64,000 bases of DNA, taken from positions 39,246,001 to 39,310,000 of the forward strand of contig JBNRSN020000033.1 of NCBI GenBank assembly GCA_051313645.2, given 5' to 3'. Below the pieces are notes generated by a model. The model ran no database searches. It saw only the letters and a program-made list of their open reading frames with translations, and was not told the origin of the DNA. Both the position numbers and the translations under genes were made by a program. The DNA comes from Centroscyllium fabricii. Lineage: Eukaryota. Positions 1-64,000 of the stretch are shown in pieces; position 1 is the first letter of the stretch; every line of letters begins with the position of its first letter.

Positions 1-563
1 CCATTCCCCACCATCCTGAAACCCCGCCGGTGAATGCTAGCGGGATCTCAGTCGCCTTGGTCACTTTCACCTTCAAGGCATTGAAGCACCTATAGCAGAA
101 TGCCTTCCAGGCCTTCAACACCCTGGAGGTGTAAGTGACTCTCTTGGGTGAAGACCAGCTGTGGAGAAAACACTCAAATCAATTACCTTGACAGATGCTG
201 CAATGCTTCATAGAGAGACGGCCCCTCACTGTGAAAGCTTGGCGGTGTGTCCTTAGACCTGTCACACAACCCACTTGGGCTTTGAGATTGGTTGCACTCC
301 ATTGTGATGTCACAATGCACTGTTGCCATAGAAAGTAACAACACACAGTCCCTAGAACGGCCAATGAAACTTTCGGCTGTCATCTGCTGCCAGCTGCTTT
401 CCGACTGGAAATTGTGTATTGGCAGGGGCTTCCCACACGCAGGCAATTAATTGGCCAATTATGTCAAATTGCGTGGGGTTCCCAGGCCCTCAAACATTCG
501 TGTCAGAAAATTCACATGCCCAAAACCCACCAGCTTCCCACACCTTTGCAAAAATCCCCCCCA
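1..563. mobile_element. Non-autonomous DNA transposon (MITE family A, Harbinger-like), left end outside the window
   Basis: Nearly identical to 24450-25015; ends in the TIR AAAATCCCCCCC shared by other family A copies. Confidence 0.7.
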
Positions 564-1296
564 TAGTCTTTACTCAAAGAATTATATAAATAAGGTAGGA
601 ATGGCGATGGGCGCTGTTCTCGTACACTCGTACCGAATTCTTCGCTGTTTCACTTCAATGTGACATTAAGAGATTAGGAGCAGTGCTGATTATAATGTCT
701 ACCCTAATGTTGAAATCTGCTGTTTATTAGGAACATTCAATGTACAGTTGGAGGCTGGAATGGGACAGCAGATGGAATAGGTCAACGGGGTAAATGGTCT
801 TACCTAGATGTATTTTAATTAGTAACTATTTAGTTCAGTTGCCTGTTCCATATTGAAACTCTAATTACTCACATGCCAAACAGAGTGTTTCCATTGCAGG
901 TTCATTATTTTTTGCCAGTTGAATTTAAGTCTGTAAGCACAGTTGTGTGCCCTTCCTGTTGTTGGCGAGTGTTGTGCATTGCGCTTAATGCTGATGCAGC
1001 ACCGTATACTGGGGCAGCTACACAATGCCAACACCACCAGTCTCGCACAGTCTGTGGGGTGGGGGGAGGGGGGGGAAGAGATTCACTCCGTGCCCTCTGC
1101 CTATTGAAATTGTAAAGACATTTACGACTTTGTTGCATGTGACAGACATGAAATCTCCCGAGTGTGTGAGGCACGGTTGATAGATCACAGCTCCGTGCAA
1201 TTGGTGAAGGAGATGACAGATGTCTTAAGGGCTGATTAGCAGACCGCGCTTTTACAAAACACGGGCACGATTCACTCAAATTGGACTGTCCAAATA

Positions 1297-2020
1297 TTAA
1301 TATAGGAATATCTTGCGGAGGCAGCATTGGTGATACCTCTCCAGTGCTTTGAGGTGCCTGCTGTACATGGTCCATGTCTCTGAGGCATACAGGAGGGTGG
1401 GTATCACTGCTGCTCTGTAGACCATGAGCTTAGTGCCAGTTTTGAGGTCCTGGTCTTCAAACACTCTCTTCCTCCGCCTCCGCAAGATCCTGCAAATCCA
1501 TTGGCAGGATAGGCGCACCAACGTCAGTGTTCTTGCTCAGGCCAACATCCCCAGCATCGAAGCTTTGACCACGCTCGATCAGCTCCGGTGGACGGGTCAC
1601 ATTGTCCGCATGCCCGATACGAGACTCCCAAACAAGCGCTCTACTCGGAGCTCCGGCACGGCCAGAGAGCCCCAGGAGGGCAGAGGAAATGCTCCAAGGA
1701 CACCCTCAAAGCTTCCTTGAAAAAGTGCAACATCCCCACCGACACCTGGCAATCCCTGGCCCAAGACCGCACAAAGTGGAGGAGAAGCATCCGGGAAGGC
1801 GCCGAACACCTCGAGTCTCTTCGCCGGGAGCAAGCGGGAAGCCAAGCGCAGGCAGTGCAAGGAGCGCACGTCAACCCGAGCACCCCACCCACCCGCCCCT
1901 TCAACCACCGTCTGCCCCACCTGTGACAGAGACTGTAGGTCCCGCATTGGACTCATCAGTCACCTGAGAACTCATTTTTAATGTGAAAGCTAGTCATCCT
2001 CGGTTCCGAGGGACGGCCTA
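1297..2020 (+). mobile_element. RTE-clade LINE 3' fragment with inverted 5' segment (about 1297-1470 on minus)
   Basis: RKILQIHWQDRRTNVSVL, QLRWTGHIVRMPDTRLP and GGQRK motifs on plus; upstream YRAAVIPTLLYASETW on minus. Confidence 0.85.
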
Positions 2021-2142
2021 AGAGTGATATGAATATATAGTGCATTTATATAAAATTCTTCTGTCTGCTATTTTAATAAAGATGTTTAATCCCTTTATTT
2101 TAAGTGGGTTGGCACTGCCATTACAATGGAATTCCATACAAA

Positions 2143-2640
2143 CAGGGGAAACATTCGGTTGCGCCCCCTTTGGGCGCTAACTTTGCCGAGGCGCTACTTT
2201 TAATGCCCCGAAAAAGTTACCGCCCCCCGCACCGTACATTCAGTGGTAGCGCCCCAAGGAGCCGGGCTGCTACTGGAAGTGCTCCGCCCCATCCTGGAGC
2301 GCTACCGTTGAATATCGTGGCGCCATGTGCAGCAACGCCACATGGGTCGGCACGTAGCGCCGTGGTACTGCAGGCCTCCCTCCTCTGATTAAAGGGGAGG
2401 GGTCTGGCGCAGCGCTCACCGGGGCCCTGCCGGACCACCAGGGAACGGGTGCCAGGAAAACAGCCCGACACTCAAGAGGAGCGGCAGGGTGCCCGATCGC
2501 GGCCGACACCCCGATTGAAAGAGGCGAAGAGGGCAGGTGCTGGCAGGCGGCCTGAAAATAAATGGCCGCTCGACATCTGCCCCTTTAAATACCACCGCGG
2601 CGGCTGCACAAACGCCCTCTGACCCTGTCGGACATATCGT
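2143..2640. mobile_element. GC-rich MITE fragment (family B, Harbinger-like)
   Basis: GGCGCTAAC-rich motifs and TTAAAGGGGAGGG core shared with 54135-54897 and 35207-35935. Confidence 0.55.
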
Positions 2641-2765
2641 CCAAGTTCCCCTCCCAGTCACACACCGTCCTGACTTGGAAATATATCGGCCGATCCTTCA
2701 TCGTCGCTGGGTCAAAATCCTGGAACTCCCTCCCTAACAGCACCGTGGGAACACTGTCACCACAC
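2641..2765 (+). mobile_element. CR1/L2-group LINE 3' fragment
   Basis: Same sequence as part of the minus-strand LINE at 37685-38172. Confidence 0.6.
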
Positions 2766-3204
2766 GAATTTGTAAGCTTTTTATTTCGACTAGCATTAAA
2801 TTGACAGCAAAACCAATTCTTTTGAAACAATTTGGAATAAGTTTATTAAACACCAAACTGATGCACATCAAGCCAATAGCCTACTGGTATTTATGGAATC
2901 TACTCGATTACAACACGTAAGGTAATGGGTTAGATTTACACAGACTGGTACCTCCCCGAGTTAAGCAATGCACGCGGCCTTTTTCCTTGCTTCTTGGTCT
3001 GGTCTGCAGAGGGAGAGCTTCTTGTTCTTCCGCGTGGTCGGCCAGAGAGAGAGAGAGAGAGACTTTGGGTTCCATGTTTTATATCTTTTTAAGTCCATCG
3101 TCTATCGTTAAGACCCCATGATTGGGTCTTAGATTCATGGCAGCTTTTGATTGGCTTTCCTTTGAACATGTGTCTGTCTGCAGTGGCTGCTGCCATTTCT
3201 TGCT

Positions 3205-4460
3205 TCAGTTACATTCACTACAAGCCCACTGACTCCCACAGCGACCTGGACTACATTTCCTCCCACCCCGCCTCCTGTAAGGACTCTATTCCATTCTCCC
3301 AGTTTCTCCGTCTCCGCCGCATCTGCTCCGACGATGCCACCTCCCACACCAGTGCTCCCGACATGTCTTCCTGTTTCCTCAACCGAGGATTCCCTTCAAC
3401 CGTGTCCGTTCTATCTCCCGCATTTCTGCCCTCACCCCTGCCCCTCCCTCCCAGAGCCACGAGAGTGTTCCCTTCGTCCTCACCTTTTACCCCACCAGAC
3501 TCCACATTCAACGGATCATCCTCCGCCATTTCCACCACCTCCAACGTGATCCCACCACCAAATGCATTTTCCCCTCACCTCCCCTTTCAGCATTCCGTAG
3601 GTACCACTCCCTCCGCGACACCCTAGTCCACTCCTCCATCACCCCCAGCACCCCTTCCCCTTCACCCGGCACCTTCCCGTGCAAGCTCAGGAGATGCAAC
3701 ACCTGCCCTTATACCTCCTCCCTTCCCACTGTCCAGGGCCGCAAATACCGCTTCCAGGTGAAACAGCGATTTACGTGTACTTGCTGCAATCTAGTATACT
3801 GTATTCGCTGCTCACAATGTGGTCTCCTCTACATTGGGGAGACCAAACGCAGATTGGGCGACCACTTTGCGGAACACCTCCGTTCAGTCCGTAAGGGGGA
3901 CCCCGACTCCCGGTGGCTTGTCACTTTAATTTTCCGCTCCACTCCCATTCAGACCTCACTGTCTGTGGCCTGTTGCATTGTTCCACGGAATCTCAGTGTA
4001 AACTCGAGGAACAGCACCTCATCTTTCGCTTAGGCACTCTACAGCCCTCTGGACTGAACATAGAGTTCAACAATTTCAGATCAAAGCCTCGGCCCCTACC
4101 ACACTTTTTTATATATATATTTTCTCTCTTTTTTTCAATCCACACTTTCGTCTGGGCTTTTTTCTTTTTTCTTTACTCTGCCAGAGCCGTTCACACCTAT
4201 TCTGAGCCATCCTGTGTTCCTTCTATTTCTCCGAATATCTCTTACCTTCCCCGCCTTCCAGCCTATTGCTGATCTTTCCTTTGTTCTTTCAGCCCCCCTC
4301 CCCCTTTCCCCAGCCCCCACAAGCTTTAAAATCTATCCCCCCCTCCCGGCGTCTCCAGTTCTGAAGAAAGGTCACCGACCTGAAACGTTAACTCTGTTTC
4401 TCTCTCCACCGATACTGCCGGGCCTGCTGAGTTTCTCCAGCGTGCCCTGTTGCTGTTTCT
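3205..4460 (+). mobile_element. Penelope-like element: RT thumb, Cys linker, GIY-YIG endonuclease and 3' pseudo-LTR (frameshifted)
   Basis: YKPTDSH...SHPASCKDSIPFSQFLRLRRICSD; CKLRRCNTC linker; NLVYCIRCSQCGLLYIGETKRRLGDHFAEH; EQHLIFRLGTLQPSGLN. Confidence 0.9.
4357..4393 (+). ncRNA. Minimal hammerhead ribozyme motif (family 1)
   Basis: AGTT-CTGAAGA-A-AGGTC acc GACCT-GAAAC-GTT-AACT: conserved core, 5-bp stem II, stem I AGTT/AACT, palindromic AACGTT for dimeric stem III. Confidence 0.8.
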
Positions 4461-4726
4461 TGCTTAAGTTAATTGTTTGTTGACACCGTTTAGTGGCTCT
4501 TGAGTTTCGATGGTGAGTTTCGATGGTGTCTCTGTGGGGGGTTATCCTGTTAGGCAGGTTTTCCTTGTTAAGTTTTGCACCGTTGCCTTACCCAGGGGAG
4601 ATCCATACACATTAAATTTATACAATATTTTTCATCCACACTTTTTGTTTGTGCTTTTTGCTTCTTCCCTCCCACATGGCAGCTGTCTCTCATTCTGCCA
4701 ACACGATCCTTCTTCTTAGCCAGTAA

Positions 4727-5135
4727 TAGAAACATAGAAACACAGAAGATAGGAGCAGGAGTCGGCCATTCGGCCCTTCGAGCCTGCTCCGCCATTCAAT
4801 GAGATCATGGCTGATCATCCAAACCCAGTACCCTGTCCCTGCCTTGTCCCCATATCCCTCGATCGCTATCGAGCCTCCACCGACACATATCCCACCCTAT
4901 CCCCGTAACCCCACATATTCAATCACCCTAACGCTAAGGGTCAATTTATCCTGGCCAGTCAACCTAACCCGCACATCTTTGGACTGTGGGAGGAAACCGG
5001 AGCACCCGGAGGAAACCCACGCAGACACGGGGAGAATGTGCAAACTCCTCACAGATAGTCACCCGAGGATGGATTTGAACCCGGGTCTCTAGTGCTGTGA
5101 GGCAACAGTGCTAACCACTATGCCACCGTGCCGCC
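4727..5135 (-). mobile_element. tRNA-derived V-SINE (HE1-like)
   Basis: GGCGGCACGGTGGCATAGTGGTTAG head, V-domain GTTTGCACATTCTCCCCGTGTCTGCGTGGG, CR1-type tail ending (TTTCTATG)n. Confidence 0.9.
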
Positions 5136-5136
5136 C

Positions 5137-5360
5137 CTCGGAGCCGAGGATGACTTGCTTCCACATTAAAAATGAGTTCTCAGGTGACGGATGAGTCCAA
5201 TGCGGGATCTACAGTCTCTGTCACAGGTGGGGCAGACGGTGGTTGAAGGGGCGGGTGGGTGGGGTGCTTGGGTTGATGTGCGCTCCTTGCGTTGCCTGCG
5301 CTTGGCTTCCGCTTGCTCCCGGTGAAGAGGCTCGAGGTGTTCGGCGCCTTCCCAGATGCA
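5137..5360 (-). mobile_element. RTE LINE 3' end fragment
   Basis: Reverse complement of about 1790-2010. Confidence 0.8.
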
Positions 5361-5515
5361 ATTGTTGCAATCCCAGATGTTGGTGGCGTAATTTACAATT
5401 CATCCTGAGCCGTCCTTTGTTTCTTAACCTGTCCCGTTACCATCGCCTCTTAATAACAACAGAAAACGCTGGAGAAACTCAGCAGGCCCGGCAGCACCGG
5501 TGGAGAGAGAAACAG

Positions 5516-5552
5516 AGTTAACGTTTCAGGTCGATGACCTTTCTTCAGAACT
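5516..5552 (-). ncRNA. Minimal hammerhead ribozyme motif (family 1)
   Basis: Minus strand reads AGTT-CTGAAGA-A-AGGTC atc GACCT-GAAAC-GTT-AACT. Confidence 0.8.
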
Positions 5553-5809
5553 GGAGCAGCCGGGAGGGGAGATAGATTTTAAAGCTTGTGGGGGCTGGGG
5601 AAAGGGGGAGGGGGGGTGAAAGAACAAAGGAAAGATCAGCGACAGGATAGAAGGCGGGGGAAGATTAAAAGACATTGCGAGACATTAAGAGAAATTCAAG
5701 GAGCACAGGATGGCTCTGGATAGGTGTGAACGGCTCTGGCAGAGAAGATTTTTTTTTTTTAAAGCCCAGATGAAAGTGTGGATTGAAAGAAAGAGAGAAA
5801 ATGTATATA

Positions 5810-6122
5810 CAGGGTCCGACACCGTTAATCGGGCACGGGCGGGACCAGGCCGGTGCCAGACAGGTGAAAACTCCAAACGATTGAAGCTTCGGCGAGCGCA
5901 TCAATCATTTGGGACCATTCAAAATGGCCGCCGCCAAGGCCGGCAGCCATTTTGAATGGTCTGCACATGCGCTCGCCGAAGCATCAATCGTTCGGGAAGG
6001 CCCGGGCATGCTCAGCCAAGCGCGGCTGCCATTTCGAGCATGCGCAGACCAGTCGGCCGGATTCATTCTGGACGACTGAAGTTAGCGGATTACCGGTGTC
6101 CGGATTAACGGTGCTCCACCTG
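5810..6122. mobile_element. Tc1/mariner (Tigger-like) MITE
   Basis: TA-CAGG...CCTG-TA ends with imperfect TIR containing CACCGTTAATC; a second copy lies at 51379-51726. Confidence 0.7.
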
Positions 6123-6723
6123 TAGTTATAAAAATGTGATGGGGCCGAGGTTATGATCTGAAATTGTTGAACTCGATGTTTAGTCCAGAGGGCTGTAGAG
6201 TGCCTCAGCGAAAGATGAGTTGCTGTTCCTCGCGTTTACGCTGAGCTTCCGTGCTCCTTTTGCCTTGAATATTTCTTAATGCCTCTTTACTTCTCCGGCC
6301 TTCCATCCTATCACAGACCTTCTCTTTTGTTCTTTCATCCCTTCCCCCATTCCCCAGCCCCTAAACTTGCTTTAAAATCTTTTCCTTTTCCTGCTTTTCT
6401 CCAGCTCTGACGAAAGCTCTTCGACCTGAAACGTGTGATGAACCTTTTGGGGTGGTTCACACTGTACGGTTATTGTATATAGTTTTGTTTAATGTGTTTG
6501 TTATATATCTGTTAATATCTGTACCTTTCTGTAAGGACCTGTACCGGCTGGCCTTGCCTCTGGGTACTAGTATAAAGGAGAATGCTCCGCCCACTTATCT
6601 CTCATTCCGGGCAGGCTCATCGGGGACTCGGTTCAGTTTCTTGTTAATAAAAGCCACTTATTTAAGAACTCGCTGCCGTCTTTGATTTGAGACATCTCAA
6701 TTTTATTAACAAGAATTTTTAAA

Positions 6724-8109
6724 ATGAGCCAGCAACAGCCAGCAACATCTGAGAGTTGGAAGACAATTCTAAAACCAGAAACTCTCGACCTCAACCCCCA
6801 GGCACCGAACGCGTCGAATGATTTTGAACACTGGCTGAGCTGCTTCGAGTCGTACCTTGTCGTGGCCGGAGTCAGCGACGCGCACAAGAGAAGAGACCTG
6901 GTCTCCTGTGTGAGTGGCAGAGTGTAATCCATACTTAAGAGCGCCACGGAATACAATGCAGCGATGGAGCTACTGAAGGCTCGATATCTCCAGCCAGTCA
7001 ATGCAGTCTATGCTCGCCATCTACCTGCCACGCGGAGGCAACAGCATGGTGAGTCGAATGAAGAGTACCTGGAGGCTCTTCAAGCTCTTGTTCTGTACGG
7101 CGGATGTGCCCCTGTTAACACCCAGGAGCACATGGACCTCCTCGTCCGCGATGCCTACGTGGCAGGCATCAGATCGGCCCCAGCCCGCACCCGCCTGCTC
7201 GAGCAGGATAATTTATCCCTAAATGAGGCGGTGAAGCTTTCCAACGCGGTGGATGGGGCCCTCCGGAGCCTAGAGTTGAACACGGGGCACGGCTCCCACG
7301 CAGTTTCCCCTGGGCCTTGGGACTCGTGTTCGACGCCCTCGACGGCGACCGTGGCGGCCACAACGCCATCTAGACAGCCAGCGCCTCCGAAATGCTTTTT
7401 TTGCGGCCAGAAACGCCATCCACGAAGCTCCTGCCCAGCGAAGGCGTCTTCCTGCTCCAGATGTGGCAAGAAGGGCCATTTTGCAAAGGTCTGCCGATCG
7501 GCCCCGGAATTAGCTTGGAAAGGTGTGGCGGCCAGCGATGTCCACACCACAGAGTGGCCTCAGGTACCTAGCGCCCCCCAACAGCGACCCTCGCAGCAAT
7601 CGCAGCCCTCACAGAACTCTCTGAAATCGCGGCCCTCGCAACAATCGCTACAGCGGCCCTCTGAACAACTACCACCTATCTTGCCTCAGATGCGGCCTGC
7701 CAACATCGTTTCCCGCGCTCCGCCATCTTTGGGGGCGCGGGCATATTCTTCATCATTCGTTTCCTGCGCTCAGCCATCTTTGGGGGCATGGGCACATTCT
7801 TCTTCGCCGATTCAGCGCAAAACGCAGGCGCCGTCGGGGATCCTGGCAGCAGCGGCAGAGCACAGGGCGCCGCCATCTTTTTTGCGGGCAACTCGCATCC
7901 TGGCAGCAGCGGCCCCGCCCTATCACATGACGCCGCCATCTTGGATGCGGGCAACTCGCCTCCTGGCAGCAACGGCCCCGCCCCAGCCCAGGGCGCCGCC
8001 ATCTTTGTTTAAGGCAAGCTTATCGACGCAGGCAGCAGCAGCAACAGGCAGCTCTGGAGAAACTCAAATGATCTTGGCAGCAGCCACAGGCAACTCAAGG
8101 GCAATTTAG
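6724..8109 (+). pseudogene. gag: Gypsy gag with two Zn knuckles, in-frame stop at about 6925
   Basis: CFFCGQKRHPRSSC and CSRCGKKGHFAKVC; ORFs at 6724 and 6964 are in the same frame. Confidence 0.85.
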
Positions 8110-8220
8110 CATTCTGGTGCTTGTGCGCCACGAGCCCTTCGGTCCTCCCAACGGCCTGAAACGCCACCGCGGCCCGCCGCGTGCGAATCACGGGCGCCGC
8201 CATCGCTCGCGGACCCTGCA

Positions 8221-11200
8221 TTGCACAAGGGCCCAAGCGCGCACACCACACTTGCCTCTACGGCCCTCAACCAGTCTCTCATGTCATCGATGATGCCCAT
8301 CCGGGTAGAGGGGCACCTCACCCGATGTCTGTTCGACACTGGGAGTAAGGAGGGCTTCATATACCCTGATACAGTGCGCCGTTATTCCCTCAGGGTTAGG
8401 CCCACACATCGTAAAATCTCCCTCGCCTCCGAGTCCCAGACTGTGGACGTCATCGGCTGCTGTACAGTCACTATTACCGCGAAGGGGACGACATACCGCA
8501 ACTTTCAACTGTACGTCCTCCCACAGCTCTGCGCCTGTGTTGCTTGGCCTGGACTTCCAGTGCAATCTGCAGAGCATGACGATGGCATACGGCGGTCCCC
8601 TGCCTCTTCTCACGGTCAGCAGCTGCGACTGCCCTGCCTCACAACCACACTCCTCTTGCGGTCTGTCGACCTTGAAGATAGACCACCCCTCACTGTTCAC
8701 AAACCTTGACCCTGACTGCAAGCTCATTGCAACCAAGAGTCGGCGATACAGCGCGGTGGACCGTACCTTTATCAAGGCAGAGGTTGCTCGGTTGTTGCGG
8801 GAGGGCATCATCGAGGCCAGTAACAGCCCGTGGCGGGCCCAGGTGGTGGTGGTTAAGTCTGGCGACAAACAGCGCATGGTCATCGACTATAGTCAGACCA
8901 TTAACTGTTACACTGGGCTCGACGCTTATCCGCTTCCTAGAATCAATAACATGGTCAATCAGATTGCCCAGTATAAGGTCTTCTCCACCATCGACCTTAA
9001 GTCGGCCTATCACCAGCTCCCCATCAGAGCTGAGGACCGTAAATACACTGCCTTCGAGGCAAATGGGCGCCTTTTTCACTTCCTCCGGGTCCCCTTTGGG
9101 GTTACCAACGGAGTTTCGGTCTTCCAATGAGAGATGGACAGAATGGTTGACCAGTATGATTTGCAGGCCACATTCCCGTATTTGGACAATGTCACGATCT
9201 GCGGCCATGACCAGCAAGATCATGATGCCAATTTGGACAGGTTTCTCCGTACGGCCCAGCGTCTGAACCTCACTTACAATGAGGATAAGTGCGTTTTCAA
9301 CACTAACCGGTTGGCTATCCTCGGCTACGTGGTTGAGAACGGGGTCCTCGGCCCCGATCCCGAATGTATGCGCCCCCTTCAGGAGCTGCCCCTACTGCAC
9401 TCCCCCAAAGCTTTGAGGAGATGCCTGGGGTTTTTCTCTTACTATGCACAATGGGTTCCCCATTATGCTGATAAGGCCTGGCCTCTCCTCAGGGTTACCT
9501 CCTTCCCGCTCCCGTTAGAGGCCCAAATAGCTTTATCTCAAATCAAGTAAGACATCATCAAGGCTACCATGCACGCCATTGATGAGTCTCTCCCCTTCCA
9601 GGTCGAAAGCGACGCCTCCGACTTCGCCCTGGCCACCACCCTTAACCAGGCAGGCAGGCCCATTGCTTTCTTCTCCCGTACCCTGCAGGGCCCTGAAGTC
9701 CGCCACACTTCAGTGGAAAAGGAGGCCCAAGCAATCGTGGAAGCAATGCGCCACTGGCACCACTATTTGGCCGGTAAACGATTTACCCTTCTTACTGACC
9801 AGCGATCAGTAGCGTTTATGTTCCACCATAAACAGAGGGGTAAAATCAAGAATGACAAGATCCTCAGGTGGCGGATCGAACTCTCCGCTTTTGAGTACGA
9901 CATCCTGTACCGGCCAGGGAAGCTTAACGATCCCCCGGACGCCCTGTCCCGAGGAACGTGTGCCAGCGCCCAGTCGGGTAGTCTGAACACCCTCCACGCT
10001 AATCTCTGCCACCCGGTGGTCACCAGGCTCGCTCACTTCGTCAAATCACGCAATCTCCCTTATTCCATTGCGGAGATCAAGGCGATGACGCAGGAGTGCC
10101 CTGTCTGTGCTGAGTGCAAGCCCCAGTTTTACAGGCCTGACAGGGCGCACCTCATCAAGGCCACCCGCCCATTCAAGCACCTGAGTGTGGACTTCAAAGG
10201 TCCCCTCCCCTCTACCAACCGTAACTCGTACATTCTCACTGTGGTCGACGAGTTCTCCCGTTTCCCTTTTGCATTCCCATGCCCAGATATGACGAGTGCA
10301 ACATTGATAAAGCATTTTATCACGCTATTCGCCATTTTCGGCCTCCCCGGCTTCGTACACAGCGACCGGGGGTCCTCATTTATGAGTGACGAACTGCGTC
10401 ATTTTCTGCTCGTGAGGGGGGTTGCCTCGAGCGAACGACCAGTTACAACCTCCGGGAGAACGGGCAGGTAGAACGTTATAATGGGACCATCTGGAAGGCC
10501 ATCACCCTGGCCCTTCGATCCAAAGGCCTTCCAACCTCCCACTGGCAGGAGGTCCTCCAGGATTCGCTCCACGCTACCCGCTCCCTCTTGTGCACAGCCA
10601 CCGCCCACCGGTTGCACACCTCACGAGAAACTCTTCTCTTTCCCCAGGAAATCGACTTCGGGGACGTCTCTGCCAACGTGGCTTACCAACCCGGGGCCGG
10701 TTTTGCTTAGAAGGCATGTCCGTGGACACAAGACGGACCCTCTTGTTGAACGTGTGCGCCTGCTGTATGCCAACACTCAGTATGCCTACGTGGCGTACCC
10801 AGACGGGCGTGAGGATACCGTCTCGATTAGAGACCTTTCGCCCACTGGAGACGTTCACTCTGAGTCATTGGCGGAGCCCTTGCCCTCCCAGGTCACATTT
10901 TCACAACAGGGGCTGTCCTTTCATTCACCTGCGCTCACTACATCGGGGCCCTCGTCACTCCCAATGCACGACGGAGCTCATCATGTTGCTCAGCCTACTC
11001 TTCCGGCAACTGCTACACCTCCACCAGATCTTCCTGTGCCTGAGGTACCTCTTCCACCGGTGGAGTCTCTGTTCACGTCGGGAGCCCTGTCAGCGTCTTT
11101 TCCGATTACGACTACTCCCGCTTCTTCGCCAGAACCGATACTACCTCGCCGATCTGATCGGACTGTTAAACCTCCACAAAGACTTATAACACAGTGCTGA
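8221..11200 (+). pseudogene. pol: Gypsy pol (protease, RT, RNase H, integrase) with stops and frameshifts
   Basis: LFDTGS; PFGVTNG, YLDN; SDASD, EKEA, TDQ; VDFKGP, HSDRGS. Confidence 0.92.
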
Positions 11201-11659
11201 TATTTGCCCCGCGGGACTTGTTTTTAAGGAAGGGGTGAATATGATGAACCTTTTGGGGTGGTTCACACTGTACGGTTATTGTATATAGTTCTGTTTAATG
11301 TGTTTGTTATATATCTGTACCTTTCTGTAAGGACCTGTACCGGCTGACCCTGCCTCTGGGTACTAGTATAAAGGAGAATGCTCCGCCCACTTATCTCTTA
11401 TTCCGGGCGGGCTCATCGGGGACACGGTTCTGTTCCTTGTGAATAAAAGCCACTTATTTAAGAACTCGCTGCCGTCTTTGATTTGAGGCATCTCAAAACG
11501 TTAACTCTGTTTCTCTCTCCATGGGTGCTGCCCTGGCCTGCTGAGCTTGTCCAGCGTTTTCTGTTGTTGTTTCACATCAAATTTATCTTTGTTACATACA
11601 TCTTATATTAACAGTCTTGAGTCCATCACACATACAAACCATATATTTTTATTCTTACA

Positions 11660-11770
11660 GACTGCAGCGGTTCAAGACGACAGCTCACCACCACCTTCTC
11701 AAGGGGCAATTAGGGATGGGCACTGAATGCTAACCTTGTCAGTAATGACTACATCCCATAAATGAATAAA
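11660..11770 (+). mobile_element. CR1/L2-group LINE 3' tail
   Basis: GACTGCAGCGGTTCAAG...GGGCAATTAGGGATGGGCA...ATGAATAAAA, matching the 3' end of 37685-38172. Confidence 0.6.
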
Positions 11771-12309
11771 ACATTAATTTTATAAGCTCCAGGGTCAGGT
11801 ACAAGGCGGACCTCCCTCGATCTCCGCAAGCTCCTATTGTACCAGTTCCATTATTCACACACTGGGGCTGGATTTTCATTGGGCCATGCAGTCGCGATTG
11901 GAGGTATGCCGGGGGTGGGGGGGGGGGTTAAAGTCTCGAAATCGGGGGTCCCGACCCCATCCCGCACCCAAACCCACCTCCGTGTCAATTTTAAAGGAGG
12001 CGGGCACCCGCCCCGCACTGGGAGCCGCCTCCCCGAGGCAGGAAGGGGTTAGTGCCAATTAATTGCCTGTTAACAAGTAGTTAGTGGGCAGTTTTTAGCC
12101 TAATCGTTATTTTTAATGCTGAACTGTGAGTTTCCCGACGGCTCCAAATCACGCCAAGTTAGAGGAGTCGGGCCGTTGGGTTGAAGGACTTGGAGGGGTC
12201 GAGGTGTCAGTGTTCAGGTGAGTGATGTGTGCATGAGTGCAAATGTGAGTGTGTTTGGTGTGTGTAAAGTGATTAAATAAGTTTAAATGACCTTTTCTTA
12301 CCTCAGCTC

Positions 12310-12930
12310 TTCCGACAGTGCAATGCTCCCTCAGTACTGCCCCTCCAACAGTGCAGCACTCCCTCAGTACTGCCCCTCCGACAGTGCGGCGCTCCCTCAG
12401 TACTGCCCCTCCGACAGTGCGGCACTCCCTCAGTACTGTCCCTCCAACAGTGCGGCGCTCCCTCAGTACTGCCCCTCCGACAATGCGGCGCTCCCTCAGT
12501 ACTGCTCCTCTGACAGTGCGGCACTCCCTCAGTACTGCCCCTCCGACAGTGCGGCACTCCCTCAGTACTGCCCCTCCGACAGTGCAGCGCTCCCTCAGTA
12601 CTGCCCCTCCGACAGTGCGGCACTCCCTCAGTACTGCCCCTCCGACAGTGCAGCGCTCCCTCAGTACTGCCCCTCCGACAGTGCGGCACTCCCTCAGTAC
12701 TGCCCCTCCGACAGTGCAGCGCTCCCTCAGTACTGCCCCTCCGACAGTGCGGCACTCCCTCAGTACTGCCCCTCCGACAGAGCAGCGCTCCCTCAGTACT
12801 GCCCCTCCGACAGTGCGGCACTCCCTCAGTACTGCCCCACCAACAGTGTGGCACCCCCTCAGTACTGCCCCTCCGACAGTGCGGCACTCCCTCAGTACGA
12901 CCCCTCCGACAGTGCGGCACTCCCTCAGTA
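12310..12930. repeat. 33-bp minisatellite, about 19 copies
   Basis: Unit CCCCTCCGACAGTGCGGCACTCCCTCAGTACTG; gives the 11-aa repeat ORF (PSDSAALPQYC)n. Confidence 0.95.
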
Positions 12931-13040
12931 GTGCACTGGTATATTAGACTGGATTCTGTGCTCAAATCTCCGGAGTGGGAACTTGAACACACGACCTTCT
13001 GGCTCAAAGTTGCGAGTGCTACCCCCTGAGCTAAGCTGAT
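12931..13040 (-). mobile_element. tRNA-derived SINE head (Deu-SINE-like) running into the 33-bp array
   Basis: Minus strand GCTTAGCTCAGGGGGTAGCAC (A box) and GTTCAAGT (B box). Confidence 0.65.
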
Positions 13041-13769
13041 GTACATCGTGCTCGAAGGTTTCCACTCAAGCGTGGGTATTGAGTATTCAGAGAGTTGAAC
13101 CAGCTCCAGCCCAGACATCTCCCAACAAAAACCTGCCTGATTCAGTCATGTTTCTTCTAGAAATATGGAATTTCAATGGACCATACCCTTTGCCGTTCAC
13201 TTCCATGGTGTAGCATTGTTGAGGATAAAGCAGTAAGCCCATTGCTAAGCTGCACGGAGCGATGGCGGCATGTCTTAGATATTTAATCCAATTAGCGTAA
13301 AATATGATTTTAGTTATTCCAAGTCAAGTGGAGGTGCGGAATGAATGACTAAATGTGCGGGTCTGACGTGCAGACAGGATGTTTCTGGTATGCGCTGTAT
13401 TGAAATTATTTCTGGAGCGTGGACTATCCTGGCCAACTGGTTGAGAATTTATTAGACTATGGAGAGTTCCTGACAGTACCAACTCAAATAAATCTGCCCA
13501 TTTATCGTAAATTTATGTTTTAGAAATGAGTTTATTATGTCGATCTAAATATACTAGTTAATAATGTGGCTCAAGTGGCTGTTTAATTGCTCGGCAACAA
13601 TTGCGAAAGGTAATAGCCGATTATACGGTTGAAGATCCATCATAACTCGCAGCTAACTGCTAAGCCAGTGGCCACACCTCGCTTCATTGGGTTTCTTCGG
13701 CTTTTCGCTTCCTCTTTATTTTCCCCTTCATTTCTCCATTCCTCTCCTGAAGACCTGATTCTTGCTGGG

Positions 13770-16700
13770 GTCATAGAGTCATAGAGTCATAGCGTAATAC
13801 AGCACAGAACGAGGCCCTTTGGCCCATCGCGTCCATGCCGCCCATCAATCCCAGTCTATACTAGTCCCATTTTCCCGCATTTGGTCCATAGCCTTGTATG
13901 CTGTGGGTTTTCAAGTGCTCATCTAAATGCTTTTTGAATGTTGTGAGGGTTCCCGCCTCTACCACCCTCTCAGGCAGTGAGTTCCAGACTCCAACCACCC
14001 TCTGGGTGAAATAGTTCTTCCTCACATCCCCACGATACCTCCTGCCCCTTACCCTGAAATTATGCCCCCTAGTTATTGACCCCTCAACCAAGGGAAAAAG
14101 TTCCACTCCATCCACCCTATCTATTCCCCTCATAATTTTGTACACCTCAATCAGGTCTCCCCTCAGCCTTCTCTGCTCCAAGGAAAACAACCCCAGCCTC
14201 TTCAGTCTCTCTTCATAGCTGAAGTTCCCCAGCCCAGTCAGCATCCTGGTGAATCTCCTCTGCACCCTCTCCAAAGCTATTACATTCTTCCAATAGAGTG
14301 GCGACCAGAACTGCACACAGTACTCCAGCTGTGGTCTTACCAGCGTTTTGTACAGCTCCATCATAACCTCCCTGCTCTTATATGCTATGCCTCGGCTAAT
14401 GAAGGCAAGTATCCCATATGCCTTTTTAACCACCTTATCTACCTGCCCTGCTGCCTTCAGGGACCTATGTACCTGCACACCATGGTCCCTCTGATCCTCT
14501 GTCCTCCCTAGCGTCCTACCATTCATTGTGTACTCCGTTGCCATGTTAGACCTACCGAAATGCATCACCTCACACTTTTCAGGATTAAATTCCATTTGCC
14601 ACTGTTCCGCCCATTTTACCAACTCATCTATGTCTTCCTGCATGTTGCGGATTTCCTCCTCGTTACTTACCAACCCCCCAACTTTTGTGTCATTTGCAAA
14701 CTTACTGATCATGCCTTTTACATTAATATCTAAATCATTAATATAGACTACAAACAGCAAGGGACGGCACGGTGGCATAGTGGTTAGCACTGTTGCCTCA
14801 CAGCTCTGGAGACCCGGATTCAAGTCCAGCCTTGGGTACTATCTGTGTGGAGTTTGCACATTCTCCCCGTGTCTGCGTGGGTTTCCTCCGGGTGCTCCGG
14901 TTTCCTCCCACAGTCCAAAGATGTGCGGGTTAGGCTGATTGGTCATGATAAACTGACCCTTAGTGTTAGGGGGATTGAATATGTGGGGTTACGGGGATAG
15001 GGTGGGATATGTGTCGGTGCAGGCTCGATAGGGATCGAGCGATATGGGGAGAGGGCAGGGACAGGGTACTGGGTTTGGATAATCAGCCATGATCACATTG
15101 AATGGCGGAGCAGGCTCGAAGGGCCGAATGGCCTACTCCTGCTCCTATCTTCTATGTTTCTATGACCCAACACCGATCCCTGCGGTACCCCACTTGACAC
15201 AGGCTTCCAGTCACAAAAACAACCTTTGACCATCACCCTCTGCCTCCTGTCACAAAGCTAGTTTTGGATCCACTGTGCCAAGGTGCCCTGGATCCCATGG
15301 GCGCTTACCTTCTTGACTAGTCTCCTGTGCGGGACCTTATCAAAAGCCTTACTAAAATCCATGTATACCACATCCACTGCACTACCCTCATCCACACACC
15401 TGGTCACCCCTTCAAAAAATTCAATCAAATTAGTCAGACACAATTTTCCCTTGACGAAGCCATGCTGACTATCTTTAATTAATCCTTGCCTCTCCAAGTG
15501 GAGACTAATTCTGTCCCTCAGGATTCTTTCTAGTCATTTCCCCACCACTGATGTCAGGCTCACCGGCCTGTAATTCCCTGATTTATCCCTACTACCTTTC
15601 TTGAATAATGACACTACATTGGCCATTCTCCAGTCCTCCGGCACATCCCCTCTGGCCAGAGAGGTTCTGAAAATTTGTGTCAGAGCCCCTGCAATCTCTT
15701 CCTTAGCCTCACCCAGCAGACTGGGATACATCTCGTCAGGGCCTGGAGACTTATCCACTTTTAAGCCTGCTAAAACCGCTAGTACCTCCTCCCTGTCAAT
15801 ACTAATATGATCAAGTGTATCGCATTCCTCCTGTCTTATTTCAATGTCCACATCGCCCTTCTCCACAGTGAACACAGATGCAAAAAATTCATTCAAAACC
15901 CCACCTACATCCTCTGGCTCTTCACACAGATTCCCACTTTGGTCCCTAATGGGCCCCACCCTTTCCCTCGTTATCCTCTTGCCCTTAATATATTTATAAA
16001 ACATCTGAAGATTTTCTTTTATTTTGCCCGCCAGGGTTATCTCATGGCCCCTCTTCGCTCTCCTAATTTCTTTTTTAAGTACCCCCCCCTGCACCTTCTA
16101 TACTCCTCTGGAGCCTCCTCTGTCTTTAGTTCTTTATGTCTGCCAAAAGTCCCCCTTTTTTTCCGAATCAATTCACGTATATCCCTTGACATCCAAGGTT
16201 CCCTGGGCTTATTGGTCCCACCCTTGACCTTACGGGGAACATGTTTCCCTTGCACTTTCTCAATTTCCTTTCTGAATGCCTCCCACTGTTCTGATGCGGA
16301 CTTTCCTTCGAGTAGCTGGCCCCAGTCCACTTGGGCCAGCTCCTGCCTTATCATATTAAAATCGGCCTTGCCCCAATTTAGAACCTTTATTTCTGGTCCA
16401 TCTTTGTCCTTTTCCATTACTACCTTAAATATTACCGAATTATGGTCACTGTCCCCAAAGTGCTCTGCTACTGACATTTCTTCCACTTGCCCGTCCTCAT
16501 TTCCCAGAATTAAGTCTAATACCGCCCCCTCCCTTGTAGGACTTCCTACATACTGGCTCAAAAAGCTCTCCTGGATGCACTTTAAGAATTCTGCACCCTC
16601 TAAGCCCTTCACACTTTGGCTATCCCAGTCAATATTGGGAAAATTGAAATCCCCTACTATTACTACCCTATTATTTCCACACTTCTCTGAGATTTGCTTG

Positions 16701-16845
16701 AAAATCTGTTCCTCTATTTCCCTCTGACTGTTTGGGGGTCTGTAGTATACTCCCAGTAATGTGCTTGCCCCCTTCTTATTTTTAAGTTCCACCCAAATAG
16801 CCTCATTAGAGGACCCTGCCAATATATCATCCCTTCTTACAGGGG
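13770..16845 (-). mobile_element. CR1 LINE ORF2 (APE endonuclease plus RT), 5' truncated, with a SINE inserted
   Basis: [50 protein letters not shown]; (CTATGACT)n tail. Confidence 0.92.
14761..15164 (+). mobile_element. V-SINE (HE1-like) inside CR1
   Basis: Full head, V-domain and tail. Confidence 0.9.
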
Positions 16846-17194
16846 TGTTGTTCCATTGACAAATCCTCCTGTGCCTCACACAAGGGCCCACCGAGGTGCC
16901 AAAGCCTGAGCGACTGCGAGCAGGAGGAGGAATCGCAGCTGGCAGCAACCCAACATCTGGACACTACGGCCGCGATTTTGTCCTCGGTGTCGGGATGGGT
17001 GCGGGTTAGCTTGTTAGCGGGTTCCAGTCCCCCCCCCGCCCCCCCACCCCTCGAGCTGCCTCCGCTCCACAGACGTGATTTTCCCTGGATTGACCTTGTT
17101 AAGCCCCGCCCTGCAGGCTTGCCAGCCAATTAACAGGAAGCGGGCCTGATGACATCATTTGATGATACGTCATCTGCTGGTTTCCTTAAAGGGG

Positions 17195-17870
17195 TGTCCG
17201 ATGACATGGTGGCGCAGTGGTTAGCACTGCTGCCTCGCAATAAGGAGCTCCTGGGTTCGAATCCTGCTTGGCCCGGGACCTCTCTGCGTGGAGTTTGCAT
17301 GTTCTCCCCGTGTTTGTGTGAGTTTCCTCCGGGTACTCCGGTTTCCTCCCACCACCCAAAGACATGCAGATTAGGTGAATTGGAGATACTAAAAATTACC
17401 CATGAGTATGTGTGTGAGATATAGTTCTTAGAGTTGGGGGAGTCGGGGGATATGGGGAGAGGGTCGGAGGGGGTGCTGGGTTTGGATGAGAGAAACATAG
17501 AAACATAGAAGATAGGAGCAGGAGTAGGCCATTCGGCCCTTCGAGCCTGCTCCGCCATTCAATGAGATCATGGCTGATCATCCAAATCCAGTACCCTGCC
17601 CCTGCCCTCTCCTCATATCCCTATCGAGCCTGCACCGACACACATCCCACCCTATCCCCGTAACCCCACATATTCAATCCCCCTAACACTAAGGGTCAAT
17701 TTATCCTGGCCAATCAACCTAACCCGCACATCTTTGGACTGTGGGAGGAAACCGGCACACCCGGAGGAAACCCACGCAGACATGGGGAGAATGTGCAAAC
17801 TCTGATCAAAATGGCGAAGCAGGCTCGAAGGGCCGAATGGCCTACTCCTGCTCCTATCTTCTGTGTTCTG
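17195..17870. mobile_element. Variant V-SINE (plus) with an HE1-like SINE inserted in it (minus, about 17493-17800)
   Basis: Two SINE bodies in opposite orientation; the plus-strand tail resumes at about 17803. Confidence 0.8.
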
Positions 17871-18224
17871 TGACCACGCACAATTTTATTTTGACAGTTG
17901 ATTTCTCAGTGTTTGACAGCATTGAGGTGCTGAAAACACTGACAATCACAGCACAAAGGTGAACCCGTTCACCCAGGCTCTCCAATGACTCCCTCCATAT
18001 GCTGGAATAGATTGCAGCTGTAGGTGAGATGACACAAGCGATCTATCACTGGCTCTCCCAATGAGGTGGCATTGGACATGGATTTAAAAACTTGTAAGCT
18101 AAAGAAATCTGTAGATGTACTAAAAATGCAACACACAATATTTTCTTTGCTCTGAAACTCACCATGTAGAACATTGAATCCTTCACACCACTTCTGCAGC
18201 TGTCATCTTTTCACAAACATTACA

Positions 18225-18880
18225 CCAGACTCCTCGTGGAGCTGATCCTGGGCCTGGTCAAGGTGCCCATAAACAGGTCCAGGCAGTGGGCTGTCGAGGG
18301 GGTCATTCGGCTCGACTGGGCGGCACGGTGGCATAGTGGTTAGCACTGTTGCCTCACAGCACTAGAGACCCGGGTTCAAATCCAGCCTCGGGTGACTATC
18401 TGTGTGGAGTTTGCACATTCTCCCCGTGTCTGCGTGGGTTTCCTCCGGGTGCTCCGGTTTCCTCCCACAGTCCAAAGATGTGCGGGTTAGGTTGATTGGC
18501 CATGATAAATTGACCCTTAGTGTTAGGGGGATTGAATGTGTGGGGTTACGGGGATAGGGTGGGATATGTGTCTGTGCAGGCTCGATAGGGATCGAGGGAT
18601 ATGGGGAGAAGGCAGGGATAGGGTGCTGGGTTTGGATGATCAGCCATGATCTCATTGAATGGCGGAGCAGGCTCGAAGGGCCGAATGGCCGACTCCTGCT
18701 CCTATCTTCTATGTTTCTATGACTGCCTACCTCTCTTCCGCGGCCACATTAATGGCTGGGTGGCCCTGGGGATGGAGCACGTGGTGTCCGCTGGCCACTC
18801 GCGGCCTTTCGCCACCGGTGGGCTCCGCAGGGACTGGAGTGCATCATTACCACCGGCCAACACAAGTTTAATTTAAGTTG
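18225..18880 (+). mobile_element. Tx1/L1-like LINE ORF2 C-terminal fragment interrupted by a SINE
   Basis: LILGLVKVPINRSRQ...DCLPLFRGHINGWVALGMEH resembles the Tx1 ORF2 C-terminus. Confidence 0.55.
18319..18720 (+). mobile_element. V-SINE (HE1-like) with TSD GACTG
   Basis: GACTG at 18314-18318 and 18721-18725. Confidence 0.9.
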
Positions 18881-19209
18881 TTAAGTTTCCTGTAATGTTT
18901 CATTAGTTACAGGTTATTTGTTTTAGTGCATCCAACCAAACGAGTACACCAGAGTCACAACACGTCACACTTACCCGGCATGTTGTCCGGACATCGGGAA
19001 ACCCAACTCAGAAGCGGGAAAATCCAAAAACAGGCTGAAAACGACTGGCAAGTACCTGTTAATAGGCAGTTAATTGCCTTTAATCCGTTTCCCGCTGTTA
19101 GGTGTCGGGTCCATTCGCAAATCAGGAAAGCTGTTTGGAGGCGGGTTGACGGCGGGTACAGAACTTTTGACCCGCCTCTCTGAGCGCCAACAAAATCGCG
19201 GCCCAACTC

Positions 19210-19330
19210 TTTCACTAGAAAGTGATCGAGAAGGGAACCCTGGCTGATTTTCACTGGATAGTGATCGAGAAGGGAACCCTGGCTGATTTTCACTGGATAG
19301 TGATCGAGAAGGGAAACCAGGCTAATTTTC
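19210..19330. repeat. About 39-bp tandem repeat, 3 copies
   Basis: ACTGGATAGTGATCGAGAAGGGAACCCTGGCTGATTTTC. Confidence 0.85.
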
Positions 19331-19744
19331 TCTTTTCTAGCCCAGCGTTGCAGTAACCAATTGTAGGTCGAGTGAGAGCCTGGTTCAGGTGAGGTAGCCC
19401 AGTTCAGACCCGGGCTTGAACCTGTGACCTTGCTGCGCTCTACAGCTCATCAGGAGGGAGACTTAACATAAGAACAGAAGAAATAGGAGCAGGAGTTGGC
19501 CAATCGGCCCCTCGAGCCTGCTCCTCCATTGAATAAGATCATGGCTGATCTGATCCTAACCTCAAATCTACTTTCACTCTCCATCCCGCCCAAACCCATG
19601 TGATCTCCCGGGAGAGATGAAAAACCAGATAAAAAACTCAGTGGCCAATTTGGGAGAAAAAATCTGGGAAATTCCTCTCCGACCCATCTAGGCGATCGAA
19701 AACTGGTCCAGGAGATCACATGGCCGATCTGAACCTAGCCTCAC

Positions 19745-20046
19745 TGTGGTAAACCACAATACTGTTTACCACTGTGTTATCTACTGTTGTATATAGTTAC
19801 CTGTTACACTACTGTTTACTACCATGTTAGTTAATGTTGCACATAGTTACTTGTAATACCGTTCGCCACCTCGGTGGACTCGGTCAGCTCTGGCTCCACC
19901 CGCATGATGAGTATAAAGGCAGCTGCTTGCTGGCCTTCTCCATTTTCTCCAGGACTCGACTGTGGAAGGAGCCGGGCTCAGTTCTCTGCTAATAAAAGCC
20001 TTCGTTGTACCTCAACCAGTCTTTGAGTATAATTGATCATGCATCA
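19745..20046 (+). mobile_element. Solo LTR
   Basis: TGTGGTAAAC...GCATCA, TATAAA and AATAAA inside, TSD CTCAC. Confidence 0.85.
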
Positions 20047-20108
20047 CTCACATCCACTTACCAGCCCGTTCACCGTAACCCCTAATTCCCTTTACTTCTA
20101 GGAAACTG

Positions 20109-20174
20109 CAAAAAGTCACACAACACCAGGTTTAAAGTCCAACGTTTTATTTTAAATCACAAGCTTTCGGAGCT
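20109..20174 (-). mobile_element. 66-bp family 2 (Penelope-like) 3' terminus with 13-bp TSD
   Basis: TSD TTCTAGGAAACTG at 20096-20108 and 20175-20187; matches about 53864-53927. Confidence 0.8.
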
Positions 20175-20699
20175 TTCTAGGAAACTGTCTATCTCTGTTT
20201 TAAATTTATTCAATGTAGTAGCTTCCACAGCTCTCTGGGGCAGCAAATTCCACAGCCCCACCACCCTCTGAGTGAAGAAGTTTCTCCTCATCTCAGTTTT
20301 GAAAGGGCAGCCCCTTATTTTAAGATTATGCCCCCTAGTCCTAGTTTCACCCACCATTGGGAACATCCTCACCGCATCCACCCGATCAAGCCCTCTCACA
20401 ATCTTATGTTTCAATAAGATCGCCTCTCATTCTTCTGAACTCCAACGAGTAGAGGCCCAACCACAAGCCTTTGGAGAGCTCGGATAATAATGTTTCCAAA
20501 TATTGCCTCCAGTTTAAGATTCTCAACCTTGTGTTTAACTCCCCTCATAAGAACATAAGCAATAGGAGCAGGAGTTGGCCCTTCGGCCCCTCGAGCCTGC
20601 TCCACCCTTCAATAAGATCATGGCTGATATGATCTTGGCCTCAGCACCACTTTCCTGCCCGATCCCCATAACCCTTGACTCCCCCATAGCAGGAAACAC

Positions 20700-21575
20700 A
20701 AAAAGTTAATATGCAGGTGCAGCAGGTGGTCAGGAAGGCCAACGGAATGTTGGCTTTTATTGCTAAGGGGATTGAGTATAAAAGCAGGGAGGTCTTGCTG
20801 CAGTTGTACAGGGTATTGGTGAGACCACACCTGGAATACTGCGTGCAGTTCTGGTATCCATATTTAAGAAAGGACATACTTGCTCTCGAGGCAGTGCAAA
20901 GAAGGTTCACTAGGTTAATTCCAGGGATGAGGGGGCTAACATATGACGAGAGGTTGAGTAGATTGGGCCTCTACTCATTGGAGTTCAGAAGAATGAGAGG
21001 CGATCTTATTGAAACATATAAGATTGTGAGAGGGCTTGATCGGGTGGATGCAGTGAGGATGTTCCCAATGGTGGGTGAAACTAGGACTAGGGGGCATAAT
21101 CTTAAAATAAGGGGCTACCATTTCAAAACTGAGATGAGGAGAAACTTCTTCACTCAGAGGGTGGTGGGGCTGTGGAATTTGCTGCCCCAGAGAGCTGTGC
21201 AAGCTACTACATTGAATAAATTTAAAACAGAGATAGACAGTTTCCTGGAAGTAAAGGGAATTAGGGGTTATGGTGAGCGGGCAGGTAAGTGGACGTGAGG
21301 CTAGGTTCAGATCGGCCGTGTGATCTCCTGGACTAGTTTTCGATCGCCTAGATGGGTCGGAGAGGAATTTCCCAGATTTTTTCTCCCAAATTGGCCACTG
21401 GGTTTTTAATCTGTTTTTTTGCCTCTCCCGGGAGATCACATGGGTTTGGGCGGGATGGAGAGTAAAAATAAAATTGAGGTTAGGATCAGATCAGCCATGA
21501 TCTTGTTAAATGGCGGAGCAGGCTCGAGGGGCCGATTGGCCGACTCCTGCTCCTATTTCTTACGTTCTTATGTTC
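20700..21575 (+). mobile_element. CR1 LINE 3' portion
   Basis: ORF 20711-21298 is the CR1 RT C-terminus, followed by 3' UTR and tail. Confidence 0.9.
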
Positions 21576-22044
21576 TTAAATGTCTGTCTATCTCTGCCTT
21601 AAATATATTTAATGACCCAGCCTCCACAGCTCTCTGGGGTAGAGAATTCCAAATATTCACAACCCTCTGAGAAGAAATTCCTCCTCATCTGGTCTTAAGT
21701 GGATGACCCCTTAGTCTGAAACTATGCCCCCTCCCTATATCTGTAACCTTCTCCAGCCCCACAACCTTCCCCTGTGTTCCTCTGACTGGCCTTCTATTGC
21801 ATATCCCTCTTAACTCCCCCCAGCACTGGCAGCCGTGCCTTCAGCCTTCTAGGCCCCACGCTCTGGAATCCCTTCCATCTCTCCGCTCCCGTCACCTCCG
21901 TTGAGGCCCTTCATAAAACCCCATTCTTTGACCAAGCTTTTGGTTATCTGTGCTAATATCTCTTCCTTGGGCTTGGCAAACTATTTCTGTGCCTTGGGAC
22001 TTTTTTTTTAACATTAAAGGCGCCATATAAATGCAAGTTGTTAG

Positions 22045-22575
22045 AAACAGAGAAACATCGAAGATCGGAGCAGGAGTCGGCCATTCGGCCCCTCGAGCCT
22101 GCTCCGCATTCAATGAGATCATGGCTGATCATCCAAACTCAGTACCCTGTCCCTGCCTTCTCCCCATATCCCTTGATCCCTTTAGCCTTAAGAAATACAT
22201 CCAGCTCCTTCTTGAATATATTCAATGAACTAGCCTCCACCGCCCTCTGTGGCAGAGAATTCCACAGGTTCACCACTCCCTGGGTGAAGAAATTCCCCCT
22301 CATCTCTGTCCTAAATGAGTTACCTCTTATCCTTAGACTGTGACCCCTGGTTCTGGACTCTCCGATCATCGGGAACATTCTTCCTGCATCTAGTTTGTCC
22401 AGACCAGTTAGAATTTTATACGTTTCGATGAGATCCCCTCTCAATCTTCTAAACTCCAGAGAGTACAAACCCACTCTACCCAGTCTCTCCTCATACGTCA
22501 TTCCTGCCATCCCAGGTATCAGCCTGGTGAATCTTCTCTGCACTCCCTCCATGGCAAGAACGTCCTTCCTCAGAC
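22045..22575 (-). mobile_element. CR1 LINE 3' fragment
   Basis: ORF 22139-22552. Confidence 0.9.
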
Positions 22576-23298
22576 ACTTTAAAAAAAATTAAAAATCAAA
22601 CTCCCTCCACCAACACAACCACTTCCTGAAGGTCATTGTGAGACGGAGGAGTGGTTTGGCATGATTCATTCCCTGACCGTCTGTTGCAATGGCTCTGAGG
22701 TGGTAGCGCTGGCTCGAAGACAATCTGTTCTTAATACCCTGTTGGCGAAGGCTGTGTTCCCCATGAGGGGCCCTTGCAAACTCAACGCCGCCGTATTGTT
22801 TCAGAGCTAACAGTGGCAGAGATCAGGTGAAGTTTTACAGTGGGGCGGGCAGGGGGAGATGAAACTGGCTGTTATAAACTGCCTATGCTTCACTCAATTA
22901 GATTGCAGCCTGGAAGCTCTCACAGGTACCTATTTATCTCTATATGACATGCAGCACTGCACCATCTGGTGTGTGTGTGCGCAAGTCAGGGAGATAAGCT
23001 TGGCTCTGCTGGTGTGCAATTACTATTAATTACTTCTGTCTGTGTGTAATGCCTCGCACAAATTTAATATGCTCGGAGTTCAAGAGATAACTTTATACCC
23101 AGCGAACTTTAAAAAGAAAACTTTTAATAATGCAAGCACTAATTAATAATTAAAGCCAGTTCAGAAAAACAAATTCGCCCAAACAATGAGCTGCTTCACT
23201 CGGAATTCCCTCCTGGGCAACATTAGCATTGTCAATGATCAGGGTTCCGCTGCTGCTGACACCTGAACGGATAGCACGAGGCAGGCACCAGAATCAAT

Positions 23299-24046
23299 GG
23301 TGGTGATTTTCCCGATTTGGCGGGTTTTGGTCGGGTCGGGTTTCTGGCCCGCCCGCCCAAGGGCCTGGGAACCCCATGCAAATTTGGCTTAACTGGCCAA
23401 TTAATTCCTCGCCTGTCAGAGCCGATTCGAAAACACACTTTCCAGTCAGAAAACGTCAGGAGCAGTGAATGATTTTGTCTCATTGTCGGCCTTTTGATTG
23501 ACAGCTTTGAAGTGGCTGGATACTCACACACTGTTTGCACAGTCCTTTGTGAATCACAAAGGACTGTGCAAATAGAGTGCTAACCACAGAAGAGTTAATT
23601 GACAGCTGTGAGGACGCGCTGGGATTCTCACAGAAAGGAGCAGTTCGGTATCGAAAGCATCTAATAGGTAAGTTCCTGAAAGGTGTTTCACACAGCTGAT
23701 TTTGACTCCCCAGGAAACAGTTGCACCTCCAGGGCGTTGAAGGCCTGGGAGACATTCTTCTCTAGGTGCTTCAATGCCTTGAAGGTGAAAGTGAAGAAAC
23801 AGAATAGTGTTCCCGCCAGGTTTCACTGGTGGGGTTTCCCAACGGTGCAGAATGGGTCTGAAACGCTTGAAAATTGTGAGGGGCCCTTAAAATGGGATTA
23901 CCAATGCCAACTAAGGGCCCCTAAAGAGCACAGCGATCAGTCCCACCGGTGTCGGGCGGGAAAGATTCGGGGCGGGAACACAGGCCAGCGGAAAATTGCA
24001 AATCGGCAGGGATCCCGTCCTCACGGACCCAGCAAAATTCCCCCCA
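23299..24046. mobile_element. MITE family A
   Basis: GGTGGTGATTTTCC...AAAATTCCCCCC ends; inverted relative to 24204-25015. Confidence 0.7.
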
Positions 24047-24203
24047 GTTTTCCCCCATTTGTTTGTATATTTTTCTCTCACATGGCAGCTGTCGATCATT
24101 CTGCCATTTACACTTCATCTCGAGCCATCTTTTGTTCCTTCACTGGTCCCATTACCATCTCCTTTTGCCTTGCACCATCTCTTAATCTCTCTTAATGTCT
24201 CTT

Positions 24204-25015
24204 GGGGGAGATTTTCGGAGGGCTGTGAGGGTGGGTTTCCAGTGGGGTGGGGCTTAAAATCCCGAAACCGAGGGGTCCCGACTCCTCGCGCTGGATCCCC
24301 GCTGCTTTGCGGTTTTTGGGCGGTGTGTCCAGCCAACCCGAATCTTTCCCGCCCGCCACCGGCGGGGTTGATCGTTGAGGTAATTAGGGGCCCTTAATTG
24401 ACATGGGTAATCCCATTTTAAGGGCCCCTCGTGATTTTTAAGGCCTTCCCACCCATTCCCCGCCATCCTGAAACCCCGCCGTTGAAAGCTAGCGGAATCT
24501 CAGTCGCCTTGGTCACTTTCACCTTCAAGGCATTGAAGGACCTACAGCAGAATGCCTTCCAGGCCTTCAACACCCTGGAGGTGTAAGTGACTCCCTTGGG
24601 TGAAGACCGGCTGTGGAGAAAACACTGAAAATATTTACCTTGACAGATGCTGCACTGCTTCATAGAGAGACAGCCCCTCACTGTGAGAGCTTTCCAGTGA
24701 GTCCTTAGACCTGTCACTCAACCCACTTGGGCTTTGAGATTGGTTGCACTCCATTGTGATGTCACAATGGACTGTTTCCATGGAAACTAACATCACACAG
24801 TCCCTAAAACTGCCAATCAAACCTTCGGCTGTCAACTGCAGGCGGCTGCTTTCCGACTGGAAACTAAGTATTGGCAGGGGCTTCCCACACAGAAGCAATT
24901 AATTGGCCAATTAAGCCAAAATTGTGTGGGGTTCCCAGGCCCTCAAACATTCATGTCAGAAAACTGACATGCCCAAAACCCGCCAGCTTCCCACACCTTT
25001 GCGAAAATCCCCCCC
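24204..25015. mobile_element. MITE family A
   Basis: TIR GGGGGAGATTTTC / GAAAATCCCCCC, probable 3-bp TSD CTT. Confidence 0.8.
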
Positions 25016-25065
25016 TTAACCTCTCCTGCCTTCCATCCTATCACAGACATTCCCTTTTGTTCTTT

Positions 25066-25606
25066 CATAGAAACATAGAAGATAGGAGCAGGAGTAGGCC
25101 ATTCGGCCCACCGGTGGTGGAAGGCTTCAAGTGGCCAGCGGACACCGTGTGCTCCATCCCCAGGGCCACCCAGCTGTGAATGTGGCCGCGGAAGAGAGGT
25201 AGGCAGTCATAGAAACATAAAAGATAGGAGCAGGAGTCGGCCATTCGGTCCTTCGAGCCTGCTCCGCCATTCAATGAGATCATGGCTGATCATCCAAACT
25301 CAGTACCCCATCCCTGCCCTCTCCCCATATCCCTCGATCCCTATCGAGCCTGCACCGACACATATCCCACCCTATCCCCGTAACCCCACACATTCAATCC
25401 CCCTAACACTAAGGGTCAATTTATCCTGGCCAATCAACCTAACCCGCACATCTTTGGACTGTGGGAGGAAACCGGAGCACCCGGAGGAAACCCACGCAGA
25501 CACGGGGAGAATGTGCAAACTCCACACAGATAGTCACCCGAGGCTGGATTTGAACCCGGGCCTCTAGTGCTGTAAGGCAACAGTGCTAACCACTATGCCA
25601 CCGTGC
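25066..25606 (-). mobile_element. V-SINE with about 100 nt of transduced flank and a second tail
   Basis: SINE 25208-25606, then sequence homologous to 18721-18823, then tail 25066-25106. Confidence 0.85.
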
Positions 25607-25709
25607 ATTTTCTCCCCTCCCCCCTCTCCCTTCCCCTGCTCTTGCTTAAAAACCTGTTCGATCTCCAGCTTTCTCCAGTTCTGATGAAGGGTCATCGACC
25701 TGAAACATT

Positions 25710-26610
25710 GGGGGGAATTTTAGGAGGTCGCTGAGTGCGAGTTTCTGGTGAGTCAGTTTCTAAAATTCCAATCCGGCGGGTGGGGAGGCACCCCGCCGGA
25801 TCCCCGCTCATTTGGGATTTTCGTCGGGCGGGTTTTGCTGCCCCGCACGTTTCCTGCCCGCCGCCGGCGGGGATACAGATTGAGGTCGTTGAGGGCCCTT
25901 AATTGGATGGCTATTTTTAAGGGCCCTCAGCTATTTTAGCCCTCTTCCCACCCAAAACCCACCTGATGAAAACCCCACCATGAAAAAGGTGGTGGAAACC
26001 CAGGCGGCTGGGTGTCTACCACCTTCAAGGCATGGGCACAGCACCCACACAGCAGCTTGCTAGCCTCCACCATGCTGGAGGTGCAGTTGCCACCTAAGGG
26101 TGAGAAACTCCAGAGCCCAAAACCTTGAAATCATTCATCTTCATATCGCTCCTATTCAACAGAGACCGGCTGCTGCACTGTGTCTGTGAGCCCAGCTGTC
26201 AATCACCCAGGGGATCAGTTTCTGTTTACATTCCATTGAAACCACAAACAGTGACTCAGTTCAACTGTTTGTTTTGTGGTTTCAAGTGGTTCTTTCATTG
26301 TCTGACTCACACGGCTATGTAAACATAGAAACAAAGGCAACACTTCAGATCTGTCAATCAAGCTTAGTGAGTTTACTACTCAGGCCTGTCAATCAACAGC
26401 CCGCCCCACTCAAACTGTGAATGTAAAGGGCTTTGTTTCCTTAGCCTTACATTACATTAGTGTGTAATGGGAGCCCGACAGTTCAGCGGGGATTTAATTG
26501 GCCACTTGAGCCAAAATCGCTCGGGCCTCCCAGGTCCTTGGGCGGGCGGGACAGAAAACTGACCCGCTCAAAACCTGCCAGCTTCCCACAGCTTTCTAAA
26601 AATTACCCTT
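25710..26610. mobile_element. MITE family A (diverged), inserted at a hammerhead cleavage site
   Basis: GGGGGGAATTTT...AAAATTACCCTT; TSD (A/G)TT. Confidence 0.7.
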
Positions 26611-27074
26611 GTTAACTCTGTTTCTCTCTTCGCAGATGCTGCCTGGCCTGCTGAGTGCTTCCAGCATTGTCTGTTTTTATTTCAGATTTCCAGCATCTGC
26701 AGCGTTTTGCTTTCATACTGGAATCAATAAATGGTCTTTACGGTAAAATTGGTTGTTGCTCATCTCGGCATCTGGAGCACATTCTCCCGTCCGACTTCTT
26801 AACACAGTTGCTAACTTGTTTATTTTTTTAAAGTGGACATTGAAATATGGCACAAAACAAAAGTGTTGAACATTTGTTTGTGAATGTCTCGGCTGGTTTC
26901 CAGCTTTTTTCACTTTGATGTCCCGTCAATCCTTGGTCCCTTTCCACCAGTTGCTGTTTGTATCCCCAAGTCTCCACTGAGTTGTACGGAAGAGGGTTGG
27001 CAGGGAGTTGAGATCAGGAATATGAAAGGCAGGTACGGGGTACTGAGTTTGGATGATCAGCCATGATCTCATTG

Positions 27075-27477
27075 AGCGGCACGGTGGCATAGTGGTTAGC
27101 ACTGTTGCCTCACAGCTCTGGAGACCCGGGTTCAAATCCAGCCTCGGGTGACTATCTGTGTGGAGTTTGCACATTCTCCCCGTGTCTGCGTGGGTTTCCT
27201 CCGGGTGCTCCGGTTTCCTCCCACAGTCCAAAGATGTGCGGGTTAGGTTGATTGGCCATGATAAATTGACCCTTAGTGTTAGGGGGATTGAATATGTGGG
27301 GTTACGGGGATAGGGTGGGATATGTGTCGGTGCAGGCTCGATAGGGATCGAGGGATATGGGGACAAGGCAGGGACAGGGTGCTGGGTTTGGATGATCAGC
27401 CATGATCTCATTGAATGGCGGAGCAGGCTCGAGGGGCCGAATGGCCTACTCCTGGTCCGATCTTCTATGTTTCTATG
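27075..27477 (+). mobile_element. V-SINE (HE1-like)
   Basis: Full head, V-domain and tail. Confidence 0.9.
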
Positions 27478-27747
27478 AAAGGGAGAGCTTGGGTCAGGGG
27501 AGGCAGTGTGATCAGGGGCTGGGAACCAGAGCAGGGAATACGATCCGTGGCACGGGGTGGAATCGGGGCAGGGAAGGGAGTGGGAGCAGGGCTCAGTATA
27601 GAAGCACCAAGGGGCAGAAAACATTGGTGAGAATTGTCTATAGACCTCCAAACATAGTGGTCATGTAGGGGACGGCATCAAACAGGAAATTGGAGATGCA
27701 TATAACAAGGGTACGACAGTAATCATGGGTGACTTTAATCTACATAT

Positions 27748-28445
27748 TGTGGTAAACCTGTAATACTGTTTTCCCACTGATGTACTGTGCTGCATATAGT
27801 TACCTCTTGGTTGCCTCTTGTCCCACCTGTATCTACCTGGGATGTCTCGGTCGGCTCCACCTCCTGGCTCCACCCACAGGCTGTGGTATAAAGGTGGCAG
27901 CCCTGCTGACCTCATGGCATTCCAGGACCAGATAGTGATAAGACCTGCACTCCAGTTCTTTGTTAATAAAAGCCTTGGAAACATTCTTTCTGAATTTAAC
28001 CTGTCTGACAGGCCTGGACAGGTTAAATTCAGAAAGAATGTTTCCAATAGCGGGGGAGTCCAGAACCAGGGGCCACAGTCTAAGGATAAGGGGTAAACCA
28101 TTTAGGACCGATATGAGGAAGAATTTCTTCACCCAGAGAGTGGTGAGCCTGTGGAATTCCTTGCCACAGAGGGCAGTGGAGGCCAGTTCATTAAATATAT
28201 TTAAGAGGGAATTGGATATATTTCTTCAGGCTAAAGCGATTAAGGGTTACGGCGATAAGGCGGGGACGGGGTACTGAACTGGAAAGATCAGCCATGATCT
28301 CAGCCAAACATCAGCCATGATCTCATTGAATGGCGGAGCAGGCTCGAAGGGCCGAATGGCCTACTCCTGCTCCTATCTTCTATGTTTCTATGTTTCTATG
28401 TTAATTACCTAACTCTACCGTTTAGCTGTAATTGATCGTGCATCG
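27748..28445 (+). mobile_element. Solo LTR containing a CR1 fragment (about 27976-28402)
   Basis: TGTGGTAAAC...GCATCG, TSD CATAT; same family as 19745-20046. Confidence 0.8.
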
Positions 28446-28619
28446 CATATAGACTGGCCAAACCAAATGAGCAATGATACTCTGGAGAATCAATTCCCGG
28501 AGTGTGAACGAGATGATTTTTTAGACCAGTACGCTGAGGAGTTAACTAGGGAACAGGCTATCCTAGATTGGGTATTGTGCAATGAGAAGGGGTTAATTAA
28601 TAATCTTGTGCAGGGTCCT

Positions 28620-28780
28620 TAGAATCATAGAATCATAGAATCCCTACAGTGCAGATAGAGGCCATTCCGGCCCATCGAGCCTGCACCGACACATATCCCA
28701 CCCTATCCCCGTAACCCCACATATTTAATCCCCCGAACACTAAGGGTCAATTTATCTTGGCCAATCAACCTAACCCGCAC
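28620..28780 (-). mobile_element. 5' truncated V-SINE with an alternative tail (GATTCTAT)n
   Basis: Body matches HE1-like SINEs; tail differs after GGCTCGAT. Confidence 0.75.
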
Positions 28781-29094
28781 TCCTTGAGGGAAGTGTGACC
28801 ATAACATGATAGAATTCTTCATTAAGATAGAAAGTGAAGAAGTCCAATCCAAAACTAGGGTCCTAAATCTAAACAAAGGAAACTGCGAAGGTATGAGGAG
28901 TGAGTTGGCTATGATAGATTGGGGAGCTTCATTAAAAGGCATGACGGTGAATAGGCAATGGCTAAAATTTAAGGAACAAATGCATGAATTGCAACAGTTT
29001 TACATTCCTCTCTGGCGCAAAAACACAAAAGGAAAAGCGGCCCAATCATGGCTAACAAAATAAATTAAGGATAGTATTAGATCCTTAACGGGGA

Positions 29095-29335
29095 TAGGGT
29101 TAGGTTGATTGGCCATGATAAATTGACCCTTAGTGTTAGGGGGATTGAATATGTGGGGTTACGGGGATAGGGTGGGATATGTGTTGGTGCAGGCTCGATA
29201 GGGATCGAGGGATATGGGGACAAGGCAGGGACAGGGTACTGGGTTTGGATGATCAGCCATGATCTCATTGAATGGCGGAGCAGGCTCAAAGGGCCGAATG
29301 GCCGACTACTGCTCCTATCTTCTATGTTTCTATGT
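29095..29335 (+). mobile_element. 5' truncated V-SINE
   Basis: 3' half of the HE1-like SINE. Confidence 0.85.
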
Positions 29336-31334
29336 CTATCCAAAGAGGAGTCATGTAAAGATGCCAGAAAAAGTAGCAAGCCTGACGATTGGGAGCAGTT
29401 TAGAGTTCAGCAAAAAAGGACCAAGAGATTGATTAAGAGGGGGAAATAGAGTAAGAGAGTAAAATAGCAAGGAACATAAAGGCGGATTGTAAAAGCTTCT
29501 ACAAGCGTTTAAAAAGAAAAAGATTAGTGAAGACAAATGTAGGTCCCTTACAGTCAGAAACGGGAGAATTTATAATGGGGAACAAGGAAATGGCAGAGCA
29601 ATTAAACAAATACTTTGGTTGTGTCGTCACAGAAGAGGACACAACTAACTGCCCAGAAATGCGAGGGAACCAAGGGTCTAGTGAGAAGGAGGAATTAAAG
29701 GAAATTAGTATTAGTAAAAAATAGTGTTGGATAAATGAATGGGACTGAAAGCCGATAAATCCCCAGGGCCTGATAATCTGCATCCCAGAGTACTAAAAGA
29801 GGTAGCCATGGAAATAGGGGATGCGTTGGTTGTCATCTTCCAAAATTCTATAGATTCTGGAACAGTTCCTGCAGATTGGAGGGTGGCAAATGTAACCCCT
29901 CTATTTAAAAAAGGAGGGAGAGAGAAAACTGGGAACTACAGACCGGTTAGCCTAACATCAGGAATAGGGAAAATGCTGGAGTCTATTATAAAGGATGTGA
30001 TAACAGGACACTTAGAAAAAAAATATCAACGGGATTAAGTCAACATGGATTTATGAAAGGGAAATCATGTTTGACAAACCTACTGGAGCTTTTTGATGAT
30101 GTAACTGGTAGAATAGATAAGGGAGAACCAGTGGATGTGGTGTATTTGGATTTTCAGAAGGCCTTTGATAAAGTCCCACATCAGAGGTTAGTGTGCAAAA
30201 TTAAAGCACATGAGATTGGGGGTAATATACTGGCATGGATTGAAAATTTGTTAACAGACAAGAAACAGAGAGTAGGAATAAATGGGTCTTTTTCGGGGTG
30301 GCAGGCGGTGACTAGTGGGGTACCGCAGGGATCAGTGCTTGGGCCTCAGCTATTCACAATATATATCAATGATTTGGATGAGGGAACCAAATGTAATATT
30401 TCCAAGTTTGCTGACGACACGAAACTAGGTGGGATTGTGAGTTGTGAGGAGGATGCAGAGGCGTCAAGGCGATTTAGACAAGTTGAGTGAGTGAGCAAAT
30501 ACATGGCGGATGCAGTATAACGTGGATAAATGTGAAGTTATCCACTTCAGTAGGAAAAACAGAAAGGCAGAGTATTATTTAAATGGTGATAGATTGGGAA
30601 ATGTTGATGTACAGAGGGACCTGGGTGTTCTTGTACACCAGTCACTGAAAGCAAACATGCAGGTGCAGAAAACAGTTAGGGAGGCAAATGGTCTGTTGGT
30701 CATCATTGCAAGAGGATTTGAGTACAGGAGCAAGGATGTCTTACTACAGTTATACAGGGCCTTGGTGAGACCACACCTGGAGTACTGTGTGCAGTTTTGG
30801 TCTCCTTACCTGAGAAAGGATATACTTGCCATAGAGGGAGTGCAGCGAAGGTTCACCAGACTGATTCCTGGGATGGGGGGACTGTCGTATGAGGAGAGAT
30901 TGGGTCGACTGGGCCTGTATTCACTGGAGTTTAGAAGAATGAGAGGGGATCTCATTGAAACGTATAAAATTCTGACAGGGCTAGACAGACTGAATGCAGG
31001 GAGGATGTTTCCCCTGGCTGGGGGGTCTAGAACGAGGGGTCACAGTCTCAGGATACGGGGTAGGACATTTAGGACGGAGATGAGGAGGAATTTCTTCACT
31101 CAGAGGGTGGTGAACCTGTGGAATTCTCTACCACAGAAAGCAATGGAGGCCAAGTCACTGAATATATTTAAGAAGGAGATGGATAGTTTTCTAGACACAA
31201 AAGGCATCAAGGGGTCTGGGGAGAGAGCGGGAATATGGTATTGAGATAGAGGATCAGCCACGATCATATTGAATGGGGGAGCAGGCTCGAAGGGCCGAAT
31301 GGCCGACTCCTGCTCCTAATTTTCTATGTTTTTA

Positions 31335-31445
31335 TAGGGATGGGATTGGGGTGAGGTAGGGAGTGGGATCAGGGATCAGTATAGGGATGGGATTGGGGTG
31401 AGGTAGGGATTGGAAGCAGGGCTCAGTATAGGGATGGGATTGGGG
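31335..31445. repeat. G-rich tandem repeat (related units at about 27480-27600)
   Basis: TAGGGATGGGATTGGGGTGAGGTAGGGA units. Confidence 0.65.
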
Positions 31446-31639
31446 TTAATGTTCTGATGTTTGCTTTGGTGATGCTGAAAATTCATGAACAACTTTATTA
31501 ACTCGAGTCTCCATATCATGAAACAGCCAAAAGTAGAACACATGGGTTTTTATTTTAAAACATCACATTTCAATTGTGTCGGGATTACTGCTTCAAAACT
31601 TGGACTGTGCCAAACTTTGCGATTCTGCACAGGCTGCTG

Positions 31640-31708
31640 CGCTCCGAAAGCTTGTGATTTCAAATAAAACTGTTGGACTATAACTTGGTGTTGTGTGACT
31701 TCTTACAA
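31640..31708 (+). mobile_element. Family 2 (Penelope-like) 3' terminus with half hammerhead
   Basis: GCTCCGAAAGCTTGTGATTTCAAATAAAACTGTTGGACTATAAC nearly identical to 53864-53927. Confidence 0.75.
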
Positions 31709-31974
31709 CTGTCCACATTTAAAAAGTACTTGGATATGCTCTTGAAGTGCCGTAACCTACAGGGCTCCGGATCGTGAGTTGGAAAGTGGGATTCGGCTGG
31801 AGAGCTCTTTGTCGGCCAACGCAGACACGATGGGCCGAATGGACTCCTTCTGTAAATTTCTATGGTTCTATGAGTTATAGAATCAAACCTTCCTGTAAAA
31901 CTGTTGATTTTATAGTTTCTCGAGGGCTTCCTCTCGCTGTGTACGAGCCAGGATAACTCGATCAGCGTTCCTAA

Positions 31975-32622
31975 AAACATAGAAACATAGAAGATAGGAG
32001 CAGGAGTCGGCCATTCGGCCCCTCGAGCCTGCTCCGCCATTCAATGAGATCATGGCTGATCATCCAAACTCAGTACCCTGTCCCACCCTTCTCCCCGTGT
32101 CCCTTGATCCCTCTAGCCTTAAGAAAAACATCCAGCTCCTTCTTGAATATATTCAATGAACTAGCTTCCACCGCCCTCTGTGGTAGAGAATTCCACAGGT
32201 TCACCACTCTCTGGGTGAAGAAATTCCTCCTCATCTCTGTCCTAAATGAGTTACCCCTTATCCTTAGACTATGACCCCTGGTTCTGGACTCTTCGACCAT
32301 CAGGAACATTCTTCCTGCATCAAGTTTGTCCAGACCAGTTAGAATTTTATACGTTTCGATGAGATCCCCTCTCAATCTTCTAAACTCCAGAGAGTACAAA
32401 CCCAGTCTACCCAGTCTCTCCTCATACGTCAATCTTGCCATCCCAGGTATCAGCCTGGTGAATCTTCTCTGCACTCCCTCCATGGCAAGAACGTCCTTCC
32501 TTAGATAAGGAGACCAAAACTGCACACAATACTCAAGTTGTGGTCTCACCAAAGCCCTGCACAACTGCAGCAAGACATCCTTGTTCCTGTACTCGAACCC
32601 TTTCGCTATGAAGGCCAACATA
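31975..32622 (-). mobile_element. CR1 LINE 3' fragment
   Basis: ORF 32070-32630. Confidence 0.9.
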
Positions 32623-33230
32623 CTTTGCAAGGAAAAGATAGGGAGGAGCAGTGAATCGCAGCTCGGCCAAGATGCCAGCGCCCGGCAGGCCGAGAATGGA
32701 AGCCTGAAGGCCCAAAAAGCAGCAAGTCAGCCAAGGACCATCGGTGGAGCGAATGAGGCTGTGAGTGACCTCTCGGCCCTGTTAGTGCCGGTGGAATAGG
32801 CCGTGCTGCTGACCGTCCTTCATCCATTTCCCTTCCAAAGATTTGTTGAAGGAACTCTTTCAAGTTGCGTCTGGTTTAAAACTGCAAACACATTCAAGCT
32901 CAAAAAATAACGGCGGACAGAATGATGGGACAGGTTTTTAATATAAAAACATGTTCATCAACATCATCTTTAAAAACATCATGGGTGGTACAACTCTTCA
33001 CTATATAGATATATAAATGTAGAATACAGATACATATATCTATATAAGTACCTGTATATCTATATAAAGATACATATATAGATATAGTATAATACACTAT
33101 CACAGAAAGTTATCCAGGCCAGCCAGATACAACAAATATCAAACATAAAATCATTTTCAAATGGAAAGCGGTCCAGCATATTTCAGTTTTTGATCCCATT
33201 TCTTTCCACGAGTTTATGCTTATATAGTTT

Positions 33231-33236
33231 TTTATT
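33231..33236 (-). promoter_or_regulatory. Candidate poly(A) signal of LRFN1
   Basis: AATAAA on minus about 430 nt past the stop, in AT-rich unique sequence; motif only. Confidence 0.35.
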
Positions 33237-33662
33237 TTGTGGTTTTAATAAACATCAAAGCCTTGTCTCCTTTGAGATAAGTGTTAATGACAGGAGTTCC
33301 TCCAGTGACTGATCCTCCCTGGCGTGACGTGAAATACTCGGAACGCACCATCATTGAACGCAGGTCCCTTCCGATTACAAACACTTGGAGGGAGAGATGA
33401 GAAAAAAAACAACAAAGAAAGCTTCGATCTCCTTTTGTGAAGGTGGTGGTGGGTCTCTTCTTGCCCACGGACATTGGCAGCAGTCAACCTCTCCGTTCCA
33501 TGCTCTCAACATTGTGGTAGTTTAAGGCACCGCTGCAGCGGCAAGGGGAACACATCACGAGGTTTCCTGCCTACTTGCTCCCTTGAAAGGTTTACCTCCG
33601 TGCCAATGATAGCCCTGCATTACTGACGGATTGTTGATGCTGTCCTGTGAGTGAAGTTGAAC

Positions 33663-34566
33663 TCACACTGTGCTTTCCAACATCCATTCTGTGCTGCTGA
33701 ACGTGGTTCTCTTGCTCTCCAGAGCAGTGTCATCAGAGTTCAAATTCTGCCCACTGCCAGTCAGATTTGTCTTAGTCCGCGCTCTCCGTGGGTAACTGTG
33801 GCTCTGGAATAGAGAATAGTCTCCATCAAACGAATGTCTATGGTGAGCTCTCGCGATTTCACAGGGCAGAATAGGTACATTGCTCAGTTTAGTTTGTTTC
33901 TCCCTTCGAGGTAGAGTGCCCTTGCTCGACCTAATCAAGCACACTGACATGCTGGAGTCAGTTGTGCTCCCTTCAGTCTGACCCTCTTCAGACGACAACT
34001 GAGCCTCTTTCTGGAGGTCTAGGCTTGGCTTTGTCCTCCTGCTTTGTGCGTGAGACAAAATATCTGCCGTCATCACAGCGGTAGTTTGAGGACTACTGCC
34101 CTTTTCCCGAGACATGTTCAATAGCACAGTCACAGAGCCCTTGGACGATTCACCAAAAATCTCTTGAATAGACTCACCTGAACCCTCGGCTAGCTTTGAG
34201 CTGGACCGCGTCATGCCTCCATTCTGACCCCCATTGGTCTGTGAGCACACATTGCTCACCACGGTCTTGCTTTCACCAGTGTTATTGTAGACCTTGTACC
34301 TGATCATAAGGATGATGATAAAGACCAACACAGAGGCCACAATGATCCCACCAATGATGATGATCATGGTCCCACCAAGGAACTGGGTATGTACCGAATG
34401 GCACTGGGTGTATTCTTGCTCCGTACTGAATTGGACACAACCCACCACTCGAGTACCAGTCATCGAAGTGATCCCATCATCGTAAACTGCCAGGATGCAC
34501 AGGTCATAGTCCCTTCCTGCTGCCAGGTCATTCACCAAGAAGGTTTTGCTTGTGGATGGAATCATT
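33663..34566 (-). CDS. LRFN1: Last coding exon of leucine-rich repeat and fibronectin type III domain-containing protein 1 (SALM2)
   Basis: Acceptor TCTTTCAG then (R)[23 protein letters not shown] (FN3 end), [55 protein letters not shown]-terminal [12 protein letters not shown] ligand; the ORF extension to 34679 is intronic. Confidence 0.9.
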
Positions 34567-34674
34567 CTGAAAGATACAAGACCTTCTATTAGTGATAATA
34601 CATCGCTTATAAAATAGCATTTATCGTATTGATGCAATGAAGGCATTTTTAAAATCAGCTTGAGTTTAGAATGA

Positions 34675-34850
34675 ACCACAGAAAATGCTGGAAAATCTCA
34701 GCGGGCCAGGCAGCATCGGTGGAGAGAAATAGAGTCGACGTTTCGGGTTGGGGCCCTTCATCAAAACTGAAGCTGGGGAATGGAACACAAGCTGGAAGGC
34801 GGGGCCGGGGGGGGTGGGAGGGAACAAAGAGAAGACAGCACAAAGAGGAA
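34675..34850 (-). mobile_element. Penelope pseudo-LTR fragment with mutated hammerhead (34733-34768)
   Basis: Minus strand AGTT-TTGATGA-A-GGG ccccaa CCC-GAAAC-GTC-GACT. Confidence 0.7.
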
Positions 34851-35206
34851 AGACTTAGGGAGGTTTTCAAAATGAGACGAGATGCTGTGGACAGGAGACA
34901 GCTGAGTTTAGGATTAATCTTGAAAGGACTTCCTTGCGTTTTTCTTACAATACTGAAAACTGAGGGGAGCTCACTGTTGGCTGGGTCGTGTGGAAATGAA
35001 CGGTATGACGTTATGTTAGCAGATCTCAGTCACGGTGCGGGCAAAGGTGTTACAATTGGTCTCAACACTACCTGGGCTAGGAAAGGGAAAACAATCGGTC
35101 AGGCTTCCCTATTGCGGGCCCAAAACTCACTAGCTTGCAAGAATGGTGACTGACCTGATGTTGGAGGGTATCTGGGGCCCTTGAGTCCACACCTCCAAGA
35201 GTCATA

Positions 35207-35935
35207 GGGGGCTAAATTGGTCAGCGCACGTTTTGGGGCGCTGCATTGGGCGCAGCGCTAAAATTAGCGCCGGGCGCAAATTAGCGCCCGAGCTCCCGAT
35301 ATTCAGTTTAGCGCCGGCCTTGCAGATTGCAGCGCTAAATCAAGCGTTGCACGGGCGCAAACGGCGAATATTCAGGCGCTAAGTGGCGAGCGCGGGCGCA
35401 GCGCTCCATCTGCCACTCCTGGCCTTCCCGGAAACGCCGGCACCGGTCACCTCTTAAAGGGGGAGGGTCTTCCTCCCATTCCCGGCACCCCCTGCCGTCT
35501 CTCTGGAAAACCTTTTCCTCTGACAAAAGCAGTGTCTGTAAAAGTTTCTCCTCTCTGAAAACCTGAGTCTGTCTCTGCTCCTGAAATCTCCCAAAATGGC
35601 TGCCACACCAAAGGGAGGAAGTGTCTCCCTTTAAACACCGCCCCAGCGCCCCCACATCGCGTCGGCTGCGTTCCTCAAAGCTGGCGTGGGCAGCGCTGCG
35701 CGTGGGGTGGGCGGGCGCTGGTGAATTTCCAGTGCAGCCCTGGGGACGGGCGTTGCACGAGGAAATCAGCAGCTGATTGACGTGCGCCCAGCAGCGGGCG
35801 CTAACAGTTAGCGCCGGCGGCGTTCACCTGGCGAATTTTGCACCTGCCGCTAAGGTTTCTGCGCCCGGCGCTAAAAGCTCTTGCGCCCATTTTCGGGCGC
35901 TAATGGGCCGGCGCTAGACCACCAATTTCACGCCC
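35207..35935. mobile_element. GC-rich MITE family B
   Basis: TIR GGGGGCTAAATTGG / CCAATTTCACGCCC; homologous to the copies at 42979 and 52292. Confidence 0.75.
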
Positions 35936-36673
35936 AGTGTCTTCAGGAGAAAATTGAAGGCGGGGGGGGGAAATGTCAATGTGGGAACTACTTTGTTCAA
36001 CAAGATAGCAATAGAAAGGTCAACATTAGGGAGGAAGTCTTGCTGTCAGATTTTTGTCTTATAACACTTCTGTCAAGCACTTTTGGATGTTTAACTCCAT
36101 TAAAGGCGCTATATAAATACAAGTTGTTGTTGTTATTGTTGAGGGCCTCATTTCAAGAGCAAAATAAATCACTCTTAGAATTGGCTGAATATTTGTATTT
36201 GAATAATGGATGCTGATGACCTCTTCAGGGGAACTGCTTGAGAGAGTTAAGAGTCCAACCGTGAAATTGTACTCGAGATGGAAAAGTTACAAGCGTGTTA
36301 TAAAATAAATATTACATTAAAATATGGTGCTCGGCAGTCATTTTCAAGTATTTCTGCGTGGGAGATCCCCATAAAATATTGACACATCTCAGAAGCCCTG
36401 CAAATATTGGCCCATTCCTGCGACCCCCACCACTTACATTAGCGACATACCCTTTGGACCCGCTGAAAATATTCACGCACTTATGTGGCCCTTTACAAAT
36501 ATTGGCGCAGTTATGGGACTTTGGGAAACCCCTAGTGTGACACAACTAGCGATCCAAAGGAATGCAGCACCATTGTTACAGAAAACGTGTTGTGTTGGTG
36601 TACAGCAACTGTTGAATTGTGTCAGCAAGTCAGCAAACATACTAAAGTGTAGAATGTAGAGTTCCTGAGACAC

Positions 36674-37437
36674 AGGGGGGATTTTCCTCAGTCTGTGAGG
36701 GCGGCTTTCATGCGGGCCCTAAAATCGCAGAGCCAGGTGGTCCTGCCCCACCCACCCACCGGATCACCGCCGGATTGTAAGTTTCGGGCGGTGTGTCCCG
36801 AATCGTTCCCGCCCGCCGCCGGCGGGGATGCTCGTTTAAATAATTGTGGGCCCTTAATTGGTCTAGATAATGCCATTTTAAGGGCACTCACCTATTTTAC
36901 ACCCCTTCCCACCCAAATCCCGCTATCCTGAAACCTCGCTGGTGAAGCCCAGCAGGAGCACAGAGGCCTTGGTCACTTTCTCCTTCAAGGTATTGAAGGA
37001 CCTAGAGCAGAATGCTTTCCAGGCCTTCAACACCCTGGAGGTGTAAGTGACTCCCTTGGGTGAAGACCAGCTGTGGAGAAAAACCTTAAAAATCTCACCT
37101 TGCCAGCTCCATTGAGAGATGCTCCCTAGCTGTCAAAGATTTGCAGCCCCCCCCGTCCACCTGTCAGTCAAAGCACTTGGCCTTTCCGATTGGTTGCACT
37201 CCATTGTGACATCACAATGGAGTGTTTCCATGGGAACTGTCAACAGATAATCCCTGGAACTGTCTGTCAAGCCCCTCGCTCCCAGGTGCAGGGCCTTGAT
37301 TGCCGTCTCGACTCAGGCAATTACAAGGGGCTCCCCACACGCGGGGATTTAATTGATCAATTTGAGGAAAATAGCGTCGGGTTTCCAGGCCCGACCAATC
37401 CCCGCCCGGTTCCCACACTTTCGGGGAAATCCCCCCT
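36674..37437. mobile_element. MITE family A with 3-bp TSD CAC
   Basis: CAC-AGGGGGGATTTTCC...GGAAATCCCCCCT-CAC; 3-bp TSD and G-rich TIR fit PIF/Harbinger. Confidence 0.85.
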
Positions 37438-37684
37438 CACTGTGCTTACATTGCACGCCATGCTTGGCCCAGGCAGACAGAAATCTGACCTAATGGACTC
37501 CACAGAAACTCCCCAAGATGAATGGTACAGTTCATAGCTCTTCTTCAATGCAACTACATGGATCTAACCTCATTGCTCGGTAGAGTGTCGTCTCATCACT
37601 CAAGCTTTGTATGTGGTGGGTGTAAATAACTTTGAGCTTCACTCAATATCTGCGATGGCACCAGAACCTTTATTCGAACGCATT

Positions 37685-38172
37685 AAAAAAAAATATTTTA
37701 AGGGATGTGGGCGTCGTTGGCAAGGCCGGCATTTACTGCCCATCCCGAGTTGCCCTTGAGAAGGTGAGTCGTCTTCTTGAACCGCTGCAGTCTGTGTGGT
37801 TAAGTTGCTCCCACAGAGCTGTTAGGGAGAGAGTTCCAGGATTTGACCCAGCGACGATGAAGGATCGGCGATATATTTCCAAGTCAGGATGGTGTGTGAC
37901 TCGGAGGGGAACTTGGAGGTGGTGGTGTCCCCATGCACCTGCTGCCCTTGTCCTTCTAGGTGGAAGAGGTCGCGGGTTTGTGAGGTGCTGCCGAAGAAGC
38001 CTTGGTGAGTTGCGGCAGTGGATCTTGTAGATGGTACACACTGTAACCACGGTGCGCCGGTGGTGGAGGGAGTGAATGTTTAAGGTGATGGATGGGGTGC
38101 CAATCAAGCGGGCTGCTTTATCCTGGATGGTGTTGAGCTTCTTGAGTGTTGTTGGAGCTGCACTCATCCAGG
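37685..38172 (-). mobile_element. CR1/L2-group LINE 3' fragment
   Basis: SAAPTTLKKLNTIQDKAARLIG...IHSLHHRR RT C-terminus and A-rich tail. Confidence 0.75.
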
Positions 38173-38199
38173 CATTGCCATGTAGTCACCACGGATTTA

Positions 38200-38594
38200 A
38201 ACATAGAAACATAGAAACTAGGAGCAGGAGTAGGCCATTCGGCCCTTCGAGCCTGCTCTGCCATTCAATGAGATCATGGCTGATCATCCAAACCCAGCAC
38301 CCCGCCCCTGCCCTCTCCCCATATCCCTCGATCCCGCATCGACACATATCCCACCCTATCCCCATAACCCCACATATTTAATCCCCCTAACACTAAGGGT
38401 CAATTTATCCTGGCCAAACAACCTAACCCGCATATCTTTGGACTGTGGGAGGAAACCGGAGCACCCGGAGGAAACCCACGCAGACACGGGCAGAATGTGC
38501 AAACTCCACACAGATAGTACCTGAGGCTGGATTTGAACCCAGGTCTCCAGTGCTGTGAAACAACAATGCTAACCACTATGCCACTGTGCCGCCC
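38200..38594 (-). mobile_element. V-SINE (HE1-like)
   Basis: Full head, V-domain and tail. Confidence 0.9.
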
Positions 38595-38749
38595 TTAGTA
38601 CGAAACAATGAGTATCAGGTGATTCAAGGCAGTAATATCAATGCTGCCACTTCTTGATGGGTCTGTTTCATTATCCGAGCCCTCAGATGAATTGCCAAAC
38701 ACCTGAGCATAGAACATCTGATTGATCCTTCCTTCCTGTTCCTGCTTCC

Positions 38750-39800
38750 CATAGAGTCATAGTGCTATACAGCACAGAAAGAGGCCCTTCGGCCCATCGT
38801 GTCTGCGCCGGCCATCAAGCCCTGTCTATTCTAATCCCATTTTCCAGCACTTGGTCCGTAGCCTTGTATGTTGTGGCATTTCAAATGCTCATCTAAATGC
38901 TTCTTGAATGTTGTGAGGGTTCCTGCCTCCACCACCCTTTCAGGCAGTGAGTTCCAGATTCCAACCACCCACTGGGTGAAAAAGTTCTTCCTCAAATTCC
39001 CTCTAAACCTCCTGCCCCTTACCTTGAAACTATGTCCCCTGGTTATTGATCCCTCTACTAAGGGGAAAAGTTCCTTTCTATCTACCCTATCTATGCCCCT
39101 CATAATTTTGTACACCCCAATCAGGTCCCCCCTCAGCCTTCTCTGCTCCAAGGAAAACAACCCCAGCCTCTCCAGTCTCTTTTCATAGCTGAAGCGCTCC
39201 AGCCCAGGATACATCCTGGTGAATCTCCTCTGCACCCTCTCCAAAGCAATCACATCCTTCCTATAGTGTGGCGACCAGAACTGCACACAGTACTCCAGCT
39301 GTGGCCTTACCAGCGTTTTGTACAGCTCCATCATAACCTCCCTGCTCTTATATTCTATGCCTCGGCTAATGAAGGCAAGTATCCCATATGCCTTTTTAAC
39401 CACCTTATCCACCTGTCCTGCTGCCTTCAGGGATTATGTACATGCACACCAAGGTCCCTCTGATCCTCTGTCTTTCCAAGGGTCTTACCATTCATTGTGT
39501 ATTCCCTTGCCTTGTTAGTCCTTCCAAAATGCATCACCTCACACTTTTCAGGGTTAAATTCCATTTGCCACTGACCAACCCGTCTATATCGTCCTGCACA
39601 CTGAGGCTTCCCTCCTCGCTATCTACCACCCCACCAATTTTCGTATCATCTGCGAACTTACTGATCATACCTTTTACATTCATATCCAAATCATTAACGT
39701 AGACTACAAACAGCAAGGGACCCAGCACCGATCCCTGTGGTACCCCACTGGACACAGGCTTCCAATCACAAAAACAACCTTCGACCATCGACCTCTGCAT
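38750..39800 (-). mobile_element. CR1 LINE RT fragment
   Basis: [14 protein letters not shown]; ORF 38831-39412. Confidence 0.9.
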
Positions 39801-40394
39801 TCATCCCTTCCTCTCTTTGTAAGAACTATTTGCTACAACTTCTGCTGTAACTTAGAAGTTGACCACATTTTATGTACCATCAAGCTTCCCGAGGCCAAGA
39901 GACAGGTTGCTGAAAGAGCTTTTGCAAAAATAAAAGATGGTATGGTTGGAAGCTGTGAAAGCTGCCAATTGTCTTTGAACACTTAAGGAAAACAAACCTT
40001 GGAGGTTCTGTGGGAAGAGAATTTTGAGCTGTTGAATCAGAAACAGAAACAGCTTCAGACTATGGAATGTAACCAGCCTTCAAACCTACGGATGCTTAAT
40101 GGACTATGGATAAGAGGAAGAGAAAAACAACTACTGACTATTCTTTGTGTAAGTTTGTGACACGTAAGCTGCGGCAGGGTTGCCAGGTTTTACGGTATCA
40201 AAGACGCTGTAAGAACACCCTCACGGCGGCAGCCGGGCAACCCAGTCAGTTGTCAGAAATCATACGTCTAGACATCGCCGAGTTGACCAATCGCTGGTGT
40301 TGGTACGTATGTGATGTTTTTCTCGAACTTAAAGTAAAGGAATAGCTCTGTGAGTATACTAATGTATAATTGGGAATTGTCATACGCTACATAG

Positions 40395-42672
40395 AAGCAT
40401 ATAATCATAGAAACATAGAAGATAGGAGCAGGAGTCGGCCATTCGGCCCCTCGAGCCTGTTCCCCCATTTAATGAGATCATGGCTGATCATCCAAACTCA
40501 GTACCCTGTCCCTGCCTTCTCCCCATATCCCTTGATCCCTTTAGCCTTAAGAAATATATCTAACTCCTTCTTGAATATATTTAATGAATTGGCCTCAACT
40601 ACATTCTGTGGTAGAGAATTCCACAGGTTCACCACTCTCTGGGTGAAGAAATTCCTCCTCATCTCTGTCCTAAATGGCTTACCGCTTACCCTTAGACTGT
40701 GACCCCTGGTTCTGGACTCCCCGACCATCGGGAACATCCTTCCTTCATCCAGTAACATCCCCTCTTATTCAAGCACTCCTCACAGCTCACCCCTTTAGAC
40801 AATCATTTCAGTCCAGAGCATTCCATGACTTATATACTGCTAACATTGCGGTCATGTTGAAAACAGGCTGGGTTGGCTGAAGTTGGTCAGATATATAAAT
40901 TAATTGGAAAAGTAATTGCCTGAATCCATGCAACAGGCTCTTAATGCAGTTAGGCCCCCAAAAAAACCATCTTATTCCATAGAAACATAGAAGATAGGAG
41001 CAGGAGTAGGCCATTCGGCCCCTCGAGCCTGCTCCGTCATTCGATGAGGTCATGACTGATCATCCAAACTCAGTACCCTGTACCTGCCTTCTCCCCATAT
41101 CGGTTGATACCTTTAGCTCTAAGAACTATATCTAACTCCTTCTTGAATATATTTAATGACCTGGCCTCAAATACATTCTGTGGTAGAGAATTCCACAGGT
41201 TCACCACTCTCTGGGTGAAGAAATTCTTCCTCATCTCTGTCCTAAATGGCTCACCCCTTATCCTTAGACTGTGAACCCTGGTTCTGGACTCTCCGACCAT
41301 TGACGTATCGTCAATTGTCTTAATAAAAGACTACACGAGTAGTGACCTTAACTATAGGCTTTTATTAACTTACTTTGGAGCTACCCTCCGAACGAACATC
41401 AGAACAGAATGAGGGAGCCCCGGTCAGTCCTCACCTATAAAGGCCTCACCTGGGGGAGGAGTTAGAGGTGTGGCTGACCTGGCTCCACGACAGTGTTACA
41501 AAGCGGTGTATCATACAAAGCCAATGTTGGCGACAATATTACAGTGGTAATCGTATATACAATATGGGTTACCACAACCATTGGGAACATTCTTCCTGCA
41601 TCTAGTTTGTCCAGAACTGTCAGAATTTTATAAGTTTCAATGAGATCCCCTCTCATTCTTCTAAACTCCAGCGAGTATAAGCCTAATCGACCCAATCTCT
41701 CCTCATACGTTATTCCTGCCATCCCAGGTATCAGTCTTGTGAACCTTCGCTGAACCCCTTCCATGGCAAGAACATCCTTTCTCAGATAAGGCGACCAAAA
41801 CTGCACACATTACTCAAGGTGTGGTCTCACCAAGGCCCTGTACAACTGCAGCAGGACATCCTTGTTCCTGTACTCAAACCCTTTCGCTATGAATGCCAAC
41901 ATTCTATTTGCCTTCTTCACCACCTGCTGCACCTGCATGCCCTACCTTTAGTGACCGGTGCACAAGAACACCCAGGTCTCGTTGCACTTCCCTGTCTCCC
42001 AATCTATTTCCATTCAGATAATAGTCTGCCTTTCTGTTTTTGACACCAAAGTGGATAACCTCGCATTTATCCACGTTATATTGCATCTGCCACGCTTCTG
42101 CCTAATCACCGAACCTGTCCAAATCATCCTGGAGTTTCTTGGTATCCTCCTCGCAGCACACACGCCCACCCAGCTTTGTGTCGTCTGCAAACTTGGAGAT
42201 ATTACATCTAGTAATGATTACGGGGAACGCTTGTAGAAACATAGAAACATAGAAGATAGGAGCAGGAGTAGGCCATTCGGCCCCTCAAGCCTGCTCCGCC
42301 ATTCAATGAGATCATGGCTGATCATCCGAATTCAGTACCCTGTCCCTGCCTTCTCCCCATATCCCTTGATCCCTTTAGGCTTAAGGAATATATCCAATTC
42401 TTTCTTGAATATATTTAATGGGTTGGCCTCCACCGCCCTCTGTGGTAGAGAATTCCACAGGTTCACCACTCTCTGGGTGAAGAAATTCCTCCTCATCTCG
42501 GTCTTAAATGGTTTACCCCTTATCCTTAGACTGTGACCCCTGGTTCTGGACTCCCCGGCCATTGGGAACATCCTTCCTGCATCCAGTCTGTCCAGCCCTG
42601 ACAGAATTTTATAGGTTTCGATGAGATCCCCTCTCAATCTTCTAAACTCCAGTGAGTATAAGCCCAATCGAC
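40395..42672 (-). mobile_element. Three CR1 3' fragments (about 40395-40752, 40978-42210, 42235-42672)
   Basis: Repeated RTRGHSLRIRG...FFTQRVVNLWNSLP, each with its own tail. Confidence 0.88.
41301..41576 (-). mobile_element. Solo LTR inside CR1
   Basis: Minus strand TGTGGTAACC...CGTCA, TATA-like and AATAAA motifs, TSD ACCAT. Confidence 0.85.
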
Positions 42673-43256
42673 ACTTGTTTGTCGCGTATCAGGAATCGTC
42701 TGGGACATATGACAAAGGAATGCAGGGGTCCAAACCAAAACCGACCAGTGTGTGGTAACTGTGGCAAGACAGGACACCCCACCAATAGGTGTTGGAATAA
42801 GAAAGAGATTCTAGCACCAGTGGGACCCCTGAGCTGTACCAAAACTTTCTGAAATACGTGAAGCAACAAGGGGACAACCAATGACTCGCAGCGGCCCCCG
42901 CGAGGGGGGAGGAGGAGGAGAACCCCGAGTCTACATACCAGCACTGTTCGGGGGCCGGCAGCGTGATATAGAGTCATAGGCCAAAAACTTGTTCAGCGCA
43001 CGTTTTGCGGTGCTAACCTCGGCGCAGCGCTAAAATTAGCGCCAGGTGCAAATTAGCGCCGGAGCCCCTGATTTTTGCTTTAGCGCTGGCCTTGCAGATT
43101 GCAGCGCTAAATCAAGCGTTGCACGGGTGCAAACGGCCCATATTCAGGTGCTAAGTGGCGAGCGCGGGCGCAGCGCTCCATCTGCCACTCCTGGGCTTCC
43201 CAGCAACGCCGGCGCCGGTCAGCTCTTAAAGGGGGAGGGGAAACAGAATATGATAT

Positions 43257-46200
43257 TGTGGCGGCACGCCCACTGGGACATCGAATCCGCCACGGGAACT
43301 CCGCGGAGCAAAGCCCCGCTCATCCGGGTGACGCGATGACGTCACCAACCGCGGGACTGTTTAAATATGCCTGTTGCGAGTGGTTCACTCTCTTTCTTAT
43401 TTAGCTCTAGTGCATTAAAGTTGTGTTTTCTCTAGCTCTCTGGCTCACGTGTGGTTCCTAGGCCTTGCCGGCGCTACAGTGGTGACCCCGAATTGGAACG
43501 ACTTCCAAAGAAGAAAAGCTGCCGCAGGATCTGGGACCACCAGCCAAAGAACTTTTTAAACGGAAAACATGGCAAGAGCAAGGAACCTTGCTCCACGAAC
43601 GCAAGGACTTGGCCAGAACTTCGGACATGGACTAACTCTACCCGAGTTCTGGGAGCAACGGCCAGCGGCCTGGTTTATGTGCATCGAGACCAGCTGCCGC
43701 ACACATGGCATCAAGGGGGCCGACCGCTACGACTTGGTGTTCTCAGCCCTACCGCAATCGACGATCGATCGGATGTGGTCAAAAATACAGCGTGTGCCCA
43801 CTACAGGCAGGTACGAATCTCTTAAGGCCGCGCTCATATTTTTTTTTACCCCCTCTCAATTTGAGCGCGACTGCCAGCTCCTTGACCTCCCCGAACTCGG
43901 GGACACGGACCCATCGGACCTCTTAGGTCAGATGCAAGCACTTACACCCAATCCCGCCTCCCTGTTCCGCACTGTCTTCCTCCTTAAACTGCCCCGCTCC
44001 ATCAGACCGGCCTTGGCGGCCCTTGGCCAACGGAGCGAAGACGAGCTCGCAGAGGAAGCCGACAGGCTGATGGAGGCGCAGCGCACCCGCTCGATCACGT
44101 GCGACCCTAACTCCGCATCGGTAGAGTGCAGCCAATCACCCCCCAGGCCCAACTTTACGCCTGAACCTAGGGCCCCGCGCCCACCTAAACAACCGCGTCC
44201 CTCTAGCACCGGCTGGTGCTACTACCACACGCGGTTCGATAACAAAGCGCACCGCTGCGTCCAGCCATGCGCGTTCAAGCCACGGCCCAACTCAGCCCCC
44301 ACCATGTCTGTAGGCCACACAGGAGCACTGCTCTTTGTTACAGACAGAGGCACAGGCCTCAGGTTCCTCTGCGACACAGGCGCGCAGCACAGCATCGTGC
44401 CAGCCTCCCCTGCAGAAACCAAACAAGGCACCCGGGGCCCGCCACTAGCAGCAGCCAACGGCTCCAGTATTCAAACGTACGGCACCCGCAAGCTTACTAT
44501 TACACTTGCAAGCCACACGTACACCTGGGATTTCGTCACAGCCCAGGTCACCTCACCCATCCTCGGGGCAGATTTCCTCTGCGCCTACGGCCTACTGGTC
44601 GATGTGACCCGGCGCCGCTTGGTCAACATAAATAACATGACGACCATCCCATGCTCCACAGGGCCCGCACTCCTGGCCCACGCGGCAGCCCAATGCCGCT
44701 CACGGAACTCAGATGCCTACGGCACACTACTTGCAGAGTTCCCCGCCCTAACCAACCCCACGTTCACCGCCCGCCAGGCCAAACACGGGGTGGAACACTT
44801 TATAACGACCACAGGCCCTCCCGTCCATGCCCACGCCCGTAGGCTCGACCCGGCCAAGCAGGAGATCGCGCGCACCGAGTTCCGCACCATGGAGCAACTC
44901 AGCATTATCCGCCGCTCCAACAGCCCCTGGGCCTCCCCTCTCCACATAGCCCCCAAGCCAGACGGGGGTTGGCGCCCCTGCGGCGACTACCGCCGACTAA
45001 ACAACGCCACTACCCCGGATAGGTACCCCGTACCCCACATCCAGGATTTTTCCGCCAGATTAGCGGGCTGTACGATCTTTTCCAAGATCGACCTGGTGCG
45101 TGGCTACCACCAGGTTCCCGTGCACCCGGCGGACATCCCTAAAATGGCCGTTATCACACCCTTCGGGCTCTTCGAGTTCCTCAGGATGCCCTTCGGCCTT
45201 AAAAACGCGGCCCAGGCCTTCCAGCGCCTCATGGACTCGGTCCTACGGGACTTGAAGTTAATTTTCGTCTATTTAGACGACATCCTCGTGGCCAGCACCT
45301 CCCCCCAGGAACACCTCCTGCACCTCAGGACCCTGTTCCAGCGCCTGGCCGAACACAGCCTCATCTTAAGCCCCACCAAGTGCAAATTCGGCCTCGATAC
45401 TATTGACTTCCTCGGCCACCGCATTTCCCAAACAGGGGCCATACCCCTACCCTCCAAGGTGCAGGCGGTACAGGAATTCCCCCGCCCGCACTCCATTAAA
45501 GGGCTGCAGTAATTACTAGGCATGGTTAATTTTTATAACCGCTTTATCCCGGGAGCAGCCGCTCTCATGGCCCCCTTATACCAGGCCACCCGCGGGCAGT
45601 CCAACAAGGCTGCGGTCGAGTGGACGGCCGACGCCGCCACCGCCTTCACCGCAACTAAAACCGCCCTGGCAAATGCCACCCTCCTAGCCCACCCTAGGCC
45701 CAACGCCAGAGTAGCCCTCACCACCGACGCCTCCGACCATGCGGTCGGGGCCGTATTTGAGCAGTGGACCGGCAACTCGTGGCAGCCCCTGGCCTTTTTC
45801 AGCCGGCAACTCCGGCCCCCAGAGGTTAAATACAGCGCCTTCGATAGGGAGCTCCTCGCTCTCCATCTGGCAGTGCGACACTTTTGTTTCCTCTTGGAGG
45901 GCCGCCACTTCACAGCCTTCGTTGACCATAAGCCACTCATGTTTGCGATGGCTAAGGTCGCCGAACCCTGGTCGGCCAGGCAGCAGCGCCAACTCGCGGC
46001 CGTGTCGGAATTTACAACCGACATCCAACACATATCCGGCCACGACAACGTGGTCGCTGACTGCCTCTCACGCCCCACCATTAACGCCGCCCAAATGGCG
46101 GTCGATTACGCCCAGCTGGCCGCAGACCAGCTGGCCGACCCCGACCTGCTCAACGCAGCAGCAAATCTCCCCGGCCTCCACTTGGCCAATATCGTGCACG

Positions 46201-47673
46201 GCCCCGCTGCCACCGTCGTCTGCTGCGACATATCCCTGCCGCAGCCCAGGCCCGTCGTACCCCACGCTTGGAGGCGACACATATTCAGGACCCTCCATGA
46301 CCTGTCCCACCCCGGCACCCGCGCGTCCATCAAATTAATCTCGGCCCGGTTCGTATGGCGCGGCCTGCGCAAGGACGTTCGCGCCTGGGCCAGCTCCTGC
46401 ATTGCCTGCCAGCGCTCCAAAGTGCATAAGCACATCAGGGCACCGCTGGAGACTTTTAAAGTGCCGGCCAGACGCTTTGACCACGTCCATATCGATCTCG
46501 TCGGGCCACTACCGCCATCTCTGGGCCACACGCACCTAATGACCATGGTCGACCGCAACACTCGCTGGCCAGAAGCAGTCCCCCTCACCGCCACCGGCAC
46601 CACGGACTTGGCCAGGGCGTTCATCGCCACCTGGGTCGCCCGCGTCGGCGTGCCCAGAGACATCACCTCCGACAGAGGACCCCAGTTTACGTCGGCATTA
46701 TGGGCGGCCATCGCCCGCGACCTCGGGGTGACACTACATCGAACCACCGCATACCACCCACAAGCGAACGGGCTTTGCGAACGGTTCCACCGCTCAATGA
46801 AGGCATCACTACGAGCCACACTCAAGGACGCGTCGTGGACCGACCGCCTTCCATGGGTTCTCCTCGGGCTGCGCTCGGCAGTCAAGGAAGACCTAAACGC
46901 CTCGGCAGCAGAACTCGTCTACGGCCAAACATTAACAGTGCCGGGCGAGTTCCTAGCTGAGCCCAACGCTCCCTGGTCAGCCGACCAGTATTTAAAAGAC
47001 TTCGGCAACCTGGCACGAGCTTTCCAGCCACTACCAGTGGCCCGGCATGGAGAGCCGGCAGCTCGGGTGCCGGACGGCATCAAAAACGCTAAATTCGTGT
47101 TCGTCCGGCGCGACGGACACCGATCTCCACTACAGCCACCGTACGATGGCCCCTACAGAGTGCTTCGGGCGGGAGCTAAAGCTTTTGAACTACACATGGG
47201 CAATAGAACTGAAACGGTGACAAGCCGGCACACGTTATAGCGGGTGAGACAACGGTCCCCGCACAACCACCACAACGCGGTCGCCCTCCTGCAACAAAAC
47301 CCGCCCACACTCCACCGCAGAACCAGAAGCAACATGCAACACGGTCCGGCTGCATCATCGGGCCACCCCAACAGCACACATAGACTCTGTTACTATTCCT
47401 TCCGGACGGATTCTGGGGGGAGCTGTGTGGCGGCACGCCCACTGGGACATCGAATCCGCCACGGGAACTCCGCGGAGCAAAGCCCCGCTGATCCGGGTGA
47501 CGTGACGACGTCACCACGTCTGCCGACGCGATGACGTCACCAACCGCAGGACTGTTTAAATATGCCTGTTGCGAGTGGTTCACTCTCTTTCTTGTTTAGC
47601 TCTAGTGCATTAAAGTTGCGTTTTCTCTAGCTCTCTGGCTCACGTGTGGTTCCTAGGCCTTGCCGGCGCTACA
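43257..47673 (+). mobile_element. Near-intact CsRn1-like Gypsy LTR retrotransposon
   Basis: LTRs 43257-43478 and 47426-47673, TSD ATAT, PBS TGGTGACCCCGA (tRNA-Trp), PPT GGGGGGAG, CHCC gag motif. Confidence 0.95.
43569..47240 (+). pseudogene. Single gag-pol ORF with one in-frame stop (45510-45512) and a terminal frameshift
   Basis: [18 protein letters not shown]; LCDTGA; [12 protein letters not shown]; TDAS, DHKPL; HIDLVGP, TSDRG, ERFHR; YDGPY. Confidence 0.92.
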
Positions 47674-48354
47674 ATATCTCCTAAGCTGCCTCTCTCTCTC
47701 TGTATCTCTCCAAACCTCCCTCTGTCTGTCCTTCTCTGTATCTCTCCTAACCTCCCTGTGTCTGTCTCCGATCTCCCCTCACCTCCCTCTGTCTGTCTCT
47801 GTATCTCTCCTCACCTCCCTCTCTCTCTCTCTGTATCTCCCCTCACCTCCCTCTGTCTCCGATCTCCCCTCACCTCCCTCTGTCTCTCTCTGTATCTCCC
47901 CTCACCACCCTCTGTCTGTCTCCGATCTCCCCTCACCTCCCTCTCTCTCTCTCTCTCTCTCTATCTCTCCTCACCTCCTTCTGTCTGTCTCTGATCTCCC
48001 ACAAAATGGCCACTACACGAAAGGGAGGAAGTGTCTCCCTTTAACGAACGCCCCAGCGGCCCCACATCACCTCAGCTGCGTTTGTGAAACCTGGCACGTG
48101 CAGCGCTGGGCGTCAGTTAGGCGGCCGCTCGTCAATTTCGGGTGCAGCCCTGGGGGCGGGCATTGCACCAGGATGTCGGCAAGGATTCAGACGCACCAAG
48201 TAGCGCGCTAACAGTTAGCGCCGGCGCTAATCGCTTGGTTAATTTTGGGCGTGGCGCCAAATTTTTAGCGCTTGGCGCTAAAACATCTAGCGCCCATTTT
48301 CAGGTGCTAATCGGTTGGCGTTAGAGCGCCAATTTTTCGGCCATTGAGTCTATG

Positions 48355-49588
48355 GGCGAAAAATTCATCAGCGCACGGATTGGGCGCTAAATTTGCCGAT
48401 GTGCTAAAATTTAGCGCCTGCGCTAAATTAGCGCTGAGGCGGCCGATATTGGCGCTAGCGCCGCCATTGCAGAATTCGGCGCTAATTCACGTCTGCACGG
48501 CTTCCAGGCGGCCCATATGCTGCCGCTAATTGCCGTTCCCGGGTGCAGCGCTCCCTCACTCACTGTTTGCTTCCCCATGACCTCTGCAGCCGATTAGGCC
48601 TTAAAGGGGAAGCAGAGCAGCATTTTTTCCTCCCCGCTCTCTGATCATCTGCTAACCGCGGGCCATCAGCAGTCGCGGCCATCCCTCCCCCCCTCCGTGC
48701 TCTCCGATCAGCAGTCGCGGCCATCCCCTCCCCCCTCCCCGCTCTCCGATCAAAAGTCGCGGCCATCCCTCCCCCCTCCCCGCTGTCCGATTAGCAGTCG
48801 CGGCCATCCCCTCCCCCCTCCCCGCTGTCCGATTAGCAGTCGCGGCCATCCCCTCCCCCCCTCCGTGCTCTCCGATCAGCAGTCGCGGCCATCCCCTCCC
48901 CCCTCCCCCGCTCTCCGATTAGAAGTCGCGGCCATCCCTCCCCCCCTCCCCGCTCTCCGATTAGCAGTCGCGGCCATCCCTCCCCGCTCTCCAATCTCCG
49001 ATCAGCAGTCGCGGCCATCCCTCCCCCCCTCCCTGCTCTCCGATTAGCAGTCGCGGCCATCCCTCCCCCCCTCCCCGCTCTCCAATCTCCGATCAGCAGT
49101 CGCGGCCATCCCTCCCCCCCTCCCCCTCTCCCCCTCTCCCCCCTCCCCACTCTCCGATCAGCAGTCGCGGCCATCCCTCCCCCCTTCTCCCCTCCCCGCT
49201 CTCCGATTAGCAGCCGATCTCCTCCCCTCCTCCCCGCTCTCCGATCAACCGGCCCATTGGGACGCCTCCCCCGCTCTCTGAGCAACTGGCCGATCTCGGG
49301 CTGAAGAGGGAGGGTGGCCCTTTTAGTAGCGCGGCAGCGGCCACTCAAACCCACTGCAGCGCTTGCAAAAGCTGGCGGTGATAGCGCAGGGGGCGGTGGA
49401 AAGGCGCTAAACCCAATATCGGGCGCAGCCCGCCGGGCGGGCATTGCACACGCATTTTCATGATGATCGGTAATTGCCAGGTAGCACAGCACTAACATTT
49501 AGCGCCGGCGCTAACCTCTAGGCCAATTTAACGCCCGGCGCGATTTTCGGTGCTAATGGGCCGGTGCTAAGGCTCCAATTTCGTGGCC
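48355..49588. mobile_element. GC-rich MITE (family B related) with internal minisatellite
   Basis: GGGCGAAAAATT...AATTTCGTGGCC ends; GGCGCTAA motifs. Confidence 0.65.
48660..49245. repeat. About 41-bp C-rich minisatellite
   Basis: Unit approximately CTCTCCGATCAGCAGTCGCGGCCATCCCTCCCCCCCTCCCCG, roughly a dozen copies. Confidence 0.9.
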
Positions 49589-49962
49589 ATAGAGTTATAC
49601 AGCACAGAAAGAGGCCCTTTGGCCCATCGTGTCCGCGCCGGCCATCAAGCCCTGACTATTCTAATCCCATTTTCCAGCACTTGGTCCGTAGCCTTGTATG
49701 CGATGGCGTTTCAAGTGCTCACCTAAATGCTTCTTGAATGTTGTGAGGGTTCCTGCCTCTCCCACCCTTTCAGGCAGTGAGTTCCAGATTCCAACCACCC
49801 TCTGGGTGAAAAAGTTCCTCCTCAAATCCCCTCTAAACCTCCTGCCCCTTAACGTGAAACTATGCCCCCTGGTTATTGACCCCTCTACTAAGGGGAAAAG
49901 TTCCTTTCTATCTACCCTATCTATGCCCCTCATAATTTTGTGCACCTCAATCAGGTCCCCCC
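49589..49962 (-). mobile_element. CR1 3' fragment inserted in the ERV
   Basis: RGDLIEVHKIMRGIDRVDRKELFPL...GYGPSAGKWD. Confidence 0.88.
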
Positions 49963-50150
49963 TGTTAGTGGATATGTTAGTGGACACGGGAACCTCCGTA
50001 TCCATCACTGATTTACCTCCTCCCCTCACCAAACATCGAGTAGCAATGGTTGGGTTAGGGGGAGAACGGGTACCTGCTGCATACAGAAGGTCAGGTACAG
50101 GTATTGGAAATAGTGGGACGACTGCTACCCGCACAATTTTACATATGTCC

Positions 50151-50477
50151 CAGGACATATTGGCCCGGGACCTCTCTGCGTGGAGTTTGCATGTTCTCCC
50201 TGTGTTTGTGTGGGTTTCCTCCGGGTACTCCGGTTTCCCCCCACCACCCAAAGACATGCAGGTTAGGTGAATTGGAGATACTAAAAAAAAAAATTGCCCA
50301 TGAGTATGTGTGTGAGATATAGTTCTTAGAGTTGGGGGTGTCGGGGGATATGGGGAGAGGGTAGGAGGGGGGGTACTGGGTTTGGATGATCAGCCATGGT
50401 CTCATCAAAAATGACGGAGCAGGCTCGAAGGGCCGAATGGCCTACTCCTGCTCCTATCTTCTGTGTTTCTGTGTTTC
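50151..50477 (+). mobile_element. Variant V-SINE inside the ERV protease, TSD TGTCC
   Basis: TGTCC at 50146-50150 and 50478-50482. Confidence 0.85.
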
Positions 50478-51378
50478 TGTCCAAATAATGGAGGGACCAT
50501 ATTGGGAATAGATTTATTAAAGGAATTTAACTTGTTAATATACTCAAGACAGGGAAAATTAGCTTGGAAACAGGAGGATGGGAATAAGGCTGAGTGGGGA
50601 CAACCACTCCGCCATCTAGCGACCGTGGGGTGTGCGGAGTTAGTGGCCTGGGATTGGAAGGACGGGAAAGTGATAGCACCTGCCTGGATTTGACAATTGT
50701 GCTTAGAACTACATCATGGGAATGCACGTACGGGCAGGGGATCAATGATTGAGTTAATAGGCAAGGAATGGTGGTGGCCGGGATTTGGGAGAGATGTGGC
50801 AAAGTATTGTCAAAGATGCGTTACCCGTGCACAGTACAATCCCGGCCGGCCAATCAAGATACGACTGGCCAATCAGCCAAAACCAAGGGGTCCCTGGGAA
50901 AATATACAGATAGATTTCACCGGACCCCTCCCTGCTTCGCGGGGTAAGAAGTATTGTCTGGTGATAATAGATCAATTTACCAGATGGGTTGAAGCGTTCC
51001 CCACTCGAGATTGTACTGCCACCACCGTGGCACGGATAATGGCTGAAGAAATAGTCCCTAGGTGGGGAATACCGATCCAAACTGATTCAGATCAAGGGAC
51101 TCATTTCACGGGAGCCGGAGTAAAGCAGATGCGTAAATGGATGGGAATTAAGCAAAAACTCCACCTCCCGTACCATCCTCAGAGCTCCGGAATGGTGGAA
51201 AGAATGAATCGAACTTTGAAAACTGCCTTGGCTAAGGCATTAGGGGAGATGCATCAACACTGGGTAGATGTTTTGCCAACATTCCTAATGAAATTAAGAG
51301 CCACCCCAAATCAGACCACAGGATTGTCACCGTATGAGTTAATGACAGGCAGAGCAATGCAGCTTCCCCGTGGTGTTA

Positions 51379-51726
51379 CAGGTCCAGCATCGTTAATCCG
51401 GACACCGGTAATCCGGAAACTTCAGTCGTCCGGAACGAATCCAGCCAACTGGTCTGCACATGCACAAAATGGCCGCCGTGCTTGGCTGCGCATGCGCAAT
51501 ATGGCCGCCGCGCTTGACTGAACATGTGCAATATGGCTGCCGCGATTGGCTGCACATGCCCGGGCCTCTCCCCGAACGATTGATGCTTCGGCGAGCGCAT
51601 GCGCAGACCATTCAAAATGGCCACTGGCCTTCGCGGTGGCCATTTTGAATGGTCTGCGCATGTGCTCGCCGAAGCTTCAATCATTCGGATTTTTCACTAA
51701 TCCGGACCCTTAAAGGACAAACTCTG
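51379..51726. mobile_element. Tc1/mariner-like MITE inside the ERV integrase
   Basis: TA-CAG...CTG-TA ends; inverted homologue of 5810-6122. Confidence 0.75.
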
Positions 51727-52291
51727 TAGGTATGTTTTGGAATTAAGTAACCAATTAAAAGAAATGATCTGACAGGCTAGGATTAGACAGGAAGAAAAGG
51801 ATGAAGATTTGGAATTATCTGCATTCCCGCATATCCCTCCAGCAGGAACTAAAGTAATGGTTAAGAATTTACCAGAAAAACGGAATTTGCTCCAAAGTGG
51901 TCAGGGCCGTATCAGATTCTGATCAGCGGAGATATATGTGCCTGCATCGATATAAAGGGCATGGGACGATGGAAGCACTGGACACAGCTAAAAGCCTTTG
52001 ACCCTCCACGAACCCAGCAATGGCGACAGCAGAGCAAATACCGTTCTCAGACAGTGAGGAATACGCTGGACAATTTGCGGAATGGAAGTGGGAATTGATA
52101 CAAGGATTCAAATTCAAATTCAAAATTCTAATTTGATTTGTCACAAGTATTAAAATACAACGAGTGCAATCTAGACAGTGAAATGCTTTCTTTACGAGCG
52201 AACGCACCGCGCAACAAAGAACACTAAGCTTGCCCGGAACCCGTAAGACGGCAGCTGCCTCACCGGCGCCATCATCTTGGTGTGGACAATA

Positions 52292-53414
52292 TGGCTGAAA
52301 AATTGGTCAGCGCACGTTTTGGGGCGCTAACCTCGGCGCAACGCTAAAATTAGCGCCGGAGCCCCCAATATTTGCTTTAGCGCCGGCCTTGCAGATTGCA
52401 GCGCTAAATCAAGCGTTAACAGCCAATATTCAGGCGCTAAGTGGCGAGCGCGGGCGCAGCGCTCCATCTGCCACTCCTGGCCTTCCCAGCAATGCTGGCG
52501 CCGGTCATCTCTTAAAGGGGGAGGGGAAACAGTCTTTGGTGTCTCCTCACCTCCCTCTGTCTCTCTCTGTATCTCTCCTCACCTCCCTCTGTCTGTCNNN
52601 NNNNNNNNNNNNNNNNNNNNNNNNNNNNNNNNNNNNNNNNNNNNNNNNNNNNNNNNNNNNNNNNNNNNNNNNNNNNNNNNNNNNNNNNNNNNNNNNNNNN
52701 NNNNNNNNNNNNNNNNNNNNNNNNNNNNNNNNNNNNNNNNNNNNNNNNNNNNNNNNNNNNNNNNNNNNNNNNNNNNNNNNNNNNNNNNNNNNNNNNNNNN
52801 NNNNNNNNNNNNNNNNNNNNNNNNNTCTGTCNNNNNNNNNNNNNNNNNNNNNNNNNNNNNNNNNNNNNNNNNNNNNNNNNNNNNNNNNNNNNNNNNNNNN
52901 NNNNNNNNNNNNNNNNNNNNNNNNNNNNNNNNNNNNNNNNNNNNNNNNNNNNNNNNNNNNNNNNNNNNNNNNNNNNNNNNNNNNNNNNNNNNNNNNNNNN
53001 NNNNNNNNNNNNNNNNNNNNNNNNNNNNNNNNNNNNNNNNNNNNNNNNNNNNNNNNNNNNTCCGATCTCCCACAAAATGGCCACCTCATGAAAGGGAGGA
53101 AGTGTCTCCCTTTAAAGAACGCCCCAGCGGCCCCACATCACCTCAGCTGCGTTTGGAAATCTGGCGTTGGCAGCGCTGGGCGTTAGTTAGGCGGCATCTC
53201 GTCAATTTTGGGTGCTGCCGTGGGGACGGGCGTTGCACCAGGATATCAGCAAGGATTCAGGCGCGCCAAGTAGCGCGTGCTAACAGTTAGCATCGGCGTC
53301 AATCGCTTGGCAAATCTTGGGCGCGGCGAAGAATTATTAGCGCCCGGCGCGAAAACCTCTACCGGCCATTTTCGGGCGCTAATCGGTCGGCGCTAGAGTG
53401 CCAATTTTTGGGCC
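52292..53414. mobile_element. MITE family B; its CT-rich tandem is N-masked (52598-53060)
   Basis: GGCTGAAAAATTGG / CCAATTTTTGGGCC TIR. Confidence 0.75.
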
Positions 53415-53843
53415 ATTTGTGTTCTAATGATCGGGTCTAGTTTGGGATGTTTACTAACATATGTATGGGATCAATCACACCGGCCCAGGGCGAGTAGACC
53501 AGAGGAGAGAATCCAGGTGATCACACTGGGGAACTGAATTAATGATGATATCTCACTTATCCACACAGGAAAGCCAATTCTGCAAGCAACAAGTAGGAGG
53601 ATAATATAATCTTTGAAATATTCATCTTTGAAATATTGTTAAACGTCTTCACACAGACACAAGACTGCAACATTTGACCCTTTGTGACTATACCTCACTG
53701 ATCTCAGACTGGTGCCTGATTAATATGTTAAAATATGTTAAAACACCTTTGTCTGCTCTGTGTGTCTCTGCTGAGGTGTGATGTTGGAGAGATTCGATTT
53801 CTCTCTCCCTTGTATATGTGCTGTCTTTAAATGAACTTCTCTT

Positions 53844-53880
53844 TCACCTGAGGAAGGAGCAGCGCTCCGAAAGCTTGTGA
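53844..53880 (+). ncRNA. Minimal hammerhead ribozyme motif (family 2) in a probable Penelope-like end (about 53590-53927)
   Basis: TCAC-CTGAGGA-A-GGAGC agc GCTCC-GAAAG-CTT-GTGA; palindrome AAGCTT. Confidence 0.8.
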
Positions 53881-53926
53881 TTTCAAATAAAACTGTTGGA
53901 CTATAACCTGGTGTTGTGTGACTTCT

Positions 53927-55030
53927 TAGATTATTTGTTAGCCAAAGAGGGAGGTGCATGTGCCCTCATAGGATCTGAATGCTGTACTTACACCCCTAAT
54001 GGTTCTGATAATATAACCAACTTAGCTAAACATATTCGTAAAGAAGTAGAAAAACTTAAACAATCTGGCACGGGCTGGGGATGGAATATGGAATAGTTGG
54101 GATCCCTTGGCACGTCATTAATATCAGGACTGACAGGGGGAGAATTTGGTCAGCTCACGTTTTGTGGCGCTGACCCGGGTGATGCGTTATTGTTGGCGCC
54201 AACGATGAGCTGGCACTAAAAATGCCGATATTGTCCACATCGTCCATTACAGGTGGGCGGGCGCAGAATCAGGCGGGCTGCCTCGCTCTCAGTGCAAGGC
54301 GGACGAATACCGGGGCTCGGGTGCCGCGCTGCACGAGTGAGGCCGCGGCGGCGGCCCGCGGAACGGCAGGCCTTCCTCCCCCATTAAAGGGGAGGGGCCT
54401 AGTGCGGCTGCGGCCGGAGCCCCGCGGGTCCGCCGAGGGAGCAGGAGGCGGAGAACGAGCCCGGCGCTGGAGGGAAGGGCCGGGCTCAGCTGACGGAGGC
54501 CTGACCCCGCCGGGGGAGCAGCGGGGGGGGGCCGGGGGAGGCCGAGGGGGAAGGTGCTGGCAGTCGGCCAGCAATAAAAATGGCCGACCGCCGCACTTCC
54601 CTTTAAGCAGCGCTCGAGCGCTGCTGTTTTTTCAGCCGGGGAAAGCTGGCGCGGGCAAGGCGGCGGGCGCTGCCCAATTTCGGCCGCGGGCGCCTCCCAG
54701 GTGCTGTGCGGCCTGATGACGTCATTCCCAATGTCCAGCTGGTGCTAAATTCGTTAGGGCGCTACCAGTTAGCGCCCAACTTAGTGCCCAGCTGAATTTA
54801 GCGCTGGACGCTATTCTTAGCGCTAATTCATTGCCGCCTGATTAGCGCCCATTTTAGGCGGTAACGGGCCGGCGCTAGAGCGTGAATTTCACGCCCGTAG
54901 TGTTGGTGATTGTAATTGTCTTGCTGCACATTGTAATATCACTAATAAGATGCTGTTGTTCTCAAATAGTGAAGCAAACTCTGCCAGCTGTACCCGGAAG
55001 GATCCGGCGAATTCACAAAACGGAAGAAGC
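53927..55030 (+). pseudogene. env: Retroviral env TM remnant (gamma-type), split by a MITE at about 54135-54897
   Basis: LDYLLAKEGGACALIGSECC (immunosuppressive domain end plus CX6CC); after the MITE, VVLVIVIVLLHIVISLIRCCC membrane anchor. Confidence 0.8.
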
Positions 55031-55185
55031 ATTGTTCATGTAAAAACGTTCGGCGCCATGTAGAAGGACTGACCTTTATGGATACAACGGAAACAAGAAA
55101 CACTGGAACCTGAATGTTGAAGAACGTAAGACGATATGGTGCCCAGGTGCAATTGTGGGATTGCCCAGGGACCACGAGGAGGGAC

Positions 55186-55671
55186 TGAAAGAGTTAAATT
55201 GTCCATTTTATGTTTCTGGAGTCATCAGACTATGGACACTGAACAAGTCAGAACTCACACGGACTTTGAGTTGTTTTCCAGAAACATCAAGGACACACTG
55301 AGGGGGGTGAAAGGATCTGTAATGGCGGTTGGACCGAGAACAATGAGACGTGTTCAATAACACCTGGAGTACAAAAGCAATTAATATAGATAAAGTTAAC
55401 AGAGTCGATGAATGAAGGGGGTGAGAACGAGATAAAATTGTAAAAGTTATGTGAAGATGGCCTATGATTAATCAAAAATAATCTGTAAATAGTATGTGTA
55501 TGTGGCTACAATCCAAAAAAACGGTAAAAAAGGCAACGCTGTAAACGAATCAACCGAGAAAGGGTCACAGGCTGCGGAGCTTTGACAGTTCTCCCAAAGC
55601 GCTTTGTTCCAAATAAAATAGTGTGCTTTTAACTATCACTGGACTGGTGAGAATTATTTTTTTCTCTTACA
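55186..55671 (+). mobile_element. ERV 3' LTR
   Basis: PPT GAGGAGGGA then TGAAAGAG...CTCTTACA, AATAAA at about 55612. Confidence 0.7.
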
Positions 55672-55798
55672 AGCTCCCTCTACACTGTCCCATCAAACAC
55701 TCCCAGGGCAGGTACAGCACGGGTTAGATACAGAGTAAAGCTCCCTCTACGCTGTCCCATCAAACACTCCCAGGGCAGGTACAGCACGGGTTAGATAC
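55672..55798. repeat. 67-bp tandem repeat, about 2 copies
   Basis: AGCTCCCTCTACACTGTCCCATCAAACACTCCCAGGGCAGGTACAGCACGGGTTAGATACAGAGTAA. Confidence 0.85.
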
Positions 55799-58700
55799 AT
55801 AGAAACATAGAAGATCGGAGCAGGAGTTGGCCATTCGGCCCCTTGAGCCTGCTCTGCCATTCAATGAGATCATGGCTGATCATTCAATTTCAGTACCCTG
55901 TCCCTGCCTTCTCCCCATATCCCTTGATCGCTTTAGCCTCAAGAAATATATCCAATACTTTCTTGAATATATTTAATAAATTAGCCTCTACTGCCTTCTG
56001 TGGTGGAGAATTCCACAGGTTCACCACTCTCTGGGTGAAGAAATTCCTCCTCATCTCTGTCCTAAATGGCTTACCCCTTATCCTTAGACAGTGACCCCTG
56101 GTTCTGGACTCACCGACCATCGGGAATATCCTTCCTGCATCTAGTCTGTCCAGTCCTGTTGGAATATCATATTGTAGAGGCATGCAGGCCTGAAGAACCA
56201 CGCTGGACACAGAGGATTCGGAAAACAATCATTTAATGTTAACACAACTATGGCCAGGTAGCAAAGAGACTGAGCCACCTGGAACCAAGGTATTTAAAGG
56301 ACCCGCGGTTGGTGACATCACTGCCGGGTGTCCACCTGGCGACGTCATCACGCCGGAAGACGCGGTGACGTCATCACGCCGCCCAGCGGGCGGGGCCATC
56401 TCGCAGTACTCCCGAGGCGGATTCGATGGTCCTGGTGGGCGTGTCGCCACACAGCTCCCCCCCAGAATCTGCGAGGGAGAGCAGAGTTTAACCTAAAGTA
56501 GAAAGGAGCATAAAGAAAAATAAAAAAATGGAGCATAAAAATTGAGTCTCAGGCGAGGCGTTGAGGTGGCCTGATGATGCGGCCAGCACGTGTCGTGCGC
56601 TGCTCCTTGTTCTGCGTGGGAGTGTGGGCGGGCTTTGGTGCGGTAGGGCGTCCGCGTTTTGGTGGCTGCGCGGGGACTGTTGTCTCGCCCGCCATTACGT
56701 GTGCCGGTTTGAGCCGGTCGATTGAGACAGTCTCAGCTCTGTTGCCCATTTTTATCTGGAACGTTTTAGGTCCCGCCCAAAGCACTCTGTACGGTCCGTC
56801 GTACGGTGGCTGTAGTGGTGTTCGATGTGCGTCGTGGCGGACAAACACATACTTGGCATTCTCGATGCCATCAGGAACACGTGCTGCCGGCTCTCCGTGC
56901 CAGGCCACCGGAAGTGGTTTGAACACCGCTGCCTGGTTATTGAACTCCTTGAGGCAGCGGTCGGCTGACCAGGGTTCGTTGGTGTCCGCGACGAACTCGC
57001 CCGGTACGGTTAGGGGTTGGCCATACACGAGTTCCGCCGCTGAGGCATGCAGGTCTTCTTTGGCCGCTGAACGCAGGCCGAGCATTACCCAGGGCAGGCG
57101 GTCGGTCCAGGTCGCGTCCTTAAGGCTGGCCCGTATTGAAGCTTTGATGGAGCGATGGAACCTCTCGCGCACAGAAAGTTGGCCCCGAGTAGGGGTATTT
57201 TGACTTGGGCTGTGATAAAGTCCCACTTGTATGTGTGGCCTGCCAGCTTGATGGTAAGCTGGCGAGTGCCGAACGTAACTATCTCGGAGCCGTTTGTGGC
57301 TTCAAGTGGTGGGCCTTGGGTGCGTTGCTTGGTTTCTGCCGGGGAGGCTGGCAATATGCTGTGCTGCGCGCCTGTGTCGCAGAGGAAGCGGAGGCCTGAG
57401 CCACTGTCCGTGACGAAGAGCAGTCCTCCAGAGCGGCCTACGGACATGGTGGGGCTTGGGCTGGTTTGGGGTTTGAAGGTGCAGGGCTGGACGCAGCGCT
57501 GCGCTTTGTTTTCAAACCTGGTGTGATAGTAGCACCAGCCGCGGCCTGTGGTGCGTGGCTTTTTACGGGTACGCACTGGCCTGGGTTCGGACTTGGGGCC
57601 GGACCTGGGGTGCGCGTAGTACTGCTCCGGTGGAGCAGTAGTGGGTTGGCACGTGGCGGCTCGGGTGCGCTCGGCCCTCATCAGCTTGTCGGCCTCCTCA
57701 GCCAGTTGCTCTTTGGTGTAGTGATCAAGGATCGTCAGAGCCGGTCTGACGGAGGGAGGCAGTTTGAGGAGGAACAAGGCGCGCTTAATGGTGGCCGGGT
57801 CACAATTGAGCGCTTCCATTTGGGCCCAGAGGTCCGATGGGTCTGCGTCCCCGAGCTCGGGGAGGTTAATGAGCTGGCAGTCGCGCTCGAATTGGGTGGG
57901 GGTGAATTTTTTTAGCAGCGCGGCCTTAAGCGATTCGTACCTGCCAGCAGTTGGTTCGTGCTGTATCAATGACCACATTCGGTCGACCGTGGTCAGTGAA
58001 AGGGCCGCGAAGAGCAGGCTGTATCGATCGTCCCCCTGTACGCCATGGATGCGGTAGGTGTTCTCTGTGCTGAGGAACCAGGCCGCTGGACGTAGTTCCC
58101 AGAACTCTGGCAAGTTTGGAATTTGCCCGTAGTTCTGGCCCAGTCTGTGGAGTCGTGCTGTTTGGCTCCCTGCTGGCATGGTGGTTGTGATTCAACTGAG
58201 GCAGCTTGGCCCTCAGTCCTGCAGCAACTGCTTCATTATGTTCCCTTGGAATTCGTTCCAAGTATCGAGGTCACCACTGTAGAGCATGCAGGCCTGAAGA
58301 ACCACGCTGGACACAGAGGATTCGGAAAACAATCATTTAATGTTAACACAACTATGGCCAGGTAGCAAAAGAGAGTGAGCCACCTGGAACCAAGGTATTT
58401 AAAGGACCCACGGTTGGTGACGTCACTGCCGGGTGTCCACCTGGCGACGTCATCACGCCGGAAGTCGCGGTGACATCATCACACCGCCCGGCGGGCTAGG
58501 CCGTCTCGCAGTACTCCCGAGGCGGATTCGATGGTCCTGGTGGGCGTGTCGCCACAATATGTGTTCAATTAGATCCCATCTCATTCTTCTGAACTCCAGT
58601 GAGTAGAAGCCCAATCGACCCAATCTCTCCTCATACGTCATTCCTGCCATCCCAGGTATCAGCCTGGTGAATCTTCGCTGCACCCCCTCCATGGCAAGAA

Positions 58701-59160
58701 CATCCTTCCTTATATAAGGAGACCAAAACTGCACAGTACTCAAGGTGTGGTCTCACCAAGACCCTGTACAACTGCAGCAGGACATCCTTGTTCCTGTACT
58801 CGAACCCTCTCGCAACGAAGGCCAACATACCATTGGCCTTCTTGACCACCTGCTGCACCTGCATGCTCACCTTCAGCGACGGGTGCACAAGGACACCCAG
58901 GTCTCGTGGCACTTCCCCTTCTCCCAATCTATTGCCATTCCGATAATAATCTGCCTTCCAGTTTTTGCCACCAAAGTGGATAACCTCGCATTTATCCAGG
59001 TTATATTGCATCTGCCACGCTTCTGCCCAATCACCCAACCTGTCCAAATCATCCTGGAGTTTCTCAGTATCCTCCTCACAGCACACACGCCCACCCAGCT
59101 TTGTGTCGTCTGCAAACTTGGCGATATTACATCTAGTTCCCTTGCTTAGATCATTAATAT
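55799..59160 (-). mobile_element. CR1 fragment interrupted by a Gypsy element
   Basis: FADD...LEYC ORF 58631-59197 and the 3' end at 55799-56168. Confidence 0.88.
56173..58556 (-). mobile_element. Internally deleted CsRn1-like Gypsy element
   Basis: LTRs 58278-58556 and 56173-56451, TSD ATAT, PBS TGGTGACCTCGA, CHCC gag and PR fused to the IN C-terminus. Confidence 0.92.
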
Positions 59161-59778
59161 ATTGCGGGGTGGGGCAACAGAGAATAAAAATGTTCATGAT
59201 GCGATGCCGTTAAATTCGGCAGTTTAAATCTTATAAAGGTTCTGTGTGCCTCCTCGCTCCCTGCCCACCTGCCCGTTAAACTCCTGCTCGAGAGGCAGCA
59301 GCAGCTGTAACGTGAAGTGACTTCTGCTTCACTACACACCTGATAAATGCACCTCTCCATTACACTATCAAAACCAACATTGAAAATTCCAAATCATTAT
59401 TTCTCTTTCTCTTGCAATTACCTTTTTTGTTGTTTCAATTTACTCTCCTTCCTTTCTGATGGCTCTCTCCAGGTCTTTGGTTAAATGGGCAGCGACAGCT
59501 CACCATCACCTCACACAACTGAATATTCTCTGCGTTTGAGCCGTGAGTTGGCAGCCTAGTCACCCGCTGGATGCATCATACTAGAGCCCAGCTTGGTCCT
59601 CGCCCATTATCCACACACAGGCACCTTCAAGCAAGGGGTCACTAACTGAGCAGTGGTCAGATGCAGGAACCCGTACTGAACTCCCCTTTCCCCAAACAAA
59701 GATGGGTACGGCAGAAAGAGATAGAAATCAATGAATGCCTGAAAGAGAGACATTACGGTCTGCCAGTGCAGAGAGACT

Positions 59779-60562
59779 GGGGGGGATTTCGCTGGAAGGG
59801 CGGGAACCTGGCGGGGATTGGTCTGGGCCACCTCCAGCCCCCCCTGCCCAAACAGCTGGGAAGGCCACGCAATATTAGTTTAATTAGGTTGTTAAATCCA
59901 CGCCGGCGGCAGCGGGAGGTAATTAGGTCAATCGAGTCGGGCTGCATCGGGGCTGCAAGGTGTTTGATTGACAGTCCCAGCACTGGTTGTTGACAGTTCC
60001 CATGGAAACACTCCACTGTGACATCAATGGGAACGGTCAAGTGCTGGTGACTGACAGGTGGGCAGGTGGGCTCAGAATTCTTGACAGCTCGGCACCGGCT
60101 GTGAGGAAATCTTCAGAGCTGAGTTTTCTCAGTCTCTGCTCACAGCTGCTGCAGCCACAGCAGAGTTACTTACTCCTCTAAGGTGCTGGAGGCATGCCAA
60201 GCATTTGGCAGCATGTCCTTCACACCTTGAAGGAGAAAATAATAACCAGCGCTGTGCTCCCGCTGGGTTTCACCTAGCTGGGTTTAAGGTGATGGGGTTA
60301 GGGTGGGAAACAGGGCAAAATGGCTGAGGGCCCTTAAAATGGCATTAAAGATGCCAATTAAGGGCCCTTAATGAGGTGACAAACCATCCCCGCCGGCCGG
60401 CGGCGGAAAGGTTTCGGGGCGGGGAATCTGGGCGGGGGAAATGAGAAAGCGGCGGGGATACGGCAGGGGGAGGGGGGGGGGGGCGTTGGGGCCTGCCGGT
60501 TCTGCTATTTTGCCGGCCGGGCTGCCAAAAGCCCCGCCTCACGGGGGCATGAAAATCCCCCC
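59779..60562. mobile_element. MITE family A (diverged)
   Basis: GGGGGGGATTTC...GAAAATCCCCCC ends and shared internal blocks. Confidence 0.7.
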
Positions 60563-60699
60563 ACGTTGTGGGGATATGTAGATTCTGTAAGTAGATCGTC
60601 TCAATACGCATGATATATTAATACTACAGTTGAATGCACTCATACCTCAGTTACAGGATCTGAGCACATCGTCTAGGCTGGTTGAGGGACATTGCAAGA

Positions 60700-61305
60700 A
60701 CTCCCTGGGAGACAGGACACTGGGAAAAGTCCGTGTTCTTCTTTGGAAAGATACCATAGGATCTTTTCCGCCAACTGAAACATGCTGCCTCAGTTTAACA
60801 TCTCGTCCAGAAGACATCTCCAACAATGCAGCACTCCCTTGGGTGAGTGTCTAAAAACACTTTGCCAATAAAGACCTGGGGACATTTCCTCAAATCCCGG
60901 CTAACTGTTATTCCTCAACTAACACCAATACAGATTAACTGATCATTCACAGAAGATAGGAGCAGGAGTAGGCCATTCGGCCCTTCGAGCCTGCACCACC
61001 ATTTTGATGAGATCATGGCTGATCATCCAAACCCAGCACCCCCCTCCTACCCTCTCCCCATATCCCCTGACACCCCCAACTCTAAGAACTATATCTCACA
61101 CACATACTCATGGGCCATTTTTAGTATCCCCAATTCACCTAACCTTTATTGTTGATTGTGGGAGCTTGCTGTGCGCAAATTGGCTGCCGCGTTTCCTACA
61201 TTACAAAAGTGACTCACTTCAAAAAGTACTTCATTGGCTGCAAAGTGCTTTGGGACGTCCCAAATTCGTGAAAGGCGCTATAGAAATGCAAGTCCTTTCT
61301 TTTAC
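60700..61305. mobile_element. Old Deu-domain SINE fragments (SacSINE/AmnSINE-like) with a V-SINE insert at about 60950-61145
   Basis: TGTGGGAGCTTGCTGTGCGCAAATTGGCTGCC...GTGAAAGGCGCTATAGAAATGCAAG; a single 33-bp-unit homologue at about 60815-60840. Confidence 0.6.
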
Positions 61306-61359
61306 TGCCAATCAGCCAGTACGTTAGTTAGATACAAAGGCACGCTGCCAGGTATTATC

Positions 61360-62080
61360 TTCTTCTTAGGCAGTCCCTCGGAACCGAGGATGACTTAGTT
61401 CTGTTGGACTCGCTGAAAATAAACAGACAGCGAGACTTTCATGGCAGCAAAGAGAAACGCGTGTTCACTTTATTACTCTCCACATGGACTGAGGGAACAG
61501 GCTTCGTCGCAGGGCTATGACCTCATCACACCAGCGACGACTCTTAAAGGGACCCTGCCCCGATAACCCAACCAAGTTCGGTACATAACGTGGAGCGATA
61601 ACAACATTGGTTATACACAGTGAATTGTTTTTCTGCTCCTATGTGGTCTCCGCCACAGTTCCACATTAAAAATGTGTTCTCAGGTGACTGATGAGTCCAA
61701 TGCGGGACCTACAGTCTCTGTCACAGGTGGGGCAGACGGTGGTTGAAGGGGCAGGTGGGTGGGGTGCTTGGGTTGACGTGCGCTCCTTCCGCTGCCCGCG
61801 CTTGGCTTCTGCTTGCTCCCGGCGAAGAGACTCGAGGTGTTTGGCGCCTTTCCCTGATGCTTCTCCTCCACTTTGTGCGGTCTTGGACCAGGGATACCCA
61901 GGTGTCGGTGGGGATGTTACACTTTTTCAAGAGGCTTTGAGGGTGTCCTTGAAGCATTTCCTCTGCCCACCATGGGGCTCTCTTGCCGTGCCGGAGCTCC
62001 GAGTAAAGCGCTTCTTTTGGGAGTCTCGTATCGGGCATGCGGACAATGTGACCCGTCCAGCGGAGCTGGTCGAGTGTGGT
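61360..62080 (-). mobile_element. RTE LINE 3' fragment containing a solo LTR
   Basis: LDQLRWTGHIVRMPDTRLPKEALYSEL. Confidence 0.85.
61402..61657 (-). mobile_element. Solo LTR
   Basis: TG...CA ends, TSD GTTC, AATAAA on minus. Confidence 0.75.
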
Positions 62081-62189
62081 TACAGCGATAATCAGTCCGT
62101 GACCAGTGGGCACAGGAGGAACTGGAGCAGATTGTAAACACCAAAAATAACAAAATGATTTAATTTGATAAGTTTCCTGTGTTTTATTT

Positions 62190-62945
62190 ATGATTGGGAT
62201 GATTGGGGAAGGGGAAGTGCAAAGAGACCTGGGTGTTATTGTGCACCAGTCGCTGAAGGTAAGCATGCAGGTGCAGCAGGCGGTGAAGAAGGCAAATGGT
62301 ATGTTGGCCTTCGTAGCGAGAGGGTTCGAGTACAGGAACAAGGATGTCCTACTGCAGTTGTACAGGGCCTTGGTGAGACCGCACTTTGAGTATTGTGTGC
62401 AGTTTTGGTCGCCTTATCTGAGGAAGGATGTTCTTGCCATGGAAGGAGTGCAGCGAAGATTCACCAGGCTGATACCTGGGATGGCAGGAATGACGTATGA
62501 GGAGAGATTGGGTCGATTGGGCTTATGCTCACTGGAGTTTAGAAGATTGAGAGGGGATCTCATTGAAACCTATAAAATTCTGTCAGGACTAGACAGACTA
62601 GATGCAGGAAGGATGTTCCCGATGACCGGGGAGTCCAGAACCAGGGGTCACAGTCTAAGGATAAGGGATAAGCCATTTAGGACTGAGATGAGGGGGAATT
62701 TCTTCATCCAGAGAGTGGAGAACATGTGGAATTCTCTGCCACAGAGGGCGGTGGAGGCCAATTTATTAAATATATTCAAGAAGTAGTTGGATATATTCCT
62801 TAAGGCTAAAAGGATCAAGGGATATGGGGAGAGGGCAGGGACAGGGTACTGAGTTTGGATGATCAGCCATGATCACATTGAATGGCAGAGCAGGCTCGAG
62901 GGGCAGAATGGCCGACTCCTGCTCCTATCTTCTATGTTTCTATGT
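62190..62945 (+). mobile_element. CR1 3' fragment
   Basis: ORF 62190-62786 and tail. Confidence 0.9.
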
Positions 62946-63264
62946 TTATTTAAAACGGAGGGACTTTTGTTAGATTCATTTTATTTTAATTGATGACACT
63001 GGAACAACCCAATGTCATCCTGCTTGGTCCAGTCGAAAGAGTAGTGGGATAATCAATAAATCACTTCATTATCTGGATTCCCCAAGAGAGAATTGGATTT
63101 GGAATTTGCCTATTGGCATCGAGATTCTCATTGTATAATCACAAACAGGCCTTCCTCTGAATCAATGCCATGAACCTTCAGAATGAAAGGCATCTCATTA
63201 GTTGTTCCTTACTTGCCTATCGACCAGATGCCAAGTCAGCGCTCAACATGTGATAATGGATTAA

Positions 63265-63745
63265 AAACAGAAAATACTGGAAATACTCAGCAGGTCAGGC
63301 AGCATCTGTGAAGAGAGAGGCAGAGTTAACGTTTCAGGTCGATGACCTTTCATCAGAACTGGAAAAAAACAGGGAATGGAACAGATTTTTAATCAAGTGA
63401 AGGGTCTGGGAAACGGGGGAGGGGATGACAGAACAAACCTTTTCTTAACCGTGTCCCATCACCGTCTCCTCTCGCCTCGCACCATCTCTCAATTTCTCTT
63501 AACCTCTCCGGTCTTCTGTCCTATCACAGACCCTCCCCTTTTCTTCTTTCTTCCCCCCGCCTTTCCCCAGCCCCCACTTGCTTAAAAATCTGTTCCATTT
63601 GCTGCTTTTTTCCAGTTCTGACGAATGGTCATCGATCTGGAACGTTAACTGTTTCTCGCTTCACAGATGCTGCCTGACCTGCTGCGTATCTCCAGCATTT
63701 TCAGCCTTCATCTCAAATTTCCAGCGTCTGCAGTATTTTCTTTTT
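63265..63745. mobile_element. Inverted pair of Penelope pseudo-LTRs, each with a hammerhead motif
   Basis: Minus copy about 63265-63440, plus copy about 63480-63745 (degenerate motif at 63614-63650). Confidence 0.8.
63324..63360 (-). ncRNA. Intact minimal hammerhead ribozyme motif (family 1)
   Basis: Minus strand AGTT-CTGATGA-A-AGGTC atc GACCT-GAAAC-GTT-AACT. Confidence 0.8.
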
Positions 63746-64000
63746 GGATACGATAATGGATGGTGTGCGAGAGGGGCATTGCAAAGATCAGTGTGGTCCT
63801 GCGTTAGCTTTGAATTATGAAATCCATTAACATTAGCATCGAGTGTTTCCAGTCCCATTTCAATGTAAATAAGATTTCCTCTACTCTGCCTCCAACAATG
63901 AGCCTTGACCCACACCCCCAACTTTAAAAACATTCGACTATGGCACCGTATGACGTACAACATTTCTCACACTGCCTCTCTTTATGACTTCTCTCAGTGA

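Follow-up and report, generated by a model that had tools for sequence, protein, structure and literature searches.

The focal element and its surroundings

The window, by which we mean the whole 64,000-nucleotide stretch that was analyzed, contains at 6434-11495 a decayed Ty3/Gypsy retrotransposon that lacks a chromodomain (the focal element; Table 1). Its TG...CA LTRs, target duplication, and polypurine tract are those of an LTR retrotransposon of this group, and the order of its coding domains (protease-RT-RNase H-integrase) fits the same assignment. As stated in an earlier note made from these letters alone, there is no visible chromodomain: the Chromo domain had no match in the ORFs of the window or in five long relatives. 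Rfam gave no matches at E values up to 5 within 6300-6900, so no known ribozyme lies there. The RT motif at 9179-9190 is YLDN, and metagenome relatives of the clade vary at this motif (YLDN, YMDN, YVDN, YLDD).

The earlier note drew attention to the junction between the 5' LTR and the internal sequence. It placed there, one base past the LTR end at 6699, a site exactly complementary to a segment of the LTR, where a TGG of the tRNA type would be expected. In the focal copy this is correct in every respect: 6701-6715 pairs with 6638-6652 at 15 of 15 positions, the spacer is an A, and no TGG follows the 5' LTR. TATAAA, which the note put about 65 nt upstream of the LTR arm, lies 67 nt before 6638. 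Two mismatches reported at this site in the 3' LTR are indeed present, but they are subfamily alleles and not decay. Single insertions with LTRs of different subfamily alleles include, besides the focal one (6434-6699 versus 11240-11495), the elements at L316 and L388, and suggest that strands were transferred between two packaged genomes or that gene conversion took place.

Table 1. Coordinates of the focal element, its priming features, and other LTRs of the clade in the window
Feature	Position	Strand	Remarks
Left target-site duplication, 5 bp	6429..6433	.	Repeat at 11496-11500
5' LTR, 266 bp, TG...CA	6434..6699	+	
TATA box (TATAAA)	6571..6576	+	67 nt upstream of 6638
Putative transcription start (Inr-like A at 6604), also the putative primer 5' end	6603..6606	+	TATA/Inr prediction and inverted-copy stops
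Putative self-primer, about 49 nt, likely capped	6604..6652	+	Suggested by aberrant insertions
LTR arm of the 13-bp stem	6640..6652	+	AATAAA inside at 6646-6651
Candidate cut site, +/-1 nt	6652..6653	+	LTR pieces interpreted as minus-strand strong-stop DNA begin here
One-base spacer (A), LTR end to primer site	6700	+	
Primer binding site	6701..6713	+	Pairs with 6640-6652; focal copy 15/15 out to 6715
gag, disrupted by stops at 6925-6927 and 8107-8109	6724..8109	+	Weak PNMA and zinc-knuckle matches, below Pfam cut-offs
pol: protease, RT (YLDN motif), RNase H, integrase	8110..11200	+	Stops and frameshifts; no chromodomain
Polypurine tract	11226..11239	+	
3' LTR	11240..11495	+	Versus 5' LTR: 11 substitutions and a 10-bp deletion, several being subfamily alleles
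Solo LTR, second family of the clade	19745..20046	+	5-bp target duplication
Cut-off LTR, third family of the clade	27748..27975	+	Ends past the poly(A) signal
Solo LTR, fourth family of the clade	41301..41576	-	5-bp target duplication

Three further LTRs in the window belong to other families of the same clade. Of the two that had previously been described as solo LTRs, the one at 19745 is a true solo LTR, whereas that at 27748 is an LTR cut off past its poly(A) signal. The RT of the clade was also found in 5 of 16 ten-kilobase loci selected for another element. The clade may represent a sizeable share of the 7.2-Gb genome. The window also contains a 33-nt tandem array (12306-12934) and a tandem array with units of 41-45 nt (48641-49234).

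Conservation and covariation of the stem

A pattern describing the junction matched 172,814 times across the genome, compared with 406 matches for the reversed control pattern. Inspected by eye, all 30 copies of the focal family have the primer site and 25 have a perfect 13-bp stem; a TGG primer site occurs in none of the 30. The pairing of 15 bases noted previously holds for the focal copy but not at the level of the family, whose stem measures 13 bp. At position 6639, 22 of 65 LTRs have C and 41 have T although the opposite base remains A, so this position varies freely. In contrast to this position, 6645 changes together with its partner, as the G allele seen in the 5' LTR of 3 of 40 family copies is matched by C in the primer site in all three.

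The same correspondence holds in other families. Among hits for relatives of two further LTR families, 5 of 30 and 3 of 30 are 5' LTRs, and of these eight, six pair at 13 of 13 positions and two have one mismatch. The earlier note had remarked on similar segments in the LTRs at 19745 and 27748, and full-length relatives of both carry primer sites of their own, which match their own arms even though these arms differ from that of the focal element.

Compensatory covariation among full-length relatives, which had been proposed as a check, was found both within this genome and in metagenome relatives (see below). In a set of 100 copies chosen for pairs 1-7, taken from the initial 3.3 Mb of a single contig and including many near relatives, pair 8 is paired in 91 copies (shuffle mean 38.5, maximum 52), pair 9 in 99 (shuffle mean 54.9), pair 11 in 100 (shuffle 90.5), pair 12 in 95 (shuffle 50.2), and pair 13 in 95 (shuffle 66.2), with pair 10 near-invariant and hence uninformative. 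Pairing falls from 95 of 100 at pair 13 to 42 of 100 at pair 14, and reaches the shuffle level further out. Overall, 79 of the 100 copies pair at 13 of 13 positions and 97 have at most one mismatch, and there are 18 different perfect six-base haplotypes among them.

A second pattern was blind to the primer site; it matched 98,556 times, and the 100 matches listed were examined by eye. Of these, 58 fit AATAAA, 34 fit ATTAAA, and eight are single variants; none of the 100 has a TGG. The LTR arm itself keeps AATAAA or ATTAAA in 92 of the 100 listed copies. When 20 blind-pattern copies were retrieved, a primer site of the ATTAAA type faced ATTAAA in its own LTR in 15 of 16, and the four odd ones among the 20 are point changes in the primer site. 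The distance from TATA to the end of the stem is also constrained (79-86 nt in 87 of the 89 clade copies with a TATA-like motif).

In predicted folds, the stem has a mean pair probability above 0.8 in 32 of 37 cases (0.89 for the focal element), and the inner helices, inspected for the three-duplex "pretzel" of the Tf1 type, are predicted to differ between families. Many families also have a small predicted hairpin 3-6 nt upstream of the stem, and it might halt plus-strand copying after 13 bases. A three-way comparison of 66 elements (396 sites) found 13 sites differing only in the primer site, 11 only in the 3' LTR, and two only in the 5' LTR, numbers that are too small and a pattern that proximity on the DNA also explains. 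Linkage between segments of the LTR, analyzed in 61 copies, gave no location for the point of strand transfer.

Relatives beyond this genome and phylogeny

The closest named proteins come from sharks and rays, with homologues also present among insects and crustaceans and in one spider and one nematode; no relatives were found in viral contigs. Protein search of metagenomes recovered 80 loci, of which 39 (19 of them from one assembly) have enough upstream DNA for evaluation. At least 11 of 12 bases pair behind CA plus one base in 35 of these 39, compared with 0.8% of 780 control scans, and the stem was not seen in the remaining four. By eye, there are about 20 different arms among these relatives. 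Several keep the stem without a canonical hexamer, and two of these elements have a canonical signal in the loop. The pairing thus outlasts its overlap with the poly(A) signal, and concealment of that signal is not its sole role. The hairpin that the earlier note envisaged as hiding the 5' poly(A) signal is, therefore, best kept as a plausible second role in this genome.

In trees of RT-RNase H, the clade sits on its own long branch (100/100), with chromoviruses elsewhere (100/100). Its nearest neighbors are elements that we take to be Mag-like (support 90/83, in a tree that is unrooted and lacks a Tf1 sequence); all group labels in the tree other than chromovirus, this one included, are our own assignments by motif. 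Placement of the RT in a Gypsy phylogeny, as had been suggested, gives in the best tree a branch separate from chromoviruses, but the AU test does not reject joining the two (p-AU 0.14). Based on these sequences, an origin independent of chromoviruses is likely. It should be noted that the YLDN RT hits inside five chromodomain loci were rejected as parts of the same element, because they belong to neighboring elements.

Aberrant insertions

An inverted copy of the LTR behind the primer site was first met in one of 100 clade copies. A pattern for this junction found 105 copies in the focal family and 371 on the forward strand in a larger family (reverse-strand hits of the larger-family pattern were counted several times, and the forward strand was used). 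Relative to the blind-pattern count, the frequency is about 1 in 100.

We examined 35 of the 105 focal-family copies. The inverted copy ends at the exact LTR start in 11, at 6603-6606 in eight, at 6610-6629 in four, in U3 at five loci (four events), and in the polypurine tract or pol in seven. Half of the 16 internal stops thus cluster in four positions out of 192 (p about 4e-10 if stops were uniformly distributed), and the junction sequences of these eight copies differ. Position 6604 is an Inr-like A, and had been predicted as the start site from TATA and Inr before the inverted-copy data. In the larger family (44 distinct loci listed, by eye), 10 of the 21 internal stops are no more than 2 nt away from the Inr A (p about 3e-7). 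Of nine stops that fall on that A itself, six have C as the next base, which hints at a copied cap and no more.

None of the 35 inverted copies runs through into host flank, and a 5-bp target duplication is present in 7 of the 11 copies that end at the LTR start (those in which the left end is readable). Integrase thus inserted the inverted copies as cDNA. Some insertions (L419, L421, L423, L427, L462, L463, L469, L472, and L474) are palindromic mini-elements, roughly 280-510 bp long, that consist either of LTR pieces alone or of these plus a fragment of gag. They have two integrase ends as well as target duplications, and could be taken for MITEs in annotation.

LTR pieces that begin at 6652 were found in nine insertions (three of the 35 examined and six from a purpose-made pattern), seven of them joined to three gag sites via a five-base shared word. 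The A at 6652 is kept in all nine pieces, an A precedes the shared word at 6 of 20 gag sites, and the cut may thus lie one base within the stem. The pattern count of breaks at 6651-6653, six, does not exceed the counts in two control windows (7 and 13), although the control-window breaks look like small indels for the most part. The 6652 junctions may also be biased by the short word shared with gag. As a group, the aberrant insertions resemble fossilized intermediates of reverse transcription, formed on a capped 49-nt self-primer that had been cut at the poly(A) signal.

Proposed mechanism and alternatives

The focal element belongs to a large animal clade in which the primer site pairs with 13 bases of the LTR, and we think it probable that the first approximately 49 bases of the RNA prime reverse transcription. 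The RNA would start at about 6604, and 6640-6652 would pair with 6701-6713, 48 nt downstream, an arrangement possible in cis for the 5' LTR only. This pairing would also conceal the 5' poly(A) signal. By analogy with Tf1, the element's own RNase H would probably make the cut at 6652 (+/-1), leaving a 3' end on a capped 5' piece of about 49 nt. The capped piece would then prime a minus-strand strong-stop DNA of 47-48 nt, which would transfer to what remains of R at the 3' end. Plus-strand synthesis would copy the primer and normally retain 13 bases of it. If so, the primer site would be rewritten from the LTR in each cycle, and tight covariation would follow without selection on each change.

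In about 1 in 100 insertions, the whole primer copy would be retained and then mis-joined or folded back. Mis-joined to gag, it would give the stops at 6604; folded back on its own U3, the palindromic mini-elements; and annealed to the 3' LTR, the run into pol. What the sequences show is the stem together with its covariation, its constant position one base past the LTR, the lack of a tRNA site, and the aberrant insertions; the steps of the model are inferred from these.

The fraction of inverted copies that enter 3' internal sequence counts against a 5' self-primer, since it is also predicted by self-priming from the RNA 3' end, with the 3' LTR arm trimmed to the poly(A) signal. Seven of 35 go beyond U3 to reach the polypurine tract and pol, as a copied RNA 3' end would. 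Annealing of the primer copy to the 3' LTR would be expected to yield such long copies as well, and a primer from the 3' end gives no reason for the stops at 6603-6606 (8 of 16). Those stops could instead come from priming in trans, as a short capped LTR transcript serving as primer would end at 6604 too, but neither version accounts for the LTR pieces that begin at 6652, and the 5' arm lies just 48 nt from the primer site. We consider priming from the 3' end or in trans unlikely.

It is more doubtful still, indeed improbable, that the stem serves solely to hide the 5' poly(A) signal, with a host RNA or DNA priming elsewhere and the aberrant copies arising by DNA fold-back at the inverted repeat. 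The retention of AATAAA or ATTAAA in most arms would suit this, as would a partner outside the LTR, by which the 5' signal alone is concealed. However, the stem always begins one base past the LTR end, the position required of a primer, and no other primer site was seen. The stem persists in relatives whose hexamers are non-canonical, even where (in two) the canonical signal is in the loop. Chromosomal fold-back would enter host flank, and neither start-site stops nor target duplications would be expected from it.

Plain priming of the Tf1 type, with the true start at about 6636-6640 and the first 13-17 bases as primer, is the least probable of the alternatives: the Inr-like motif at 6633-6639 that suggests it occurs in the focal family and two solo-LTR families but is absent from most others, TATA is about 69 nt upstream of the arm rather than 29 nt as in chromoviruses of the same genome, and the inverted copies extend to 6603-6606. 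For this reason of poor conservation across families, the Inr-like motif beside the stem was rejected as the start site. Both concealment of the signal alone and plain Tf1 priming fit the data poorly.

Returning to the capped 5' self-primer, a more ambitious version seems to us somewhat better than an even bet. This holds that an animal-wide Gypsy clade, with more than 170,000 5' ends in this genome, has a second, independently evolved form of self-priming, in which one 13-bp helix would hide the 5' poly(A) signal, mark the cut, and bind the capped 49-nt primer. The LTR would rewrite the primer site in each cycle, and hundreds of failed insertions would preserve a trace of where the RNA starts, of where it is cut, and perhaps of the cap. 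All three are in this case read from DNA, and the model makes exact numbers available (cap at 6604, cut at 6652, and strong-stop DNA of 47-48 nt). If correct, the approach is transferable, in that failed insertions in a large genome can map the start site and both primer ends without RNA data.

Comparison with known systems

No description of this priming layout was found in the literature searched, a scope that excludes Repbase Reports, GyDB, Butler 2001, Levin's primary papers, and a Tf1 review. Nor is it described in the available parts of PMC3601003, PMC6317226, PMC5006619, PMC4600332, PMC5341516, PMC6238403, PMC8556966, PMC7175516, PMC10085805, PMC13524379, and PMC2774666.

Another Gypsy element of the window (43257-47673, forward strand) illustrates the usual arrangement within the same genome and superfamily: unlike in the focal element, a TGG primer site follows the LTR at a distance of one base. 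It encodes a DUF7041 gag and a near-open pol with one stop (45510-45512), and a second copy lies near 56500-58200 on the reverse strand.

The focal clade adjoins Mag-like elements in our tree, in which Cigr-1 is not represented. Cigr-1, whose clade of Ty3/Gypsy is known from Ciona, molluscs, and annelids, is listed under the Mag lineage in a supplement (PMC6238403). Two papers that treat the Cigr-1 clade make no mention of a PBS, primer binding, or self-priming. Self-priming has been predicted from LTR complementarity at the primer site for plant TAR/Houba copia elements and Tcn1 chromoviruses, according to the available part of PMC6317226. These are members of another superfamily or chromoviruses, and overlap with a poly(A) signal does not appear in the portion of the description at hand (PMC6317226).

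Experimental proof of self-priming exists for Tf1 only, and the trait is taken to characterize the Tf1/sushi group in the sections available of PMC10085805 and PMC7175516. The same sections report that the Tf1 transcript's initial 11 bases pair and that RNase H cuts between bases 11 and 12 (PMC7175516; PMC10085805). Chromoviruses of the genome studied here show this Tf1 layout, with 11 nt at the start site as judged from sequence: at the eight of 16 loci with resolved LTR ends, the stem is 11 nt and begins 29 nt past TATA and about 340 nt before AATAAA. These loci (L211-L226) are young sushi-type chromoviruses with LTRs up to 99.8% alike, and their 11-nt self-primer covaries between families; L217 and L222 are chromovirus tandem arrays.

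The focal clade resembles Tf1, Tf2, Tj1, and the Tf1/sushi chromoviruses in having no tRNA site, a primer site complementary to its own LTR, and the Ty3/Gypsy domain order. It differs from the Tf1/sushi group in lacking a chromodomain and in an RT on a separate, fully supported branch. Its paired bases lie 36 nt inside the putative transcript and end in the poly(A) signal. Its primer would be about 49 nt long with an unpaired 5' part, rather than the first approximately 11 bases of the transcript. The earlier note had raised a mode of self-priming distinct from that of Tf1, and the covariation, the fixed register at the LTR end, the lack of both TGG and chromodomain, the contrast with chromoviruses, and the aberrant insertions all support this.

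If true, a primer that is long, internal, and combined with a poly(A) signal, occurring in a clade that lacks a chromodomain, would widen the ways in which LTR elements start copying, and a very abundant clade could lie beyond control by tRNA fragments. What is new is the set of aberrant insertions of the focal family with an inverted LTR copy, which appear to mark the presumed primer ends. Our verdict is that the self-complementary primer site is real and conserved; that the proposed self-priming probably works like that of Tf1, while failing two features of the Tf1/sushi group; and that DNA evidence points to both ends of the primer.
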